Positions 1-64,000 of a DNA stretch of 64,000 nt are shown piece after piece. The stretch spans positions 1-64,000 of the forward strand of contig SDNY01000003.1 of the NCBI GenBank assembly GCA_004524535.1, in the 5' to 3' direction. The notes under the pieces are model-generated. The model ran no database searches and was not told the DNA's origin. It was given only the letters and a program-made list of their open reading frames with translations. Positions within the stretch are counted from its first letter, which is position 1. Each line of letters begins with the position of its first letter. Both the position numbers and the translations under genes were made by a program. Source of the stretch: Promethearchaeota archaeon. Lineage in GTDB: Archaea; Asgardarchaeota; Lokiarchaeia; Sigyniarchaeales; SOKP01.

Positions 1-53
1 GGCATTTACAAGATAATCAGGATTCCTTAGAAGAGATATTTCTCGAAGTTTAA
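1..53 (+). CDS. 3' end of a gene running in from the window edge (…HLQDNQDSLEEIFLEV*), possibly an ABC ATPase C-terminus
   Basis: Open frame from nt 3 to TAA at 51-53; SLEEIFL resembles the C-terminal motif of DrrA-type ABC ATPases. Confidence 0.35.
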   Translation, partial: HLQDNQDSLEEIFLEV

Positions 54-219
54 AAAAAATTAGATATATCCAACTGTTAAGGTGAGAATAATGTCGGATT
101 AAAAAAAATAAAAAATTAAAGATAAAAAAATACTTCATTAGATACTGAAAAAAGAAAAAAAAAGTTTATAACTTTTTACACAAATGCCTTTTTTGGTATT
201 GCCAAAATCCCGATTTCCC

Positions 220-1801
220 TTATGGTAGAGCCAGCCTTCCAGTTATCAGGGAGACTTTCCCCGCAATGTCCAGGATGCATAATAAAATTCGGATCTACCA
301 ATTTTTTGAATGCCCTTAAGTACTTCCAATACATACCTGCTTGGTAATACGCTTGAATGTGGATAAACGGGTCTGGACGATAATTTAACCAACCCCGCTT
401 CAACGAGTATTCCGTAGTGACCGCATTAAGCTCTTGCACCTTTTCAAAGTCCTTATCTTTCGTACTTTTTCGTTCTAGCAGTTTTTTTCTGCTAAAATAT
501 CGAAACAGATGATAGGCATGCAAATAGCTTGTCTGCATCTCTCTATTGACGCAATCCACATGACTGGAGGAATTTCGTGCTAAAGAAGGGGATTCCCTTC
601 TCTTAGTATCTCGTTCCTCCATCTCACGATTGTACATCTCTGCGAATTCTGCACACTCATTCCAAGGAGTATACCACGTAATAAATAAGAAACCTGCGTC
701 CCAAAAACTATAAGGGATTGCAATCTTATTTGGCTTTTTCATTCTACTGGCTATTTGTTTAGGATGCAATTCCCAAGGTTTCATAGCAGCCCCATCTTTA
801 GCACGATTCTTTTTGAAATCTTCTGCCATCGAATTTATCCGTTTGATAACATAATCCAATTCCTCTTGAGTTTGAGCCCAGCATTCCCAATTCATCCACC
901 ATTCTGGAATTCCAATTTCTTTAAAGAATTCATATTCATGTGGAATTTTATCCTTTGGCCAGCGTGTCATAACAAGGGGATAATTACCTCCCTGAACCAT
1001 TACGGTGTTATGGCTGATTCCGAATTCTTGGTGACCCACTTCAAGAGTTAGGTTCTGCATATCATAAGGATTTGACATTCCCCACGCTACAACCGTTTTA
1101 TGTTTAGGGTGAGGATAAATTTTTACCGCAGCTTTAGTAACAACACCTAAAGCTCCTTGGCTTCCCATTAAAAATGACCACATGTCTGGACCAATACCAA
1201 ATTTGTAGAAAGGTTTTGCAAAAGGAAGCGCCCAAGAACCTGTTCTTACAACATCTCCGTTAGGAAATACGACTTCTGCACACATAAAGTTATCTCCTTG
1301 AGGCCCTACACTTGATGTATAAAGAGAGAAACCTCTATCAATAGCATCCCCCATTACAGTTGCTGCAGGAGGAGCCCCATCAGCTATAGGAGGAGCCCAA
1401 TCAGGATGATATTTCTCCATATAAGCCCATAGTCCACCGTTAGTGACACCAGGCTCAACGATTGCGTATCGATTCGCCTCATCAATTTCTATTATTCTAT
1501 CCATTCTACCTAAATCTAGTAAAACGCCTGCTGGTTTAATTGTTGGACACGCAAACCCACCAGAGAGCCCTCCAGAAACAGGACTTACTGCGATCTTTTC
1601 TGCTGAACAATAGATTAATATTTTGCGTATTTCTTCCGTGTATTTTGGTCGTACTACAATATCTGGGATTTGACTTTCTAGACCCATTACCGATTTAGCC
1701 AGATAAGAAGCAGTGATTGCTTTATTGTTGCTGGCATAATTCTTTCCCACTATCCCAATCATTGCTTCAAAATCTTTCTCATCGGGTGCCTTATACGACA
1801 T
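220..1801 (-). CDS. FAD-binding oxidoreductase (VAO/PCMH, GlcD-like), predicted spliced from 4 exons: 1801-608, 573-499, 466-268, 236-220 (494 aa)
   Basis: VAO-type motifs (DIVVRP, GVLLDLGRMDRIIEID, VEPGVT, GSQGALGVVTK). Removing three BHB inserts gives …EERD/IPPVMWIASIERCRQAICMPIICFD/STKDKDFEK… and the family-typical end FKKLVDPNFIMHPGRLALP*. The ORF track's 176-1801 call is the unspliced read-through. Confidence 0.88.
237..267 (-). other. Predicted 31-nt BHB intron (intron 3, phase 1) in FAD oxidoreductase mRNA
   Basis: Central helix CUGG/CUGG (C-G, U-G, G-U, G-C); bulges AC^A and AA^G; internal stem UUG-CGGGGA/UCCCUG(A)UAA; excision gives CCU GGA C|GG CUG GCU CUA CCA UAA = PGRLALP*. Confidence 0.8.
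467..498 (-). other. Predicted 32-nt BHB intron (intron 2, phase 0) in FAD oxidoreductase mRNA
   Basis: Central helix UUCG/CGAA perfect; bulges AU^A and AA^A; 9-bp internal stem UUUUAGCAG/CUGCUAGAA with A7 loop; carries an in-frame UAG relative to exon 2. Confidence 0.87.
574..607 (-). other. Predicted 34-nt BHB intron (intron 1, phase 0) in FAD oxidoreductase mRNA
   Basis: Exon helix UGGAGGAA/UUCCUCCA; central helix CGAG/CACG (3 of 4 pairs); bulges AU^A and AA^A; internal hairpin CUAA(G)AGAAGGG/CCCUUCUUUAG. Confidence 0.85.
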
Positions 1802-2017
1802 AATTATTCATACCTTTATTTTATTTGTTTTTTATGAATTATATTAAAATTTTTATTATTTTGGAAAATTAAATACTGAATTTTAATTTTTCTTAAAAGA
1901 ATTTCATAAAAAGAAAGACTTTTTTTTATAAAATTATTGTTCAATTCTTAAAAATAATTCACGTAAAATACAAAAATATTATTCAAAATTAGATAAATTT
2001 ATTGCTAATTTTAATTT

Positions 2018-2557
2018 TTACAAACCAGTATTCTTTAAAATTAGTCTAGTTAATGTATTGAATAAGACCTCAACATTTTCCCCCGTTTTAGAAGAGCATT
2101 CAATATAATCATAAAATTCATGGGATTTTGATATACTCATCGCTTTTTCAATAGAAATAGTTCTCATTTCCTGAAGATCTGATTTTCCTCCAACCATTAT
2201 AATTGGGATCTGTTCTCCAGCTGTACTGTTTTTAAAAATATTAAGCCATTCACCTATATTGTTCAATGTATTCTCTCGAGTGATGTCATACATGAAAATA
2301 CCACCAGATGATCCACGTAAATAAAAAGGTAACATAGGTCTAAATCGTTCCTCGCCTACTAAATCCCATATCTGCAATGAAATCTTTATATCATCTATTA
2401 CTAGGTTTTTCATATTGATATCAACGCCCATTGATTTTTCCATATCTTTTCCAATATCTTTTTGGAACTGGTCATTTAGATATCGAGAAATTAAAGCGGT
2501 TTTCCCAACTCCCGTATCTCCAAATACACAGACTTTAAAAGCATAATCCGATGAAAT
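2018..2557 (-). CDS. Rab/Ras-like small GTPase (about 179 aa, probable ATT start)
   Basis: Frame extends upstream of the ORF-track start to include FKVCVFGDTGVGKT (G1); WDLVGEE (G3), GGKSD (G4), ECSSKTG (G5); GGAGG lies 6 nt upstream of ATT at 2557. Confidence 0.9.
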   Translation of the reverse strand: MSSDYAFKVCVFGDTGVGKTALISRYLNDQFQKDIGKDMEKSMGVDINMKNLVIDDIKISLQIWDLVGEERFRPMLPFYLRGSSGGIFMYDITRENTLNNIGEWLNIFKNSTAGEQIPIIMVGGKSDLQEMRTISIEKAMSISKSHEFYDYIECSSKTGENVEVLFNTLTRLILKNTGL

Positions 2558-2715
2558 GGTTATCCTCCAAGAACCCTTAAAATGTAATTATATTTCTAAT
2601 ATTGATTTTTATTTAAAAATTTAATATATATTGAAAGTAATAATGGTTTTTAATAACATTTTGATGTCCCTACTTGTTATCTCTGGACTAATATCTCTGG
2701 TTGAAAATTCTACTA

Positions 2716-3801
2716 TTAATAAAAAATTTCCTTCGCTATCCCTTCAATTGGCGTAAAAACATTCAAATTTCTATCCCAGTCCTCAAGAATATTTGAATAT
2801 ATTGTTTCAATTTTATTAATAAATTTACTCAATAAAATTTTAAGGGATTCTAACTCTTCCTCACATATTAAAACCCCATAAATAAATCTCCCCGGTTGAA
2901 AGATTAGAATTTTTTCTTTCTTTTTAATTATAGAAATAGAATCAATGTCGCTTACTTTTTCTAACATCATTTTTATAGTTGTCAAGGTACCTGTAATGAC
3001 TGATTCATCAATTGGAGAGCCCTTTTCTCTAAAAGACTTTTTATAGATAAAAAGACCAGATTTATGCATTATAAAAACACTAATAATTTTATCTTGCCAA
3101 TTATATTCATTATAAGAAGGAATAGTAATAAAGAAAAATGAAATTAAAATTAATCCGAATAGTTGAAGGATATCTCCTATAAAACGGATACCTAATCCGA
3201 AAATTCCGACCAATAAACTCATAGTTAAAGTAGATCCTACAGCTATTAAAATAATTCCTATACAAAATTTAAGCAACTCTAATTTAAAACCTCTTAAATC
3301 TATTTTAATATAAAATTTTGAACCTAAATCAATCAGATAAATTGTAAAGAATCCTATAAAAAATATCCAAAATGAAAGTAAAATAAATAGTCTATAATAG
3401 CTATCAATGAAAAAAGCTAAGAAAGAAATTAAAATTAAAACCAAACAAATCTTAGTAAATAAGTATTTTCTAATAAAAACTTTATATTTTTCCATAATTC
3501 TTACAAAATTAATTAAAAATATCATTTGAATTAAATAGCCTAAATTTAAAATAAAATTTCTTAAATGAATACTATCAACATAATAATCCCCAACTATTAT
3601 AAAAAACCACATAATAGAATAACCAAGAAATAGCCAGATATATCCTTTTTCCTGTGAGCTTTTTAATTCACTTATTTTTTCACTTCTAATTCTCATCCAA
3701 AATATAACTGCCAGTTCCAACAAAAAAAAAACAAATAATGATTCCAATACTAATAATGGTTCTTTTAAGGATCCTTTTATAGGAAATTCATTTAAAATCA
3801 A
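2716..3801 (-). CDS. Multi-pass membrane protein with C-terminal longin/roadblock-like domain
   Basis: About 7 hydrophobic helices followed by VFIMHKSGLFIY…F..K.ETIY…W…F, a pattern typical of Asgard longin-like domains. Confidence 0.7.
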   Translation of the reverse strand: MILNEFPIKGSLKEPLLVLESLFVFFLLELAVIFWMRIRSEKISELKSSQEKGYIWLFLGYSIMWFFIIVGDYYVDSIHLRNFILNLGYLIQMIFLINFVRIMEKYKVFIRKYLFTKICLVLILISFLAFFIDSYYRLFILLSFWIFFIGFFTIYLIDLGSKFYIKIDLRGFKLELLKFCIGIILIAVGSTLTMSLLVGIFGLGIRFIGDILQLFGLILISFFFITIPSYNEYNWQDKIISVFIMHKSGLFIYKKSFREKGSPIDESVITGTLTTIKMMLEKVSDIDSISIIKKKEKILIFQPGRFIYGVLICEEELESLKILLSKFINKIETIYSNILEDWDRNLNVFTPIEGIAKEIFY

Positions 3802-3822
3802 TTTAATACCCCTTAATTTTTC

Positions 3823-4974
3823 TTATACAATTAATTTTTTCATTATCGCATCAAAATTTGAGAATATTTTTTCTTCCTTGCCTTCAATATCATTCAAATT
3901 GATTAGTATATTTTTATAAATCTGTTCAAATTCATTTCTAATTGTTTTTAAAAAATATCTAAGGCTGTTCATATCTTTTCTGACTAATAAACAATAAATT
4001 ATAAAAGATTGAGGCTCTTCTCCACGATTCAAAAGAATTATGAAATCTTTTTGTCTAATTGATTCAATAAATTCTAATTTTGTATTTGTAATACCTGAAA
4101 TAATCTTATCGATTCCAATAATCCCGCTTGAAAATAACTGCTTAATTTCTTCGATATTTGATAATTTATTTAATGATTTACCATGTTGATCTATGATTTC
4201 TTTAAAATCAAATGTGTAAATTACGTTTAAATTACGTTGATTTATAATAAATACATATAGTAAAGATTCTTTCCATCCAAATTCAAGAAAGGCGGGAAAC
4301 CTAAAAACGCCTAAAAAAACAATAATTAATCCACAAACAAATATTGGAGCAGAAATTAATTGAAGGTGCTCACTATAACCTTTAAATAATACTTGGGATG
4401 GGAAATACCCCCCAATAAAATGTTGCACCGCACACAACGTCAATCCCAACAATACAAGATTTAATCTTTTTTTTATATCACCTGTAGAAATTTTAATTAA
4501 TCTAGTATGAAAATAAAAGATATATGAATATGATATCGCAAGAGTTATTCCAGAAATCAGACCAAAAAAAAGGTTTTCAGGTTGAAATATGAAGACTGTA
4601 ATCATTGGGATAATTATTAAAATAGCTAAAATTTTTGTAAAAGTTGAATTTATGATTTTTTGGAATGATTTGGTTGATATTATAATAAAAAACAACATTA
4701 AAGCTGAATAAAGAATAAGAAAAGTTATTTTCGTTAAGAAATGAAAGATTTCAATATTAATTTCTCCGATATAATAAAGATTTATTATACGAATGAAAAA
4801 TCCAGTTAACATTAATCCAAATATTAATCCATAAGCTAGTAAAATGTCGGTAAATTCTAAATTTGCTTTTTTAGCCTTATAATATTGATATAAAAAATAT
4901 ATGAAAATTTGATAACCAATAACCAACGATATGAATAATGGGGGAATAAAAAAATCTCTTAGATTGTACTCCAT
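3823..4974 (-). CDS. Multi-pass membrane protein with C-terminal longin-like domain (paralog of neighbour)
   Basis: About 7 TM segments, then WKESLLYVFIINQ…SGIIGIDKII…FEQIY. Confidence 0.7.
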   Translation of the reverse strand: MEYNLRDFFIPPLFISLVIGYQIFIYFLYQYYKAKKANLEFTDILLAYGLIFGLMLTGFFIRIINLYYIGEINIEIFHFLTKITFLILYSALMLFFIIISTKSFQKIINSTFTKILAILIIIPMITVFIFQPENLFFGLISGITLAISYSYIFYFHTRLIKISTGDIKKRLNLVLLGLTLCAVQHFIGGYFPSQVLFKGYSEHLQLISAPIFVCGLIIVFLGVFRFPAFLEFGWKESLLYVFIINQRNLNVIYTFDFKEIIDQHGKSLNKLSNIEEIKQLFSSGIIGIDKIISGITNTKLEFIESIRQKDFIILLNRGEEPQSFIIYCLLVRKDMNSLRYFLKTIRNEFEQIYKNILINLNDIEGKEEKIFSNFDAIMKKLIV

Positions 4975-5141
4975 TAAATAATTAATAGTTTTCTCTTTAT
5001 TTAATTTCTTTATATTATTATCATTATTTTAGTCTTAAAAAAGATAAATTAAGAAAACAAGAATTATTAGCAAAAGATTTAAAAAGGTCTGAATAAGTTA
5101 AACCATATTCCTAAATTAGAAATAGCATAAGATGATTTAAT

Positions 5142-6503
5142 ATGAATGAAGTGGAATTAGAAACTAAAACTGTTAAAAAAAATGTTTTTTTCTGGGCAAT
5201 GTATGATTTGGCAAATACAATTTATTCAATGGTAATTGTAAGCTTAATAATTTTTCGATATATTATGGTTATTGCTCAAGTAGAGGATGGAATAACTTAT
5301 GGTCAGGCGAGTTTCATTTTTGGGCTTGTTCAAGGTCTTATGCAAGCAGGATTAGCGATTGCGGTTCCGATAGTCGGTGCCTTTGGCGATCAAAGTGGAA
5401 AGCGTAAACCTTATGTGATTACTTTAGGAGGACTCTGTTGTCTTTTTGCGAGTTTACTCGGTTTCTGGCATAGTTTATGGGTAGTATTATTCTTTTTTAT
5501 TCTTGCTAATGTCTCATACCAATTATCGCTGATTTTCTACGATGCGATGATCCCGTTTATAGCGAGCAAGGAAGATATTGGAAAAGTCTCAGGATTTGGG
5601 ATTGCTTGGGGATATTTTGGAACGATAATCTCACTCATTGTACTACTACCTTTGATGTTTATGTGGGGCGATGTTGTAAGCGATCCAACTCAAGGAGATC
5701 TTTCCTATGGATACACAGGTTATTGGATAACCTTTGTTTTACCTATGGTTCTTTTTTTTATTTTAATGATCCCATTCTTTTTCGTTCGTGAAAAACAAAA
5801 AGGAAAAATGGCTCCAGTTCGCCAAGTAATCGGTGATTCTTTAAGACAATTAAAAGCCACTCTTAAGGATATAAAACAACATAAACCAATGGTCATCTAT
5901 ATATTTGCGTATTTTTTGATTGGTAATGTTGCACAAACTTTAATTGTTTTAATGATGCCTCTTGTCACCGATGGCCTTATTATTGGAACAGGAGGTCAAG
6001 CATCTGATATTATTGGTGTACTTTTTATTTTAATTGGAACAGTTTCAGCTGTAATTTTTACAACAGCGGTTGGAAAATTCGGTCAAAAACACGGACCAAA
6101 AAAATGTTTTTATTTGGTATGCTTTTTTTGGGCTATATCTTTGATAATCGGTATTTACCTAATTTTTACATTACCATACATCGATATTGGTTTAAATTAC
6201 CCATTTATCCTTGCCCTTATGATGGTAATCATAGTGGGACCAGCATTAGGGGGAACTTGGGCAGCAAACCGCATTATGGTGACAAGGCTCTCACCTAAAG
6301 AAAAATTTGGGGAATATTTTGGCTTTACAAGCATAAGTGGAAAGGCATCGGCATCCTTAGGGCCTATCATTTTTGGGACGATTTTGCTAACTGCTGATGT
6401 GATTGGCAAATACGCGTGGGGTCTGGGATTGTGTGCTTTGGGGGTTATTATGATACTGGGATTAATACTCCTTAAATTTGTAAAAGTATCGGAAAAAATG
6501 TAA
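5142..6503 (+). CDS. MFS transporter (UMF1/Atg22-like)
   Basis: WAMYDLANT, FYDAMIP, GKVSGFGIAWGYFG, GEYFGF motifs; about 12 TM. Confidence 0.85.
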   Translation: MNEVELETKTVKKNVFFWAMYDLANTIYSMVIVSLIIFRYIMVIAQVEDGITYGQASFIFGLVQGLMQAGLAIAVPIVGAFGDQSGKRKPYVITLGGLCCLFASLLGFWHSLWVVLFFFILANVSYQLSLIFYDAMIPFIASKEDIGKVSGFGIAWGYFGTIISLIVLLPLMFMWGDVVSDPTQGDLSYGYTGYWITFVLPMVLFFILMIPFFFVREKQKGKMAPVRQVIGDSLRQLKATLKDIKQHKPMVIYIFAYFLIGNVAQTLIVLMMPLVTDGLIIGTGGQASDIIGVLFILIGTVSAVIFTTAVGKFGQKHGPKKCFYLVCFFWAISLIIGIYLIFTLPYIDIGLNYPFILALMMVIIVGPALGGTWAANRIMVTRLSPKEKFGEYFGFTSISGKASASLGPIIFGTILLTADVIGKYAWGLGLCALGVIMILGLILLKFVKVSEKM

Positions 6504-6521
6504 ATTCTTCTTTTTTTTTCA

Positions 6522-7346
6522 TTATTTTTTTTTTACAATTTTTTTTTTAATTCCTAATCTAAAACCAATATAAGCAAAAACATTTGATGTGAAAATAGCA
6601 GCTGGTAAATAGAAAAGAATAACAAAGAAAAATAGCGGGTCTACTGAATATAAATAGGCAATGAGTATTACTACAAGATATAATCCCGAATTTAAAAATG
6701 CTAAATTCCGATTTAAAGTAATATAGCCGGAGATAATATTTGGGACTACAAAAACAATTACTACAATTACCATTGATATAACCATTACTTCAGGAATTAC
6801 TTCAGTAATTAATTCTTCTTGAGAATATGTGCGGTCTTCAAAAAAAATGTATTGAAAATAGTAGGAAGTTGCCATTAGATTTAAAATGGCAATTAAGATG
6901 GTGATAGGAACTAAAATAATCCACGAGAGAACAAGTCTTTTTATTGTAGATAAGCTAGTTTTATTTATTATATTTCCATCTATTATTTTTTCCATTTCGT
7001 TTATATCTATTTTGTCAGAGTCATAATCTGGTGAAAACATAATGATAATTTCGTGCATGATGTTTTTAAGAACTTTAGTAATAAGGTCATTATCGTCTGA
7101 AGAATTAACTATTGCTGCTGCCACTAATTTTTCATCTTGCTGTTCAGCTATTATTAATTTATTATCTTGACCCAAATCGATGTATTTTATCACACTCCGT
7201 AAGGCCTCTCTGCTAAAATTTGCGATTGAGGCAAAAAACCCAATCATTATATTATCTTCAAAGTCTTCTTTCGTGTAATTCTTTGAATATATCAACAACC
7301 CATTTTGTTTCATAATGTAAAAACTTTTTATCATATTATTACTCAC
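6522..7346 (-). CDS. N-terminal longin-like domain plus about 4 TM helices
   Basis: MIKSFYIMKQNGLLIYSKNY…GFFASIANFSRE longin-type start; hydrophobic C-terminal half. Confidence 0.7.
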   Translation of the reverse strand: MSNNMIKSFYIMKQNGLLIYSKNYTKEDFEDNIMIGFFASIANFSREALRSVIKYIDLGQDNKLIIAEQQDEKLVAAAIVNSSDDNDLITKVLKNIMHEIIIMFSPDYDSDKIDINEMEKIIDGNIINKTSLSTIKRLVLSWIILVPITILIAILNLMATSYYFQYIFFEDRTYSQEELITEVIPEVMVISMVIVVIVFVVPNIISGYITLNRNLAFLNSGLYLVVILIAYLYSVDPLFFFVILFYLPAAIFTSNVFAYIGFRLGIKKKIVKKK

Positions 7347-7358
7347 ATTTTGTTATTT

Positions 7359-9113
7359 TTAAGTTAAATTAAAAAATTCTAAATATTCATGCATCGATGC
7401 TTTATATTTTTTATAATTATAAATATACGGGCCGACAATCTCCATTAATTTAATTATCAATTGATCTGGATTTTTTCTTGAAAAGATTTTGTATTTTTCG
7501 TTAACACGTTCTGTAATAAAGGTTGCTGATTTAATTTCTAGCATTTTTTTCAATGCGTCAATATCAGGATTATTTAATTCAATCGTGATTATTTCACCAA
7601 AATGTGGAATTTTCGAAATAAAATCATTGACAGTACCAAGTTCAGCAGTTTTTCCAGAAACCATAAGGATTTTATCGCAGTTTGAAACAATATTTTTACG
7701 ACCATGAATTATTAAGATAACATGAAATTTCTTTTTTATTTTATTCATAAAATCGTTAAAATTTTCACCTTGAATCCGTTCTAACTCGCCTGGAGGTACA
7801 GAGAACATAATTATATCAGGTGATTTTAGAAGTTCTCTTGAGATTGATAATAATAAACGATCTATATTAGAAAGTGTAGAAACTTTTTCTTTTTTTCTGT
7901 TTAATAATCCTGTTACTTCTAAGGCGGAATTTATAAAGCTCTTTTTAGTCTTGTATTTTGGAGGCAACGATATAATTTCGTCAATTTTACTAAAAATTCC
8001 AGCAAATTTTGCTTTAGTGCTTAAAGCTCTCTTTCTGATTTTCCATTTTGGTTTTATTTTAATATTATAATGTACTGCTTTCTTAATAGACATGTTTAAT
8101 ATTCTCTCATCAAGTAAATGCGAAGTTATAACAATTTTTTTCAACTCATCATTTGTAGCTAACTGTATATGTCTTCCGAATAATTTGATGGTTCCTGAAT
8201 CTATTAATTGAGAACCCGCTATTATATTAAACAATTTTACTATTTGTGTATTTGATCTGAATTCTCTTGATGATTCTAAATTGTAAAGGATTCCAATTGA
8301 TTGCCCTCTATGAATATTAAACGTTATATCTTTAATATCCTCTCCAGAAGATATATTATTAACTACGAGATGCTGTGTTCCCCCTTTTAAGTTAAATAAT
8401 GATTTAATTATTTGAAAGATATGAGGGGGGTTCTCAGCATCCCAACTTTTAATTACATCTGTATTTATAGAAATATTTTCCATGAAAGCTGTTACTCTTT
8501 TTACTTTTTGCCTTAATGTGCCTTTAAATTTCTCTCTTAATATCTCTTTGAAGCGTTCTATATAGGTTTTTATATATTTTTCAATTATAATTTGATTTTT
8601 TTCCATTAATTTTGGTTCAAGAGGGTATTTTTCTAAATTAATCTTGAATTTAATAATTAGATCAGGAAGATAAATTCTTATCTTTCTGAAGTAAGGATTC
8701 CCAACAACGGGACTATTTTCAAAATGCTCATCAATTAATTGGATTTCATTATCCAATATAGCTAAATGAGATTCTAATTCTTTTTTAATCAGCTTATTAA
8801 CTCTTTCTATTATTTTTTTAGGGCTAACAAGTCCATCTTTATCAATATCTGGCTCAACTATAATTTCAATAAAATCAAATTCAGTCTCTGTAGGGGTATA
8901 TATTTTTATGAGGGGAACACCGCGTTTTATTACATCCTCATTGGTGAAAAATAAGATTTCAATATATAATCTTTTATAAATTAAATCTAAAATAGTGGCA
9001 ATTCCAAACGTTCTTTCTCGGTAAATCATCCAATACTTTTCCGAAAATCGAATTGCATCAACAATTTTTAATCTTAAAACCTCTAATTGAGGTACTTTAA
9101 TAATAGAACTCAT
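7359..9113 (-). CDS. Degenerate ABC-ATPase-like protein with N-terminal UBC/UEV/RWD-like region
   Basis: ABC scaffold (ITFNIHRGQSIGIL, ALEVTGLL…LS…SRELLKSPDII) without Walker A or DE; upstream KYPLEP…SWDAENPPHIFQII. Confidence 0.65.
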   Translation of the reverse strand: MSSIIKVPQLEVLRLKIVDAIRFSEKYWMIYRERTFGIATILDLIYKRLYIEILFFTNEDVIKRGVPLIKIYTPTETEFDFIEIIVEPDIDKDGLVSPKKIIERVNKLIKKELESHLAILDNEIQLIDEHFENSPVVGNPYFRKIRIYLPDLIIKFKINLEKYPLEPKLMEKNQIIIEKYIKTYIERFKEILREKFKGTLRQKVKRVTAFMENISINTDVIKSWDAENPPHIFQIIKSLFNLKGGTQHLVVNNISSGEDIKDITFNIHRGQSIGILYNLESSREFRSNTQIVKLFNIIAGSQLIDSGTIKLFGRHIQLATNDELKKIVITSHLLDERILNMSIKKAVHYNIKIKPKWKIRKRALSTKAKFAGIFSKIDEIISLPPKYKTKKSFINSALEVTGLLNRKKEKVSTLSNIDRLLLSISRELLKSPDIIMFSVPPGELERIQGENFNDFMNKIKKKFHVILIIHGRKNIVSNCDKILMVSGKTAELGTVNDFISKIPHFGEIITIELNNPDIDALKKMLEIKSATFITERVNEKYKIFSRKNPDQLIIKLMEIVGPYIYNYKKYKASMHEYLEFFNLT

Positions 9114-12100
9114 TCTAATTTTGGGACCTCCATAGCTTTATATCTAAAATATTGTTCAATCTTTGTATCATTCTGCTTTATATCTTTAATCGAATCAAAA
9201 CCAAAATTTAATTTAATTTTTTCTTCTAACGAGCTTATATTCAAATCGGAAAGTATAGAAAAATCAGTTCCCGCTTTATTTTCAAGAGCTTTATCAATGC
9301 CTTCAATGGATTCGAGCCTTTCAATCGCATTTTCATTTACACCATTAAAATATAAGTCGACAGTTCTTCCTTTACCTGGTAATTGAGCTAATAAATCTTT
9401 AGGACGGCCATAATCTATCATCCCTCTCATTCTCCCAAAAATGGCAACGCGGTGGCAAAATTGAGATTCTTCAGGATAATGAGTTACCACTATTAAAGTT
9501 GAATTAAATTGTTCATTGATTTTAGTCAGTGCTAACCAAAGATTTTCCCTCACCACTGGATCCAATCCACTAGTAGGTTCATCCATCCAAATAATAATAG
9601 GATCATGAATTAATGCCATAGCAATGGATACACGCCTCTTTTGACCCCCAGATAAATTTTTAACCTTTTCATGCATTTTATCTTCAATTTCTAAAGCAGT
9701 TAATATCCGCTTTGCTTTTTGCATGACCAATTTCTCTGTCATATCATATTGCTTTCCGAAATACATTATATTTTGCAAAGTCGTGAAATTTTGGTAAATT
9801 TTATCGAGATCTTGAGGGACATAACCATAAATTGGTCGCATCTTCTTATGTTTCTTCTTGACATTCATGCCATAAATCTGAATTTTTCCTTTATATTTTC
9901 GCATTCCTAAAAGGGATTTTACAAATGTTGACTTACCAGCACCACTCTCTCCTAATACTCCTAAAATTTCTCCATGCTTTAATTTCATCGACACAGACTT
10001 AACTATTAACTTTCTCCCAGCAAAAATATTTACATTCTCGCATAAAATGGCTGGAAACTTTTCCAAATATGATATATTATATTTTTCACCGACTCCAAAT
10101 CTTTCTTTCAATTTTTTGGAAACTGTTACATTTAATATGGAAATGATCTTGATAATGCCAAATAAAAGTAGTATTAACATTTCTATAATAAATATTGATG
10201 TAATTAAATCATTCCAAGGTTTTGGGTTAAAACTTTGGTCATAACTTAATTCTTCAATGAGCATTATACCATATGGTGTATTTCTTAAATCTCCACCAAA
10301 CATAGGAAAGTCTCCAACTCCTCCTGTGTTAGAACTGAGACAATCTTCGTACCAATCAATTAAATCTTCAATATTTTCTGGTTGAAAATCATATTCGTAT
10401 AGTCCCATTGCTGCGAAATATGATACGAAAAATGTCGATGGAAACTCAAAAAGATCTGAGATTACAGGGATCGGAGCAAAGCTTCCATCTTCATCTTGGG
10501 CTTTTTTCAAAAATTCTATTGCCGCAATTGTTGACATAGGGTCTATCTCTAAAATTTTTAAAGTTTTTAATCCAAAATAAGTTGAAATAGTGTCGCTATG
10601 AAACCCTAAAACTATTGGAAAACCCCCATCAGCGCTTTGGGCTGCTGAAATCCAATGAATTAAATTATCCTCATCAAGCTTATCCAAAGCTTCTAAAATC
10701 TTTAGTGATGCTACGGCCCAATATGTACTTTCCATAGTCGGCGTATCTGTTTCAATTAGATCAGTAAACATTTGACTTAATGGTCCAAAAATGGACATAA
10801 GTTCATTTATATCAACCCCTAATTCAAATCCTCCATCATCATCTTGAAGATCAACTAAATAATCAATTGTATCTTTTCTATCAGGAAGAGAAATATCTGA
10901 ATAAGTAAGTAATATTTCATAAAGATTAATTGCATGATAAGTTGCTAATAAACTTGTACTTCCACTAGGTTGAGAGCTAAATCCTCCATCTCCTTTATTA
11001 TAACAATCTTCCACATAATCCCACATATTATCTATATCAACATAATCAGTAAAATTATCAGGCTCGACGAGATATATCGATAATGCTCCTAAATAATTCG
11101 CTTCAAGTGAAGTATGCCCAAATAATCCGTTCTTTGCTTGATGAGTGTATAACCAGCTATAATAATTTTGAATATAGGTTTCGATATCCACCCCTGGCAA
11201 ATTAACCTTATCTCTGAGTAAATCTATTGACTTCATGGCAGCCCATCCAGATATAAAATCTGAACTACTATTCAAATAAGCATCTGATCCAAAACCTCCA
11301 TCTAACTTCCCACAATTAAGGATAAACTGAAGTGTTTCATTAGCTTTATCCGGTATAATATTTAAAGTATACATTGATGATAATGCATAAAAAGTAGATT
11401 GAACGTTGGATATTCCAACGCTAGAATATCCACCATCGATGTTTCTAAGACTCTTGAGATAATTTTCAATAGTTTTATTTTGAAATTGATTGAATTTTTG
11501 ACCTAATTCTAAATAAGCTTTAATTCTATAATACAATTGCTCAACAGATTCATCATCCCAATTACTTAGTTCTACATAATTAGTAATATTTGGATTACTA
11601 AGAATAGATTTGGCGTTAAATATATTAGCCATATGAATTGCACAATATGTAGATCTAATATCGGGCAAAGGTGCGTATTCATTATATTTAAAACCCCATC
11701 CATCCTCTAAAAGACAATTTTGGATATAAGTTAAAATTTTCCCGATTTCATCGGATTTTGAATATAAATAAGTAGGATTTAATAAATCTATAATCTCTAT
11801 TACCTCATAAGTTGAAAACATGTTGCCTAAACCACCAATATCAGAAAACGAACCATTATTGTTCTGTTTTTCAAATAAATAATCAAAAAAGAACTCATCA
11901 TAATCCCTTATATAACTAATTGACCTAGGAAAAATTAAATCAGTTAAATATGGATAAACATGAGAAAAATCAATTGAATCAATTGCACGGAAGTTTGCAT
12001 CGATTTCAGGTTCAATAAAAAGATCAGAATCAGAATTTTTGTGTGAATATGAAAACTCCATCATATCTTCTTTCAAATCTTGAAGTTCATCATCATCATA

Positions 12101-12208
12101 ATATTTTATCCAAGGATAATTTATGACAGCTAAAATCGTAAGCTGCAAAGTGAACAATGCTGATAAAAATAATAAAATTTTTAATTTTCGTTTTGTTTTA
12201 TCTTCTAT
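9110..12208 (-). CDS. Fusion: prenyltransferase/squalene-cyclase-like repeats + TM helix + ABC ATPase (probable ATA start at 12208)
   Basis: Repeated Q..DGGF…STY.A motifs; TM near aa 670-695; GESGAGKS, LSGGQ, WMDEPTSGLD. Frame extends 17 codons upstream of the ORF-track start to an ATA preceded by AGGTGA. Confidence 0.85.
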   Translation of the reverse strand: MEDKTKRKLKILLFLSALFTLQLTILAVINYPWIKYYDDDELQDLKEDMMEFSYSHKNSDSDLFIEPEIDANFRAIDSIDFSHVYPYLTDLIFPRSISYIRDYDEFFFDYLFEKQNNNGSFSDIGGLGNMFSTYEVIEIIDLLNPTYLYSKSDEIGKILTYIQNCLLEDGWGFKYNEYAPLPDIRSTYCAIHMANIFNAKSILSNPNITNYVELSNWDDESVEQLYYRIKAYLELGQKFNQFQNKTIENYLKSLRNIDGGYSSVGISNVQSTFYALSSMYTLNIIPDKANETLQFILNCGKLDGGFGSDAYLNSSSDFISGWAAMKSIDLLRDKVNLPGVDIETYIQNYYSWLYTHQAKNGLFGHTSLEANYLGALSIYLVEPDNFTDYVDIDNMWDYVEDCYNKGDGGFSSQPSGSTSLLATYHAINLYEILLTYSDISLPDRKDTIDYLVDLQDDDGGFELGVDINELMSIFGPLSQMFTDLIETDTPTMESTYWAVASLKILEALDKLDEDNLIHWISAAQSADGGFPIVLGFHSDTISTYFGLKTLKILEIDPMSTIAAIEFLKKAQDEDGSFAPIPVISDLFEFPSTFFVSYFAAMGLYEYDFQPENIEDLIDWYEDCLSSNTGGVGDFPMFGGDLRNTPYGIMLIEELSYDQSFNPKPWNDLITSIFIIEMLILLLFGIIKIISILNVTVSKKLKERFGVGEKYNISYLEKFPAILCENVNIFAGRKLIVKSVSMKLKHGEILGVLGESGAGKSTFVKSLLGMRKYKGKIQIYGMNVKKKHKKMRPIYGYVPQDLDKIYQNFTTLQNIMYFGKQYDMTEKLVMQKAKRILTALEIEDKMHEKVKNLSGGQKRRVSIAMALIHDPIIIWMDEPTSGLDPVVRENLWLALTKINEQFNSTLIVVTHYPEESQFCHRVAIFGRMRGMIDYGRPKDLLAQLPGKGRTVDLYFNGVNENAIERLESIEGIDKALENKAGTDFSILSDLNISSLEEKIKLNFGFDSIKDIKQNDTKIEQYFRYKAMEVPKLE

Positions 12209-13270
12209 TACGCCTCACCTTCCATTATTTGTTCGCTTTCTCTTAATTTCCTTTCTTTCTCCTGTTCTTCTTGGATTCTAATCTGGAAATACCTTCTAAA
12301 AGTAGCATTATCCTTACTCATGGAAGTAACTTTTAAATTGTTTTTTATCGTATATTCAATTAATTTCTGAAGGTTTTCTTCAAAATCCTCAATAAACACT
12401 TCAATTATTTCATTTCCGACACGTATTGTTTTTTGGACGGGTGTAAAATTTTTAATAATTTTAATTTTATTCTCAGTAAGATCCTCAATAGTTAATCTAG
12501 TTAATAAGCCACCACTCGGGAGTGATGCTATGAGATTATCATTAGAATCGAATTCTAATAATTTTCCATCTCTTAAAATCGCGCTTTTATCACATATTAA
12601 GGCTGCCTCCATATCGTGTGTGATAAGAAACATTGTCGTTCCTAATTTTCGATTTAACTTTTTTAAATATGAGAGAACTTCATATCTTTTTGCTGCGTCT
12701 ACACCTTTTACCTCCAACTGCGTCTTACGCTAGTATGGATGTGGTAGGCTCGTCAAGAAAAAGAATTTTAGGCTGATGGATTAAACCAATAGCCACTGAA
12801 ACTCTCTTTTTTTCTCCTCCGCTTAATTTTTTTAATCGTTTTTTCCAAGTATCTTCCGGAATGTCAAGTATCGAAAATAGTTCTTTTGCTATTTCTTTCG
12901 CATTTTTTTTTTTCAATCCATAGGTCGATGCAAATGTTTCTACATTCGCCATAGGAGACAACTCATAGTAAAGATTGAGACCTTCAAGTTGAGGAACATA
13001 TCCAATATTGCTTAAGATTTTTGGATGATTTCTACTTTGTGCGGGATTTAAATCGGTGACTTTTACATTCCCATTCCAGTTCTTTTTATTGAGCTGGCAC
13101 GTAAGTACTCGTATAATAGTTGTTTTGCCAGCACCACTGATACCAAATAAACCGATTATTTCTCCGGATTTCACTTGAAAAGATACATCATGAACGACCT
13201 GTTTGTCTCCGAATTTAACATTTAAATTTTCGACATTTACCATTACATCCGTTATGTTTTCTGACTTCAA
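12208..13270 (-). CDS. ABC transporter ATP-binding protein, predicted spliced from exons 13270-12741 and 12706-12208 (342 aa)
   Basis: ORF track splits it in two. Walker A GISGAGKT and LSGGE lie in the 5' part; removing the 34-nt BHB insert restores FLDEPTTGVDAAKR and the downstream ITHDM H-loop. Confidence 0.92.
12707..12740 (-). other. Predicted 34-nt BHB intron (phase 2) in ABC ATPase mRNA
   Basis: Central helix UACC/GGUA perfect; bulges AC^A and AA^A; exon helix GCC/GGU; internal hairpin UCCA(U)ACU(A)GCGU-AAG-ACGC-AGU-UGGA; contains in-frame UAA. Confidence 0.92.
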
Positions 13271-13324
13271 GATTTTAAATTCAAACCTCCTTTATTTTTT
13301 TTTTTATATTTTTTCTTTAAATCA

Positions 13325-14557
13325 TTATACCTCATATCTTTTTCTTTTAATTACCAAAAATGAAAGTACTATAAACGCAAGACTTAAAATAAGTAAAGCA
13401 AAAAAGTCGAAGCAAAAGACTGATTTCCCTTTTGATAGGATTCCATTTATCATTGGTTTTCCATGAGATAATGGTAAGATAAACGCTACTATTTGTAAAT
13501 ATTCAGGCATGGATTCTATAGGAACAAAAATTCCACTTAAAAGGGCAATTACGATAAAGGCCGCGAAGAATAGTTGATTGGCTTCTGTCTTTGTTTTACT
13601 TACTGTACTGATAAACATTCCTAAAGAGACGCCCGTAAAGCCTAAAATGAATAAGGCCAAAAATATATCAAATAACGAGCCGGCCACATAGAGACCATTA
13701 AGAAGTGAAGTTGAAAGAATTATAAATACTTGGAGCGCTAAGATAATAGAATATGTAATATATTTGGACAAGAGAATTTCATGTTTTTTAGCAGGGGTTA
13801 GTAAAAGACGAGCGATAGGTTTTTCTTGTACGACTACTAAAATAGTAAGTACAGTGCTAATTCCGAAAATCATAAATGAAAATAATATAATCATGCTATA
13901 ATTGAACCTGAAATTATAATCAGATGGTACTGAATACTCTTCGTATTCCATAAGGACGAATTGAGGGTCTAAATTGTTATCTTCTACAAAAAGATCAATT
14001 GAATCCTCAACGGCATTAAGTTTTTCTTGGATATAGAATATTTCTGAGCTATCTGGTATACATTCGATTATCCCAGGTAAATCTGTAGATAAAAACTCTG
14101 AGAACTCTACAGGAATCTCAATAATAATTCCAATTTTACTATCACGTAAATCATCTCTTGCCTTTTCCATAGCATATTTTTCTTCACTTGCATCGTAGAA
14201 ATCAACAAGGTCCAAATATTTAGATTTTTCGACAGCGTCTAAATATTTTTCAGTAAAATTATCCCAAAAAGTTGTAATTGTATAGTTATCTTGATTGACA
14301 TATAATTCGGAATCATAGCTAACAACAGTACATTTAACTGGAATAATTTCTGAGGCACCAGCAGAAGACATGGAAGCAAACATCCATATTATTAGTGGTG
14401 GTAATGCAAGGGCAATAAAGAGATTGATTTTATCGGTTTTTAAAAGCTGGAATTCTTTTTTTATCTGTTTTGCCAATCGAAATAATCGAATTTTTAATTT
14501 TAAAAAACCACCGGTATACGTGTCATTGCTACTCATTTGATTATTCTTGTCATCCAA
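13325..14557 (-). CDS. ABC-2 type transporter permease
   Basis: IKKEF…, RLLLTP…EILLSK, LGMFISTVSKT, LSGIFVPIESMP motifs. Confidence 0.9.
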   Translation of the reverse strand: MDDKNNQMSSNDTYTGGFLKLKIRLFRLAKQIKKEFQLLKTDKINLFIALALPPLIIWMFASMSSAGASEIIPVKCTVVSYDSELYVNQDNYTITTFWDNFTEKYLDAVEKSKYLDLVDFYDASEEKYAMEKARDDLRDSKIGIIIEIPVEFSEFLSTDLPGIIECIPDSSEIFYIQEKLNAVEDSIDLFVEDNNLDPQFVLMEYEEYSVPSDYNFRFNYSMIILFSFMIFGISTVLTILVVVQEKPIARLLLTPAKKHEILLSKYITYSIILALQVFIILSTSLLNGLYVAGSLFDIFLALFILGFTGVSLGMFISTVSKTKTEANQLFFAAFIVIALLSGIFVPIESMPEYLQIVAFILPLSHGKPMINGILSKGKSVFCFDFFALLILSLAFIVLSFLVIKRKRYEV

Positions 14558-14563
14558 TATTTA

Positions 14564-15730
14564 TCAGACCTCCACCTTTTTAAATCTATAAGCAATATAT
14601 GCTCCTATTATGAAAACCAAAGAAATCAAATTTAAACTAAGAAAGTGGAATAAATCAATAGGTAAGCCTTTTTTAGTAATTTCATTTATTAATGGAACAG
14701 CATGACTTAATGGCAACGCGTTGATTATGAATTGCATTGCAACCGGTAATGTATCCATTCTTATGAATGAGCCTGAAAACATCAATAAAGCGATAAAAAG
14801 CATTATATAGAGTTGGTTTGCTTGTTGTTCCGTCTTACTTATTGAGGAAATGAATAAACCTATACAAATCCCACAAAAACCTATTGCAATTAAAATCAGA
14901 TAGAGACTAAACAAGGATCCTAAAGAAAACATCCCAAATATCGCTGATAGAGCAAATATAATTGTTACCTGGAATAACATTATTATTGAATTTGCTATCA
15001 GTTTACTTAAGATTATTTCTTTTTTAGCGGTCGGTGTGAGTTGTAAGCGGGGGAGCGGTCCTTCAGACACAATTGATAAGGAAGTAAGATTCATTAACAA
15101 TCCTAGAATAAGCATTGATAAAACTATGGATAGAGCATAGTTCAAAACTTGAGTCTCCCAATACGGCACCTCATATTCAAGGTAAGGAAACATTGTTACG
15201 AAATTAACCGTTTTCCGTATCCTAATTTTAAACAAACCAATTGGTTCCTGAATCGCCACATCAACTGCATCAACCGCCTCTAAATCTGATCCATCGATGT
15301 AATAAGTAAGAGTTGTATCAGTTTCGTTCTCTATTGTTTCAGAGAAATCTTCCTCCAAAATAATAAATACATCTATGATTTCATTCCTTAGGAGCTCAAA
15401 GCACTCTTCAAATGCATCATCATATTCTTCCTCATTATCACATGAATATGAATCAATAAGGCCCCATGCTGAACAATCATCCTCCACAACATCAATAAAT
15501 ATATCGTCATAATTAAGGGTAGAATTTGATTCAAGAGGGAATTCAGGAGTTTCGTATGGTATATTATCACGGGAAATAATTGCTGCGTTATAGAATTCAG
15601 TGGGGCCTCCTCCACTAGTTAGACCGAATATCACGATTAATATGACTGGGATTGTAAATATTAAAATTAAAGTTCTTTTATCTGCTTTAATTCTACTAAA
15701 TTCTTTCCTTATTAAACCGCTTAAATACAT
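14564..15730 (-). CDS. ABC-2 type transporter permease
   Basis: LIRKEFSRIKADKRTL, IGLFISSISKTEQQA, FSGSF…LPLSHA. Confidence 0.9.
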   Translation of the reverse strand: MYLSGLIRKEFSRIKADKRTLILIFTIPVILIVIFGLTSGGGPTEFYNAAIISRDNIPYETPEFPLESNSTLNYDDIFIDVVEDDCSAWGLIDSYSCDNEEEYDDAFEECFELLRNEIIDVFIILEEDFSETIENETDTTLTYYIDGSDLEAVDAVDVAIQEPIGLFKIRIRKTVNFVTMFPYLEYEVPYWETQVLNYALSIVLSMLILGLLMNLTSLSIVSEGPLPRLQLTPTAKKEIILSKLIANSIIMLFQVTIIFALSAIFGMFSLGSLFSLYLILIAIGFCGICIGLFISSISKTEQQANQLYIMLFIALLMFSGSFIRMDTLPVAMQFIINALPLSHAVPLINEITKKGLPIDLFHFLSLNLISLVFIIGAYIAYRFKKVEV

Positions 15731-15871
15731 AAATAATGCTATTAATTGTAAATATTCCGCATTGTAAACTCTTATTTTGTATTATAATACAACAATTCAT
15801 ATTAATTTTTTAAAGTCTTTCTAGATCTGAGTTATAAAGAAAAAAAATTTTGTCAAAAGCTTCACATACTT

Positions 15872-16633
15872 TTATTTCTTCTTCATGAAAAGCTTTTTCA
15901 TCCATTCGGGTAACATAAAGCTTCCATAAAAAAAAATCGCAGAAAATAATAAAAAGATTCTTGCTAAGATTCTTATAGATATAGCGCCTTCATAAATTGG
16001 TTCTAATGTATTGTAAACTATAGTATCAATTGTCATTCCAATTATGAAAAGAAGCATTCCTAATAATAACAAGTTACCTTTTAATCTGAGTTCATATTCA
16101 TTCGATTTACGTAAATCTAAAAACACAATTGTACATCCTATAATTAACATGATTATACCTAAGAATAAATAAATTAGGAGAAAGATACCAAATTTTATGG
16201 TTATCTCGCTAGTATAATCCCCGATCAATATGCGATTATAGGGTGAAAAAAGAAAGATAAAGAAGAGAGGTTCCATAATTGCGGTGTATATTAATTCGAA
16301 AGTTAATATAATTTTTTTTTTTTCCTTGTATAATAAATCTGTAAGTAATGTAAAAAGCCCCCACATACTAATGGGAATAAAAGCATAACCAACAATGAAA
16401 TAAACTTCATAAGGAATCCCAGAATTGGTAAAAAGATACCAAAAAAAGGCCAATTCCACGGCCCAATAAGCTTCAAAAAGGAAAAAAAGTCCTATTCCCG
16501 TAGTAAGGATTGTCCGATTTTTATATTGAACATATTTTTTGATTAATATAATAAATATAACAGTTAAAAAAATTAATAAAATTAAAGTTATAATACCATT
16601 AATAAACACAGCAGGGGCCATACTAGCTAACAA
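15872..16633 (-). CDS. Hypothetical membrane protein (about 7 TM)
   Basis: 253-aa hydrophobic ORF ending GSFMLPEWMKKLF. Confidence 0.75.
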   Translation of the reverse strand: MLASMAPAVFINGIITLILLIFLTVIFIILIKKYVQYKNRTILTTGIGLFFLFEAYWAVELAFFWYLFTNSGIPYEVYFIVGYAFIPISMWGLFTLLTDLLYKEKKKIILTFELIYTAIMEPLFFIFLFSPYNRILIGDYTSEITIKFGIFLLIYLFLGIIMLIIGCTIVFLDLRKSNEYELRLKGNLLLLGMLLFIIGMTIDTIVYNTLEPIYEGAISIRILARIFLLFSAIFFYGSFMLPEWMKKLFMKKK

Positions 16634-16823
16634 TCCATCTCATCTCTTTATTATTTCTATATTCAGAATCTAAAAACATATATCTTAGTAAGTAATTCAT
16701 ATGTATATTAATTATATAAATTAATCATTTCTGACTATGAGTCTTCTGAGGAAAATTATAAGAGTTTTATTGATATAATAGGAGTTATAAAAATAATATG
16801 TAATTATAATAAATGTGCTATTC

Positions 16824-17684
16824 TTACATGAATCCAAAAAAATCGGCGGTTGCGGAAGGTCTCTTTAACTCTGCATTAAAATAAGTTTCCGCAATTTCTA
16901 TTATGAATTGTAAATAATCGCTCGGCAATTTCACTTTATATATGGAAAAAAAGTGATCAAAAATCTTTTTTGTGATGAAATCTTGGTTTTCCTCGAGCGA
17001 GTCGTTGAACTCAATGATTTGTTCAGCTAACTTATAAACTTTTTGAATTTCATTTTTTATAATAATTAGACTTGTATATGGATCAATCTCTGAGTAAAAT
17101 TTCTGTGCAATAGTACTTTCTATTTTTAATTTTCTCTGATTAATGAATTTGGTTTTATCTTGAATGATTTTGAGTCCTTCAACTACAATATAATCTTTAT
17201 ATTTTTTTTTGTCGTTTTTATAATCGGCACGCTTAATAATCAAGAGTTCCGTATTAAACGTATCTCCAATAATGTATCCAAAAAATTTTTTAAATTGGCC
17301 ATTAAGGAACTCTTGATCTGAGAGTAATACTATGTTTTTATTAAAGATAATACAAGAAATAATTTTGATCATTAGCGAGGGAACAATATTAAGCTTGATT
17401 ATGTCTAAATCTAAATCTTTATCAATTTCTTCGTCTATTTTTACTTCTTTAAAACCAATTTCAGGTATTTGAACTTTAAAATCGCATATAAAGCAATCTC
17501 TTACATCGAGATTTTTATCAATATACGCAACAAAAGAATGTTCGCATACTAAATCTTGCGAAACATTAATGGCTGAGACGCCTCGTTTACTTTCCAAAAT
17601 AAAATTCTTTTCTACCCAAATCTCACCCTTCTTGGAGCAGACAGGACATCTGATTTCAACTTTTACTTCTAATTTGGAGGACAT
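16824..17684 (-). CDS. Hypothetical protein with N-terminal CPxC…CxH zinc-binding domain
   Basis: CPVC…CEHSFVAYIDKNLDVR; long ORF with ATG start. Confidence 0.75.
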   Translation of the reverse strand: MSSKLEVKVEIRCPVCSKKGEIWVEKNFILESKRGVSAINVSQDLVCEHSFVAYIDKNLDVRDCFICDFKVQIPEIGFKEVKIDEEIDKDLDLDIIKLNIVPSLMIKIISCIIFNKNIVLLSDQEFLNGQFKKFFGYIIGDTFNTELLIIKRADYKNDKKKYKDYIVVEGLKIIQDKTKFINQRKLKIESTIAQKFYSEIDPYTSLIIIKNEIQKVYKLAEQIIEFNDSLEENQDFITKKIFDHFFSIYKVKLPSDYLQFIIEIAETYFNAELKRPSATADFFGFM

Positions 17685-17943
17685 TTTTACAAATTATAAT
17701 AATTATATCATTAAAAATTGATATGCAATATCTGATTCTCTTGTTCAATCTTTACTAATTATACAAAAATATACCTATAAATATTCATCACTAAAGACTA
17801 ATATATAGTTATCTGTCATTGATGATTTATTACTATTAATATAGAAGTGTAATTTAGGATTTAAATATTAAAGTTTTTGATTAGGAATAGATGTTTCTGG
17901 GATGACCACAGCCAGGATATTTCCAATCAGCGGCATTTTTTTT

Positions 17944-18579
17944 TTAATTCCTGCTTTTTAATCCTTGTCTTCTCTTTTTATCTTTTATGATAAACTCTTT
18001 AAATTCTGAATTATCATCATCTATGAATTCCCAAAATTCTTCGTATATTTCTTTAAGAGTCATTACCTTTTCCTCATTGGATACAATTTTTTCAGGTTCA
18101 CTATTCATATGTATATTTTTTACCTTTTTTGGTTTATATTCAAGATAATTTCCTTCAAGAATTAGATTTTCGAAAAGATCATCATTGCTTTTATTGAAAT
18201 TGTCAATATTAGCCTCCTTATTTTTATTAAGAGCCAAATCAAGGTCTACTTTTTGATATCCCCGAACTTTAAATTGTTTATCAATGAAAACTTGAAAATG
18301 ATGTTTACAAACTAAATCTTTAGGTATAGATACTGTTGTTAGACCAGTTTGGTTGATAATTGATACTGGAACAGTGATATCCTTTTTAGATTTACAAATA
18401 GGGCATATAACATTTACAATCTTAACTTTTTGTGAAGAAACATCAATTTCACTTAATTCTGAATTTGAAAACGAGTCTTTCAACATAAATAAGTCACTAT
18501 TCATATTTTTAAAAACAAAGTTAAAAAGTCGTAAATTATTGATATCTAATAATTTTAAACTTATTTTTCCTTTATCCAA
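17944..18579 (-). CDS. Hypothetical protein with CPxC…CxH zinc-binding domain (true start probably further downstream)
   Basis: CPIC…CKHHFQVFIDKQFKVR, paralogous to neighbour; the ORF-track start leaves no promoter space before the divergent gene. Confidence 0.7.
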   Translation of the reverse strand: MDKGKISLKLLDINNLRLFNFVFKNMNSDLFMLKDSFSNSELSEIDVSSQKVKIVNVICPICKSKKDITVPVSIINQTGLTTVSIPKDLVCKHHFQVFIDKQFKVRGYQKVDLDLALNKNKEANIDNFNKSNDDLFENLILEGNYLEYKPKKVKNIHMNSEPEKIVSNEEKVMTLKEIYEEFWEFIDDDNSEFKEFIIKDKKRRQGLKSRN

Positions 18580-18581
18580 TT

Positions 18582-19904
18582 ATGTCATATTTAGAGAAAA
18601 CTCTATATTGGTTTTTAAAAAACCGGATATTTGGTGGAATTAAGAAGTTAACACAAAAGAAATATCTGCCATTTGCTCTAATAATTTTAATCATTATGAC
18701 AGCTAATACAATTCTTGCGCTATTTTATCACTTTAAATTTTTTATTTCTCTGGAATTTGTCCGCTTTATGCTGAATTTAGAATTATTTCTTTCTTTTGGT
18801 ATAATATCATCTGGAATTCTAATCGGAAGGATTAAAAAATTATGGATCTACTATACATTTTCATTTATAGTCATTAGTCTCTTTATTTTTGTATTTTTTT
18901 ATTTCAAATGGGATTATAACCACCTATTTTTTCAATATGCAAAACTGATATATCTTCTATCTTGGATACTAATTTTATCAATTAGCATGTTCTTTTTAAT
19001 ATTATATTTTTTCACTTCATTTCCTAAAAAAGTTATGACGCTTGGAATGCCAAAAGGTCATATTTTTTTCGGATTTATAGTTAAATTGATCATTTATATC
19101 TCCATAGTATTTTACATTTATCTGATTTTTCAAATGGATTTGTTTAGTGTGACCTTCGGCATTTTTGGGATAATAAATGCATTGATTGTACTGATAATGA
19201 TTAGGAGGGCACCCAAGAAAGTTGAGTCAAATCCAGGAATTGTAAATTTTGCAACCGCAATTGGATTTTTTAACATGTTTATGATTTATCACTTGTATTT
19301 TAGTATAACATTGACGAGCGAGTCTTTAGTATCTTTAATTTTTGAAATTTTTATGCTCTTAATAGGAGTATTATACATTGTTCAAATTTTAACAATGAGA
19401 ATTTCAGAATCGCCTGAGCGCCTAATGCCCTTTGAAAATCCCGTGAAGTTTCAATCTCGAGTTTATTTTACTGATAAAATTAAAAAAGCTTTTGGAGAAA
19501 AAGGAGTGGTTTTGATAATCCTTGGAATTGCCGTTGGATATCATATGGTTTATTTAGATTCATTTTTCATAACTGATCTGCCTATTTTAACTAAAATTGC
19601 CCCTAACTTGAAGATAAGTGATTTATATCATAGAATTTTCTTAATCACTTCTTTTATGATAACTCTAATTGCTTGTCTTGTGTTTAAAACATCCAAAAGG
19701 TTCAGAGAATTTATGGTTGACAAATTCACACTTACGCAAGTGCTTAAATATATTGGAAGTTTATTCAAAAGGTCAGAGAATGGGCCATCTCCATTGGAAT
19801 TAGGGATTCAAGCGATGGGAAAGAAATTAGGGGATGGTATAAAAAAATTGGGTGATAAATGGCAAAAAATCGTGAATGGTAAAGATGAAATTGAAGATGA
19901 GTGA
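18582..19904 (+). CDS. Hypothetical polytopic membrane protein
   Basis: 440-aa ORF, about 10 TM segments. Confidence 0.75.
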   Translation: MSYLEKTLYWFLKNRIFGGIKKLTQKKYLPFALIILIIMTANTILALFYHFKFFISLEFVRFMLNLELFLSFGIISSGILIGRIKKLWIYYTFSFIVISLFIFVFFYFKWDYNHLFFQYAKLIYLLSWILILSISMFFLILYFFTSFPKKVMTLGMPKGHIFFGFIVKLIIYISIVFYIYLIFQMDLFSVTFGIFGIINALIVLIMIRRAPKKVESNPGIVNFATAIGFFNMFMIYHLYFSITLTSESLVSLIFEIFMLLIGVLYIVQILTMRISESPERLMPFENPVKFQSRVYFTDKIKKAFGEKGVVLIILGIAVGYHMVYLDSFFITDLPILTKIAPNLKISDLYHRIFLITSFMITLIACLVFKTSKRFREFMVDKFTLTQVLKYIGSLFKRSENGPSPLELGIQAMGKKLGDGIKKLGDKWQKIVNGKDEIEDE

Positions 19905-19927
19905 AGATTAAGTACCAATTTTTTATT

Positions 19928-20548
19928 TTATGCGGAATAAATTTCTCGTAATTTTTTATCTTTTTCTATTTTATCTATGAAAAATTTAATTTGTTCATTA
20001 ACGTTATCAATTTGCGCCTTCCAACCTTTTTCTGTTAACAAACTTCGCATATTCAAATATATTCTAATTACTTTTTCGTATGGAGGATCTAGCTTAAAAT
20101 TTCCTTTCTTAGTCTCAGATTCATATTCTCTTACCATTTTATCAGCATACTCCTCCATATCAACAATTTGCTGTTTAAAATCCTTCTCTTTTTCAGACTC
20201 CTCTATTTTCCTTGCTCTTTCACTTTCTATTCTTTCTTTTTCTTCTTTAGCTTGTTTTTCTTCTAAGATTGCCTGTTCTGCTTTTAATTTGCGTTGTTTT
20301 TCATCACGAGCTTTTTGTTTCTCTAAAGCTTGATTATGATGTATTCGTTCTATTTCCAACTGATCTATTGTTTTTTGGATTGTTTGAATTTGGTCTACCC
20401 AATTAATTTCTCTTAGTAATTCTACTGCTTGATTATATAATCTTAATGCCTCATCGTATTCCTTTACTTTTGCTAATTCAGTACCTTTTCCCATAAATTC
20501 GAAGGCTTGATTTAAAATATCACCTTCGCTATTTTTTCTATTATCCAT
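19928..20548 (-). CDS. Hypothetical helical/coiled-coil protein (TPR/MIT-like N-terminus)
   Basis: YDEALRLYNQAVELLREINW followed by E/K/Q-rich coil. Confidence 0.7.
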   Translation of the reverse strand: MDNRKNSEGDILNQAFEFMGKGTELAKVKEYDEALRLYNQAVELLREINWVDQIQTIQKTIDQLEIERIHHNQALEKQKARDEKQRKLKAEQAILEEKQAKEEKERIESERARKIEESEKEKDFKQQIVDMEEYADKMVREYESETKKGNFKLDPPYEKVIRIYLNMRSLLTEKGWKAQIDNVNEQIKFFIDKIEKDKKLREIYSA

Positions 20549-20739
20549 AAAACATATCCATTCTTAAATATAAATCAATATTATACCAAATTTACTTCGA
20601 TGATATTAGCAAACTGCAAATTTTTATACATCAGTATTTCGAATAATTATTTGTTAAAAATAAACTTTATAAAAAAAAGTACAAATTAAGAATTTCTTTT
20701 TTTAGAATCTTTACCTGGTATCATTCTCTAAATTCACTC

Positions 20740-20865
20740 TCATTCACTCTCTCTTAATGGAGGTATGTTATAATCATTGTAAATCTCTGCTTGAATTTGA
20801 AAGGCTAATCTTTGTAATTTAATGATTTCATGGGAATCTTCTGCAGATATTCTCTTAATTTCCAT
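20740..20865 (-). pseudogene. Truncated GNAT acetyltransferase fragment
   Basis: MEIKRISAEDSHEIIKLQRLAFQIQAEIYNDYNIPPLRESE* resembles a GNAT N-terminus; ends at a 10-nt tandem duplication (GAGAGTGAAT x2) with no C-terminal half. Confidence 0.55.
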
Positions 20866-20887
20866 TATTATTTAACTCTCTTATTTT

Positions 20888-21190
20888 TTACTTGGGTTTA
20901 TATCTGCGGATAGTTGCTACACCAGCATGAACTTCTTCCATTTCTATCTTAATAAAATTCCCGCCTGCAATTGTTAAACTTCCATCAAATACATGTGTCT
21001 TATCATATTGCGAAAATCCATCCTCATCAAAAATGTATCTAAAAGTGGCGATTTGCTTCCCATCGGGGCATTCTTGTATAGTTCGAATATAGAGATCCTC
21101 AATTTCGCAGTGAGGCCTTAGCGGATTTCCCCAACCTGTTTTGGAATGAATTAATTCTAATAGTTTTTCTTTAATTTGACTTTCATTCAT
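20888..21190 (-). CDS. Hypothetical protein
   Basis: 100-aa ATG ORF with FRYIFDEDGFSQYDKTH motif. Confidence 0.65.
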   Translation of the reverse strand: MNESQIKEKLLELIHSKTGWGNPLRPHCEIEDLYIRTIQECPDGKQIATFRYIFDEDGFSQYDKTHVFDGSLTIAGGNFIKIEMEEVHAGVATIRRYKPK

Positions 21191-21269
21191 AGCTCATTAT
21201 AATTTTTGTTGCATTAATTCTACTACTTTTACTTTCCCAATGTTTTAAATTTAATTAAATTATAAATAA

Positions 21270-22403
21270 TTGTTGATTCTCAACAAAAAAATGCGTGGAA
21301 AAATTATTTTAGTGATCCTTATCTTAACAAGTTTAATTTCTTTAGTAGTAATAATCTTTTTTTCAAATCAAATAAGAAATTTAGATATTGAATCACAGTT
21401 CAATGAAAAAAATGCTTATAATAATATTAAGGATCAATTGAATATTGGAGATCGAATACCCGGTACAGAGGAAAGTAATGAAACTGCTTTTTACTTCATA
21501 CAGAGATTTAAAGAAATTGATCCAAATATTATCTACTTTATTCATCATTTTAAGGTAGAATCAACAAATTGTAAAAATGTATTATTCAAAATAAATGAAG
21601 AAAAAGAAAGTATTATAATTATTGGAGCTCATTACGATTCTAGAGCGAAAGCTACTAAAGACAGTGAAAAACCTAAAAAGCCAGTTCCGGGGGCCAATGA
21701 TGGAGCGAGTGGTTGCGCTGTATTAATCGAATTAGCGAAAGTTTTATATCAAGAAAAAGATATTCTAAGTTGTCAATTATGGTTTGTGTTTTTTGATGCA
21801 GAAGATCAAGGTAAAGACGAAGGGGGGTATGGAATGGAGGGATGGGACTGGTGTGAAGGCTCAAATGAGTTTGTTGATGATATTGATAATTTTTATGATT
21901 CTAGTGATGAAAATTTTGAATGTATGATTTTATTAGATATGGTGGGGGGTGATGATCTACAATTTATTAAAGAACAGTATTCTACGTCTTCCTTAATCGA
22001 TGAATTATTTGAGATTGGAAGGCAACTTGGATACACAGATGAATTTCCACTCTTCCCACAATACTCTTCTGTTATTGATGATCATGTTGCATTTTTAGAA
22101 GAAAATATTCCTTCGGCTGATTTGATTATTAATTTTTGGGATAATCCAAATTGGCCTTATCATCATACTATTGATGATGATTTAGATCACATATCAAAAA
22201 AAAGCCTTAAAGTAACTGGAAGAACAATTGAGCAATTTATTTATAATAATTACTTAGACAAATCCAGAAAAATATATAATGGAAACAAACCATGGGATAT
22301 TAATCTGCCTAATGCTGAGATGATTGTTCTTATAGGAGTTATTTTGGCAGGAATTGGGGGGCTTATTGTATTTATTTATTTTTATCGTAGAAAAGAAAAT
22401 TAG
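21270..22403 (+). CDS. M28 family peptidase / glutaminyl-cyclase-like, membrane anchored at both ends
   Basis: GAHYDSR, GANDGASG, FFDAED, LLDMVG, DDH, HHT..DD. Confidence 0.9.
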   Translation: MLILNKKMRGKIILVILILTSLISLVVIIFFSNQIRNLDIESQFNEKNAYNNIKDQLNIGDRIPGTEESNETAFYFIQRFKEIDPNIIYFIHHFKVESTNCKNVLFKINEEKESIIIIGAHYDSRAKATKDSEKPKKPVPGANDGASGCAVLIELAKVLYQEKDILSCQLWFVFFDAEDQGKDEGGYGMEGWDWCEGSNEFVDDIDNFYDSSDENFECMILLDMVGGDDLQFIKEQYSTSSLIDELFEIGRQLGYTDEFPLFPQYSSVIDDHVAFLEENIPSADLIINFWDNPNWPYHHTIDDDLDHISKKSLKVTGRTIEQFIYNNYLDKSRKIYNGNKPWDINLPNAEMIVLIGVILAGIGGLIVFIYFYRRKEN

Positions 22404-22469
22404 ACATCTTTATTACTAAGATTTCTAAAAATTTTCAATAAATATGAATTAAGGGAATAATTCAAAAAT

Positions 22470-23102
22470 TTAAATAAATGAAATATCTTCGTACTCGGAT
22501 TCGGCCAGACTCTTTCTAGCAACGCCCAATTCTCGTACTTCGTGATTCAATTTTAAAACCGCTTCTCTTACGACTCCTTTATTCTTTGCTCCAGTACAAA
22601 CTATTTTTCCTGTAGAAAATATTAAAAAAACTGTTTTTGGCTCTTGCATGCGATAAATTAAACCTGGGAATACTTCCGGCTCATACATGGCATATTCCAT
22701 TACAATCGCTGCCATATTTAAATCAATATTAATGTGTAAATCTCCGCTTGCAACTATATTCTGAATTGTAATTTTTGGATTAGTTACTTCAATTCCAGCT
22801 TTTTTAATTTTTTTTACAACTTCTTTTACTCCTGGACCTGCCTCATCCGCTCTTCGAAGTCCTGTGACAACCATTTTTCCCGTAGAGAAGATAAGAAATG
22901 TTGCTCTAGGTTCTTTAATTCTCATAACGAGCCCTGGAAACCTTTCAGGATTATATTCTACATCTTCATATTTGCGGGCAATTTGAGTCAGATCTATCTT
23001 CTCTCTAATTTCCACTTCAACTGTGCCAACAACGTTTTCGATCTTATAATCTAATTCTGCTTCAAAATCGTGTTCTTCAATTTTATTGTTTTCTTCTGAC
23101 AT
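22470..23102 (-). CDS. tbp: TATA-box-binding protein
   Basis: Two repeats YNPERFPGL / YEPEVFPGL and LIFSTGK. Confidence 0.98.
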   Translation of the reverse strand: MSEENNKIEEHDFEAELDYKIENVVGTVEVEIREKIDLTQIARKYEDVEYNPERFPGLVMRIKEPRATFLIFSTGKMVVTGLRRADEAGPGVKEVVKKIKKAGIEVTNPKITIQNIVASGDLHINIDLNMAAIVMEYAMYEPEVFPGLIYRMQEPKTVFLIFSTGKIVCTGAKNKGVVREAVLKLNHEVRELGVARKSLAESEYEDISFI

Positions 23103-23186
23103 AATATGACTCCTAATATGAATGCCTTTTATATCAATATTTTGTTTTTAAGGATATTTTATTGAGATAAAAAAGAAATGAGTTAT

Positions 23187-23211
23187 TTTATAATTCTAAG
23201 AAATTTTTCAA
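23187..23211. repeat. Intergenic repeat TTTATAATTCTAAGAAATTTTTCAA
   Basis: Identical 25-mer at 34217-34241; related copies at 36673, 45455 and 63710. Confidence 0.7.
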
Positions 23212-23370
23212 GATGTATTAGATCTAAGACTAGATTAATTAATTTCCTCAATATCTGGAGGTATTGAATAATCACTATTAATCTCTGCTTACAATGCTAA
23301 TTTCTGAGGTTCCAGTATTTTTCCTATATCCTCCTTATTTGCATATTCAATTAACATTTTACTCTCACTT

Positions 23371-23853
23371 TTACTCTTTTTTTTTGGGGCGAATTAAAAT
23401 AATATGAATTGTCACAGCTATAGCAATGATGATTAGAACATATCTAACCCATATAATTTGAATAAAAATAAACGATGTTAAAAGAATTGTTATCCATAAC
23501 ATAGAAATCGTAAAAATTTTGACTTTTATAGGCATTCCTTTTCCTTCTCTAAAGTTTCTAATATATGAGCCAAGAATCCTATTGTTTAATAACCAATTAT
23601 AAAATCTTTTAGAACTTCTAGAAAAGCATCCTGCTGCAAGTAAAAGAAAAGGGGTAGTGGGTAAAATAGGTAAAATTATTCCTATAATTCCTAAACTTAA
23701 ACAAATGATCCCCCCAGTAAAATATAATCCCCTGACATACTTATTGCGTTCTTTCGCATCCTCCTCATTTAAATTTTCAGGCTCGTTATTTTCTAGTTCA
23801 GAGTTACTAGATCCTTCTTCTGGGAGATCAGAGTTTTTCTCGTATTGATCTAT
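23371..23853 (-). CDS. YbaN/DUF454 family membrane protein (absent from ORF track; ATA/ATT start)
   Basis: Reads LGIIGIILPILPTTPFLLLAAGCFSRSSKRFYNWLLNNRILGSYIRNF; in-frame TAG TGA just upstream and no ATG/GTG/TTG before the domain. Confidence 0.85.
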   Translation of the reverse strand: MDQYEKNSDLPEEGSSNSELENNEPENLNEEDAKERNKYVRGLYFTGGIICLSLGIIGIILPILPTTPFLLLAAGCFSRSSKRFYNWLLNNRILGSYIRNFREGKGMPIKVKIFTISMLWITILLTSFIFIQIIWVRYVLIIIAIAVTIHIILIRPKKKE

Positions 23854-24044
23854 AATATTTCACTACTTAAGTGTTCCTAATAAATTGAATTACTTACAAT
23901 TTATATTTTCTTCCTAGTTAATAAAAAAAAATGTAATTTTAAAATGGAATTGTCTACTTTTTTTTTCTATACGCCTGTATTTTTATTTATATCAATATTA
24001 CCAAGTCTGGGGACGCTGCTGATACCAGGGATCCTATTAAGCTA

Positions 24045-26315
<2,271 letters not shown>

Positions 26316-26536
26316 TTAAATTTATAAAGAATCTAAATCAGACTAACACTAAGATTCCTAAATAATAACTATTTTTATTTAGTTACAGTTTTTTAAAAAA
26401 GATTATGTCTTTATTTTATAAATAAAAAAGAAAAATGATTTAACCAGATAATCACTAAAGAATTAGGTCTATAAATATTCACGTTTTAGCAATCTTAAAA
26501 AAAGAGTGTATTAAATAATATTCTTATATTTTTGAT

Positions 26537-27319
26537 TTATAATCTTTTATATCTCTGGCTTGCAATATATGCCGCACCCAACGCACCCACAATTTGAGGA
26601 TCTAAAGACATTTTTAAAAACCTTTCTCCAAGCATTTCTTCTAAATAGCGCACTACACCTATATTCTTCGCAACGCCACCAGATATTGCAATATCTTTCT
26701 TAACTTTTATACGTTTTGTCATAGAAAATACTCGTTCCGCCATAGCTTTATTAATTCCAGCAGCAATATTTGCCTTTTTGAAGCCTGAACTAATATATTG
26801 TAGCACTTCTGCCTGAGCATATATACTACATGTGCTTTTTAGATTTATTGGTGCCTTGCTTTTTAAAGAAATTGTACCTAATTCTGTTAACGAGAGATGT
26901 AATAAATCTGCCATTATTTCAAGATATCTGCCTGTGCCCGCTGAACACTTCTCATTCATTCCAAAATCAATCAGCTTTCCAGTACGATCAATTGAGATAA
27001 CCTTACAATCTTGACCTCCTATATCAATAATAGTACGAACACTTGGAAGTAAAAAATGTGCCCCAATCCCATGACAAGTAATTTCGGTAACACTCTTATT
27101 GGAAAATGGGATATTATCTCTCCCATAGCCTGTGCTAACAATAAAATTTACATCCTCCTTATTTATATTTGTTTCGGACAACACTATTTCAAAAACACTT
27201 TCAGCTGTCTCTATCGGAGTTTTTTTTACTCGAATTACCTTAAATCCTACTATTTCATTATCCTTCAATAATAAAGCTTTTCCAGTTAAGGATCCAATAT
27301 CTATTCCAGCAAAGACCAT
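26537..27319 (-). CDS. 2-hydroxyacyl-CoA dehydratase activase (HgdC/BadF-type ASKHA ATPase)
   Basis: GIDIGSLTGK, STGYGR, DIGGQDCK, MNEKCSAGTG, STCSIYA. Confidence 0.92.
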   Translation of the reverse strand: MVFAGIDIGSLTGKALLLKDNEIVGFKVIRVKKTPIETAESVFEIVLSETNINKEDVNFIVSTGYGRDNIPFSNKSVTEITCHGIGAHFLLPSVRTIIDIGGQDCKVISIDRTGKLIDFGMNEKCSAGTGRYLEIMADLLHLSLTELGTISLKSKAPINLKSTCSIYAQAEVLQYISSGFKKANIAAGINKAMAERVFSMTKRIKVKKDIAISGGVAKNIGVVRYLEEMLGERFLKMSLDPQIVGALGAAYIASQRYKRL

Positions 27320-27386
27320 TTTTATATACCCATATTTTGTAGTTAAAAAAATATTTTTTCATAACTAAATTGAAAATCCAATTAAT

Positions 27387-28184
27387 TCATCCACCTCTTT
27401 CTTTTGCTGCAATTGCTGCTCCATAAGCAGTTATATATTCAGGGTCAAGAGGTAATTTTATTAACTCAAAATTCAGTCTCTCTTCGAGGTTTTGAACTAT
27501 TTTTTGGTTCTTAGCCACACCACCCGTAAAGGCAACATTCTTAAACTCCTTATCAATCATCTTGATTAAAGGATAAGCCCTCGCTGCCACAGAATTACAT
27601 ACCCCTGCCACTAAATCAGGCAGATACGCCCCTTCATTTTTATATGAAATAACTTCTGACTCCGCAAAAATACTACATTGACTGGATATTGAAATTGGAT
27701 TTTTCGCTTTTAAAGCTACATCTGCTAGCTCAGAAACGTCCAATTCTAATCCTTCGCCTACTAATTCTAATAATATCCCCGATCCAGCGGCACATTTATT
27801 ATTCATCATAAAATCTACTATTTTTCCATTTTCATCCATTTTTAATGCTTTCATGCTAAAGCTACCTATATCCACAGCGACTCTTACCTGAGGATTTAGA
27901 CTATAAACGCCTTTCCCTATACATGTAATTTCAGATTCTTTTTCTTTTATGGAAATTTTATCAGAATTCAAACCAGTAGCTAATGCGGTTTTTTTTAATA
28001 ATTTCAGTTTAATCTTTAACTTTTTAGATAATTCTTTCAAACATAGATTAATGGCTTTTTCTGGATTACCCAAAACTAATATTTTAGTTTTTCCCAATAT
28101 TTTCTCTCCATTAGAATCTACTATAACAACTTTACAAACTGTAGATCCGACATCTATCCCAACAAAATAGTTTTTATTAACCAA
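27387..28184 (-). CDS. 2-hydroxyacyl-CoA dehydratase activase (second paralog)
   Basis: GIDVGSTVCK, MNNKCAAGSG, QCSIFAESEVIS, TGGVAKN. Confidence 0.9.
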   Translation of the reverse strand: MVNKNYFVGIDVGSTVCKVVIVDSNGEKILGKTKILVLGNPEKAINLCLKELSKKLKIKLKLLKKTALATGLNSDKISIKEKESEITCIGKGVYSLNPQVRVAVDIGSFSMKALKMDENGKIVDFMMNNKCAAGSGILLELVGEGLELDVSELADVALKAKNPISISSQCSIFAESEVISYKNEGAYLPDLVAGVCNSVAARAYPLIKMIDKEFKNVAFTGGVAKNQKIVQNLEERLNFELIKLPLDPEYITAYGAAIAAKERGG

Positions 28185-28264
28185 TTCTTATTTCAGTCAA
28201 TAGTTTTTAATTGTAATTCTAATCTTAAAAATAAAATGAAGTGAAATAAATAATATTTATTAAA

Positions 28265-29557
28265 TTACATTAGAGTTTTCACAAAATTGCTAATTTCCTT
28301 CTTAATTGTTTGAATTGACATATATCTTGCATCTCCTATATCCAAATCAATACTTAACAAAGGTATACCGAGCTCATCTCTTAGAGCTTCTCTTAATAAT
28401 TGAATAACGCTAACACTTTGTTTGCATCCGATATGAGCCGTAAAAATTGCACAATCAGCTTTATATTCCTTTGAAAGGAAAACAAAATCATCAAGTAAAT
28501 CATCAGAAAAAGTCGCACTCTGACGTACCATAGGATAATTCATAGATTGCTTAGCTAATCCTTGGAATATTTTATCTACTCCTTTAGATGTATCGACTGG
28601 ATCAAAAAAAAGATAATTAAAAATATCAAATAACATTGTCATGCCCAATTGACGATCCAACCACTCACAAAAGCCAATATCAAAAAATATGGACATATAT
28701 GGCCATACTGTACGTATCTTTTCTTCTCCTTCATGTGCGCGTTCACCATTTTTTACTCTTTTTTTGGCAATTTCTAACACTTCCTTAAAGAATAAAACAC
28801 GCTCTACTTGCCCAGGAATAAATGCCAAAACAGCAGTCATTAATGGACATAGCATTGATTCGATAGGATTTGGAACTGCCTTTTTTAATTCGTTTATTTC
28901 GGTAATATATTTCAAAGCCTCATTATTCAAATCAACAGCTTTACGTAATTTCTCATAATCTGGTTCTTGACCTATTTTTTTTCCAATTTCCTCAATTGTT
29001 ATTTTTAATTCTTTTCCATAATACTTATAGCTTCTATCATCACGATAATAAGGCATATCAGCTAAAATGAAGGGGATGTCTTTATTATAAAATTCTTTTA
29101 TAATAGGATAACTCGCAACTGTATTATCACATGGACTCGTTGGACTACTAATGATATCAAAATGAAATAAACCATCCATTGTCATACCCATTGTACCCTT
29201 CTGAGAGGTGCATGTATGATATGGATGACCAAAGCTATCAGCAATATCATAAAAGCTTTCTGCCCCTTCTGGTAATAAAGCCGAAAGAATATAAGGAATA
29301 CCCTCAACAACTACAGGTACAAATTCGAAACAATGAAATATTTCTGTAGGAAACGCAAAATGATGTGCTATTATTGGATAACCTTGTTCTGCATCGTCAA
29401 TATATTTTTTTACTGCTGTTGTTATATGTTTTAAAAAAGATTTTAAGACAAGTAACTCTCCACTTGCCATTCCACCCTCAACAAGTTCTTTTGTTGTACA
29501 GAGTGCCTCATACAACATTTCATATGGGATAATTTTATTAGTCGGCATAAAAATCAC
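28265..29557 (-). CDS. 2-hydroxyacyl-CoA dehydratase / benzoyl-CoA reductase family subunit (alpha-like)
   Basis: TCTSQKG, SPCD, HIGCKQ Fe-S ligands; DLDIGDAR. Confidence 0.85.
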   Translation of the reverse strand: MIFMPTNKIIPYEMLYEALCTTKELVEGGMASGELLVLKSFLKHITTAVKKYIDDAEQGYPIIAHHFAFPTEIFHCFEFVPVVVEGIPYILSALLPEGAESFYDIADSFGHPYHTCTSQKGTMGMTMDGLFHFDIISSPTSPCDNTVASYPIIKEFYNKDIPFILADMPYYRDDRSYKYYGKELKITIEEIGKKIGQEPDYEKLRKAVDLNNEALKYITEINELKKAVPNPIESMLCPLMTAVLAFIPGQVERVLFFKEVLEIAKKRVKNGERAHEGEEKIRTVWPYMSIFFDIGFCEWLDRQLGMTMLFDIFNYLFFDPVDTSKGVDKIFQGLAKQSMNYPMVRQSATFSDDLLDDFVFLSKEYKADCAIFTAHIGCKQSVSVIQLLREALRDELGIPLLSIDLDIGDARYMSIQTIKKEISNFVKTLM

Positions 29558-29567
29558 ATTCTTTAAA

Positions 29568-30707
29568 TTATTCTATTTGTTCAATAAACGCTTCACATCG
29601 CGTTTTAAAACGCCCTTTATCTCCTAAAAAGTAATCTCTATCTAAGGATAACATAGGCACATTAATTTTTTCAAGTTCATGCTCATACATCATACATTCG
29701 CATCCATTAAGGTCACAAAACTCAATTCGAGTTCCAATAACACCGTCTATTTTACTTACTTTTATCTGTTCTTGTAAAAATTTATACCTTCTATCATGGT
29801 CATCCATCATTCGAGGGCAGGAAAGTTTATAATAATATTTCTTTGTTATAGCATCAAGAGGATTCCCAGTTTCTTCGGTTAAATCCCAAAAATTTCTTAG
29901 TCCAAAACATAATAGATCCGAAACCACCAGTCCTCCAACATCTTCAATTATTTTAATAAATTCCGGATCATCTATTATACTTCCTGTTAGTAAAATCCTC
30001 GCACGATAATCTGAGATACCATCCTTGTTTTTTAATTGAGCTAAATATGATTTTAACTCCTGATTAACAATCTCCTTTGGAATTGAACTATAAGCAATGT
30101 TAATTTTTACAAAATCTTCACCATTTAATTTTGGCTTTTCTAAGGCTCGTAATTGTTGGATTTCCTTTAAAATTCTTCTCCCTTCGTTTAAAACCTTAAT
30201 AGAATTGTTTAAATCTTCATTTGTTATCTTTATTTTAAAATATTTTTCTAAATCTGATTTAAAAAATTCAAATTCCTCCTTTAACCAAGAAAAACCACGG
30301 TCTGTTAGAATATGTGGCACAGATAAAAAATATAATGGAAAATTATTGTCAATACCATCAATTTGGCCGATAATTTTGTGCTTCCATATATCGAACATTC
30401 TCCGAGCGTGGTCACAACTGTTCATACATATTAACCCGTCAAGAAAATTATACTTTCCTTCCATAGCTAAATCTAAAGTTGCTCTAACAAATGAACAATT
30501 AAATTTTGATAAAATTGTATCAGCACGCGAAGTCCCTTCTGCTTCTGTCCCCCTCATTCTATAACCCATTAATCCTCCCGCATGAATAATTTCTTCAGGC
30601 ACGTATGTACAATAATAACCTAAAATCTTTTTATTCTGTTTTTTCCATTCCTCTATATATGGATTGGAAAGGGTTTCTGTACTTTTAAATAAATTTTCAA
30701 TCGTCAT
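29568..30707 (-). CDS. 2-hydroxyacyl-CoA dehydratase family subunit (beta-like)
   Basis: GYYCTYVPEEIIHAGG, NCSFVR, NSCDHARR, LCFGLR, CPRMM, FCD; ATG at 30707 directly follows the upstream stop. Confidence 0.9.
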   Translation of the reverse strand: MTIENLFKSTETLSNPYIEEWKKQNKKILGYYCTYVPEEIIHAGGLMGYRMRGTEAEGTSRADTILSKFNCSFVRATLDLAMEGKYNFLDGLICMNSCDHARRMFDIWKHKIIGQIDGIDNNFPLYFLSVPHILTDRGFSWLKEEFEFFKSDLEKYFKIKITNEDLNNSIKVLNEGRRILKEIQQLRALEKPKLNGEDFVKINIAYSSIPKEIVNQELKSYLAQLKNKDGISDYRARILLTGSIIDDPEFIKIIEDVGGLVVSDLLCFGLRNFWDLTEETGNPLDAITKKYYYKLSCPRMMDDHDRRYKFLQEQIKVSKIDGVIGTRIEFCDLNGCECMMYEHELEKINVPMLSLDRDYFLGDKGRFKTRCEAFIEQIE

Positions 30708-30708
30708 T

Positions 30709-31173
30709 TTATTCCTTTTTGAAACTTGGATGAGTTCCAATTGAGAGTAATTTAATTATCTTAATTGCGGCTCCTAAAGAACCCTTGATTTTAATCTTAT
30801 GTTTAAGCACATGTCCAAATATCACTTTCATTAATCCAGAAAGATTATTTTTCATTCTCATCATTTTAATAATGTCAGGAATTAGGTTTTCTTTCTCTGA
30901 AGTTAAAATAACAGTTGCAACTGAGTTGTCAGAGGGCCCCATATGAGGAATAAGACGACTCTTTGAAAGAGTTAAAGTTATATATGTATCAAGAGCTTCA
31001 AAATATAATTCTACTTCTTGACCTTCTCTTTTTCCCACTTTATCTAATGATTTAATATCTAAACCAAAAATATCTACACTCATTTGAAAAAGTCTTCCTA
31101 TAGTAGCTGCTATTGTCTGATTTCTTAATTTTTGTGCTCGTTCTGCTCGTGTCAATTTTAAAATGTTAATCAA
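30709..31173 (-). CDS. Hypothetical protein, possibly SCP2/sterol-carrier-like
   Basis: KHKIKIKGSLGAAIKI resembles the SCP2 C-terminal motif; same orientation as and adjacent to the dehydratase genes. Confidence 0.55.
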   Translation of the reverse strand: MINILKLTRAERAQKLRNQTIAATIGRLFQMSVDIFGLDIKSLDKVGKREGQEVELYFEALDTYITLTLSKSRLIPHMGPSDNSVATVILTSEKENLIPDIIKMMRMKNNLSGLMKVIFGHVLKHKIKIKGSLGAAIKIIKLLSIGTHPSFKKE

Positions 31174-31277
31174 CTATTATAGTATTTATAATAATAATTA
31201 TTTGAATTATAATCAATAAAATCTTTGTTTTGATGATAAATAAATATTAATTTACCTTCTTTTTTCAATGATCAATT

Positions 31278-32540
31278 TTAATCACGATTAATTAACCTTG
31301 GAAAATCACGTAAAAACTGCATACTGAAGCAGTAATAACAGTATAGGCCAAGTGTTGGAGGATCTACTCCATAATGAGGGAATCCCAAAGATTTGTACAT
31401 ATCGTACTTTTCCAACATTTCATGGTGTTTTACTCCTAACCGGAGATACCATTCAGTGTCGGGGGGATCCTTTTCTTTAAAGCCACCAACTAAAGGGTAA
31501 GGCGTCCAAATGGTAAACGAGGGCACTATATCTCTCTTAAGAAGAAATTCAAATGCGGTTAAATATGCGTTAAATGAATCTTCTTGCGTTAAGAAACCTT
31601 GCTTAGGAGCGCACTCAAATCCCGCTACAAAGCTACAACTTACATGCCCCCTTCCGAAGATATCTACCGCATCTTTAAGTCGCTTAATCCACTCTTCCCG
31701 CCCAATTGCTTTTGACTTACCTGGAAGAAGTTTTGGCCAGAGCTGTTCATTCCAAACTTCCAGATTAAAGATTACATTCGTTGCCCCCATCTCTTTTAAA
31801 TCCATCTGATCTTCCTTATCAAATGCCTGTGAGAAGATTGTAATCTCCTCAGGCGGATCAATACGCTCAAGAATCGCCGAAAGGCAACTTTTATAGTATT
31901 CTGCCTCCTTTTTGGTGTTATAGAGTGCTCCGCCGGAGAGCTTCAGGTCTCTGAGCTTAACATCCTCTTTACAAGCAATCTCAACAGCTTCAGCAATGAT
32001 CTTATGATCAGGTATCGGTTTCATTATTTTCCGCTGTATTGCAATATCCATTGCTGGGGAGAGGATACAATATTTACATGCATCGTCTTTTTTAAGATAT
32101 GCGCAAAAGTCAAGAGGGCTCACAAGGAGGCAGAATGAACCTCTCTGCATTAAAAGAAACTGGCATTCCTGTCCATCCGATGTGTTTTTATCTGCGTATT
32201 TAGGGCGCCTTGTAAATCTAACCCTTCCAAAATCCCTGTCCCCGGCACAAAGATGGTATTCTTTACTGCTAAGCTCTTTTATCTCATAGGGGCTTTTTTT
32301 ATTTACTTTTATATCCACTGTTGTTTCATCTGACTTGAAATGAAACTGGCTGGGTGGTAAATCTTTTTGGTTCAGTATATGATATTGAAGTTTTGTAGCG
32401 ATTCCTGTTTGACACGATTCTTTACCTGCTCTTTTCAGATCATCGTTTAATTTAATACCTCTTCTTAAGATATCGGCATGTAGAATGATGTTCTGAGGTA
32501 TATTCTGAAAGTCTTTTAATAATTTTTCAATATATTTCAT
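31278..32540 (-). CDS. Radical SAM protein with extended Cx8CxxC motif
   Basis: FCAYLKKDDACKYC; FNLEVW…PGK…IGREEW…AVDIFGRG. Confidence 0.85.
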   Translation of the reverse strand: MKYIEKLLKDFQNIPQNIILHADILRRGIKLNDDLKRAGKESCQTGIATKLQYHILNQKDLPPSQFHFKSDETTVDIKVNKKSPYEIKELSSKEYHLCAGDRDFGRVRFTRRPKYADKNTSDGQECQFLLMQRGSFCLLVSPLDFCAYLKKDDACKYCILSPAMDIAIQRKIMKPIPDHKIIAEAVEIACKEDVKLRDLKLSGGALYNTKKEAEYYKSCLSAILERIDPPEEITIFSQAFDKEDQMDLKEMGATNVIFNLEVWNEQLWPKLLPGKSKAIGREEWIKRLKDAVDIFGRGHVSCSFVAGFECAPKQGFLTQEDSFNAYLTAFEFLLKRDIVPSFTIWTPYPLVGGFKEKDPPDTEWYLRLGVKHHEMLEKYDMYKSLGFPHYGVDPPTLGLYCYYCFSMQFLRDFPRLINRD

Positions 32541-32901
32541 TTTCCACCTAATAATATATTTTATTTTCTTAGAAGCTTAAAATAAAAAACTCTAATTATA
32601 TATAACTTTTATATAAAAAATTGAAATTTTTCACTTAATATTATAATCCTTAACTGAGTTTTTAAAGTTTTTGTCTATTTAAGGGACAAATCTTTTTATA
32701 TATATTTCAGAATTTTATGATAGGGAAGTTTGGGTAAAATTCTTGAATATTTTACAAAAAAAAATCTAAAAAATATTGAATTTTTTTTTTTTTGAAATCA
32801 TTTAAAAATGCCCAAATTAAATAAATAGAAATTATAATTAAATTTATTAACAACAAATCTAAAATTAATAATATTAACTACAAATTCTTTTAAATTAGAA
32901 A

Positions 32902-33816
32902 ATGATAGAAATTGATCCATTTGGAATTTTTAACTTTAAGGTTACTGAAAAAAATATTTATAAGCAGTTAATTCAATTAACAAAGGTTTCTCCTCAAAAA
33001 TATAATAAAATTAATGTATCTGATTTAGTTCAGATGTCAAAATATTCAAAACCTAAAGTTTATGAGGCTATTAAAAAATTAGAAGAATATAATTTAATAC
33101 AAATAATTGGATATCGACCTATGGTCATTGAAGTATATGATCCGAAATACGCCATTGAAAAAATGATTTCTGATAGAACGGGGATTTTAGAAAAAGCAGG
33201 AGAAAAAATGATAGATGATTTATACTCTTTACCTCATATTGAACCAAAATATCCATTGCGCGATACAATTCCATTTAGCTTTTTCACTAGAATAGATGTT
33301 TATTTTTCGCGTTTAGAATATTTACTTGAACATGCTGAGAAAAAAGTAATAATAATTTGTGGATTTTTAATTAAAAATGAGGAGATTATTTTAAAAGAAT
33401 ATTTAAATAAGATTTTTACTAAAAAACCCTCATTAGAAATACGAATATTATATGGAGGTTCATTTTATGATATTCAAAAGGAAGAAGATAAGAGATTTCG
33501 ATCTTTTTTCAAAAAAAATGTGATAGATCCGAATAAACAGATTTTAGATAAATTTACTGAAAATTGTTTTATTGATGGGGCGATAGTTAATGCGCCTCTA
33601 AGGTATTCGATAATTGATGACTCGGAAGTCCTAATGGCTTTAAAAAATGATGATAAAAAGGATAATAGAATTGGCTTAACTGATGTTTCCGGATTCCGGA
33701 CATCCAATAAATCATTTATTCGCTTTCTGTCTGATACTTATATTATGTTAAAAAAAATTTTTATTGATGTAATAAGAAGGGCTGAAGATATGAATAAATT
33801 CATTCCTTTTGACTGA
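32902..33816 (+). CDS. TrmB-family transcriptional regulator
   Basis: N-terminal wHTH (SKPKVYEAIKKLEEYNLI…RP) plus PLD-like effector domain (IIDDSEVL). Confidence 0.8.
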   Translation: MIEIDPFGIFNFKVTEKNIYKQLIQLTKVSPQKYNKINVSDLVQMSKYSKPKVYEAIKKLEEYNLIQIIGYRPMVIEVYDPKYAIEKMISDRTGILEKAGEKMIDDLYSLPHIEPKYPLRDTIPFSFFTRIDVYFSRLEYLLEHAEKKVIIICGFLIKNEEIILKEYLNKIFTKKPSLEIRILYGGSFYDIQKEEDKRFRSFFKKNVIDPNKQILDKFTENCFIDGAIVNAPLRYSIIDDSEVLMALKNDDKKDNRIGLTDVSGFRTSNKSFIRFLSDTYIMLKKIFIDVIRRAEDMNKFIPFD

Positions 33817-33859
33817 TCTGGTAAAAATATGATTTTTTTCTATTTTATTAAACACTTGC

Positions 33860-34141
33860 TTATACTTTATTTATTTCCTGTTTTTCTAAATTTTGGCGAT
33901 TTGATTTTATTTCTTTAAAGCAGTTAAACATTCCATATCCATTTAAAAATACATAACAAAGATTGATAAAAGCAAGACTCAAAACTCCAATGGAAAAACT
34001 AAAGATTGTGATAAGAATTGCAATAATGATTGATAAAATAAATCCTATTACCCTAAAACTGGGTTTGCTTGCTTTTTTACCAATGAAAAAATAAAAAGCA
34101 ATAAACGACAAGATGATAAATACCCATTCTATTACTTCCAT
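33860..34141 (-). CDS. Small membrane protein (3 TM)
   Basis: 93-aa hydrophobic ORF with GAGGT RBS. Confidence 0.65.
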   Translation of the reverse strand: MEVIEWVFIILSFIAFYFFIGKKASKPSFRVIGFILSIIIAILITIFSFSIGVLSLAFINLCYVFLNGYGMFNCFKEIKSNRQNLEKQEINKV

Positions 34142-34216
34142 ATTATTTAAACCTCATAATAATTCTTTTTCTACTAAATTGCTTAAATTTTAAAAAATTT
34201 ATTAGATATTTTAAGA

Positions 34217-34241
34217 TTTATAATTCTAAGAAATTTTTCAA
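34217..34241. repeat. Intergenic repeat TTTATAATTCTAAGAAATTTTTCAA
   Basis: Identical to 23187-23211. Confidence 0.7.
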
Positions 34242-34341
34242 TTTTGATATTTGATGAGGATTCATTTCATTATTGCATAAATTTCTTTAGCAAGTGCCAA
34301 TTTATATAATTACAACTAAAGTAAAAATTAAGACATCTAAA

Positions 34342-35490
34342 ATGCCGGATATAATAATATTATCGGGATATAGAAGCGATTGGTTAGAAATTAAAAGAAT
34401 TGAACAAGCCTCAGAGGATTTAGGATACTCACATCAAATATTTTCTGTGGAGGATATTGGTTGGGCTTTGCTGAATCCTATAAAGAGTTATAAAAAAGAC
34501 TCAGCTATTATTAACCGAATAGGCTTAATGTCTCAAGTAAATTATATTCAACCAATGATAACATTCAATGGGTATGAATTATTTAATAATCCCTCCGTTA
34601 CAAATATATGTGATAATAAAACACTGACTACTGCATGCTTTGAAGCAGCAGGGATTCAGTCAACACCAACAATCTGGATTCCTATCACAAATCATCCAAG
34701 ATTGAAAGTTAGGGAGATTAGAAAATCAATTGTAGATACAATTGAAAGCCAGTTTGAATATCCCGTTGTAATTAAACCAACTGGGGGGGGTCGAGGCTGG
34801 AAGGTAACATTTCTTAAAAACCGGGAAGAATTAGATGAATATTTATTTAATGATGAGAGAATCCTTGCAAATCCATGGGGGTTATATGTTCAACAATATA
34901 AATCTCATATTGCTGATATTAGAGTCGTCGTTGGTAAAAAGAAAGGCTCGCCTTTAGAAATCTTTGCCGCATTATTTAGAATACCCATGAAGGAATGTAT
35001 TGTGGCAAACACCTCTCAAGGTAACCCTTCAGTTAAATTCGAAATCTCCGATAGAATAAAATCTTTCTCATTTAAAATGTGCCAGTCTGTGTTGGACGGT
35101 GCCACTAAATTGGATGGGGTTAAAGATCGGGGCATTCTTTTAGGGATTGATATATTAGTTAATTCCGATGATATAGATCTAAGAAATAATATAAGAGATC
35201 TTGGAAACCAACTAAAAAGTTCGGAAGAATTCAAATTGACTCACATGAAAAAACGATTTAAAGTAGATTTTGAAGACAAAGATAAAAAATTCCATTCAGA
35301 TATGGATAGGTATATGAACTTAGAGATCTATCATGAAATAAAAGAGTTGCTTATTGATGGAACTAGCAAGGCAAATCTTTTTGCGAGTGAAGCTAATGCT
35401 ACAATTGATTTTGGGGATCTAACACATGTATTTAGCGAAGGTAAAGTAGCTCGTGGAATTGTGGAATGTGCTGTTAGCAATTTAGAATAA
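34342..35490 (+). CDS. lysX: ATP-grasp ligase, LysX/ArgX/RimK family
   Basis: CDNKTLT, YPVVIKPTGGGRGWKV, VQQY, DIRVVV, ANTSQG, GIDIL, EAN; adjacent to lysZ and lysW; ATG at 34342 preferred over GTG at 34294. Confidence 0.75.
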   Translation: MPDIIILSGYRSDWLEIKRIEQASEDLGYSHQIFSVEDIGWALLNPIKSYKKDSAIINRIGLMSQVNYIQPMITFNGYELFNNPSVTNICDNKTLTTACFEAAGIQSTPTIWIPITNHPRLKVREIRKSIVDTIESQFEYPVVIKPTGGGRGWKVTFLKNREELDEYLFNDERILANPWGLYVQQYKSHIADIRVVVGKKKGSPLEIFAALFRIPMKECIVANTSQGNPSVKFEISDRIKSFSFKMCQSVLDGATKLDGVKDRGILLGIDILVNSDDIDLRNNIRDLGNQLKSSEEFKLTHMKKRFKVDFEDKDKKFHSDMDRYMNLEIYHEIKELLIDGTSKANLFASEANATIDFGDLTHVFSEGKVARGIVECAVSNLE

Positions 35491-35511
35491 TAAAACAGGA
35501 AGTTAAGAAAG

Positions 35512-36321
35512 ATGTCAGAAAAGATTGTTATTAAAGTGGGTGGAGATTTAGTAAAGGAAAATTTAGATTTTCTAATCTCAGATTTAGTAAAATTAAATGC
35601 TGAAAACAAGAAAATAATTTTATGTCATGCGGGAGCCGATGTAATTACAACAGTGGCTGAAAAGATGGGTAAACCCCAGATTTTTACTCACTCTACCAAA
35701 GGTTATAAAGCTCGTTATGTAGACGAGGAAACCAGAGATATTTATATTATGGTGGTTGCGGGCCTAAATAATAAACGCCTTGTAAAAGAAATGCTTGCTA
35801 AGGATCTCCCAGCTGTTGGGATATCGGGAGTAGATGGGGGACTAATATTAGCTGAAAGATTTAAGAAAGCAATGGTTATTTTGAATGGGAAAAGAAAGCT
35901 TAAGGATAATTACACGGGGAAACCAACCAAAGTAAATACCAAATTAATCGAAACTCTCTGGGAGAAAAATTATATTCCAGTTATAGCTTCTGTTGCTATC
36001 AGCGAAGATAATGAGATTATTGGCGGTGATAGTGATAGGATGTCTGATGCAATCGCAGTGGCGACTAAAGCAGATAAACTCATACTTTTAACAGATGTTG
36101 ATGGAGTTTTAGATAAAAATAAGAACCTTATTAATCATATAAATAGGCAAAATTCTGAATTAATCCTTGAAAATGTGAGTGGAGGTATGAAAACCAAGGT
36201 TATTGTTGCCCTAAAATCTGCCAGTGAAGGTATTAAACAAGTTATTATCGCTTCTGGGTTACGAGAGAATCCAATTATCAAAGCTCTTAATAATGAGAAT
36301 TGTACCATTATAACTGATTAA
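35512..36321 (+). CDS. lysZ: [LysW]-aminoadipate/glutamate kinase
   Basis: IVIKVGG, AGLNNKRLV, GISGVDGGL, YTGKP, DSDR, LLTDVDG, GGMKTK. Confidence 0.88.
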   Translation: MSEKIVIKVGGDLVKENLDFLISDLVKLNAENKKIILCHAGADVITTVAEKMGKPQIFTHSTKGYKARYVDEETRDIYIMVVAGLNNKRLVKEMLAKDLPAVGISGVDGGLILAERFKKAMVILNGKRKLKDNYTGKPTKVNTKLIETLWEKNYIPVIASVAISEDNEIIGGDSDRMSDAIAVATKADKLILLTDVDGVLDKNKNLINHINRQNSELILENVSGGMKTKVIVALKSASEGIKQVIIASGLRENPIIKALNNENCTIITD

Positions 36322-36395
36322 CTTTAATTTGCGCCAAAAAATAAAAATAGTATCTAAAATTTAATTTATTATTATAATTAATAACGGTGATATAT

Positions 36396-36611
36396 ATGGC
36401 TGAAAAAATTTATGAGTCTACAAAAAAAGAAGGTGGTAAGTTTAAATTGGAATGTTCCGAATGCTACTTTGAAAATCTGATTGAAGATCCAGAAGTAGAC
36501 GATGTTATTGAATGTCAGGATTGTGGGTCTCCCTTCACTATTGTAGATGTCTCTGACGATAAAATCAAGTTCAAAGCTGTCGTCTTTGACGAAGAAGAAT
36601 GGAGAGAGTAA
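36396..36611 (+). CDS. lysW: LysW-like amino-group carrier protein
   Basis: CSEC…CQDCG zinc ribbon, acidic, C-terminus DEEEWRE; GGTGA RBS before ATG at 36396. Confidence 0.8.
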   Translation: MAEKIYESTKKEGGKFKLECSECYFENLIEDPEVDDVIECQDCGSPFTIVDVSDDKIKFKAVVFDEEEWRE

Positions 36612-36851
36612 TTTAAAGTCCATGGATTATCTCTTCCTACGCGCTTTTTTTGTGTTGCCCAACTAGACTGTGATAATTCTAAAAAATTTTTCAACATTTA
36701 GCTTCATTTTTATTGATTCAGCATGGAAATGGTAATACAATAGATTATATTCGTTAAAATTTGACAAGAATGTAAGAGTAATACTAAATTATAAAAAAGT
36801 ATGAAAAATAAGTTTAATTAATCACAATTAGTAAAATTTAATTTTATCATT

Positions 36852-37445
36852 ATGTCAGATTTAGTTGTAAAATCAATTGGAATCGTAAAGAATAAGGCGA
36901 ATAAAGAAGTTTTAAAATATTCAAATAAAGATATAAAATTAGATCTTGATACGGCATTAAATCAAGGTAGTGATTTAATAAAATCCAAGATTTTAATAAA
37001 AGAGGAATATATTGATTGTTTGGATGGAATTGAAGATTTTTCTCACATCCTTGTATTTTTTTGGACCAATAAAGTTCCAGAGAAAGCTCGCCAACTCAAG
37101 AAAGTACACCCCGCAGGATTAAGGAAAATGCCAATTAAAGGAATTTTTGCTACTAGATCACCAGTGAGACCTAATCCAATTGGTATAACGACAGTCAAAT
37201 TAATCGAAAGGAAAGCTAACATGTTAATTGTCGAGGGATTAGATGCTATAGACAACACACCTGTAATTGATATAAAACCACATATGCCCTTTTATGATTC
37301 TCCAGTTAATGTTAAACTAGCAGATTGGCTATATAAAGTAATGGATGAATTAAAAAAATTGACTCAAAACTCTGATCTGGACGACTCATCAAATCCATAT
37401 TCATTTGATATCCGTTCTCATCCTTGTATTGATACCAGAGGATAG
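36852..37445 (+). CDS. tsaA: tRNA m6t6A37 methyltransferase TrmO/TsaA family
   Basis: LDGIEDFSHI, GIFATRSPVRPNPIG, GLDAIDNTPVIDIKP. Confidence 0.93.
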   Translation: MSDLVVKSIGIVKNKANKEVLKYSNKDIKLDLDTALNQGSDLIKSKILIKEEYIDCLDGIEDFSHILVFFWTNKVPEKARQLKKVHPAGLRKMPIKGIFATRSPVRPNPIGITTVKLIERKANMLIVEGLDAIDNTPVIDIKPHMPFYDSPVNVKLADWLYKVMDELKKLTQNSDLDDSSNPYSFDIRSHPCIDTRG

Positions 37446-37617
37446 AAATTTTAAAAGCTAATATCCTAATATTATATATATTCCTTTATTATTTATAGAT
37501 TCTAACACTCGATTTAGCTCTAATTCAGTCATCTTTATTATTTTTAAAAAGTATAAAATTAAATATATTAGAATTGATATTAAAATACCAAATAAATTAA
37601 TTAAATAATGGTTTTTT

Positions 37618-38826
37618 ATGCCTTATAAAGGGGGTTTTTTGCCTGGGAGATATCCCATAAAAGATTTACGCCGGTCTCGCATTATTAAGATAGCCCCTGA
37701 TGTTTGGGAGATTGAGGGGTACCTTTCTAACAACTTTTTCTTAAAGCCACCAACTTGTAATATTTATGTTTTACGGGATGAAGATATGGTTTTATTACTT
37801 GATACTGGAACATATCCATATTATAGAAATATAATATTGAAAATTCTTGAAAAGTTTAGAAAAGAAGGGGCAAAGGAACTTGTTTTATTACAAGGTCATG
37901 GCCATTTCGACCATGTGGCAAATAATGATGTAATTTATGAAACTAAATATGAAAAAATCCGTTTCCTCCTTCCGAAAATTGAATTGAGTACAATAGACCT
38001 ATCCTATCATTGGACACATGATTTTTATGATCGGGAAGCCTATTATGATCCATATGATTTAGTCCCCCTAAAAATCACGGGTGTCCTCAAAATCTCTAAT
38101 AGATTTTCCAGAAGATTAGCACGATTTGTTTTGGATAAATTAATTAAGTTTTATTTCAGAGGGATTAAAACTATGACGGAAAAAGCAGAATTACTTACGA
38201 ATGAAAACCAAATAAAAAAGACTTATGGTGACGTTGAATTTTTTGGTTGGGAGATTGGACGCTTTTTCGCAATTCATGATGGAACACATACACCCGGACA
38301 TATTTCTCTTTATGATCCTAAAAATAAACTCTTTCTTACAGGAGATGCAACTGTAGAAATTAATCCTGCGTTCTTTAATAGTAATTTAAATAACTGTATT
38401 GAAATGATGGGCAAGTTCAGATCTTTCGCAGAACAAGGATTTGTAGAAATTGCAAATGACAGTCACAGAAGTGCTATTTGGGCAAAAGAACTTTCAGAGA
38501 AATATAAATACAAACCATTAGATCCTATACAATTAGTTGATATTGCTAGAGGTAAGGAGGAATGTGTAAGATTTTTCCATACTTATGAAAGATACTTTAT
38601 CGCAATTAAACAGGTTGTCTTAAAGATTTTAAAAAAGTTAGGGAGCGCAACTGTGTCTGATATCGTAGAACAGATCAAATATTCAAATCATCCTGCGGTG
38701 AAAATGAAAGTTGCATTAAAATTCCCTAATATTCCTTCCCGGTTAGACGTATTAGTTGCTTGTGTTCTAAAAGAAAACAAGATTCCTCATAAGAAAATTG
38801 GTAAAAAAATTGTTTATTCTTTATAA
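37618..38826 (+). CDS. Metallo-beta-lactamase fold hydrolase
   Basis: LLDTG, HGHFDH, HTPGH, TGD. Confidence 0.88.
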   Translation: MPYKGGFLPGRYPIKDLRRSRIIKIAPDVWEIEGYLSNNFFLKPPTCNIYVLRDEDMVLLLDTGTYPYYRNIILKILEKFRKEGAKELVLLQGHGHFDHVANNDVIYETKYEKIRFLLPKIELSTIDLSYHWTHDFYDREAYYDPYDLVPLKITGVLKISNRFSRRLARFVLDKLIKFYFRGIKTMTEKAELLTNENQIKKTYGDVEFFGWEIGRFFAIHDGTHTPGHISLYDPKNKLFLTGDATVEINPAFFNSNLNNCIEMMGKFRSFAEQGFVEIANDSHRSAIWAKELSEKYKYKPLDPIQLVDIARGKEECVRFFHTYERYFIAIKQVVLKILKKLGSATVSDIVEQIKYSNHPAVKMKVALKFPNIPSRLDVLVACVLKENKIPHKKIGKKIVYSL

Positions 38827-38970
38827 GCAATAGCAATAGCTTCATTTTAATAAATAATACATATAATTAATTCTGATGCTACATTATAAAACTCACATAT
38901 TAGCAATAAAATTTCTAATAATAGATGTATAAATAATTCTATAACAATTAAAAAAATCTGATGAATTTTA

Positions 38971-40437
38971 ATGGTAAACGCAATATTAATTGTACTTGAT
39001 ACACTAAGACAGGATCATGTCGGATGCTATGGCAATACGTGGATAAAAACACCGCATTTAGACGAGTTTGCCAAGGAAGCTGTGAAATTTACAAAAATGT
39101 ATCCTGATTCACTCCCAACGCTTCCCGTGCGAAAAGCCATCTATACTGGGAAGAGGGTCTTTCCTTTTACAGATGATAAGCTAGGAGAGACTAAATCTGG
39201 GCGGGGAGACTTTATTGGTAATGCTCTCGGCGCACCTGGTTGGGGTTCCATTTCAGAATCGCATGATACTTTGGCTGAACGATTTCAGCGAAAAAAATAT
39301 ATCTCTGCATTGTTCTCTGATGTATATCACCAATTTAAACCTGGATATAATTTTCAGCGTGGATTTACTCAATGGGAATGGATCCGTGGACAAGAAGAAG
39401 ATGCTTTTCTTTCTGGTCCAGAAATTTCTAACGAGGATCTCCAAAAATATCTTACTTCCAAACAGCAAGGAACTACATCAGGAACTGTTTTTGCAAAATT
39501 CATGATGGAACAGTTTTTAAAAAATACACGCTGGTGGCGCTCTGAAACTGATACCTTTCCTGCCCAAGTATTTCGCAAAGCTGGAGAATGGTTAGATCTA
39601 AACCTAGATGCTCTAATAAAGGGTAAAGGATTTATAACTGTGGAATCGTTTGATCCACATGAACCTTGGAATCCTCCTCTTCATTATATTCGAATGTATG
39701 AAAAAGATCCAGATTGGGAAAAGGGTTGCCAAAAAATTACACACTCTTTATATGGCCCAGCAGATATTCTCTCAGAACAAGAACTCAAGAACTTAAAGAC
39801 ACGCTATGCCGCAGAAGTCTCGCTTGTCGATACATGGTTTGGGTATTTCATAGAATATATTAAGAGGATTGGGATTTGGGATAATTCAATCATCGTTGTC
39901 GTTTCGGATCACGGACATATGTTAGGGGAGCACGGGCTAATTGCAAAGGCTGCTAATCCCCTGGGGCGAGAAGTAGCTGATCTTGTTGCTATGATTCGAT
40001 TCCCTGGAGGTGAAATGGCAGGAAAAACTTGCGATAAGTTTTGTTATCATCATGATATTGCTGCTACGATATGTAATGCATGTAAAATCTCTTACAAAGA
40101 TATGGATGGAAAGGATCTATTCCCTTTAGTTAAAGATGATAAGCTGAATTATTATGATCATGTTTCCATAGCATGGGGAGGCTCCGTTGCAGTATATAAT
40201 AATGATTTCTGGTATAATGGATATATATGGGATATTGAAGAAGGCAGTTTGTTTGATGTAAAGAAGGATCCCAAATTGAATAAAAATATCATTTCAAAAG
40301 CTCCAGACAAGGCAAAAGAGCTATTAAAGCTCTGCTGGGAGGACGCTCGTGAGCCAATTGATATGGATTTCATGCGCCAATTTAAAGACCGACTCGGGTG
40401 CACTCCTGTAACTAAAGGATTAACCAGAAATGACTAA
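38971..40437 (+). CDS. Sulfatase-like hydrolase (alkaline phosphatase superfamily)
   Basis: IVLDTLRQDH, PTLPVRKAIYTG, FDPHEPW, VSDHG. Confidence 0.9.
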   Translation: MVNAILIVLDTLRQDHVGCYGNTWIKTPHLDEFAKEAVKFTKMYPDSLPTLPVRKAIYTGKRVFPFTDDKLGETKSGRGDFIGNALGAPGWGSISESHDTLAERFQRKKYISALFSDVYHQFKPGYNFQRGFTQWEWIRGQEEDAFLSGPEISNEDLQKYLTSKQQGTTSGTVFAKFMMEQFLKNTRWWRSETDTFPAQVFRKAGEWLDLNLDALIKGKGFITVESFDPHEPWNPPLHYIRMYEKDPDWEKGCQKITHSLYGPADILSEQELKNLKTRYAAEVSLVDTWFGYFIEYIKRIGIWDNSIIVVVSDHGHMLGEHGLIAKAANPLGREVADLVAMIRFPGGEMAGKTCDKFCYHHDIAATICNACKISYKDMDGKDLFPLVKDDKLNYYDHVSIAWGGSVAVYNNDFWYNGYIWDIEEGSLFDVKKDPKLNKNIISKAPDKAKELLKLCWEDAREPIDMDFMRQFKDRLGCTPVTKGLTRND

Positions 40438-40564
40438 AAAAAATTTAAAGATATAATTGGAGAGGACTAATAAAATAAATAGAATATAATGATAAAATCT
40501 AGCACTGAAAATTATTATATTATCATTATATCTAAATAACTATAATTTAAACAAATTACAAAAA

Positions 40565-42001
40565 ATGTTAAGTGATATGAATAAGGAAGATATTTGCTAT
40601 ATGCCCGCTTGGCAGATGGTAGAAAAGATAAGAACACAAGAATTATCCTCCCAAGAGATAACTGAGATCATAATAGAGAGAATTGAAAAGATAAATCCAA
40701 AATTAAATTCCTATTGTACTACAACTTTTGACCTAGCAAGAAAAATGGCAAAGAAAGCTGATGATCGAGCAAAAACTGGTGAAAATGTCGGATTATTGAA
40801 TGGAATTCCTACATCCATTAAAGATACTATGGATATTAAAGGAATTCGTACCACGTATGGTTCTAAGTTTTTTGAACACCATATTCCTAAGGAGACTACC
40901 GTGGATGTGCAACGCCTTATTGATGCAGGATGCGTAATCTTAGGAAAGACTAATAACTCTGAGTTTGCGTTTTTTGGCGTTACTAATAATGAAGTATTTG
41001 GCGTTACCAATAATCCTTGGAATTTGGAAAGAACGTGTGGTGGATCTAGTGGTGGTGCTGGGGCATCAGTTGCAGCAGGAATTAGCCCTCTAGCACTAGG
41101 GTCTGATGGAGGGGGATCTATTAGAATTCCAGCTAGTTTAAATGGAATCTATGGTTTAAAACCTAATTTTGGGAGAATACCAATTTATCCAAGAAATGGA
41201 CTTGGAGGCTTTACCGTTTGTGCTAATGGTCCAATGACAAATTATGTAAAGGATGCGGCATTAATGCTGGATGTTTTGAAGGGATTCCATGAAGCAGATA
41301 GGGATGTCCTACCAGATGATGGTGTCAGCTATTTTAAGAAGGTAAATGAAAAACCAAATAAATTAAAAATAGCATTTTCCCTAGATTTAGGTAATACTAA
41401 ACAAATCGAGCCAGAGGTAGAAAAAGCAGTAACAGATTCTGTTCAAAAGTTTGAAGAATTAGGCTGGACGGTTGATACACCAAAATCTCGATTAAGACCT
41501 CCTACTTGGGCATTCAATACTACTTATACTGCAAATGCCGCTTATAACTTAGGACCTTATTTACAAGAAAACAGAGAATTATTAGGGTCTGAATTGGTTA
41601 AAAGTATTGAAGTAGGATTGACTCATTCAGCTGTAGATCTGCTCAATGCATTTAATGCAAGAAAAAACTTCTATGAAAAAATGTATCACTTCATGAAAAA
41701 TTATGATGTTTTAATAACCCCAACGCTTTCAGTCACAGCATTTCCTCATGGAATCTTGTATCCTGCAATAATTAATGGTAAAGGAGTTCCACCCACTGGT
41801 TGGCAACCAAATACATGGCCTTTTAATCTAACAGGTCACCCTGCGGCTTCAATTCCTTGTGGGTGGTCAGAAGAGGGACTTCCCATTGGAATGCAAATCA
41901 TAGGGCATCGATTTGATGAGTTAACAGTGCTGCAGGTTTCTCAAGCTTTTGAAGAAATAGCCCCATGGCAAGACAGGAAACCAAATCTATTCCTCCGATA
42001 A
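40565..42001 (+). CDS. Amidase signature family enzyme
   Basis: SIKD, GKTN, GGSSGG, GSDGGGSIRIPAS. Confidence 0.95.
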   Translation: MLSDMNKEDICYMPAWQMVEKIRTQELSSQEITEIIIERIEKINPKLNSYCTTTFDLARKMAKKADDRAKTGENVGLLNGIPTSIKDTMDIKGIRTTYGSKFFEHHIPKETTVDVQRLIDAGCVILGKTNNSEFAFFGVTNNEVFGVTNNPWNLERTCGGSSGGAGASVAAGISPLALGSDGGGSIRIPASLNGIYGLKPNFGRIPIYPRNGLGGFTVCANGPMTNYVKDAALMLDVLKGFHEADRDVLPDDGVSYFKKVNEKPNKLKIAFSLDLGNTKQIEPEVEKAVTDSVQKFEELGWTVDTPKSRLRPPTWAFNTTYTANAAYNLGPYLQENRELLGSELVKSIEVGLTHSAVDLLNAFNARKNFYEKMYHFMKNYDVLITPTLSVTAFPHGILYPAIINGKGVPPTGWQPNTWPFNLTGHPAASIPCGWSEEGLPIGMQIIGHRFDELTVLQVSQAFEEIAPWQDRKPNLFLR

Positions 42002-42023
42002 ATGAAATAATAGTCTGCTAATT

Positions 42024-43244
42024 TTAAGTTATATTTTCTTGGAATGAATCTTTTTCCGAAACGGTGAATAACAATATAATAAATATCATTACAAAAAATG
42101 ATGCTGAAATAACGGGTAAGGTTTGAGAACTTAAATAATATAAGATTATTCCACCTAGGATTGGTGTAATTATCATTGCGATACTCGTAAGTGCATTGTT
42201 CACACCAAGAAGACTTCCTGTTTCTTCTCGTTCAACACTATTTGCTAATTTGCTTGTAAGTACAGGACGGCAAATTCCAGTCCCAAAAGCTATAAAAACT
42301 AAAGGTATAAAAGCAAAAAGAAAGGTTGTTGTAAAAATAAGAATAGTAAAGGCAGTAATCATTGAAATTATTCCAATTTTTAAGACTTTATTCTCATCAA
42401 AAGTCTTCTGAAGAGGACTTATCAAAACAGTTTGAAAGAATACTCTTAATATACCGATCCAAGCCATAAAAAACCCCACTTCAAGAGCCGTGACATTTAT
42501 TTGCATTTCAGCGAAGAGAGCATAAGTAGAAATAAAGAGCATAAATCCAAAACTATAGAGAAAGAAAATAATAAGTAATTTTCTAATTTTCGAGTCTTTA
42601 AAAAACCTTTTAGCATCATCAATAGGAAAAATATCATTAAATGTAATTCTAACCTTTTCTTCTTTTATAGTTAAAGATTCAGGCAGAAATATAACAACTA
42701 ATAAAATTGAGACTAGGCATACTAATGCAGCAAAAAACATCGGAGTAGAATAACTTATAGTTGAAAGTGTTCCTCCTATTAATGGTCCGAATATTAATGC
42801 TGCACCGAAAACAGCACTGGAATATCCATATACTTTAGTTCTATTTTTTGGCTCAGTTACATCACTAATATAAGCTTGACTAACCGTCATATTGCTGCCT
42901 AAAAGCCCATCAACCAAACGAGCCAAAATTAAAATCCAAACATTATTTGCTAAACCTAATAAGATAAAACCAATCAATGTGCTAATCTGACTAACTATTA
43001 AAAGTGGTTTTCTTCCATAACGATCGCTTAGTTTGCCTGTCACGGGGCTGGCAAAAAACTGACATAAACTAAAAATACTCAAAATCAACCCAATCTGCAA
43101 TACATTCAATCCAAGAGATAAAGCTAAAAATGGGATTACTGGAGCCACCATACTAAAGCCTAAAACTTCTGTAAAAATTATTAAAAAAATTATAAGAATC
43201 CGTTTATCTAATTTCTCTTTTGAAATTTCAGAACTTTCAGACAT
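42024..43244 (-). CDS. MFS transporter (TetA/DHA1-like)
   Basis: GKLSDRYGRKP motif A; AYISDVT; GPLIGG. Confidence 0.92.
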   Translation of the reverse strand: MSESSEISKEKLDKRILIIFLIIFTEVLGFSMVAPVIPFLALSLGLNVLQIGLILSIFSLCQFFASPVTGKLSDRYGRKPLLIVSQISTLIGFILLGLANNVWILILARLVDGLLGSNMTVSQAYISDVTEPKNRTKVYGYSSAVFGAALIFGPLIGGTLSTISYSTPMFFAALVCLVSILLVVIFLPESLTIKEEKVRITFNDIFPIDDAKRFFKDSKIRKLLIIFFLYSFGFMLFISTYALFAEMQINVTALEVGFFMAWIGILRVFFQTVLISPLQKTFDENKVLKIGIISMITAFTILIFTTTFLFAFIPLVFIAFGTGICRPVLTSKLANSVEREETGSLLGVNNALTSIAMIITPILGGIILYYLSSQTLPVISASFFVMIFIILLFTVSEKDSFQENIT

Positions 43245-43440
43245 TCTAATTACTTACTTTAAAATATTCTTTTAATTGTTGTAGATTAGCACTAAATTAA
43301 TTGTTTTTGATAAAAATTTAAAAATTGAAAAGATGATAAGAAATTAATATTAACAATAATGATGAATTTGAATTCTATCTTAAGAAACAACCCCCACCAT
43401 GGCAATTATAGAAGTATCTAATCCAGCATTAAAGCATTAT

Positions 43441-45435
43441 TTAAGTTCCTGAATAATTTGCTTTTACCCAAATCGGAGAGCTCCATCCTCTTTCTCCATC
43501 AAACTGAGTTATTCGTACGTAATAATAAGCTTCTTCTCCGATTTTCAAATCATTATCCTTGAAGGCGAACTTAATTCGGTCATTCGCCGGTGTTCTAATG
43601 GCAACAGTTTCCCCATTTTTAATCAGTTCAACATTGTCAACACGACCAGTCCCACAAACTGTTATAATTATTGTAGGTGGCTCATTAACTTCAGTTTCCT
43701 GCCCCATTAAAGTTGAATTTATTTTTAGTTTAATCCACATCCTTTCTCCAGTAGTTCCGTAACAATTTCTATTATTAAGATTCTTTATTAGGTCTCTTGA
43801 AGTTAACTTATCTGAAAAAATAGCTGCTATTCCAGGGCGATATCTTAACGTTGGAGCAAAGTTTTTCATTTTATCTTGTTTAATAGGGCATCCTGGGTGC
43901 GAATAGTGGTCGTCTCCTCCCCCAATAAATCCTAACTTAAATCCATTATTTAAAGCATATTTAACACTACCTTCTTTTCGATTTGTCATCAATGTCCTGT
44001 ATCCCCCACCAAATTCTTCACTTGAACCATGCGAGGAATAAATTTCTACTACTTTTTCAAACTCATTATCAACTTCATTCCATGAAGTACCCATTGGCCA
44101 ACTCTGTGTAGTATGAGAAATAATAGCGCATTCTATACCTTTTAATTGATTGTATAATTGATGCTGAAAACATCCTTCTTTTGATATATAATCAATTAGA
44201 GGGGCCTTTTCAGCAAATTCAAGTGGAAAAAGAACAACTTTATCACTTACTAACTCATAGGGACAATCTAGATTTAATACAGCTTTTGCATAAAGAACTC
44301 TTCCAGACCATTCATAACCCGGTATTGCGACAAATGACTCATCAGTGAATTCTTTACATAATTCTATCAATTCTTGCCATACCTCATTTGTATATGAGTA
44401 AGGATACATAGTTCTACCTTCCATCCAAGTGTTAGTTCTCTGGTTTATATGATCTCCTAAGGCAGCAAAATCATGAAAAATATTATTTTTAGCATAATTA
44501 AATCCATCTCGACCTGTGCCAATACCATCCGAAAATTCTCTTGTATGAATATGAGTATCCCCCCAATAGACTTGAGTTGAAAAATCCTTATCCCATACAA
44601 TGGGATTGGACTCACCATAAAGCCCCTCAAACTGAACCGTTAATCTTCCGATATTTGATAATAATTCTTGAGCAGTAGGGAAATCACCAAATCCTAAATT
44701 TTCCCTCATTAATGTTTCTACTTTTGTCATTTCTCCCATATATTTCTTGAATGTTAGCTTTTGTTCAAGTTTGGCATATCCTTTTTCCATTTGAGCATAT
44801 TCTGGAAAATTAAGACAATTATCACCCTTCAAGCGCACACTTTCATTAAAGCCATAATCCCTATTCCCGTTTTTATCTAAGGCTACAATATGAATGTCCG
44901 CGGGTTTATCTTGGTAAATAGTAGGGATCTTAATTAGGAAGAATGAGGCCTTACCAGCCACCATTTTTACTTGTTTTGTTCCTATTCTTGTAAATAGTTT
45001 CTCTTTCAGAAGTTTATAGTCAAGTGCTACATAAACAGGATCAATATATGCGATATCACCACTGGTAAATCTTTCTTTAGATTCATTATAATTAAATTCA
45101 ACACTTCCACCGATTTCCAGAGGTTCATTTATTTGATATAATACCATTATTTGAGATTTTGCTGATTTAATTCTCCCTTTTACTGTTGATTTGATAGATA
45201 TTATCCCAGATTTTAAATCGATTGGTTCCCAGCCATAAGGAATAATAAATCGAAACATAGTGCCTCTCGGATATTCCTTTTTTGCGGTAAAAATAATCTG
45301 AATGGAAGCTTGAGAATCAATAATTACTTCTGAATTGACATTAAATTGAATTTGATCTAATGTATCGGGCTCTTCACAATAATCAAAGTACGGAGATTTT
45401 GGTATTTTACTCATTAACTTTACACTCTTTTTCAA
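43441..45435 (-). CDS. PHP-like metallohydrolase (DUF3604/CehA-McbA type)
   Basis: YWGDTHIHT…SDG, ALGDH, GYEWS, VEIYSSHGSSE, GFIGGGDDH, WSSPIWV. Confidence 0.85.
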   Translation of the reverse strand: MKKSVKLMSKIPKSPYFDYCEEPDTLDQIQFNVNSEVIIDSQASIQIIFTAKKEYPRGTMFRFIIPYGWEPIDLKSGIISIKSTVKGRIKSAKSQIMVLYQINEPLEIGGSVEFNYNESKERFTSGDIAYIDPVYVALDYKLLKEKLFTRIGTKQVKMVAGKASFFLIKIPTIYQDKPADIHIVALDKNGNRDYGFNESVRLKGDNCLNFPEYAQMEKGYAKLEQKLTFKKYMGEMTKVETLMRENLGFGDFPTAQELLSNIGRLTVQFEGLYGESNPIVWDKDFSTQVYWGDTHIHTREFSDGIGTGRDGFNYAKNNIFHDFAALGDHINQRTNTWMEGRTMYPYSYTNEVWQELIELCKEFTDESFVAIPGYEWSGRVLYAKAVLNLDCPYELVSDKVVLFPLEFAEKAPLIDYISKEGCFQHQLYNQLKGIECAIISHTTQSWPMGTSWNEVDNEFEKVVEIYSSHGSSEEFGGGYRTLMTNRKEGSVKYALNNGFKLGFIGGGDDHYSHPGCPIKQDKMKNFAPTLRYRPGIAAIFSDKLTSRDLIKNLNNRNCYGTTGERMWIKLKINSTLMGQETEVNEPPTIIITVCGTGRVDNVELIKNGETVAIRTPANDRIKFAFKDNDLKIGEEAYYYVRITQFDGERGWSSPIWVKANYSGT

Positions 45436-45534
45436 CTTTTAAATTTAAATAGTAATAATTCTAAGAAATTTTTTAGGATTTGCATGCCGATGGGCTTTAT
45501 TCTGATGGATTCGGGTTGGAATTGAAAATCATAA

Positions 45535-46050
45535 TTATATGTCATTTAGTTTGTCTTTAAATAGTTGCTCATCAAATTCCTCATCGATTTCGAGGATTAA
45601 AGGAGCTTTGAAAACAGGATCAATTCTTCGATATTTCCTTAATTTTAAAATATTTTTATCATGAGTAGCAATGGTGGTAACTTTTACTCTATCCATAGTG
45701 GATAAGATTAAAGTATCTCTTCCACCAATTCCTAATTGTGAATGATCTTTCATTTTTTGAATCACATCTACTAATAAGAGTTCATCAACTTCAATAATCT
45801 GGCAATTTTCTGTTGAAATTAAGGATAATAATAATTCTTCAATAATTTCTTTATCAAAATCTTTTCTTAAATCTGCTGTCTTATATAAATTATGTCCAAT
45901 CTCAATCGGAATAATCGAACTTAGAATAATTTCTTCCTTAAATAAAATCCCGTCCTTCTCTGTACCATTCATCCACCTTTTAATATTTTGATGCTCTAAA
46001 GCATTGCTATCCCAATAATAAATCCAAATCTGAGAATCTATTGTAATCAT
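45535..46050 (-). CDS. vapC: PIN-domain (VapC-like) toxin
   Basis: TIDSQIWIY…E…GGRDTLI…ATHD acidic PIN residues. Confidence 0.85.
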   Translation of the reverse strand: MITIDSQIWIYYWDSNALEHQNIKRWMNGTEKDGILFKEEIILSSIIPIEIGHNLYKTADLRKDFDKEIIEELLLSLISTENCQIIEVDELLLVDVIQKMKDHSQLGIGGRDTLILSTMDRVKVTTIATHDKNILKLRKYRRIDPVFKAPLILEIDEEFDEQLFKDKLNDI

Positions 46051-46053
46051 AAG

Positions 46054-46287
46054 TTAATCAAGTATTTTTTGAAATTCAATTGGTTCTTTAGAGTTTTCTT
46101 TCAGTTTTTTACTGAATTCTTCAGACTTGCTAACGAGATCTTCTATTGAATTTGATTTCCGCAATATAATCTTATCTTCTTGTATTTGAAAGAGTAATCT
46201 CTCTCCAGATTTAATATTAAGCAATTTTCTTATTTCGCTTGGGATTAAAATCCTTCCTTTATCATCTAATTTAGATTCTGCATTCAT
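46054..46287 (-). CDS. AbrB/MazE-type antitoxin
   Basis: LDDKGRILIPSEIRKLLNIKSGE. Confidence 0.9.
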   Translation of the reverse strand: MNAESKLDDKGRILIPSEIRKLLNIKSGERLLFQIQEDKIILRKSNSIEDLVSKSEEFSKKLKENSKEPIEFQKILD

Positions 46288-46491
46288 TTTTATTCAATTA
46301 TATTTATTTTTTTCCACTAAGTGGATCATAGTGGGAGAGAAATTTAAATTTTTATCTTTAGTTTTCATATAATTTTTTTACCTCATAGTATTTTCTCTAA
46401 TGTTCTCTATTAAATATAAAGTCAAGAAGTTTTTTAGTATTTTTAAACGAACTTCAGAACAATAATTTTTAATAGAAATTAAAATAAATTA

Positions 46492-47901
46492 TTGATATCA
46501 TTATATCATTTTTTTCAATTTATGAGTAACCAACAACAGAAAGAAATAGATAGAACTTTTCTTATTATGTGCCAATTTACTTCAGCACATTTTTGGGGGG
46601 GAGCAATCCTTCCAGTAAGTATCATTTATATCATCGAAAACATTTCAGGAACCACACCATTTTTGCTAAGTATTTTAATAGCGATAACTACTGCTATGCT
46701 TTTAATTAGCACAATTTTTTTCGGTTTTTTAAGCGAAAAATTGACCAAGAAAAATGCCAAGAAAAATGCATTGATTATTTCAGAAGCTATTTTATTTTTT
46801 TCTCTTGGATTAGCTGCTTTCGCACCAAACTTTATTTTTTATTCTATTTGTTTAGCTATATCTTCATTTGCTGGAGGAGCATTTACTCCATTAGCAGTTA
46901 CAATGGTATCAGAATTATATCCTCCAGAGGAGAGAGGAAATAAATATGGAATAATGAATTTTTGGAATATTCTCGGAGCTGGAGGGGGAATTCTTTTTGG
47001 CGCCATATTCAACTCTTTTTTAGGATCTCTTGGATGGAGAATTATGTACGGTTTGATTGCTTTCTTAGGATTATTGAATATAATCTCTTATTATCATTTC
47101 GGAATTGAACCCGAGAGGGGGCGAGTTGAACCAGAATTCCACGATTTTGAGGGCAATATTGAATACGACTATAAGATAACACTTCAAAAATTTAAGAGAT
47201 TAATTAAAAAACGAACCGTTGCTGGTATTTTATTATTCGTTTTAATTTCAGCTATTTGCATAGTTCCCCTTGGATTATGGACAATATATTATTTTTCTAC
47301 AAAATTTGGAGGTAATAGGGAAGTGGCTATGTTTTATTCTACGGTATTAATTATCCTAACTGGTTTTGGGAACTTATTTGGAAATTTAATTGGAGGTAAA
47401 ATCGGGGATAAATTATATAAATCTGGAAACCCCCGAAGACGAGTTTTATTAGTGGTAGTTTCTGTTATGATTGGGTCTTTTACCTTATTGATTTTTTACA
47501 TGATTCCGTTTAATAAATCAACCTTAATTCTTTTCATAATATCTTGGACGTTATTATTAGTCATAGGATTTTTCTCTTACTTAATTGGGGCATTTTACAC
47601 GGGAAATATCGGTGCTATATACACTGAAGTATGTTCTCCTGAGGAAAGAAGTACAATAAATTCAATAAGTTTAATAATGTCTAATATCGGAGGGATCATA
47701 GGCCATCTAATAATGGCTGTTATGCTTCAAGACTCGTTATCAAATCTATCAATGGGGATTACATTACTTTTAATAATTTTCATTAGTAGCAGTTTTATTT
47801 TGATAATCCCATATTTAAGTTACTCCAGAGAAGCAATGGAATGTAGGGAATTAATGGAAACTAGAAGGAAAGAAATAGATGCTAAAACAATTAATACATG
47901 A
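46492..47901 (+). CDS. MFS transporter
   Basis: 12 TM; VSELYPPEERG, GGKIGDKL; start may be ATG at 46521. Confidence 0.88.
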   Translation: MISLYHFFQFMSNQQQKEIDRTFLIMCQFTSAHFWGGAILPVSIIYIIENISGTTPFLLSILIAITTAMLLISTIFFGFLSEKLTKKNAKKNALIISEAILFFSLGLAAFAPNFIFYSICLAISSFAGGAFTPLAVTMVSELYPPEERGNKYGIMNFWNILGAGGGILFGAIFNSFLGSLGWRIMYGLIAFLGLLNIISYYHFGIEPERGRVEPEFHDFEGNIEYDYKITLQKFKRLIKKRTVAGILLFVLISAICIVPLGLWTIYYFSTKFGGNREVAMFYSTVLIILTGFGNLFGNLIGGKIGDKLYKSGNPRRRVLLVVVSVMIGSFTLLIFYMIPFNKSTLILFIISWTLLLVIGFFSYLIGAFYTGNIGAIYTEVCSPEERSTINSISLIMSNIGGIIGHLIMAVMLQDSLSNLSMGITLLLIIFISSSFILIIPYLSYSREAMECRELMETRRKEIDAKTINT

Positions 47902-48060
47902 GATTAGATCTTGCTTTTCTTTGCATTAGTACTTACTATACACAATAGAGGATTTGTAAAAAGCTAAACGGTATAACTTAAAATTAACAGTCAAATTGCT
48001 AAAAGATTAAATTATGCAAAGTCTAATATTACTATAATAATAGTGGTTGGCGTATGCAAA

Positions 48061-49086
48061 ATGAACTCTGACATTTCAGATTTAGAAAAATTAACATGGT
48101 CGAAAGAAAAAGCCAATGAATGGTATGCGCAACACCCTTGGCTTATAGGATGTAATTATATTCCCAGTAATGCTATCAATCAACTTGAAATGTTTCAAGC
48201 CGATACTTTTGATAGTGATCAGATTGATAAAGAGCTTGGGTGGGCACAATCAATTGGTTTTAACATATTACGAATCTATTTGCATTACTTATTATGGGAG
48301 CAAGATGCCTCAGGATTAAAAAAACGGATGAAAGAACTTCTTGAAATCTGTGAAAAACATCAAATGAAAGTTCTTTTTGTTTTTTTTGATGATTGTTGGG
48401 TACAAGATCCAAAAATAGGTAAACAACCAGAACCAATTCCGGGAGTACATAATTCTGGTTGGGCTGCAAGTCCTGGAAGTAAGCGAGTTGTTGATAAATC
48501 CGTCTGGCCGATGTTAAAACAATATGTGCAAGAAATTCTTACAGAATTTTCTCAAGATAATCGTATTTTAGGATGGGATCTCTATAATGAACCAGGGAAT
48601 GAAAGAATGCTTGAAAAAACATTACCATTATTGATTGAGACGTATCGTTGGGCTCGTGATATAAACCCAACACAGCCTTTAACCGTTGGGATATGGAATC
48701 AAAGAAGAGTATCTGTAAAAATATTTGAGGAGTTTAATAGGATTCAGTCAACATTTTCTGACTTTATTTCATTCCATAATTATTCCAACTTCAGATCCTT
48801 GAAAAGGCAAATATCCAAATTGAAAAAACACGGTCGACCAATAATTTGCACTGAATATATGGGTAGACCAACAAGTCTATTTGAGACTCATCTCCCTGTT
48901 TTTAAAGAGGCAAATGTGGGATGTATTAATTGGGGGCTTGTTGCAGGAAAAACTCAAACAATCTATCCATGGGGGTCAAAAGAAGGAGATCCTGAACCAG
49001 AAGTATGGTTTCATGATATATTTTATCCCGATGGAACACCATATCTTCAAAAAGAAGTTGACTTTATTAGAGATATCACAAAATGA
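48061..49086 (+). CDS. Glycoside hydrolase, GH5/clan A-like
   Basis: WDLYNEPG acid/base, ICTEYM nucleophile, NWGLVAGKTQT. Confidence 0.9.
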   Translation: MNSDISDLEKLTWSKEKANEWYAQHPWLIGCNYIPSNAINQLEMFQADTFDSDQIDKELGWAQSIGFNILRIYLHYLLWEQDASGLKKRMKELLEICEKHQMKVLFVFFDDCWVQDPKIGKQPEPIPGVHNSGWAASPGSKRVVDKSVWPMLKQYVQEILTEFSQDNRILGWDLYNEPGNERMLEKTLPLLIETYRWARDINPTQPLTVGIWNQRRVSVKIFEEFNRIQSTFSDFISFHNYSNFRSLKRQISKLKKHGRPIICTEYMGRPTSLFETHLPVFKEANVGCINWGLVAGKTQTIYPWGSKEGDPEPEVWFHDIFYPDGTPYLQKEVDFIRDITK

Positions 49087-49129
49087 ATTTATCTTAGTCA
49101 AAAAATTTTTGGAGTAATAAATAAGATGA

Positions 49130-50005
49130 TTAAGATAGATAATCTATTTCACTTTCAGATTGAATATATAAACCAATCAATAACATAGCACACGCATTAA
49201 GAAAGTGCCAAACTGCATGCCACTGCCACCAAGAGTGAGGATCACATGTTGGTGCGTTTCTTTTACCAAAATGCCAGAGCCAATATGAAACAACGAATAT
49301 AATGATAGCGATAGCTAATATGAGAATATTTCTTTTTATTTGTCTTGCCCCTTTATACTTAAAAACCCTTGAGTATATTCCAAGTCCAATCAAGACTTCG
49401 TTTATGATAGCAATTACTAAAAGCAATTCAAATAATCCACCTCCGCCCAGACTAATAAGAGGAAGACCTATTTTCATTAGAATTACTACTAAAATAAAAT
49501 CTATAAGGAGTATTATATATAGATTCCGTTTCTTGATATCAAAAAGAATCGCCAAGGACATTATTAACAATCCGCTCATGTACATGTTCATGGAAAGTAC
49601 GTCTAAGAAGCCTGCGGAGAACCATGGAGTCCACGCATAACTAGCGTGCATGTAAAAGCTAGCTATTCCAACCCATATTACTAACAAGCCATAAGTAACC
49701 ATATAATGCATATTTTCATCTCTATGTATATAAACTTCTCTTCTATTTAGTTTTTCCATGCGGAGGAGGTCGTAATAAATAAGAATGGACATTCCTGCTC
49801 CAACAAAATAAAAGTTGGACCATGCATTCATAGGTTCTCCTATTAGCAGATTCGGATCATAATATTCGCAGAAACCAGTAGGGCCTGCGATTCGGGGTCT
49901 AGTCCAGATCTGAAAAATTTCCATAATAAGGAAAAAAAGCATCCCCGCAGTGATAAAAGCAATTCCTATGATCGTCCCTTTATATTTATTAAAAACTTCA
50001 CTCAT
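49130..50005 (-). CDS. Alkaline ceramidase/CREST family membrane hydrolase
   Basis: FCE…EPMNAWSN, ASFYMHAS…D, WHAVWHF. Confidence 0.85.
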   Translation of the reverse strand: MSEVFNKYKGTIIGIAFITAGMLFFLIMEIFQIWTRPRIAGPTGFCEYYDPNLLIGEPMNAWSNFYFVGAGMSILIYYDLLRMEKLNRREVYIHRDENMHYMVTYGLLVIWVGIASFYMHASYAWTPWFSAGFLDVLSMNMYMSGLLIMSLAILFDIKKRNLYIILLIDFILVVILMKIGLPLISLGGGGLFELLLVIAIINEVLIGLGIYSRVFKYKGARQIKRNILILAIAIIIFVVSYWLWHFGKRNAPTCDPHSWWQWHAVWHFLNACAMLLIGLYIQSESEIDYLS

Positions 50006-50163
50006 GACTGAGAAAAAAAATTAAATAATAAAAAACTTATTGAACGCAATAATTTCTAATCTTTTTAATTCTGAAACTATTTTTTAACGATAGAATCATG
50101 GTTAATGCACTACTTCTATAAAAAGGTTTAAAATTAGTAAAAAACGGAATAAAATAATTAATA

Positions 50164-51294
50164 TTAGGGTTCAAACTTATCAACAATTCTCGAAACAGTT
50201 TTTAATCTTCTCCCATCTCCGTGGCATAATTCGTCGCTTATTCCTAATATTAAGTTGGGCGAAAAAAGTTCGAGAATTTTCTTGGTTTTATCAATTAATT
50301 TTGATTCTTCGAAATTTCGTAAGAAGAGTGTTGCAGGAATCCCATCTAGTAATATTTTACCAGACTCTCCTATCGTTTTTGCTATGGATTCTATGGGGAC
50401 ATCTCCCTGAGGTGGTGGTGTCAATGCCTCGTAACCATCGAAAGACATTGAAGGTAGATATGGTAAAAGATGCTTAAAAGAACCATCAATATGAATAAAT
50501 GCGAACTTATTTACATTGTGGAGCAGTTTAACCCTCGTTTCGTAATATTCTAAAAGATATTTTTCAAAATATGGCGGGGGGGAAATATTGTGATCGATAT
50601 TCTCACCAAAGTTTAATAGCTTTAAGGGACATTTTGTTATAACTCTCTTATATTTGCTTAGATCGAGTTCCTCGAGATAATGGAAGAAATCTTCCATTTC
50701 TGTTTTGTACCTCCGTAAATAAATGATTGTTCGTTCGAGTCCTAAATACGAAAGAACGCATTTCATATACGGCGACCGGAAATAATAGCTAGTTGGAATA
50801 CCAAAATCCTGCATTTCCTTTTTAGCTTTTTCATACATGAATTCATTGAACATAAAATCAGTTTGTTCCTCAATATACTTTATAACTTTAAGGTCTTCAA
50901 TTTTCTTGACAGGAAACTCAAGAATTCGCCCTTCTTTAATTATCTGACTCACTTCACCAACGGGTGTTATGGTTTTCATAACATGTCGCTTATCTTTTGA
51001 TCTAATCTTTTTTATTCTGATTTGATGATTAGCTTTCTTACCCTCGTTAAATAATACGAATCCGAAAGTTTCTTCTGGATATCGAATCGATGCATTTATA
51101 TCTTTGTATACTTCCTTAATGCTTTTTCCTATATATTCCTTAGGTACAAATTGTTCAACGCTCTGGTATTTTTCCGGTGTAAGTCTATCAACTTGATTAC
51201 TAAAATACCAATACATTATTCGGGGTTGCCATATAATTCGATCAATGGGTTTGTGTTCGAATATATGAAGTATTAGTTCAGAAAAATTACTCAT
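50164..51294 (-). CDS. Uroporphyrinogen decarboxylase / cobalamin methyltransferase (MtaA-like) family protein
   Basis: NFGENID, IHIDG, EALTPPPQGD, ILGISDE. Confidence 0.8.
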   Translation of the reverse strand: MSNFSELILHIFEHKPIDRIIWQPRIMYWYFSNQVDRLTPEKYQSVEQFVPKEYIGKSIKEVYKDINASIRYPEETFGFVLFNEGKKANHQIRIKKIRSKDKRHVMKTITPVGEVSQIIKEGRILEFPVKKIEDLKVIKYIEEQTDFMFNEFMYEKAKKEMQDFGIPTSYYFRSPYMKCVLSYLGLERTIIYLRRYKTEMEDFFHYLEELDLSKYKRVITKCPLKLLNFGENIDHNISPPPYFEKYLLEYYETRVKLLHNVNKFAFIHIDGSFKHLLPYLPSMSFDGYEALTPPPQGDVPIESIAKTIGESGKILLDGIPATLFLRNFEESKLIDKTKKILELFSPNLILGISDELCHGDGRRLKTVSRIVDKFEP

Positions 51295-51312
51295 AGTTAA
51301 TAATATAAATCG

Positions 51313-51345
51313 TGAAAAACATAAAATCTTTCCAAACTATTTTAA
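51313..51345. repeat. 33-bp direct repeat copy 1 (TGAAAAACATAAAATCTTTCCAAACTATTTTAA)
   Basis: 32/33 identical to 53447-53479. Confidence 0.85.
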
Positions 51346-51390
51346 TAGAATATTGATGTAGATAATAAAGAAGATAGAAAATTTAGTAAT

Positions 51391-52470
51391 TTAGTATTTT
51401 GCATATTTTTTCCATACATCTATCATTTCCAGGTAATTTTCCACCTTAATATAGTTGGGAATCGAATTTCCGGAGCCAAACGCATAGCCTCCGTTTTTCT
51501 TGCATTTCTTTAATATGTTTCTTGAATAATTCCTAACCACTCCTTTATCTTCACGCGATAAAATATCAACATCAACTCCTCCCAAAATTGCAACACGATG
51601 CCCAAATCTTTTTTTGGCATCTATAACTGGTAATATATTATCTTGAAAACTATGCCAAGCATCAATCTTCACATAGTCAATAAGAAGATCAATAACCTTT
51701 TCTAAATTACCGCATGAATGGAGAATAAACGGTTTTCCTTTTTTATGAGAAACCTCGGCAATCCTCTTATGCCATGGAAAAACATATTTTTTTAAATCCT
51801 TTGGATTCAGCATTGGTCCACGATTATATCCTAGATCATCCCCCATCCGCATAGATCCAACTATCTCCTCCTCAGCAATGATTTTATCAACTTCCTCAAT
51901 TAGTTTCCCGACTTTATTAAATATATTTTTAACAAATTTGGGTTGCTGACGCATGGCCTTACTAAATGGTACAAATCCTACCAGCCATAGAACATGCTCA
52001 AAAACACCGCCAGCGACACCAGATACAAGCTTCATCCTTTTGGGAAGAATCTTTGCTGCTGCTTTCAGCATTTTATAATCCACAGCATTTTCGGGTTCGG
52101 GCCATGGGTATTCATCGCATTCTTCTTGAGTTGCAATGGTTGATCTATTTTCATCAACCCAAAATCTCTTCTTAATCCCTAAAGGTTCATTATAACTGCC
52201 TATTATTATGTTATTCCTAGGCAAAGTCATCTCCAGTTCAAGTGGGATATAATCGTATCCCAAACCACTAAAAAAATCCAATAAATATCTAATGTAGACT
52301 TTTTGTTTTCTTAAAGGTTTGGTTTCAGAGCGAAGAGGTGATGGATTTTTTTGTAAAACCGCTTTCATTATAGAATTGTCTACAATATGCTCATATAAAG
52401 GGACTTTTTTTGGCTCTTCTCTATTTAAGACCTTTAGTAAATCGTCGAAATTTGGCTCCATAATGTACAA
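51391..52470 (-). CDS. UroD/MtaA family protein
   Basis: GDDLGY, ILHSCGN, HSFQD, GGVDVD, GSGNSIP. Confidence 0.88.
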   Translation of the reverse strand: MYIMEPNFDDLLKVLNREEPKKVPLYEHIVDNSIMKAVLQKNPSPLRSETKPLRKQKVYIRYLLDFFSGLGYDYIPLELEMTLPRNNIIIGSYNEPLGIKKRFWVDENRSTIATQEECDEYPWPEPENAVDYKMLKAAAKILPKRMKLVSGVAGGVFEHVLWLVGFVPFSKAMRQQPKFVKNIFNKVGKLIEEVDKIIAEEEIVGSMRMGDDLGYNRGPMLNPKDLKKYVFPWHKRIAEVSHKKGKPFILHSCGNLEKVIDLLIDYVKIDAWHSFQDNILPVIDAKKRFGHRVAILGGVDVDILSREDKGVVRNYSRNILKKCKKNGGYAFGSGNSIPNYIKVENYLEMIDVWKKYAKY

Positions 52471-52495
52471 TATACCATAAAAAATTGAAATTTTC

Positions 52496-53080
52496 TTACT
52501 CTAACTGAATTGAAAGTAAACGTTTAAGTGTAGAATTAAGCCCTATTTCCTCAATCTTACTTGATATTAATGCCAAATTTACTTTTTCTCTATTTGCATG
52601 AAAAATGGTTAAAAAATCGATAATATCTTGATATTCCAGTAATTCTGAATCTGGTATATCGTCTATTTTTCCCATATATATAATTTTTCCTATTAATACA
52701 TATTCTATTGGCGCAATACTTAACTCTAGACCGAGAATTTTTTCATTTATTGCATTTTTTAATACATCAAGTTCTCTTTTTTTATCAGCAACTTTAATAT
52801 CAAGTCTTAAGAAACTCTCATTATCAAAAATAGATATATTAGTATGTTCTTGATAGGCCATTTTAATTTGTTCCTCCATTACATCAAAATTAAAGGATCT
52901 TAGTAACCCTAAGAATTGAGAGAACTTTGAGGGATCATCTTCAATAATTATATCTATATCTTGTGTAGCTCTTATATGACCATAATGGATTACGGCTATG
53001 CCTCCTACAATGACATACTTTAATTTAGTTGCCTTAAATATCTTTTCTAAACGGGATAAGATATTTTTAATTTCAGCCAA
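52496..53080 (-). CDS. Nucleotidyltransferase (AbiEii/DUF6036-like), putative toxin
   Basis: IVGGIAVIHYGHIRATQDIDI. Confidence 0.8.
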   Translation of the reverse strand: MAEIKNILSRLEKIFKATKLKYVIVGGIAVIHYGHIRATQDIDIIIEDDPSKFSQFLGLLRSFNFDVMEEQIKMAYQEHTNISIFDNESFLRLDIKVADKKRELDVLKNAINEKILGLELSIAPIEYVLIGKIIYMGKIDDIPDSELLEYQDIIDFLTIFHANREKVNLALISSKIEEIGLNSTLKRLLSIQLE

Positions 53081-53363
53081 GGTCCTTACCTCGTTTTTGA
53101 AGTATTTGTATTTTTCTTGCTAAAGATAATAAATCTCGTACTTTTTGATGTATATTTGATTCTGATAGTTCCGGATAATTACGTGAGATTCCATCTTTCA
53201 TAATTTCAAATGTATCGGTTATGAATTTATCTGCGATCTCAAGAGGCTCAATTTTTTTTTTTATTATTCTGATTGCTGATTGAATTTCATCCTGTAATTT
53301 TTTTTTTCTAATGAATAAGAGATCATTTCGTTGTAGTAATTCTGTTTCTTCCGTTTTATCCAT
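53073..53363 (-). CDS. Small helical partner protein, putative antitoxin
   Basis: 96 aa, overlaps NTase start; GISRNYPELSE motif. Confidence 0.6.
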   Translation of the reverse strand: MDKTEETELLQRNDLLFIRKKKLQDEIQSAIRIIKKKIEPLEIADKFITDTFEIMKDGISRNYPELSESNIHQKVRDLLSLARKIQILQKRGKDLG

Positions 53364-53446
53364 GATTATTCATTTCTTCAAGCATTCCCTTCTATAAATA
53401 TATAATTATAAACGTCTTATATAAATCTCTATGGATTTATGGATCT

Positions 53447-53479
53447 TGAAAAACATAAAATCTTTCCAAACCATTTTAA
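53447..53479. repeat. 33-bp direct repeat copy 2
   Basis: 32/33 identical to 51313-51345. Confidence 0.85.
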
Positions 53480-53494
53480 AAAAAAAGGTTAAAA

Positions 53495-54679
53495 TTAAGG
53501 CATACAAAAATCTGGATTTGCTTTTCTCCTTGATTTTTTATAATCCCTAGTATATTTTCGTTTAATTTTTGGATCCATTTTATCAAATTCCTCTTGTGCC
53601 TTATCTGGAGGAAATACTACAATCTCTCCATCTTCTCTTTGAATAACACAACCCGAATTAGTAAGAAGCCTATAATTTTCTGCAGTTTCTTTCGGGTCTC
53701 CCCAACAAATTAAAGCACAGTTTCCGCAAGTAAGTTGTATAACACCTTTAGTAGATTTTCTATCCTCTGCGATGGCTAATTGATCCTCAGAAAATTTACC
53801 TGAAAATGAACTAGGTACATATCCCTTAGAACTGTCTTTGATCATGGGCCGCTTAGAATGGGAGACCATAGCAGTAGGCATAAGTTTTTGTACTTCTGCA
53901 TCATTTTCTGGATATTCAAATCGCCCCGGTGACCAAGTGGACCACTTTCCAGTTTTATCTAACCCATTAAAACCAGCACATGTGAGAACACATCGAAGTT
54001 TATTGATTCTTTTTCCATAACTAAAAGTTTTACCACCTAGAGTAACTTCTGATGCTTCATCTTCCGAGAACATTCGAAAAGCGCATACTTGAACACATAA
54101 TTTACATTTTGTGCAAAATTCTTCTTCGGGTGGGATTGGATCAGTTGGTTGAAGCTTTGCTGAAGTAACTGTGGCGCCAATAATTATTGTAGTACCATAC
54201 CCCTTAATTCCTACATTTCCAGACCAGCCAAATGACGCAACACCAGATCTCACGCATACATAACGGATTGAAAGCTCTGGAGGAAGAATCGCCTTCCATC
54301 CGGGCATATCCTCTCTGTATTTATTATTAGCAACCAATCCTTTCGCTTTGTATCCCTTTTTTTTAAGCAATTCTGCTAATTCCATGGACATTTTAGTTAC
54401 TTTTACATTCACTTTGATGTTATCTTTTTCATGTTCTGCACGCGCTTCTGGATGAGCTTTGGAGAGAAAGGGTCGAATTAAGCTTCTATCTAATGGAACC
54501 GCCCAGCAAATCGCAGATTCTGCTTCTGGTAAAAGGTATTTAATATTTGCTCCTTCTGGTCCCCCAGCAAGAGTCTCAAGAGTTGCGAATCCAACTCTGA
54601 TTGCACCACGATCAAGTAACCATTTTGTAATTTCTTCTTCTAATCCTGCTTCAGTCTCTTTTCCTGTTGTTATTGTAAT
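53495..54679 (-). CDS. Epoxyqueuosine reductase (QueG)/reductive-dehalogenase-like Fe-S protein (probable ATT start)
   Basis: Frame extends about 89 codons above the ORF-track start (RGAIRVGFATLETLAGGP…YLLPEAESAI); SGVASFGWSG, CTKCKLCVQVC, TCGNCALIC; GGTGA 6 nt before ATT. Confidence 0.85.
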   Translation of the reverse strand: MTITTGKETEAGLEEEITKWLLDRGAIRVGFATLETLAGGPEGANIKYLLPEAESAICWAVPLDRSLIRPFLSKAHPEARAEHEKDNIKVNVKVTKMSMELAELLKKKGYKAKGLVANNKYREDMPGWKAILPPELSIRYVCVRSGVASFGWSGNVGIKGYGTTIIIGATVTSAKLQPTDPIPPEEEFCTKCKLCVQVCAFRMFSEDEASEVTLGGKTFSYGKRINKLRCVLTCAGFNGLDKTGKWSTWSPGRFEYPENDAEVQKLMPTAMVSHSKRPMIKDSSKGYVPSSFSGKFSEDQLAIAEDRKSTKGVIQLTCGNCALICWGDPKETAENYRLLTNSGCVIQREDGEIVVFPPDKAQEEFDKMDPKIKRKYTRDYKKSRRKANPDFCMP

Positions 54680-54870
54680 TATAATTCACCATTTTTAAAT
54701 TAATTAAATTATAATATGTATAAATTAATTTTTTAAGTATTTATAACTTGTCACTATTGATAACCAATAAATGATATTTATTGTATATGCAATAAAAATA
54801 TTAAATGCCTCAAATTTTAAACTCGTGTGTAACTGTTTTTAATGAAAAAATATAATGATAGAAATAACTA

Positions 54871-56130
54871 TTGGAGATGATCAATAAAATGAAGAGCAGA
54901 GAGCGTGTTCTTGCGGCTATTAACCATAAAGAACCGGATAGAGTCCCTATAGATATTGGAGCTACTTTGCAGACAGGCATACATGCTATTGCCTATACCA
55001 AGCTAAAAGAACATTTAGGTATAAAAGGAGGTCATACGCGCATTCATGATGTTGGTCAACAGCTTGCAGAAATCGAAGATGAGATGTTAGACTACTTTAA
55101 AGCAGATTGCTTGGATGTTGGAAGGGTATTCACAGATTCGGATGAGGAATGGTATGATGTAGAAGTTAATGGAATTCAAGCGCAGTTTCCTAGAACATTT
55201 AAACCGCGTTTCAATCCTGATGGATCTGTGGATGTATGTCGTCATGATGGTAAAGTTGTAGCAAGAATGTCTGCAGCTGCATTGGTGATTGACCAAGTTT
55301 ATTATCCAATTGAAGATGATTATCCTGATAATTCTCAATTATTATTATCCATTCTTATGAAAAATGCAATAACTATGATCCCTCCACCCTTCAACCATTT
55401 GGGAGAAAGAGGGTTCTGGCGTAATTTAAAGAGAAGAGCTATTGAATTAAAGAATAATAGCGAAAGAGCATTAATGTTAATGGGAGGTATAAGTTTTTTT
55501 CAATTTATGACGGCTTATAAAAAGATGGATAAAGTTCTAGTAGATATAATAAGGTATACCAATAAAGTTGACAAATTTTTAGATATTTTAATGGAATTTC
55601 AGCTTGCTTCGCTCTCTCTGACTTCTAAGTATCTTGGAGATACGATAGATATTATAGTGTTTGGGGACGATTACGGGGAAAACAATGGTCCTATTTTTAG
55701 TCCAAGACTTTTTAAGAAATTATTTAAGCCTCGAATTGAAGCTGCTTGCGATTATGTAAAAAAACATACGAAATGGAAGATATTCTTCCATTCTTGCGGA
55801 GCAATTGCTCCAATTATTCCTGATTTGATCGAAATTGGGATCGATATTTTAAATCCCGTCCAAATAAACGCTAAAGGTATGAACCCAAAATTCTTAAAGG
55901 AGGAATTTGGAGATGATATTACTTTCTGGGGAGGGGGAGCCGATACACGTCATGTCTTAAATTTTAAATCACCCCCAGAAGTTAAAGAACATGTAACCAA
56001 TCTACTTGAGATCTTTGCTCCTGGAGGAGGTTATGTATGGAATACCGTTCATAATATTTTGCCAGATGTCCCACCTGAAAATATTGTAGCAGCTCTCGAA
56101 GCCGTTCATGAATATAATGAAAAAAATTAG
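54871..56130 (+). CDS. UroD/MtaA family methyltransferase-like protein
   Basis: SRERVLAAINHKEPDRVPID, GDDYG, FFHSCG, LNPVQ, FWGGG, VHNI; start may be ATG at 54889. Confidence 0.9.
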   Translation: MEMINKMKSRERVLAAINHKEPDRVPIDIGATLQTGIHAIAYTKLKEHLGIKGGHTRIHDVGQQLAEIEDEMLDYFKADCLDVGRVFTDSDEEWYDVEVNGIQAQFPRTFKPRFNPDGSVDVCRHDGKVVARMSAAALVIDQVYYPIEDDYPDNSQLLLSILMKNAITMIPPPFNHLGERGFWRNLKRRAIELKNNSERALMLMGGISFFQFMTAYKKMDKVLVDIIRYTNKVDKFLDILMEFQLASLSLTSKYLGDTIDIIVFGDDYGENNGPIFSPRLFKKLFKPRIEAACDYVKKHTKWKIFFHSCGAIAPIIPDLIEIGIDILNPVQINAKGMNPKFLKEEFGDDITFWGGGADTRHVLNFKSPPEVKEHVTNLLEIFAPGGGYVWNTVHNILPDVPPENIVAALEAVHEYNEKN

Positions 56131-56183
56131 CTTTATTTACTCAAATCATATAATTCTAATGGAGAGAATTAAATTTTTCATAC

Positions 56184-57257
56184 TTAATCAAATAGTCCCT
56201 TTACAAATTCCCCAATTTTCTCTATAGCTTCTTTTGCTTCAGGAAGATCATAAAGACCATAGTTTTGCCAGACATGAGGCATATCATCCCATTCTTGTAG
56301 CGTGGCATCAACACCTGCTGCTTTAGCCAATTCCACTAATCTAGTCGAATGGTCGTAAACCATTTCACTTGTGCTTACTTGTACTAATATTGGAGGAAAT
56401 CCGGTAAAGTCAGCAAATATTGGGCATACAAGAGGATCATTAGGATTAGCTCCATCAAGATATGCGGGAATCCACCAAAAAACGCCTACATCTGCCATTA
56501 CACAATCTGTAGGAGCATTCTCTAGTATGGTTTTACTGTTTGTAGTATAATCAATACCCGGAGAGAGAACTATTGCACCTCTAGGCATAGTTATACCCTC
56601 CTCTTTAATTTTAAGAAGTGTTACGAGAGTCATATTTCCACCTGCTGAAGCTCCACCAACAATTATATTTTCTGGTTTATATCCTTGGGAAAGAAGCCAT
56701 TTATAAGATGTTAAGCAATCATTTGGCCCCTCAGGAAATGGATGTTCTGGAGCAAGAGCATAATCCACGCTTAATACTTTTAAATTTGCAGCTTTTCCAA
56801 TCTCAACGGAATAAGGACGACTAGAAGCCGGAGATCCTAGTACATGTCCTCCCCCATGGAAAAATAATAGAACTTTATCCTCATCAACACCCTCAGAGAT
56901 TTCCCATTCTGCGGGTACTCCCCCAGCATCAATACTTTCAATTTTTACATCTGGAGATAATGGATGCTGTTCCTGGAGAATTTTCCCTTTATATTCCATA
57001 GCACCGCGAAAAACTTTTGCTAACTGTTTCATTTGGTCTCTATTTATAAGATCATAAAGATCCTCTATTTTACCTTCTCCAGATTCGAGTATTTGATAGA
57101 ATCGTTTATTTCCCTCTGAAATGATAAGGAGCATATTAATAATGTCAATCCCTTCCTTTTCCGCTATCTCGAGTGCTCCTTTTGTTACTATTTTTTGACT
57201 CTTTTGCTGGAGTTTCTTTACATCTGGTCTTAATAATCGTTTATTCAATACCGGCAT
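56184..57257 (-). CDS. Alpha/beta hydrolase (HSL/GDXG esterase)
   Basis: FHGGG, DYALAPEHPFP, GASAGG, MPHVW. Confidence 0.93.
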   Translation of the reverse strand: MPVLNKRLLRPDVKKLQQKSQKIVTKGALEIAEKEGIDIINMLLIISEGNKRFYQILESGEGKIEDLYDLINRDQMKQLAKVFRGAMEYKGKILQEQHPLSPDVKIESIDAGGVPAEWEISEGVDEDKVLLFFHGGGHVLGSPASSRPYSVEIGKAANLKVLSVDYALAPEHPFPEGPNDCLTSYKWLLSQGYKPENIIVGGASAGGNMTLVTLLKIKEEGITMPRGAIVLSPGIDYTTNSKTILENAPTDCVMADVGVFWWIPAYLDGANPNDPLVCPIFADFTGFPPILVQVSTSEMVYDHSTRLVELAKAAGVDATLQEWDDMPHVWQNYGLYDLPEAKEAIEKIGEFVKGLFD

Positions 57258-57421
57258 AAATATAATTAAAAACGCTTCTCTATATAATTTTATTATTTAA
57301 CTATAAACTCAAATTTTTTATATTTTCTTTATTATCTGCATTCCATGGGGCTTCATTTTTTTTATATCTCTGAAAGGTAAAAGATTTTTATGCAATAAAA
57401 TCAATGTTATTTTGTTTGAAA

Positions 57422-59071
57422 ATGAATATTCTAATAAAAAATGGACTTATAGTTGATGGAACAGGAACACCAAAATATAAAGCAGATGTTCTTGTTAAAG
57501 GGGATACAATCGTTAAAATTGGCTCTAATCTCACCACAGATAACGCGAAACTTATTGACGCCTCGAATAAAATTGTTTCCCCAGGATTTATAGACATCCA
57601 TAACCACGCTGATTTAAATATTGTCGATGCGAACAAAGCAGAATCTTTTGTTATGCAAGGAATGACAACTTTATTAGTTAGCGTGTGTGGTCTAGGAATT
57701 GCCCCTGCCAATGATTTCCTCATTAAATTTTATAAAGAGTTTATTTCGAGAGCAATGGGAGTGTCTCCTACGATCTACAGGGACTTTCAGGAAATGAGGA
57801 GAGCCTTAGAGGAGATGGGGATTTCTCTCAATTTGGCCTTTATGGTCCCCCATATAAATATAAGAACTTGCGTAATGGGAGCAGACATGCGCCAAGCAAC
57901 CCAAGAAGAACTGTCACAAATGAAGCAGATAGTTAGAGAAGGGATGGAATTTGGGGCATTTGGATTGTCTACTGGCTTAGACTATCCCCCAGGATCCACT
58001 ACAGATACAGAAGAATTTATAGAACTTTCCAAGGTGGTAAGTGAATATGATGGAATTTATAATTCTCATTTGAGAAATAATGGTGCGAAGTTTATTGAAA
58101 TTGGAATGAAGGAAATCATTCGTATAGCCCAAGAAGCTAATGTTAGGGCTCATATTTCACATTGGATGACTTTAAGCCAATATAATACCGAAGAATTAGT
58201 TAAAGAAGCCATTCAATTATTAGAAGATACACGAGACAGAGGAATAGAGATTACTGCTGATGTAGTACCTTATGATGATGGCGTTACCAGTCTTCCATTT
58301 GTATTATTAAACACTTGGGTATTCGAAAACTTCATAGAAAATTTGTCCAATCCCGAAACCAGAAGCCAAATTAAAAAGGAAGTATGGGAGAGATTATCGT
58401 CCGCCTTTTTAGCTGATGCCCCTTTAATTGTCCGATTAATCCCTAAATTTTTGTTGAAACGACTCGCCTATCCTAAGATCGCAAAAAGCGTAAAACTTCT
58501 TCACGTTAAAAATAATCGCCAGTTTCTCGGAAAAACTATGCATGAAACGCTCACTAAGCTTTACCCTGGGAAAAAATTGGAAGATTCTATGTTGGATTTT
58601 ATTCGAGACGAAGAGGGAGGAGTTTTAATCATCCATATGATGAAAGACGAGCGAAAGAGCGTAATTCCTTTTTATAAACAACCGTTTTCTTGTGCGAGCT
58701 CAGATGCTAATCTAAATATAGGTGGAAATAGCCATCCTCGTGCTTATGGTGCCTTTCCTAGAATTATTTCGAGATGGGTGCGAGAAATGAAAATTATATC
58801 ATTGGAAGAGGCCATAAGAAAGATGACATCTCTCCCAGCGTCGATTCTCCAAATCAAAGATAGAGGCGTAATTAAGGAAGGATATAAAGCAGATCTTGTT
58901 ATATTTAATTATAACTTCATTAAAGAAATGGGTACAATTGAAAATGGAAATCAATTTCCCGAAGGAATTGAGTATGTGATTGTTAATGGGGAAATCACAT
59001 GCGAACACGGTAAGCACACGGGAGCTTTAAAAGGCAAGGTGTTGAGACACTCTATTCCAAAAGCTGAATAG
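57422..59071 (+). CDS. D-aminoacylase / amidohydrolase 3 family
   Basis: PGFIDIHNHAD, STGLDYPPG, HPRAYGAFPR, EEAIRKMTSLPA. Confidence 0.93.
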   Translation: MNILIKNGLIVDGTGTPKYKADVLVKGDTIVKIGSNLTTDNAKLIDASNKIVSPGFIDIHNHADLNIVDANKAESFVMQGMTTLLVSVCGLGIAPANDFLIKFYKEFISRAMGVSPTIYRDFQEMRRALEEMGISLNLAFMVPHINIRTCVMGADMRQATQEELSQMKQIVREGMEFGAFGLSTGLDYPPGSTTDTEEFIELSKVVSEYDGIYNSHLRNNGAKFIEIGMKEIIRIAQEANVRAHISHWMTLSQYNTEELVKEAIQLLEDTRDRGIEITADVVPYDDGVTSLPFVLLNTWVFENFIENLSNPETRSQIKKEVWERLSSAFLADAPLIVRLIPKFLLKRLAYPKIAKSVKLLHVKNNRQFLGKTMHETLTKLYPGKKLEDSMLDFIRDEEGGVLIIHMMKDERKSVIPFYKQPFSCASSDANLNIGGNSHPRAYGAFPRIISRWVREMKIISLEEAIRKMTSLPASILQIKDRGVIKEGYKADLVIFNYNFIKEMGTIENGNQFPEGIEYVIVNGEITCEHGKHTGALKGKVLRHSIPKAE

Positions 59072-59122
59072 CTGAAATGCTTTATAATTTTTTGCACTTG
59101 CATTTTTCCATAAAATAGAAAG

Positions 59123-61354
59123 TTAGGTTTCGTTAAGTTCTATGCTCTCTCCTACCAATTCAAAATTTCCAATTACTATGTTAATCTCTTCTTTTATGAA
59201 GCCTGGTTGACATCCTCCTACAGATAATTCAAATTTACCTGCCTCAACTGTCCTTTTCCCCTCTTCATTAATATATGAAACGCTCCTAGGATTTAATATA
59301 AATTCCACAGATATTTTTTTTCCTTTTTTAATAAAAACTCTCTTAAAATCTTTTAATTCTCGGATAGGTAAAATTATTGCAGGAGATTTATTGCTAAGAT
59401 ATAGTTGTACAACCTCATCCCCATCACCTTCACCAACATTTTCAATATCAACACTGATTGTTATATTACCGTCTGTTTTTGGATTGTCAGGAGATATCTG
59501 AAGATTACTATATTTAAATTTTGTATAACTTAAACCATAACCAAAGGGATATAAAGGATCACCCTTGAAATATCGATAGGTTCTTCCCTCGATATTATAA
59601 TCCTCAAAAGGAGGTAATTGATCCACTGATTTATAGAAGGTTACTGGAAGCCTACCAGCAGGATTATAATCTCCAAAAATAACATCAGCCACAGCAGTAC
59701 CCCCCTCCTCACCTGGATACCATACCTGAATGATAGCTGGGATATTTTCTTTCGCAAAATTTACTGATAAAGCACTACCACTGGTTAATACAAGTACGAT
59801 TGGCTTGCCAATTTTATGGATTTCTTCTAATAAATCCTCTTGTACACCAGGTAAGTTCATATGTAAACGATCTCCTCTTGCTTCAGATTCTACAGGCATA
59901 TTCAAAGAACCAGTTTCAAGATTAGGATTAACATTTTCAGGTACCTCTTCGCCTTCATATCTCGCTGATATACCAAGGACCATTATTATTACATCAGATT
60001 TTTCAGCAATCTCTTGTGCTTCTTTAAATCCATCTTTAGATTTATTGGTTAGAGCACAACCTTGAGTATAATGAACTTTAGTACTAGATGATACTTTATT
60101 TTGAACTCCTTGCAAGAATGTTGTATATTTAGAAGGTTGACCATTATAATTTCCAAGTAGTACAGACTTAACATCCGCATTTGGACCAATAACAGCAATG
60201 GATTTAATGTCCTTTTTTAAGGGAAGTGTATTTCTTTCATTTTTCAACAATACGATAGACTCCCTAGCTGTTTGTAAGGCCAATTGTCGATGTTCTTCAC
60301 AATCATTAATTTCAAAAGCAATTTGCTGGTATTTAACTATTTCAGGTGGATCAAACATTCCAAGTTTGAATCTAGCCATGAATAAGCGTTTAACGGATTT
60401 ATCTATTGTTTCTTCAGTAAGTACATTCATCTCTACAGCATCCTTCATCCACTGCCATAATTTTCTCTTTCTTCTCATGGTAGTCATCATCATATTACAG
60501 AATAAATCACAACCAGCATTAATAGCCATAGCAGCCGCTTCCCCAGGAGTTTCTACTAGTTTATGATCTTCAAAGATGTTTTGAATTGCTCCACAATCTG
60601 ATACAACATAACCGTCAAATCCCCATTTATCCCTCAAAATTTCTTGTAGTAAGGATTTACTCGCACAACAAGGTATACCATTGGTTTTATTATAAGCCCC
60701 CATTACCGAATATGCTTTCCCTTCTATAACGCATGCCTCAAAAGCTGGAAGATAAGATTCCCATAAATCCTTTTTATTGACTGCCGCATCAAATTCATGC
60801 CTTAGAGGTTCTGGACCACTATGTACAACATAATGTTTAGGAGTTGCAACCACTTTAAGATATTTGGGATCATCTCCTTGAAGGCCCTTTACAAAATTAA
60901 TACCCATTTGAGATGAAAGATAAGGATCTTCTCCATATGTTTCCTGTCCCCTCCCCCAACGTGGATCCCTAAAAAGATTAACGTTTGGAGACCAAAAGGT
61001 TAATCCTCCGAAAATTTTTCTTCTGTTATTTCTTAAAGCTTCGTGATGTTTAGCTCGAGCTTCATCTGATATTGCTGTGGCAACTCTAAACATTAACTCA
61101 ACGTTCCAACTAGCTGCTATTCCTATTGCTTGGGGAAATACCGTCGCAAAAGATTCAGCAGCAACCCCATGTAAACATTCATTCCACCAATTATACTTTG
61201 GGATGTTTAATCGCGTAATTTGAGGAGCATCATTAAACATTTGAGATATCTTTTCTTCAAGAGTCATTCTTGAAACAAGATCGTTTACCCGATCTTCAAA
61301 ATCTCTCGTGAAATCCATATATATGGGTTGTTCATTACTATTCTCTTGACTCAT
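59123..61354 (-). CDS. GH3 beta-xylosidase/beta-glucosidase with FnIII domain
   Basis: WWNECLHG, RDPRWGRGQETYGEDP, VVSDCGA, WYPGEEGG, YPFGYGLSYT. Confidence 0.96.
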   Translation of the reverse strand: MSQENSNEQPIYMDFTRDFEDRVNDLVSRMTLEEKISQMFNDAPQITRLNIPKYNWWNECLHGVAAESFATVFPQAIGIAASWNVELMFRVATAISDEARAKHHEALRNNRRKIFGGLTFWSPNVNLFRDPRWGRGQETYGEDPYLSSQMGINFVKGLQGDDPKYLKVVATPKHYVVHSGPEPLRHEFDAAVNKKDLWESYLPAFEACVIEGKAYSVMGAYNKTNGIPCCASKSLLQEILRDKWGFDGYVVSDCGAIQNIFEDHKLVETPGEAAAMAINAGCDLFCNMMMTTMRRKRKLWQWMKDAVEMNVLTEETIDKSVKRLFMARFKLGMFDPPEIVKYQQIAFEINDCEEHRQLALQTARESIVLLKNERNTLPLKKDIKSIAVIGPNADVKSVLLGNYNGQPSKYTTFLQGVQNKVSSSTKVHYTQGCALTNKSKDGFKEAQEIAEKSDVIIMVLGISARYEGEEVPENVNPNLETGSLNMPVESEARGDRLHMNLPGVQEDLLEEIHKIGKPIVLVLTSGSALSVNFAKENIPAIIQVWYPGEEGGTAVADVIFGDYNPAGRLPVTFYKSVDQLPPFEDYNIEGRTYRYFKGDPLYPFGYGLSYTKFKYSNLQISPDNPKTDGNITISVDIENVGEGDGDEVVQLYLSNKSPAIILPIRELKDFKRVFIKKGKKISVEFILNPRSVSYINEEGKRTVEAGKFELSVGGCQPGFIKEEINIVIGNFELVGESIELNET

Positions 61355-61441
61355 AATTTTTCACAGATAAAAGCTATTATATTATATTGAATCTTTTAAC
61401 TATTTAATCTCTTTTATACTAATAAATATTAGGGATGAATA

Positions 61442-63226
61442 ATGGGAAAAATTCTTAGAATAAATTTAGATAATAAAGATATTTCTTATGAAGAAATCCA
61501 AGCTGAGGATGAAGAAAAATTTTTGGGTGGTATGGGAGTTGCAACCTCTATACTTACGCGAGAAGTAGATCCAAAGATAAATCCTTTTGACGGAGAAAAC
61601 CTTCTTATTTTTTCTGTTGGTCCTTATTGTGGAACTGCTGTGCCTTATTGCGGAAGACATTTTGTAATAGCCAAATCGCCCCTCACAAAAATAATAGGGG
61701 AAGCTTCCTCAGGAGGTTTTTTTGGAAAAGAATTAAAATGTGCGGGATTTGATTTAGTTATAATTAAAGGGAAAAGCGAAGAACCCGTTTATTTATGCAT
61801 TAAAGATGGAGAAGCTGAGATTTTAAGTGCAAAAGACTTATGGGGATGTGGAACTCAAGAAACTACAGAAAAATTAAAGGAGCTTCAGGACGATGATAAA
61901 ATTAAGGTTGCCACTATAGGGATTGCGGGGGAAAATCTTGTGAATATCGCTTGTATTATTAACGATAACCATCATGCTGCTGGACGATGTGGATTAGGTG
62001 CTATCATGGGAAGCAAAAAGTTAAAAGCTATTGTTGTTAAAGGTACCGGAAAAGTCCAAGTTGATAATAAAGAAAAATTAAATGAAGCTGCAAAAGAGAT
62101 AAGAGAAATTATAAAAAACGACGCTTTAGCCATGGTTATGGCGGATTCTGGAACTCCAGTACATATTGACTCCATGTACAGCGTTGGAGATGTAATTATT
62201 AAGAATTATACAACAGGCCGATGGGTTGGAATAAAAAACCTTGGAGCGAAAGCGATTAATGCTCGTGGGGAAGTTAAAAAACATGGGTGCTTTAATTGTC
62301 CAACAGCTTGTAGAGGTTTTATTGAATATAATGGTGAATGGGTTTCTCGACCAGAATATGAAACCCTTGGAATGATAGGATCTAATCTCCTCGTTGATGA
62401 TTTAGAAACAGTTATAAAATGGAATTTGATAATAAACGACTTAGGATTAGATTCTATCTCTTTAGGGGCAGTTATAGCATGTTTTCTTGAATCAATTGAT
62501 CGAAAATTAATTGAATACGATATTCAGCAATTGGGGATTTCTGAAGATCAAATTTGGGGGGCCATTGAACCAATTGAAAAATTAATCAATATGATTGCAA
62601 ATCGCGAAGGAATCGGAGATGATCTTTCACAAGGTGTTCGAGCTTTCTGCGAAAAAAAGGGATTACCCGAGGAACTCTCAATGCATGGTAAAGGTCTTGA
62701 AGTCCCTGCTCATGAACCTCGAGCAAATAATTTAACCGCTTTAGATTACGCAACGACTCCAAGAGGTGCTTATCATTGTTATGAGCCGATGCATGTATCA
62801 TCTTATATGAATCTTAAGGAAGAAATCAATTTAACCGGAGGTATTTATCGTTTTAGTAGCGATAAGGATGTAGCAGAAATTGTAATTAAAGTTCAAAATG
62901 GTAGCGAAGCATATTCAGCGTGTGGGGGATGTATTTTTGGATATTGGTTTACAAATAAACTTACACCCTGGGTTAATGCTCTAAATGCTATAACAGGTAG
63001 GTCTTATTCAATTGAATCGTGGATTGAAGCAGGAGAAAGAATATTCAATATGAAGAGAAGTTACAACCTCAAATGTGGAACAACTAAAGACGACGACACC
63101 TATGGAACTCGTTTTTCAACTCCACTAGATAAAGGAGGCACTAGGAAGAATGTTCCACCGCTACAAGATTTGCTTAAAGATTATTATGAGCTCCGTAGAT
63201 GGGATAATGAGGGAAAACCTATTTAA
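61442..63226 (+). CDS. aor: Tungsten aldehyde:ferredoxin oxidoreductase family
   Basis: KSPLT, AAGRCGLGAIMGSKKLKAI, CFNCPTAC, PEYET, LGLDSIS. Confidence 0.93.
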   Translation: MGKILRINLDNKDISYEEIQAEDEEKFLGGMGVATSILTREVDPKINPFDGENLLIFSVGPYCGTAVPYCGRHFVIAKSPLTKIIGEASSGGFFGKELKCAGFDLVIIKGKSEEPVYLCIKDGEAEILSAKDLWGCGTQETTEKLKELQDDDKIKVATIGIAGENLVNIACIINDNHHAAGRCGLGAIMGSKKLKAIVVKGTGKVQVDNKEKLNEAAKEIREIIKNDALAMVMADSGTPVHIDSMYSVGDVIIKNYTTGRWVGIKNLGAKAINARGEVKKHGCFNCPTACRGFIEYNGEWVSRPEYETLGMIGSNLLVDDLETVIKWNLIINDLGLDSISLGAVIACFLESIDRKLIEYDIQQLGISEDQIWGAIEPIEKLINMIANREGIGDDLSQGVRAFCEKKGLPEELSMHGKGLEVPAHEPRANNLTALDYATTPRGAYHCYEPMHVSSYMNLKEEINLTGGIYRFSSDKDVAEIVIKVQNGSEAYSACGGCIFGYWFTNKLTPWVNALNAITGRSYSIESWIEAGERIFNMKRSYNLKCGTTKDDDTYGTRFSTPLDKGGTRKNVPPLQDLLKDYYELRRWDNEGKPI

Positions 63227-63286
63227 CGAGCGACTGTGATTTCCTTTAGCTATTTCCATGTTTACATTCATATTTGCAAATTGGGA

Positions 63287-63637
63287 TTAATGGTGTTGAA
63301 TTAACGCTATTCGGACTCCATTTGGATCTTCTAAGAAGGCAAGGGTCCCAACCGTTATTGGTATAGGTTCCATGGTGATTTTGGCACCTTTAGATTTGAG
63401 TTCTTTCACTGTGGTGTTTATATCTTCAACATCCATTCCCACCGAATACAAACCAGTTTCATATTCTGTATTTTTTATGAGCTCTATCATTGCATCCCCT
63501 TCCCCTTTTAATAATGTGATTTTTGTTCCAGGTTGGGGATTGTGTTGGCTATCTATTTCAAATCCCATAACTTTTGTGTAAAATTTAATTGACTCATCCA
63601 TATCCTTAACTATTATGGTAGCGTATTTAACTTTCAT
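63287..63637 (-). CDS. VOC/glyoxalase family protein
   Basis: [22 protein letters not shown]. Confidence 0.9.
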
Positions 63638-63871
63638 ATTTTATCACCATATAATATTTATTAACCAAGTTAATAATTCTTATTTTTTAAATATCTATTT
63701 TCACTTTTGTATTCTAAGAAATTTTTTAATATATGCATACCATGGGGCTTCATTCCTGAGGTTTTAAATACAAAAATCTTTATACAGATGATTTGGGATT
63801 CTTTATTTTATAAGCTATAAGTTCATAAATAACCCACTACAAAAGTATCATATAAAAAATACAAAGAGGGA

Positions 63872-64000
63872 TTGAATTTGTACGATGCGATAATAATTGG
63901 AGCGGGAATAGGTGGGTTAACTTGTGCTGCGAAACTCGCTACTAGAGGAAAGGAGGTATTATTATTAGAAAAAATCCATCATATCGGAGGCACCAGCCAC
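63872..64000 (+). CDS. NAD(P)/FAD-dependent oxidoreductase (phytoene desaturase-like), 5' part, runs off window
   Basis: YDAIIIGAGIGGLTCAAKLA…LLEK…IGG Rossmann motif. Confidence 0.85.
   Translation, partial: MNLYDAIIIGAGIGGLTCAAKLATRGKEVLLLEKIHHIGGTSH

Follow-up and report, generated by a model that had tools for sequence, protein, structure and literature searches.

Near its start, the stretch of Asgard DNA analysed here (64,000 nucleotides; the window, whose coordinates are used throughout) contains on its reverse strand an open reading frame of 541 aa (176..1801), which is what a gene caller would report and which carries a FAD_binding_4 domain (Pfam PF01565). The question raised by this locus is whether the 541-aa ORF is the gene, or whether, as an earlier note made from the sequence had claimed, three introns and four exons lie inside an apparently intact frame. 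The closest homologs are 494-495 aa long. Compared with its orthologs, the focal ORF has three extra inserts, at 607..574 (34 nt), 498..467 (32 nt) and 267..237 (31 nt), and all three show in a DNA alignment with eight orthologs, the first of them being absent from each of the eight. We consider it very probable that the pre-mRNA of this FAD-binding oxidoreductase gene carries three short archaeal introns of the bulge-helix-bulge (BHB) type, spliced by EndA and RtcB.

The gene and its predicted spliced product

When the three inserts were cut out, the exons of 1194, 75, 199 and 17 nt joined into a CDS of 1485 nt, which encodes 494 aa followed by a stop codon and is colinear with all orthologs. 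The gene product would be a 494-aa FAD-binding (PCMH-type) oxidoreductase, a metabolic enzyme. All four exons are on the minus strand. Exon 1 (608..1801, with the start codon at 1801..1799) includes the FAD_binding_4 domain and ends in ...EERD; its DNA is 92.7% identical to that of the ortholog in the sister genome G008 over CDS nt 1-1188. Exon 2 (499..573) consists of 25 codons and contains the conserved IPPVMW...CFD segment in a frame that differs from that of the unspliced ORF, and exon 3 (268..466) runs from STKDKDFEKVQ to IMHPG. The 17 nt of exon 4 (220..236), in the BHB register, are made up of 14 coding nt that complete R-L-A-L-P and the TAA stop. This terminal RLALP-stop, near 220-236, is in the same +1 frame that encodes the exon-2 peptide of the spliced reading.

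Introns 1 and 2 together amount to 66 nt (34 + 32), so that the frame is restored after exon 2. The unspliced ORF contains 47 aberrant codons over intron 1, exon 2 and intron 2, and it ends in an aberrant tail of 33 aa. The removal of intron 1 alone leads into a TAG located inside intron 2. That the frame remains open without splicing could point to tolerated read-through.

The earlier note had named the homolog alignment beforehand as the test that could refute its claim, and in our alignment of 14 sequences the homologs carried the spliced exon-2 peptide and not the unspliced one. The C-terminus HPGRL.LP was present in all 13 aligned homologs, with L and P as invariant columns. The spliced protein aligned with P0001 with 425 identities and no internal gaps, whereas the unspliced protein reached 401 identities and required 47-48 gap columns. 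Between exon 2 and its counterpart in G008 we counted 13 nucleotide differences; in the spliced frame these gave 11 synonymous and no non-synonymous codon changes, as against one synonymous and ten non-synonymous changes in the other two frames. No other full-length ortholog was found in this genome, which is 99% complete and whose next best matching sequences reach 38% identity at most, a match to the focal protein was present in 40 of the 40 relatives searched, and outside the inserts the gene has no stop and no frameshift. The earlier picture was borne out, including the 66 nt that keep the ORF open, the misreading of exon 2 in the unspliced frame, the size of the spliced CDS and protein, and the UAG met when only intron 1 is removed.

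The bulge-helix-bulge motif and the probable class of the introns

In the mechanism that we propose, each intron would fold, along with the final nucleotides of the exon that precedes it, into a helix, a 3-nt bulge, a 4-bp helix, a second 3-nt bulge and a further helix. The tRNA splicing endonuclease, here presumably a heteromeric enzyme of the broad-specificity type formed by two EndA paralogs, would cut after the second nucleotide of each bulge, RtcB would join the exons and probably circularise the introns, and the spliced product would be in frame and colinear with the intronless orthologs. The rule of cutting after the second bulge nucleotide reportedly goes back to Marck and Grosjean in 2003. 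This register agrees with the homology-defined junctions of all three introns, and two 3-nt bulges on opposite strands flanking a 4-bp helix, as in archaeal BHB motifs, were found at each of them. The layout claimed in the earlier note, with a 75-nt exon 2 and a 17-nt last exon, is exactly what this independent structural criterion predicts.

Intron 1 (574..607, minus strand) has the central helix CGAG/CACG, in which three of the four pairs form and one position is an A.A mismatch, with bulges AU|A and AA|A, an exon-exon helix of 8 bp and an intron hairpin of at least 5 bp. Folded with 15-nt flanks it gave z = -4.55, none of 200 shuffles being as good, and the BHB-constrained fold was 1.8 kcal/mol above the MFE. 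In intron 2 (467..498, minus strand), which holds the TAG, the central helix UUCG/CGAA is Watson-Crick paired at all four positions, the bulges are again AU|A and AA|A, the outer helix has 3 bp and the intron hairpin 9 bp; its fold (z = -3.14) was equalled by one of 200 shuffles, with the constrained fold 1.3 kcal/mol above the MFE. Intron 3 (237..267, minus strand) is the weakest of the three. Its central helix CUGG/CUGG forms four pairs, two of them G.U, the bulges are AC|A and AA|G, and the hairpin consists of 3 bp, a bulge and 6 bp; with one contiguous outer base pair and three inner base pairs before the bulge, it counts as a relaxed motif only. By homology alone its junction slides over a CTGGA direct repeat, 93 of 200 shuffles folded as well (z = -0.01), and the constrained fold was 2.1 kcal/mol above the MFE. 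The ortholog in the genome G022 has an intron at the same codon, with a perfect CCGG/CCGG helix.

The bare BHB motif is not specific, as a lenient count in the 1.8-kb gene region gave 337 motifs and shuffles of it a mean of 325; what is specific is its coincidence with junctions defined by homology. The same cut register that yields the 494-aa ortholog-colinear protein also produced correct anticodon loops for tRNA-Pro and tRNA-Ile of this genome. It recovered the intron of tRNA-Pro(UGG) at position 37/38, and when it was applied to the tRNA called "Ser(GGA)" by aragorn, a class-I tRNA with the anticodon GAU (tRNA-Ile) was obtained; the introns of these two tRNAs are 27-28 nt long. A genome-wide BHB scan (323,901 candidates) combined with an ORF-joining test gave no excess, with 2189 joined cases as against 2074-2187 in frame-shifted controls in which the 3' cut was moved by 1 or 2 nt; this design cannot find introns, because junctions between neighbouring genes dominate it.

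Other classes of intervening sequence did not fit. The introns begin with AC, AU and AU and all end with AA, not with GU..AG boundaries; they are 31-34 nt long and fit the motif of the archaeal tRNA-type endonuclease. The description "eukaryote-like" in the earlier note applies to the multi-exon layout only: the mechanism is of the tRNA type and not spliceosomal. Group I and group II introns have a ribozyme core of hundreds of nucleotides, against 31-34 nt here, and a search of window positions 1-2000 against Rfam returned no match at E <= 1. Inteins do not agree with inserts of 10-11 codons, each of which shifts the frame (34, 32 and 31 nt), and matched take-off and landing codons, as in bypass elements, were seen at intron 3 only (GGA and GGA, in the CTGGA repeat). 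The inserts are short hairpins, richer in GC than the 30% GC genome. We also considered that the introns could be copies of one element. This was rejected, as a blastn-short search of the genome for a repeated intron family gave only self-matches and matches of 11-17 nt.

Other genes, splicing enzymes and relatives

In a census over 729 kb of the sister genome G008, with 677 G008 ORFs that had a match of at least 60% identity, we found ten inserts of 29-34 nt in seven genes. These include CdhC and CdhD, which were named from Pfam hits of the G008 orthologs and are each present at a single locus in the genome. Excision in the BHB register restored the ortholog sequence in all of the census inserts, most of which contain stops or frameshifts. 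The BHB test (H >= 3, h1 >= 1, h2 >= 3) was passed by nine of the ten introns as against 4.9% of random sites (P = 1.5e-11); the junction registers were picked with the motif in mind, and the null model allows seven registers at each random site to compensate for this. All four pairs of the central helix were formed in seven of the ten introns and in 16% of random sites (P = 2e-4). In the DNA alignments the insert in C32b is 29 nt long and that in C144 is 30 nt long. Within the same 729 kb, the sister genome has one BHB intron as against ten in this genome. The census leaves out C119, C106 and C182, whose positions are at the ends of genes or next to a tRNA gene. Dropped from it were C7 near 13197 (a 1-nt homopolymer difference in a non-coding stretch) and C137, C65, C177, C142 and similar cases, which are in-frame indels in repeats or low-complexity sequence with a weak or absent motif.

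One of these introns is in the window itself, at 12707..12740 on the minus strand (34 nt; helix UACC/GGUA; bulges AC|A and AA|A). It splits the gene of an ABC-transporter ATPase into two ORFs, 12725..13270 and 12208..12717, and interrupts the Walker-B motif LDEPT|TG. The two parts, found by tblastn, are 93% and 98% identical to a single 341-aa ORF of G008, in which Pfam detects ABC_tran. The unconstrained MFE structure of this intron is a helix, a 3-nt bulge, a short helix, a 3-nt bulge and a helix. Given such inserts in other essential genes of the genome, the mRNAs are probably cut and rejoined before translation, and we infer cleavage and ligation on them from the sequence.

The enzymes of BHB splicing, an endonuclease and the RtcB ligase, are both present in the host. 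The EndA family (PF01974) was found twice, in two 201-aa ORFs (107.9 and 70.7 bits) located on contig C100 at 31106.. and on contig C84 at 30615.., and RtcB (PF01139) once (561 bits). In our reading of the two EndA sequences, one paralog is predicted to be catalytic and the other structural. Asgard archaea are described as having an (alpha-beta)2 EndA with an L1 loop, which is linked to the cleavage of relaxed motifs (PMC5829648). Aragorn detected 12 tRNA genes in this 99%-complete genome, eight of them with an intron call, which fits the heavy interruption of Asgard tRNA genes by BHB introns described in a preprint (10.64898/2026.10.13.758758).

The three introns of the focal gene all lie within a 3' segment of about 300-360 nt, which is 80.5% identical to G008, as against 92.7% for the remainder of the gene. 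Since this segment is far more diverged than the rest, the introns probably arrived together, when the segment was replaced by recombination. A donor of the segment was looked for among 112 loci, none of which matched the introns or the downstream DNA; the spliced 3' segment itself reached 82% in its best match. The lineage of G022 was considered as the source of intron 3 and rejected, as exon 3 is closest to sequences of the same genus.

Introns are lacking both in the G008 ortholog and in the metagenomic relative that is closest, with 97% aa identity across exon 1. Orthologs of the focal gene in other genomes carry BHB inserts, three in G022, one in G006 and one in G016 (in two paralogs), and together with metagenome contigs the relatives have them at about nine positions of this gene. 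At about aa 44, the motif is retained in four orthologous copies, among which the central helix shows a change from A-U to G.U; their hairpin sequences differ yet stay complementary, and the hairpin registers differ between the copies. For the insert at aa 371, CGGG or CAGG stands on the exon side and CCCA or CCUG on the intron side.

Alternative explanations, precedents and consequences

A decaying pseudogene, in which the inserts are unspliced junk such as hairpin-forming mobile mini-elements and the intactness of the gene is coincidental or recent, appears unlikely to us. The divergent and probably imported 3' segment with all three inserts would agree with it; as the segment looks recombinant, the perfect coding state could partly reflect recent arrival and not long selection. 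On contig C73, moreover, 72 codons from the gene's 3' end are present as an intronless copy next to the gene of an Fe-S partner. Against decay, the focal gene is the sole full-length ortholog in its genome, with a match in every relative searched, it is free of lesions outside the inserts, and its exon 2 has accumulated synonymous differences only. Similar inserts interrupt the single-locus CdhC and CdhD genes and five others, the inserts are 29-34 nt long and fit the BHB motif far above chance, and with no shared sequence family among them they are not a repeated mobile element. That errors of assembly or sequencing produced the inserts in this metagenome-assembled genome has next to no probability in our view. 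The draft does comprise 198 contigs with an estimated contamination of 4.4%, and the gene is located 220 nt from a contig end that falls in a repeat shared with contig C137. Artefacts would not produce motif-folding inserts of 29-34 nt whose removal restores the frame to the nucleotide, nor would independent assemblies (G006, G016, G022 and several metagenome contigs) then agree in having inserts of this kind in this gene, and around the focal gene the contig and G008 are colinear.

Two further explanations leave the inserts in the mRNA. Ribosomes are able to skip inserts by programmed bypassing, as in phage T4 gene 60 and the mitochondrial 'byp' elements, and here such bypassing or paired frameshifts would have to act; GC-richer hairpins in an AT-rich genome resemble these elements, and at intron 3 a GGA take-off and a GGA landing in the flanking CTGGA repeat would give the right protein, which also holds for CCGGA at the same site in G022. 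We regard this as highly improbable, since introns 1 and 2 lack matched codons that would yield a protein of ortholog length, and the putative take-off codon of intron 3 is not followed by a stop codon. Bypassing also does not predict the complementarity between exon end and insert 3' end with symmetric 3-nt bulges, seen in nine of the ten inserts, and the BHB register accounts for the intron-3 repeat as no more than the paired strands of a central helix that is nearly palindromic. It is very unlikely, too, that the 541-aa protein is a real or alternative product, with the inserts as tolerated loops and splicing absent or partial, perhaps regulatory. The frame does stay open through the 47 aberrant codons, for which a rough estimate from base composition gives about 2% by chance, G022 has two 30-nt in-frame inserts without stops, and the 33-nt insert of G016 keeps the frame and has already entered the databases as protein (P0014). 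Nevertheless, the unspliced reading wrecks a 25-aa block that is near-invariant in 13 homologs as well as the invariant C-terminus, its frame shows ten non-synonymous changes to one synonymous against G008, and the inserts of other genes mostly contain stops or shift the frame. Removal of the inserts as BHB introns remains the explanation that we prefer.

A BHB intron in the cbf5 pre-mRNA of Crenarchaeota was reportedly described by Watanabe et al. in 2002. In the literature searched this is the only BHB intron reported in an archaeal coding region, and BHB introns in protein-coding genes of Asgard archaea were not reported in the full texts searched. A passage of a 2020 paper calls cbf5 the only such example besides the authors' own 5'-UTR case (PMC7714728). 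The cbf5 intron resembles those described here as a short BHB intron in an archaeal protein-coding region, found in lineages with a hetero-oligomeric splicing endonuclease and subject to lineage-specific gain and loss (Yokobori et al. 2009, PMC2738675). In cbf5, however, one intron is present in one gene of Crenarchaeota and its splicing was shown experimentally, whereas here splicing is deduced in an Asgard host with three introns in one gene, exons of 75 and 17 nt, and at least ten introns in seven genes of one genome. With archaeal tRNA introns our inserts share the motif, the cleavage register, the EndA alpha and beta and RtcB enzymes, and many positions with little sequence similarity between introns. 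The text of the preprint on tRNA introns does not contain 'mRNA', and its single mention of 'protein-coding' refers to neighbouring genes. Unlike in tRNA introns, the host here is an mRNA, the exon side of the motif also encodes protein, and the splice register sets the frame.

In eukaryotes, HAC1/XBP1 mRNAs undergo unconventional cytoplasmic splicing, in which a protein-only endonuclease acts on stem-loops and the exons are joined by tRNA ligase or RtcB. The role of RtcB in XBP-1 splicing is described in PMC8718801. As in HAC1/XBP1, removal of a short intron changes the reading frame and the C-terminus; the differences are that Ire1 and not EndA/Sen cuts there, at another motif, and that one regulated intron stands against several apparently constitutive ones here. 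T4 gene 60 and the mitochondrial 'byps' likewise have short hairpin-bearing inserts, about 30-50 nt in length, which disrupt the frame of otherwise conserved genes in genomes rich in AT; they lack BHB geometry and need the matched take-off and landing codons that only intron 3 has. The splicing endonuclease of Haloferax volcanii is of the homodimeric type. The BHB intron in the 5' UTR of HVO_1309 of that species provides a similar mRNA substrate outside tRNA and rRNA, with a circular excised piece; it is a single euryarchaeal case in an untranslated leader, where 46 nt are removed and no frame is interrupted (PMC7714728).

Taking all its parts together, we find it likely that in this Asgard lineage EndA/RtcB splicing of mRNA is a routine layer of gene expression and not a curiosity. 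About one gene in 100 would be affected, including core Wood-Ljungdahl enzymes, with one to three BHB introns of 29-34 nt per gene and exons down to 17 nt. Introns would turn over fast between sister genomes, recur at about nine positions of one gene across environmental relatives, and be able to travel with recombining gene segments. Protein-only splicing of archaeal coding regions rests so far on essentially one gene, cbf5. If the reading is true, split protein-coding genes and micro-exons are tolerated, by means of the tRNA splicing machinery, already in those prokaryotes that are most closely related to eukaryotes. It would make testable how ribosomes and splicing coexist without a nucleus and how BHB introns reach new sites.

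The same reading implies that translated introns and falsely split genes are already in public protein databases. Annotation would enter the focal gene as an incorrect protein of 541 aa, break the ABC ATPase of the window into two fragments, and label CdhC, CdhD and others as pseudogenes. The 11-aa "insertion" in the cluster P0014 is most likely a translated intron.

Spliced and unspliced readings of the oxidoreductase gene

The 541-aa ORF at 176..1801 (minus strand) contains a FAD_binding_4 domain (PF01565, E = 2.9e-21). Of its homologs, 334 were found at E <= 0.001; among the 120 listed, the closest proteins were annotated as Promethearchaeati or Lokiarchaeota MAG proteins, which marks the host as a Loki-type Asgard archaeon, and the full-length closest homologs had 494-495 aa. 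We aligned the ORF with 13 homologs, and it differed from all of them at two places. Following the sequence EMYNxxME it had 47 residues instead of a nearly invariant block of 25 residues, and at the C-terminus, where 13/13 homologs end with HPGRLxLP, it continued for 33 residues more. Both the 25-residue block and a terminal RLALP-stop are encoded in the +1 frame. By DNA alignment with eight orthologs we located three inserts of 34, 32 and 31 nt, whose removal leaves exons 1801..608, 573..499, 466..268 and 236..220 (minus strand) and a CDS of 1485 nt, encoding 494 aa.

The spliced protein shared 425 identities with its homolog P0001, with no internal gaps, compared to 401 identities and 47-48 gap columns for the unspliced one (the last exon was taken 3 nt beyond the stop here, which added two alignment columns). 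Exon 2 differed at 13 of 75 nt from its counterpart in the same-genus genome G008, where the gene is intronless; in the spliced frame these differences amounted to 11 synonymous and 0 non-synonymous codons, and in either other frame to 1 and 10, respectively. The earlier note had described a gene of three introns and four exons with exon 2 misread in the unspliced ORF. All its numbers were reproduced by our homolog and DNA alignments, and the homologs agree with the spliced reading. The size of the 17-nt last exon was also recovered, with the clarification that these 17 nt include the stop codon in the preferred splicing register.

Bulge-helix-bulge motifs and splicing machinery

All three inserts fit the archaeal bulge-helix-bulge (BHB) motif in the pre-tRNA arrangement: an outer helix comes first, then a 4-nt strand of the central helix closing the upstream exon and a 3-nt bulge leading into the intron hairpin; beyond the hairpin lie the partner of that central strand, another 3-nt bulge and the return strand of the outer helix. 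Both cuts fall after the second nucleotide of each bulge, which is the BHB cleavage register (cuts are marked below by a hyphen). Intron 1 (34 nt) has the central helix CGAG/CACG with one A.A mismatch, bulges AU-A and AA-A, and outer and inner helices of 8 and 5 bp. In intron 2 (32 nt) the central helix is UUCG/CGAA, the bulges are again AU-A and AA-A, and the flanking helices have 3 and 9 bp, while intron 3 (31 nt) has CUGG/CUGG with two G.U pairs, bulges AC-A and AA-G, and helices of only 1 and 3 bp. Introns 1 and 2 folded far better than shuffled sequences (z = -4.55 and -3.14), in contrast to intron 3, which folded no better than its shuffles (z = -0.01) and whose motif is marginal. Forcing the motif on the fold cost 1.8, 1.3 and 2.1 kcal/mol relative to the best unconstrained structure for introns 1, 2 and 3, respectively.

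We calibrated the register on tRNA genes of the same genome. In tRNA-Pro(UGG) it removed an intron of 28 nt, precisely at position 37/38. From a tRNA called Ser(GGA) by aragorn (contig C22, 38491..38594, minus strand) it removed one of 27 nt, leaving a GAU (Ile) anticodon loop; the short variable region of this tRNA fits class I rather than Ser. The gene had been described earlier as eukaryote-like. This holds for its layout and not for the mechanism, since the intron boundaries are not GU..AG, the motif is of the tRNA type and Rfam gave no match in positions 1-2000.

The genome (3.66 Mb in 198 contigs, of which C138 supplies the window as its positions 1-64000; 30.4% GC, estimated as 99% complete and 4.4% contaminated) encodes two EndA-family tRNA splicing endonuclease ORFs of 201 aa each, on different contigs, as well as the ligase RtcB. 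PMC5829648 describes the Asgard enzyme as an (alpha-beta)2 endonuclease with an L1 insert, associated with the cleavage of relaxed motifs. Aragorn listed only 12 tRNA genes, with an intron called in 8 of them. This agrees with preprint 10.64898/2026.10.13.758758, according to which tRNA genes of Asgard archaea are heavily interrupted.

Inserts in other genes and the choice between explanations

The BHB motif alone is non-specific: under lenient criteria the 1.8-kb gene region had 337 matches, compared to 325 in shuffles, and a genome-wide motif scan with an ORF-joining test yielded no excess over shifted controls. The signal is the coincidence of the motif with junctions set independently by homology, and we therefore relied on ortholog comparison, using 729 kb of G008 against the whole genome studied here. 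We tested 1088 ORFs from G008 with a minimum length of 80 aa; 677 had a match with >= 60% identity across 80 aa or more, and the 66 insertion candidates that these gave were reduced by inspection of DNA alignments to ten inserts of 29-34 nt in seven genes, named by Pfam from the intronless G008 orthologs. Besides the three in the oxidoreductase gene, a 34-nt intron (12740..12707, minus strand) splits an ABC-transporter ATPase into ORFs 12725..13270 and 12208..12717 (181 + 169 aa); it interrupts the Walker-B motif between LDEPT and TG, its unconstrained minimum-energy fold is already a textbook BHB, and the G008 ortholog is a single 341-aa ORF. Introns of 29-30 nt occur twice in CdhC (contig C32, 3640..3669 and 3790..3818, plus strand) and once in CdhD (C8, 3086..3057, minus strand). 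The remaining inserts, again of 29-30 nt, lie in an AMP-forming acetyl-CoA synthetase, between DTYWQ and TETGG (C52, 18563..18534, minus strand), immediately ahead of the P-loop in a Ras-family GTPase (C161, 11880..11851, minus strand), and in an aldehyde:ferredoxin oxidoreductase (C144, 21930..21959, plus strand).

Seven of the ten inserts by themselves cause a stop or frameshift, and a cut in the BHB register restored the ortholog sequence in all ten. At least three central-helix pairs, with flanking helices h1 >= 1 and h2 >= 3, were found in 9/10 inserts and at 4.9% of random genomic sites (binomial P = 1.5e-11, with seven registers allowed per random site); all four central pairs were present in 7/10, compared to 16% of random sites (P = 2e-4). 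The reverse comparison (549 ORFs with a match, 28 candidates) gave one 31-nt BHB intron specific to G008 (its contig C22, near 94258, minus strand), frame-shifting, with helix CAUG/CAAG and bulges AU-A and AA-A, in a gene that is intronless here (ORF at C146:12928, plus strand). Thus, the same 729 kb contain one intron in G008 and ten in the genome studied.

These data, taken from sequence, make it very probable that the oxidoreductase mRNA is spliced by the tRNA-type BHB mechanism, which supports the earlier interpretation and specifies the mechanism. That the gene is a pseudogene with the inserts as lesions is unlikely, given its clean exons, the BHB statistics and the spread of inserts across essential genes; CdhC and CdhD have one locus each, so inserts read as pseudogenising would disable the CODH/ACS complex. 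It is quite improbable that the 541-aa protein is the real or an alternative product, as invariant blocks would be destroyed in it. Translational bypass of the inserts by the ribosome could draw on matching GGA codons, but these are found at intron 3 only, and the BHB geometry is not something that bypass would predict, so we give it very little credence. An assembly artefact is hardly credible at all, with inserts of the same kind in independent assemblies.

Splicing at BHB motifs is itself known from archaeal mRNA. According to PMC7714728, the cbf5 mRNA of Crenarchaeota carried the sole such intron reported by 2020, apart from a Haloferax 5'-UTR case. In our search of the full-text literature (main texts) we found no report of BHB introns in Asgard protein-coding genes. 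The proposed mechanism is the same as in the known cases; what would be new here is its occurrence in Asgard archaea with several introns in one gene, micro-exons and many genes affected.

The gene family and the history of the 3' end

A match to the query homolog turned up in each of the 40 related genomes searched, and most orthologs were intronless. In the ortholog from G022, a genome of another genus (L020), we found two inserts of 30 nt and a third of 29 nt; the third shares its codon position with intron 3 and has a perfect CCGG/CCGG helix. G006 (L061) has a 31-nt insert between FWEAG and FLF. Two paralogs in G016 (L021 on its contig C10, L062 on C47) share a 33-nt in-frame insert, located some 4 nt on the 3' side of the intron-2 position. 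Database proteins show it translated as 11 extra residues, xFCNxxCSERG (protein cluster P0014). Since this insert has a strong BHB motif (outer helix 9 bp, inner helix 6 bp) and its removal restores the consensus CFDSTK, the deposited P0014 proteins probably contain a translated intron.

In a survey of 80 metagenome loci, BHB inserts lay at about aa 44 (also in G004), 171, 371, 382, 403 and 456-461; with 425, 489 and a weaker candidate near 291 (L140, where cutting gained little alignment score), the family has about nine positions. BHB-type inserts were found in L020, L061, L024 (G004) and the metagenome loci L101, L136, L137, L140, L146, L151 and L155. At several positions, inserts of differing sequence occurred in two or more lineages. 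At about aa 44, four copies (three metagenome contigs and G004) kept the motif although an A-U pair of the central helix has changed to G.U, and their hairpins differ in sequence yet stay complementary; at aa 371, CGGG or CAGG stands on the exon strand and CCCA or CCUG on that of the intron. None of the 112 loci compared has the three introns of the oxidoreductase gene in the window.

Identity of the spliced CDS to G008 was 92.7% over nt 1-1188 and 80.5% over nt 1189-1485, with mismatch density climbing from about nt 1125. Among metagenomic relatives, the closest one, with 97% aa identity across exon 1, is intronless, shows the same drop in identity, and is followed by a gene for a CCG-domain Fe-S subunit (by Pfam). 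In the genome studied, the Fe-S gene is on contig C73, and directly upstream of it we found an intronless 72-codon copy of the oxidoreductase 3' end (36234..36449, minus strand; L005 1498..1716), 92% identical to G008. In the simplest reading, the 3' end was replaced: the last 300-360 nt would have been swapped for a diverged, intron-bearing version, with the original left behind beside its Fe-S partner gene, and the clustering of introns in the 3' quarter may be explained by this replacement. Contig C138 ends 220 nt past the gene, in a 163-nt repeat common to C137 (positions 1..163 of both, 98% identical, same orientation); this repeat, reached 57 nt past the stop codon, terminates the assembly. 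On the other side, the gene is adjoined by a 141-aa ORF (2018..2443, minus strand) which by eye resembles a small GTPase.

Follow-up and report, generated by a model that had tools for sequence, protein, structure and literature searches.

A probable BHB mini-intron on an imported 3' gene segment in a Lokiarchaeial FAD oxidoreductase pre-mRNA

The 34 nucleotides at 607..574, on the minus strand of the window (the whole stretch analysed, the first 64,000 nucleotides of contig SDNY01000003.1 from a Promethearchaeota archaeon), likely constitute a bulge-helix-bulge (BHB) mini-intron in the pre-mRNA of a Lokiarchaeial GlcD-like FAD oxidoreductase, spliced together with two further introns and brought in on an imported 3' segment. 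The gene most likely has to be spliced; its cleavage and ligation in the cell we infer from the sequence. In the proposed mechanism, the transcript would fold into an 8-bp exon helix, two 3-nt bulges, a four-position central helix that an A·A mismatch weakens, and, within the intron, an inner hairpin. A two-subunit EndA would cut after the second base of each bulge, RtcB would join the exons, and introns 2 (498..467) and 3 (267..237) would be removed likewise, leaving the conserved 494-aa enzyme to be encoded by the triply spliced message only. The imported 3' segment carrying intron 1 would have replaced the native end of the gene.

The host gene encodes a GlcD-like FAD-binding oxidoreductase with a FAD_binding_4 domain (E 2.9e-21). 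Its reading frame has 334 database relatives (E <= 0.001), headed by proteins of 494-495 aa; where a name is given, as it is for a few, it reads Promethearchaeati or Lokiarchaeota FAD-binding oxidoreductase. When compared with 11 of these relatives, the read-through protein differs from all of them along a 47-residue stretch in its C-terminal part and again downstream of a conserved His-Pro-Gly near its end. Deletion of 574-607 turns the next 25 codons into a segment conserved in all homologs, after which the frame closes again. Excision of intron 2 (32 nt) then leads into the conserved continuation Cys-Phe-Asp-Ser-Thr-Lys, and excision of intron 3 (31 nt) yields the conserved C-terminus with a stop at 222..220. 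The four joined exons (1801..608, 573..499, 466..268 and 236..220) encode 494 aa that align without a gap to the 494-aa product of the closest ortholog, L070. A whole-genome search with a homolog likewise recovered the gene as three pieces in different frames, covering aa 1-396, 397-430 and 423-491. Coordinates of the gene, its introns and the related features are collected in Table 1.

Table 1. Positions of the gene parts, intron elements and related features (window coordinates unless a contig or locus is named).
Feature	Position	Strand	Description
Read-through ORF	176..1801	minus	541 aa
Exon 1	608..1801	minus	aa 1-398; carries PF01565; DNA 92.7% identical to L070
Intron 1 (feature under study)	607..574	minus	34 nt; insertion, BHB fold and frame restoration
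Exon 2	499..573	minus	25 codons; frame shifted against exon 1
Intron 2	467..498	minus	32 nt; removal restores exon 1 frame
Exon 3	268..466	minus	
Intron 3	237..267	minus	31 nt; removal gives conserved C-terminus
Exon 4	220..236	minus	true stop codon at 222..220
BHB 5' exon half	608..621	minus	outer strand, CGAG and bulge bases AU
Outer helix, 5' exon strand	621..614	minus	UGGAGGAA
Central helix, 5' exon strand	613..610	minus	CGAG
Bulge 1	609..607	minus	AUA; AU (609..608) exonic
Inner hairpin, 5' strand	606..595	minus	CUAAGAGAAGGG
Inner hairpin loop	594..591	minus	AAUC
Inner hairpin, 3' strand	590..580	minus	CCCUUCUUUAG
Central helix, 3' strand (intronic)	579..576	minus	CACG
Bulge 2	575..573	minus	AAA; last A (573) exonic
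Outer helix, 3' exon strand	572..565	minus	UUCCUCCA
BHB 3' exon half	565..573	minus	bulge base A (573) and outer strand
End of IS-like repeat	1..163		98% identical copy at C137:1-163
Native 3'-end remnant	C73:36237-36443 (L087 1498..1716)	minus	72 codons, from about aa 426, without intron 3
208-aa ORF just upstream of C73 remnant	L087 1870..2496	minus	copies at C45:3135-3752 and C19:2732-3289
Metagenome contig L148	1..2013		intron-bearing 3' end (introns: aa 380, 424, 490), followed by two opposite-strand ORFs and a remnant 3' end

The unspliced frame is itself open. No stop interrupts it over the 47 codons that span intron 1, exon 2 in its shifted frame and intron 2 (chance about 5% by a rough estimate), nor in the 25 codons past intron 3. 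Thus, a stop codon does not force splicing of the 541-aa read-through frame. A search of public sequencing runs for RNA returned 19 rows, in which the share of words was at most 0.19; contigs from four runs belong to relatives 90-99% alike, and none of them crosses 574-607. One run contig, from such a relative, is without intron 2, which is uninformative for the window organism.

At the RNA level, the 60-nt minus-strand stretch 621..562 has a predicted folding energy of -24.7 kcal/mol (z = -4.71), a value matched by 0 of 200 shuffles; its MFE fold leaves the mismatched central helix unpaired, within a 7x7 internal loop. If both bulges are cut canonically, behind their second base, 607..574 is released and a 7-nt loop remains. 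Besides the inner hairpin, the excised piece contains base 3 of bulge 1, the central-helix strand CACG and two of the bases of bulge 2. Of 377 junction pairs around the site that we scored for BHB geometry (central, outer and inner helix), the 34-nt excision ranked best, with 3/4 central pairs, an outer helix of 8 and an inner helix of at least 5. A preliminary description had proposed a BHB-type intron at this place, and the cuts predicted from structure are exactly those that restore the conserved protein. The perfect 8-bp exon-exon helix that it described was recovered as 8/8 Watson-Crick pairs between 621..614 and 572..565, and so was the A·A mismatch in the CGAG/CACG central helix. The 7-nt loop that it likened to an anticodon arm does have that length, but is not special: any BHB excision leaves such a loop, because the geometry contributes 4 central-helix bases plus 2 + 1 bulge bases.

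The hBHBh' motif consists of two 3-nt bulges on opposite strands, a 4-bp central helix and the helices h and h', with a functional product after excision at the bulges and a host that has a relaxed-motif EndA and an RNA ligase. Here, the bulges are AUA (609..607) and AAA (575..573), on opposite strands. The central helix CGAG/CACG pairs at three of its four positions and is open in the MFE fold. Helix h has 8 Watson-Crick pairs, and h', the inner hairpin, has 11 bp, made up of 4 bp, a bulged G and 7 bp. The product is the gap-free 494-aa protein, and the genome encodes EndA paralogs and RtcB. Rfam gave 0 matches at E <= 1 in window 1-2000. A group I or group II self-splicing intron was rejected on the lack of an Rfam match and on size, 34 nt being far too short.

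The other two introns differ in how strongly they fold. Intron 2 has a fully paired central helix (UUCG/CGAA, 4/4), bulges AU^A and AA^A, an inner helix of 9 bp and an outer helix of 3 bp; its fold has z = -3.74, and the 32-nt excision has the best BHB score at that place. Intron 3 has the central helix CUGG/CUGG, with two G-U pairs, and folds weakly (z = 0.11). Its junction was misplaced by the peptide criterion; BHB scoring there gives 4/4 central pairs.

Insertions of this kind recur across the gene family. In an alignment of 161 loci (the window, 80 species-genome loci and 80 metagenome loci), there are 33 mini-insertions of 25-52 nt at about 20 sites between aa 15 and aa 490, and 20 loci besides the window gene carry them. 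One locus, L123, has six in a single gene copy (aa 42/47 region, 119, 205, 233 and 267). The lengths of 12 of the 33 are divisible by 3, hence there is no bias or constraint toward staying in frame. Intron 1 itself is present in one of the 161 loci, that of the window, and as a singleton it therefore offers no covariation at its site. The 79 genomes of relatives agree: where they match this region in a single piece, the match falls about 66 nt short of the query. The lone longer match (G016:C47) is locus L081, whose intron lies at aa 424. The database protein from that locus, P0014, has at the same site 11 additional residues, the translation of an in-frame intron of 33 nt.

Homology-defined junctions, that is, those giving the best protein match, are strongly enriched for BHB geometry. 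A central helix of 4/4 is found at 16 of the 33, as compared to 2.6% under a null of all other junction pairs tried, and one of at least 3/4 at 24 of the 33, as compared to 17%; exactly 3/4 pairs, as in intron 1, occur in 8 of the 33. The junction with the best BHB score is also the one with the best protein match in 13 of 33 cases, where 0.27 would be expected by chance. Nine of the 33 have at most 2/4 central pairs at the homology-defined junction, in at least some cases because the junction was called imprecisely. By our estimate, BHB motifs of such quality occur about 1000 times by chance in 3.7 Mb, and a frame-restoration filter on a genome-wide motif scan would miss multi-intron genes like this one. 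Exon helices are longest at two sites, that of intron 1 (8 bp) and that of the aa-424 intron in L017 and L081 (9 bp), and at each of them the central helix contains a mismatch; where the central helix is perfect, the exon helix measures only 0-3 bp. This coincidence suggests that a long exon helix compensates for a central mismatch.

It could be supposed that the gaps are crossed in translation, by ribosomal bypassing over the hairpin, as in phage T4 gene 60, or by paired frameshifts, and that no RNA splicing takes place. The stable hairpin inside the gap, the open read-through frame and the same five bases on both sides of intron 3 would all fit. However, intron 1 lacks matching take-off and landing codons, the flanking repeat of intron 3 is accounted for by its self-complementary central helix, and bypassing leaves unexplained why two 3-nt bulges spaced four positions apart recur at 24 of the 33 family junctions. 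We regard this explanation as extremely improbable, and return to splicing at BHB junctions.

The spliced frames also bear the mark of purifying selection. Between aa 398 and 494, DNA identity to L070 is 80%, with 45 synonymous and 3 non-synonymous codon differences. For exon 2, whose reading depends on the removal of intron 1, the numbers are 11 and 0. The 99%-complete genome has no second full-length close copy of the gene, and other matches are at most 38% identical.

The same comparison indicates that the gene is a mosaic. Exon 1 is 92.7% identical to L070, whereas exon 2 reaches only 82.7% and exon 3 only 80.6%. Change-point analysis places the switch near window position 656 and no later than 628, which is 20-50 nt upstream of intron 1; across this point, divergence from L070 goes up from 6.7% to 19.9%. 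GC3 rises from 0.29 upstream to 0.44-0.47 in the tract, where L070 stays at 0.24-0.29. The tract of apparently foreign origin is about 0.45 kb long and contains all three introns. On another contig, C73, lies a remnant of the native 3' end, which shares 94-95% identity with L070 and only 81% with the 3' exons in the window; it is preceded by unrelated sequence, and it runs into the native downstream partner gene (CCG/4Fe-4S), from which the window gene is separated in the assembly. It thus appears that the native 3' end of the gene was displaced and replaced by an imported segment that starts about 16 codons upstream of intron 1. A diverged, GC3-shifted tract on one side and a native remnant on the other argue that intron 1 arrived with the imported DNA.

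The surroundings of both gene ends were examined as well. The IS-like repeat at the window start lies 57 nt behind the true stop of the gene and probably explains the contig end there; copies occur in many relatives at 74-85% identity, beside a DDE_Tnp_1 (DDE transposase) ORF. Among the contig ends of the genome, the repeat was found only on the window contig, C138, and on C137, at no further one, and the adjacency of C138 and C73 could therefore not be shown. The 208-aa ORF next to the C73 remnant has three copies in the genome (100%, 88% and 46% identity) and is found in 1 of 79 relatives. Neither Pfam nor PHROG assigned it to a family, the atlas gave no usable match, and the neighbourhoods of its copies on C45 and C19 hold no gene remnants. 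A similar layout exists on a single metagenome contig, L148, where the remnant 3' end begins at about aa 419 and has an intron of its own at aa 455. One ORF on that contig, of 199 aa, has treble-clef zinc-finger, DUF723 and DUF559 nuclease-like phage proteins as its language-model and structure look-alikes, with nothing significant in Pfam; as a lead only, it is a candidate zinc-finger nuclease. At the window locus, no endonuclease gene was identified.

Such a mosaic might instead be an artefact of assembly, in which the first 650 or so contig bases derive from a related organism in the sample and intron 1 belongs to another genome. The sharp change in divergence and GC3 near 656, the position of the gene at a contig end beside a repeat and a bin contamination of 4.4% would fit a chimera. 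Against this, the C73 remnant starts at about aa 426 behind unrelated sequence and not at a contig end, which means that the native gene really is broken, and L148 has the same layout on one contig. We therefore consider a chimera very unlikely; even then, intron 1 would be real in its true host.

A real recombination could also have failed, leaving a mosaic pseudogene with a swapped 3' end, whose three insertions, as neutral indels or small palindromic pieces of DNA, would never be excised. The location of the native 3' end and partner gene on C73 would also suit a gene in decay, and the IS end close behind the stop and the absence of a fold signal in intron 3 point the same way. A pseudogene is nonetheless unlikely, in view of several observations. 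There are no further defects, and exactly three excisions give a gap-free 494-aa product; the few non-synonymous differences in the 3' part and the lack of another close copy of the gene speak for continued function. All three insertions lie at BHB-compatible junctions, and the same kind of insertion, with strong BHB enrichment, occurs at the 20 other loci of the family. The evidence thus favours a functional gene that is spliced.

The preliminary description had further suggested that intron 1 entered a pre-existing hairpin, for example by reverse splicing, and that intron-less orthologs be checked for it. That check was run on 80 intron-less loci at the same 23 positions: 2, 3, 4, 5, 6 and 7 of the 8 outer pairs are formed in 1, 6, 22, 25, 23 and 3 loci, respectively. 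The median is 5/8, and L070 has 7/8 with nearly the same loop and the same loop type. As background, an 8-pair helix around a 7-nt loop in four ortholog sequences averages about 3/8, with at least 7 pairs at 0.5-0.9% of positions. The site of intron 1 is thus predisposed to a hairpin, largely through its codons, since most of the pairing follows from Met-Glu-Glu/Lys ... Phe/Ile-Pro-Pro. A weaker proto-helix is therefore borne out, but the full 8/8 helix is absent from all 80 loci, and the intron-bearing allele has the strongest outer helix of all. Reverse splicing into the mRNA of this genome is not supported, given the position of intron 1, 20-50 nt inside the diverged tract.

Sequence relationships among the insertions were sought as an indication of their origin. 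Elsewhere in the window genome, introns 1-3 have chance-level matches only, of at most 20 nt. In another genome, the aa-455 intron of locus L040 aligns locally to intron 1 with a score of 15, as compared to 6.1 ± 1.3 for shuffles, of which 0 in 2000 reach that score; this is the only sibling pair found for intron 1. Five insertions, each at a site of its own and spread over four loci (L123, L143, L163 and L145), have the loop motif GCATTT[CA]G in common, which suggests that they form an intron sequence family. Related intron sequences at different sites argue for mobility and not for local origin. More generally, it is possible, though we hold this tentatively, that Lokiarchaeial protein genes are hosts to mobile tRNA-type mini-introns, with about 20 sites, up to six introns per copy, sequence families at different sites, and horizontal spread by way of replacement gene ends, which push the native end aside and sometimes lie beside a nuclease gene. 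If this were true, the closest archaeal relatives of eukaryotes would already have multi-intron protein genes that need splicing by tRNA endonuclease and ligase.

The genome encodes the machinery that splicing would need. There are two EndA-type paralogs of 201 aa each, both with PF01974 and PF02778, and an RtcB (561 bits). Paralog 1 is nearest to the catalytic subunit of Aeropyrum pernix and aligns without gaps through the loop with K44, having a lysine at the same place. Paralog 2 has a Lys aligned to the catalytic His position, which fits a structural subunit. According to the available part of a study by Hirata and co-workers, Asgard EndA is an (alpha-beta)2 enzyme with an L1 loop that is linked to a broad substrate range (PMC5829648), and the accessible text of a preprint counts two EndA paralogs in 44 of 60 Asgard genomes (10.64898/2026.10.13.758758). 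The window genome is predicted to have the same (alpha-beta)2 architecture with an L1 loop. The relaxed-specificity endonuclease that had been postulated from the mismatched central helix, along with a call to determine the EndA type, thus finds a plausible counterpart in a putative two-subunit EndA with the broad-specificity loop lysine, as far as that loop is described in PMC5829648.

Two known forms of mobility resemble what is seen here. TRNA introns of the Thermoproteales transpose between sites, and intron 1 and the aa-455 intron of L040 are similarly related introns at two sites; unlike them, this pair sits in protein-coding genes of two different genomes. In fungal mitochondria, mobile endonuclease cassettes replace the 3' end of a gene and the old end is kept as a remnant. 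The window gene likewise has a seemingly foreign 3' end joined in frame and a displaced native end that starts a few codons from the aa 424 intron site, and L148 provides a parallel layout with its candidate nuclease ORF, again as a lead only. It differs from the cassettes in having no identified endonuclease gene, an unassembled link between C138 and C73, and an IS element in between. The mosaic gene end and the sibling intron are concrete, testable routes of intron spread.

The non-canonical tRNA introns of Asgard archaea share with intron 1 the motif and the predicted (alpha-beta)2 EndA with its L1 (Crenarchaea-specific) loop, and, in the parts of the two sources available, relaxed motifs are tolerated and many gains appear independent (10.64898/2026.10.13.758758, PMC5829648). 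In contrast, the host RNA of the window intron is an mRNA, so that excision must also keep the reading frame. In the archaea most closely related to eukaryotes, the tRNA-splicing machinery would thereby take a broader part in gene expression. Such genes are missed or mistranslated by gene callers: the 541-aa window ORF hides three introns, and P0014 contains a translated one.

The closest precedent in a protein-coding gene is the BHB intron of the cbf5 pre-mRNA, found in the Crenarchaeota (Desulfurococcales and Sulfolobales; Yokobori et al. 2009, PMC2738675, and Watanabe 2002 as cited there). In the accessible portion of that report, the intron is 33-39 bp long in the species named, is cut by the tRNA-splicing endonuclease, and must be removed to obtain functional protein (PMC2738675). 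Membership of intron 1 in the cbf5 intron family was rejected, the host gene being a FAD_binding_4 oxidoreductase with Promethearchaeati or Lokiarchaeota relatives. In the full-text literature, which leaves subscription journals largely outside its scope, no report of BHB introns in protein-coding genes of Asgard archaea turned up; as far as the literature searched reaches, crenarchaeal cbf5 is the only archaeal protein-coding gene in print with a spliced BHB intron. Both cases involve a short BHB-like intron in a protein-coding gene with a lineage-variable presence, to judge from what is available of the cbf5 report. According to the same text, cbf5 splicing was demonstrated by experiment, whereas that of the window gene is deduced from sequence. 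Cbf5 is one gene, in Crenarchaeota; the gene described here is an Asgard FAD oxidoreductase with three introns, two of them frame-shifting, with insertions at about 20 sites across its family and with an intron that probably came on an imported gene segment. On this deduction, an Asgard metabolic gene needs three BHB excisions.

Follow-up and report, generated by a model that had tools for sequence, protein, structure and literature searches.

An ABC-transporter ATPase gene on the (-) strand of the DNA analysed here (a stretch of 64,000 nucleotides, in the following called the window, on contig C138 of the assembly) is read in two open reading frames (ORFs), which part within the Walker B/D-loop motif of the protein. 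The window belongs to the genome of an Asgard archaeon (3.66 Mb, 30% G+C, 198 contigs, 99% complete). The locus raises the question whether the gene is decaying, whether it encodes two separate polypeptides, or whether the 34 nt at 12707-12740(-) that interrupt it are removed from the mRNA. The evidence described below makes it very probable that 12707-12740(-) is an archaeal bulge-helix-bulge (BHB) intron which is spliced out of the coding sequence of this ATPase.

The first ORF, 12725..13270(-), comprises 181 aa with the nucleotide-binding core of an ABC ATPase and has the C-terminal end ...ILFLDEPTTSILA, that is, DEPTTSILA followed by a stop codon. The continuation of the protein, GVDAAKRYEV...LITHD..., is read in the ORF 12208..12717(-), whose frame differs from that of the first. 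When the 34 nt of 12707-12740 are removed from the (-) strand, the sequence reads DEPTTGVDAAKR. Exon 1 (12741..13270(-)) would then provide Walker A, the signature and Walker B and end with ...LFLDEPT plus the two bases AC. Its candidate start codons are a TTG at 13270 and an ATG at 13243, nine codons further in. It matches the Pfam model ABC_tran at 9.7e-27 (residues 27-177, model positions 2-137 of 137). Exon 2 (12208..12706(-), stop codon at 12208-12210) would add the D-loop GVD, the H-loop (..LITHD..) and the C-terminal domain. With the TTG at 13270 as start, the spliced length is 177 + 165 = 342 aa, and Walker A, signature, Walker B, D-loop and H-loop are found in one chain only once the intron is removed. 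At the predicted spliced junction the 3' end of exon 1, ...CCUACCAC, would be joined to the 5' end of exon 2, AGGUGUAGAC, with the 34 nt absent, and the spliced frame predicts the junction peptide ILFLDEPTTGVDAAK. In the unspliced RNA of this allele the frame shifts and a stop (UAA) follows after SILA, five codons into the intron.

A preliminary description had placed a BHB intron at 12707-12740, in the Walker B/D-loop, which proved exact to the base in the strand sequence and in the RNAfold prediction; the insert is located between DEPTT and GVDAAKR. Its further statements, that the unspliced frame ends with DEPTTSILA and a stop and that splicing fuses two ORFs into a protein of 342 aa, agree with the ORF list if the TTG start is used. 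The paralog with an uninterrupted DEPTSGLD to which it had pointed is present downstream at 9110..12157(-), as a fusion of prenyltransferase repeats with an ABC ATPase. Two ABC-2 type permease genes (13325..14557(-) and 14564..15730(-)) are located upstream in the same gene row. A search of the window against Rfam gave no match, and ARAGORN found no tRNA in it.

For comparison with related genomes, exon 2 was used as a query. It matched in all of the 60 relatives searched at E <= 0.001 and in 72 of 153 genomes of the order at E <= 1e-30. 76 ortholog loci were fetched, two of which are cut by contig ends, and 74 junctions were readable (that of locus L084 was read by eye). 62 of these junctions are contiguous, with the consensus GAY GAR CCN ACN ACN GGN GTN GAY. 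One of the intron-free genes comes from a genome of the same genus (G008). It encodes 341 aa that show 93% (N-terminal half) and 98% (C-terminal half) identity to the two ORFs of the window, and the ABC_tran model matches this intact ortholog as well as exon 1.

The other 12 loci, from six genera, carry an insert of 31-34 nt at the identical nucleotide, after ...CCN ACN AC. Besides the window's own genome (genus g1) the carriers are six genomes of genus g2, two of g3 and one each of g11, g12 and g4. Two types of insert can be distinguished: type A (31 nt, seven genomes) has the central helix RACU/RGUU, and type B (32-34 nt, five genomes) has UACC/GGUA. The intron of the window is of type B with a quite different and GC-richer interior. 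In each of the 12 alleles, excision of the insert yields DEPTTGVD and one uninterrupted frame of the usual length; without splicing, every one of them reaches a stop after 4-7 codons.

These comparisons matter for the significance of the motif. A genome-wide search for strict BHB motifs that fuse two long ORFs returned 30 matches; a control geometry, in which the bulges have 5 nt, gave 34. ORF-fusing BHB motifs are thus no more frequent than the control geometry, and chance could account for the motif taken by itself. The intron of the ATPase gene stands out because its removal restores the Walker B/D-loop exactly and because of the comparative data. The number of about 30 ORF-fusing BHB-like matches expected by chance per genome could also speak for a spurious 34-nt insertion, a product of chance or of the assembly, which merely happens to fold. 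We consider this extremely improbable, since 12 independently assembled genomes of six genera have the insert at the identical nucleotide and its excision restores a universal motif exactly.

The gap might also be crossed by the ribosome, through translational bypassing or a programmed frameshift that skips the 34 nt. A hairpin is present in the gap, and in 11 of 12 alleles the frame changes between the flanking ORFs, as such a mechanism would suggest. However, none of the 12 alleles has a matching pair of take-off and landing codons around the gap. In the remaining allele (G011) the insert of 33 nt is in frame and contains an internal stop, and a frameshift would therefore not work for every allele. 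Conservation concerns the two-bulge geometry recognised by EndA and not a bypass signal. Skipping by the ribosome is accordingly rated as very improbable, if slightly less so than an artefact.

A somewhat stronger, though still unlikely, alternative is that the insert is retained. The gene would then be a decaying pseudogene, or it would give two polypeptides, one with the Walker A/B half and one with the D-loop, the H-loop and the C-terminal half. Gene callers would indeed report two ORFs here, the allele of the window has a TTG four codons before the junction in the frame of exon 2, and the paralogous ATPase in the gene row might cover a loss. This TTG at codon -4, however, is found in the window's own allele only. 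Among the 12 alleles the first in-frame start of exon 2 ranges from codon -4 to codon +24: three alleles have a GTG at +1, another three a TTG at +13 or +16, and five the conserved internal Met at +24. The lack of a conserved start codon in exon 2 argues against a split gene. Moreover, in all 12 alleles both flanks of the insert are intact and come into phase once it is removed.

Selection on the two halves speaks against retention as well. The dN/dS value of the window's gene versus the intron-free gene of G008 is 0.087 (exon 1 0.122, exon 2 0.038, dS 0.235). For pairs in which both genes contain the intron, with large dS, values of 0.037 (L012/L013), 0.045 (L046/L043) and 0.119 (L021/L045) were obtained. 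Of the 17 pairs computed none exceeds 0.265, and the range over both exons is 0.04-0.27, including the pairs with the insert in both genes and a saturated dS; the values are pairwise and do not separate the two lineages compared. Strong purifying selection acts on both exons. A dN/dS check of the two exons had been proposed beforehand together with the statement that both halves are otherwise intact, and no relaxed selection was seen on either. The compensatory upkeep of the BHB motif described below, which includes synonymous bases of the exons, would be explained neither by a pseudogene nor by a split gene.

For the preferred reading as a spliced intron, the structure of the RNA is of special importance. 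Cleavage of a BHB motif takes place after the second nucleotide of the bulge, and the cut positions given here, and with them the intron boundaries 12707..12740(-), are based on this rule; a cut after the third bulge nucleotide would lead to an identical protein. The RNA of the (-) strand reads GAC GAG CCU ACC AC^A UCCA-(19 nt)-UGGA GGUA AA^A GGU GUA GAC, with the putative cuts marked by ^. The outer helix h consists in the MFE fold of GCC in exon 1 (12747..12749(-)) and GGU, the Gly codon of exon 2 (12703..12705(-)). The central 4-bp helix H is formed by UACC (12743..12746(-)), i.e., the third base of the Pro codon and the Thr codon of exon 1, with GGUA of the intron (12709..12712(-)), and is found in the MFE fold, in the covariation and in the consensus fold. 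The 5' bulge ACA (12740..12742(-)), with the inferred cut between 12741 and 12740, is identical in 12 of 12 intron alleles and unpaired in both the MFE and the consensus folds. The inferred 3' cut is located in the bulge AAA (12706..12708(-)), between 12707 and 12706. The inner helix h', UCCA at 12736-12739 paired with UGGA at 12713-12716, closes a GC-richer hairpin within 12713..12739(-).

RNAfold returned this hBHBh' arrangement itself as the MFE structure of 12695-12752(-). The fold has an energy of -15.1 kcal/mol (z = -1.94), which is equalled by 9 of 200 shuffled sequences, and is by itself only modestly unusual.

Stronger evidence comes from covariation between the alleles. Nine column-consistent BHB pairs were tested in an alignment of the 12 sequences (11 distinct rows). 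The BHB is paired in 99.0% of the 99 cells versus a shuffled mean of 84.2%, a value that was reached in none of 500 shuffles. Five of the nine pairs show compensatory changes on both sides, and sliding the 3' partner by 1-3 columns reduces pairing to 12-54%. RNAalifold, with no structure supplied, predicted (((((((...((.....((((.....)))).....))))))...))), which corresponds to hBHBh', with compensatory changes in 7 of 13 pairs. Between the two types (UACC/GGUA versus RACU/RGUU), two of the four central-helix pairs differ on both sides. Double changes are also seen in h and h', and the first two pairs of h' covary across the alleles. The BHB can be formed in all 12 alleles, ten of which have a perfect 4-bp central helix and two (G010 and G155) one C.A mismatch. 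Helix h has 3 bp and h' between 2 and 10 contiguous bp, the latter being extended by the hairpin. For the AU-rich type A inserts the unconstrained MFE structure differs from the BHB and lies 1-6 kcal/mol lower than the fold constrained to it.

Part of the BHB motif is coding sequence, and synonymous sites of the exons are therefore constrained. The third bases of the Pro codon and of the first Thr codon are (A/G,U) in alleles with type A and (U,C) in alleles with type B inserts, and each combination fits its partner in the intron; intron-free alleles use 13 of the 16 possible combinations at the same positions. The third bases of the Glu and Gly codons, which form the outermost pair tested, are G-C, A-U or G.U in every one of the 12 intron alleles; of the 61 intron-free alleles, only 35 have a combination that can pair. 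These counts are not to be read as probabilities because the related sequences are not independent.

The enzymes expected for such a reaction are encoded in the genome. Two proteins match tRNA_int_endo (PF01974) above the Pfam cut-off, one on contig C100 (107.9 bits) and one on C84 (70.7 bits). These EndA paralogs have 201 aa each and are 29% identical over 121 aligned residues. The C100 protein keeps the Tyr, His and Lys positions, which we take to be the catalytic residues, and its closest solved tRNA-splicing endonuclease chains are 3p1z_B, 3ajv_B and 2cv8_A. In its motif ..GLEHSPF.. the His is replaced by Lys in the C84 copy. The sequences of the two proteins would fit a pair of one catalytic and one structural EndA subunit. 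RtcB (PF01139) is encoded on C101 (561 bits). Throughout the genome ARAGORN predicted 22 tRNA genes, 13 of which were called with introns.

The following course of events can be proposed. The gene row would be transcribed and the BHB would fold locally, the last nine bases of exon 1 (GCC-UACC-AC) facing the GGUA of the intron and the GGU of exon 2, with a hairpin in the interior of the intron. EndA, encoded here as a putative catalytic-type and a putative structural-type paralog, would presumably cut once in each bulge, and RtcB would join the exons. The joined message would be in frame and restore ...LFLDEPTTGVDAAKR..., from which one ATPase of about 333-342 aa with intact Walker B, D-loop and H-loop could be made; unspliced RNA would give only an N-terminal fragment. 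Ribosomes on unspliced RNA would stop at the UAA and unfold the exon half of the motif, so that, as a speculation, the balance between splicing and translation could set the yield. The preliminary description had further claimed that splicing would be needed for function, and had suggested that it might regulate the transporter. The intron-free orthologs, the 11 other introns at the same site, the covariation of the BHB and the presence of EndA and RtcB genes bear out the first of these statements, and the sequence data taken together indicate that the intron would have to leave the mRNA before a functional ATPase can be made.

Introns of this kind have a precedent in Crenarchaeota, where a BHB intron in the pre-mRNA of cbf5, which encodes a pseudouridine synthase, was reportedly described by Watanabe in 2002. 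According to the accessible text of a later study, the cbf5 intron has 16-44 bp, lies in the catalytic codon, shows a history of gain and loss among relatives and is associated with a hetero-oligomeric EndA (PMC2738675, Yokobori 2009). The intron of the ATPase gene resembles it in several respects as far as that text goes: both are short BHB introns in coding sequence (31-34 nt here), both interrupt a catalytic motif, and removal is obligatory there and would be so here. In both cases alleles occur in and out of frame, with a scattered distribution read as gain and loss. The differences concern the gene, which here is an ABC ATPase interrupted at the Walker B/D-loop and not a cbf5/dyskerin homolog, and the phylum (Asgard archaea/Promethearchaeota). 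Furthermore, splicing was experimentally shown for cbf5, whereas it is inferred for the ATPase gene.

A study from 2020, in the part of its text consulted, names cbf5 as the sole additional BHB intron then reported and describes a BHB intron in the 5' UTR of the Haloferax volcanii HVO_1309 mRNA, which is an endonuclease substrate in vivo and in vitro (PMC7714728). An mRNA thus acts there as substrate of the archaeal splicing endonuclease, as it probably does here; the HVO_1309 intron, however, is located in the untranslated leader and leaves the reading frame uninterrupted. In Asgard archaea BHB introns have been described in tRNA genes, which according to a preprint are very intron-rich, with two EndA paralogs in 44 of 60 genomes (10.64898/2026.10.13.758758), and likewise in PMC11291895. 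The accessible main texts of these two reports, supplements aside, do not mention protein-coding introns (the term "mRNA" occurs 0 times in that of the preprint). The tRNA introns share the motif and the presumed enzymes with the intron described here and differ in being located in tRNA genes.

In eukaryotes, IRE1-mediated splicing is independent of the spliceosome: a stem-loop serves as the signal, a tRNA ligase joins the exons, the reading frame is changed, and the process is regulated by stress. The likeness to the reaction proposed for the ATPase gene lies in a short mRNA intron, a structure-recognising endonuclease, a tRNA ligase and a change of frame. IRE1 with a stem-loop and proven stress regulation stands there in place of the presumed EndA with a BHB here. 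This IRE1-dependent splicing of the HAC1/XBP1 mRNA, with ligation by RtcB, is named in the accessible text of PMC13149111. In the portions of the literature searched, supplements aside, coding-region BHB introns were found only in crenarchaeal cbf5. The ATPase intron would accordingly extend a known mechanism to another gene family and another phylum, and is apparently the first of its kind in Asgard archaea.

Two further genes of the genome are interrupted by short inserts, which were spotted by eye from their junction peptides and then confirmed against orthologs. Both encode AMP-forming acyl-CoA synthetases. An acetoacetyl-CoA-synthetase-like AMP-binding gene on C74(-) is interrupted between ..SWMM and WNW.. 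by an insert of 30 nt that keeps the frame but contains a TAA, and its halves match the Pfam model AMP-binding at positions 6-192 and 222-377 of 384. The insert is present at the same site in 7 of 19 orthologous loci; the other 12 read straight through. A BHB register that excises exactly 30 nt, with three of the four central pairs, was found by manual reading; the register returned by the strict scan was a spurious neighbour and was corrected by the ortholog comparison. The inner hairpin has 9 bp and one compensatory change. RNAalifold recovered only this hairpin and proposed another helix with downstream exon bases. In the second gene, an acetyl-CoA synthetase on C52(-), 30 nt that include a TAG are inserted in frame between ..DTYWQ and TETGG... 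This insert occurs in four genomes, all of the same genus as the window, and the other 20 of 24 loci are open (627-721 aa). Its central helix has four pairs in one allele and three in the others.

In a genome-wide read-through search with Pfam models, exactly these two genes were found interrupted among the 13 AMP-binding matches. The same search, which detects in-frame inserts only, gave internal stops in none of the 53 Radical_SAM and none of the 14 AAA matches. Such putative introns thus seem to recur but are not common. The broader scans were less informative. A relaxed BHB scan returned 258 candidates versus 207 and 248 in controls, and a scan for gaps bridged by paralogs 37 versus 31 and 38 (4 versus 3 and 0 in its gap-free version). 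None of the filters tried tells real introns from gene boundaries. Among the candidates rejected, C150:2984-3034 has paralogs that match one frame only, and C4:5888-5918, C72:2297-2346, C66:2333-2357 and many others were judged by eye to be natural ends or starts of genes. At C103:12318-12458 the ORFs overlap. With respect to interrupted ABC_tran genes, the fragments on C187 and C183 are halves of one gene split by contig ends, and C44:8900-9193 is a truncated fragment.

A further idea, which we regard as tentative and rather doubtful, is that the splicing of mRNAs by EndA and RtcB forms a recurring level of gene expression in this Asgard family. At least three introns of 30-34 nt, one in the ABC ATPase and two in acyl-CoA synthetases, would then occupy catalytic motifs at unrelated positions, vary in presence between close relatives and gate protein yield, as unspliced RNA gives only truncated protein. 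If it were true, the activity of EndA and RtcB or the competition between ribosome and RNA fold would set the amounts of transporter and synthetases, and an archaeal counterpart of IRE1/RtcB-type splicing would exist in what are, as far as known, the nearest relatives of eukaryotes. Three coding cases in addition to cbf5 would show that EndA/RtcB mRNA splicing is not confined to that gene, and the host genes considered here belong to transport and central metabolism. The subject bears on the rise of protein-mediated mRNA splicing. It also concerns genome annotation, in which genes split by introns are called as two ORFs or as pseudogenes, and intron evolution, as a site can be occupied or empty in sister species and RNA structure constrains synonymous sites of the exons. 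The intron of the ATPase gene offers a small, well-defined substrate for bench experiments.

A tree of 71 spliced proteins, obtained by a quick maximum-likelihood analysis, served to follow the distribution of the intron; two short rows and L084 were left out of it. Type A is confined to the clade of g2 and g11 (39 rows) and type B to the two other clades of the family. On the gene tree, the presence and absence of the intron take no fewer than 9 changes; a single gain at the family's base would have to be followed by 21 losses. No intron is found in the six orthologs that come from other families of the order and class. Mobility of the intron is not supported: a second copy of the window's intron is absent from its genome, and the type-A core is found once per genome, always at the ABC ATPase gene, in 7 of 134 genomes of the family (reversed control pattern: 0). 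Single copies at one gene argue against a dispersed mobile repeat. The intron appears to be old within the family and to have been lost, or possibly re-gained, many times. The simplest reading is vertical descent with frequent precise loss; repeated gain or an exchange of alleles may possibly have contributed to its history. The allele of G019, which is located on a long branch (0.59), may be decaying.

The genome carrying the window (G000) has another coding sequence interrupted by an intron-like insert, the second such case, on the minus strand of contig C74 at about 9858-9899 (locus L088/L089). The insert has a length of 30 nt, is in frame and contains a TAA codon. It splits an acetoacetyl-CoA-synthetase-like AMP-binding gene between ..SWMM and WNW... 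Of 19 orthologous loci, 7 carry an insert at the same site and 12 do not. Read by hand, the sequence allows a bulge-helix-bulge (BHB) register with 3 of 4 pairs of the central helix; consensus folding yielded a 9-bp hairpin only.

The third insert, on the minus strand of contig C52 at 18534-18563 (locus L108/L110), is located in an acetyl-CoA synthetase gene, which it splits between ..DTYWQ and TETGG... It is likewise 30 nt long and in frame, contains a TAG codon and shows a BHB-like fold with 3-4 central pairs. This insert was found in 4 genomes, all from the genus of G000, and the open frame is full-length at 20 other loci.

At about 12318-12458 of contig C103, two long ORFs on the same strand (555..1415 and 1355..2191 of locus L109) overlap by 60 nt. 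The overlap, which contains several BHB-like matches, may represent a frameshift or a further interruption. A truncated ABC ATPase fragment on the plus strand of contig C44 (8900-9193) spans the Walker A to Q-loop region, stops thereafter and is probably a gene remnant.

In the whole, 99%-complete genome, ARAGORN identified only 22 tRNA genes. Intron-containing calls numbered 13, two of them with implausible "introns" of 1.5-2.9 kb. The low count together with these calls suggests that the genome has many heavily interrupted tRNA genes which were overlooked by ARAGORN.

In the window, the interrupted ABC ATPase gene (minus strand, probable 34-nt BHB intron at 12707-12740) lies in one gene row with two ABC-2 permease genes and a gene at 9110-12157, also on the minus strand. 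The latter encodes a fusion protein of 1015 aa, in which prenyltransferase alpha-alpha-toroid repeats (Pfam, 9.9e-41) are combined with a membrane stretch and an ABC ATPase domain. Relatives keep this architecture, with open frames of ~1050 aa adjoining the ortholog of the interrupted ATPase. The G+C content is locally increased at 24001-28000 of the window (0.405 vs about 0.30 elsewhere), over the ORFs 24045..26261(-) and 26537..27319(-).
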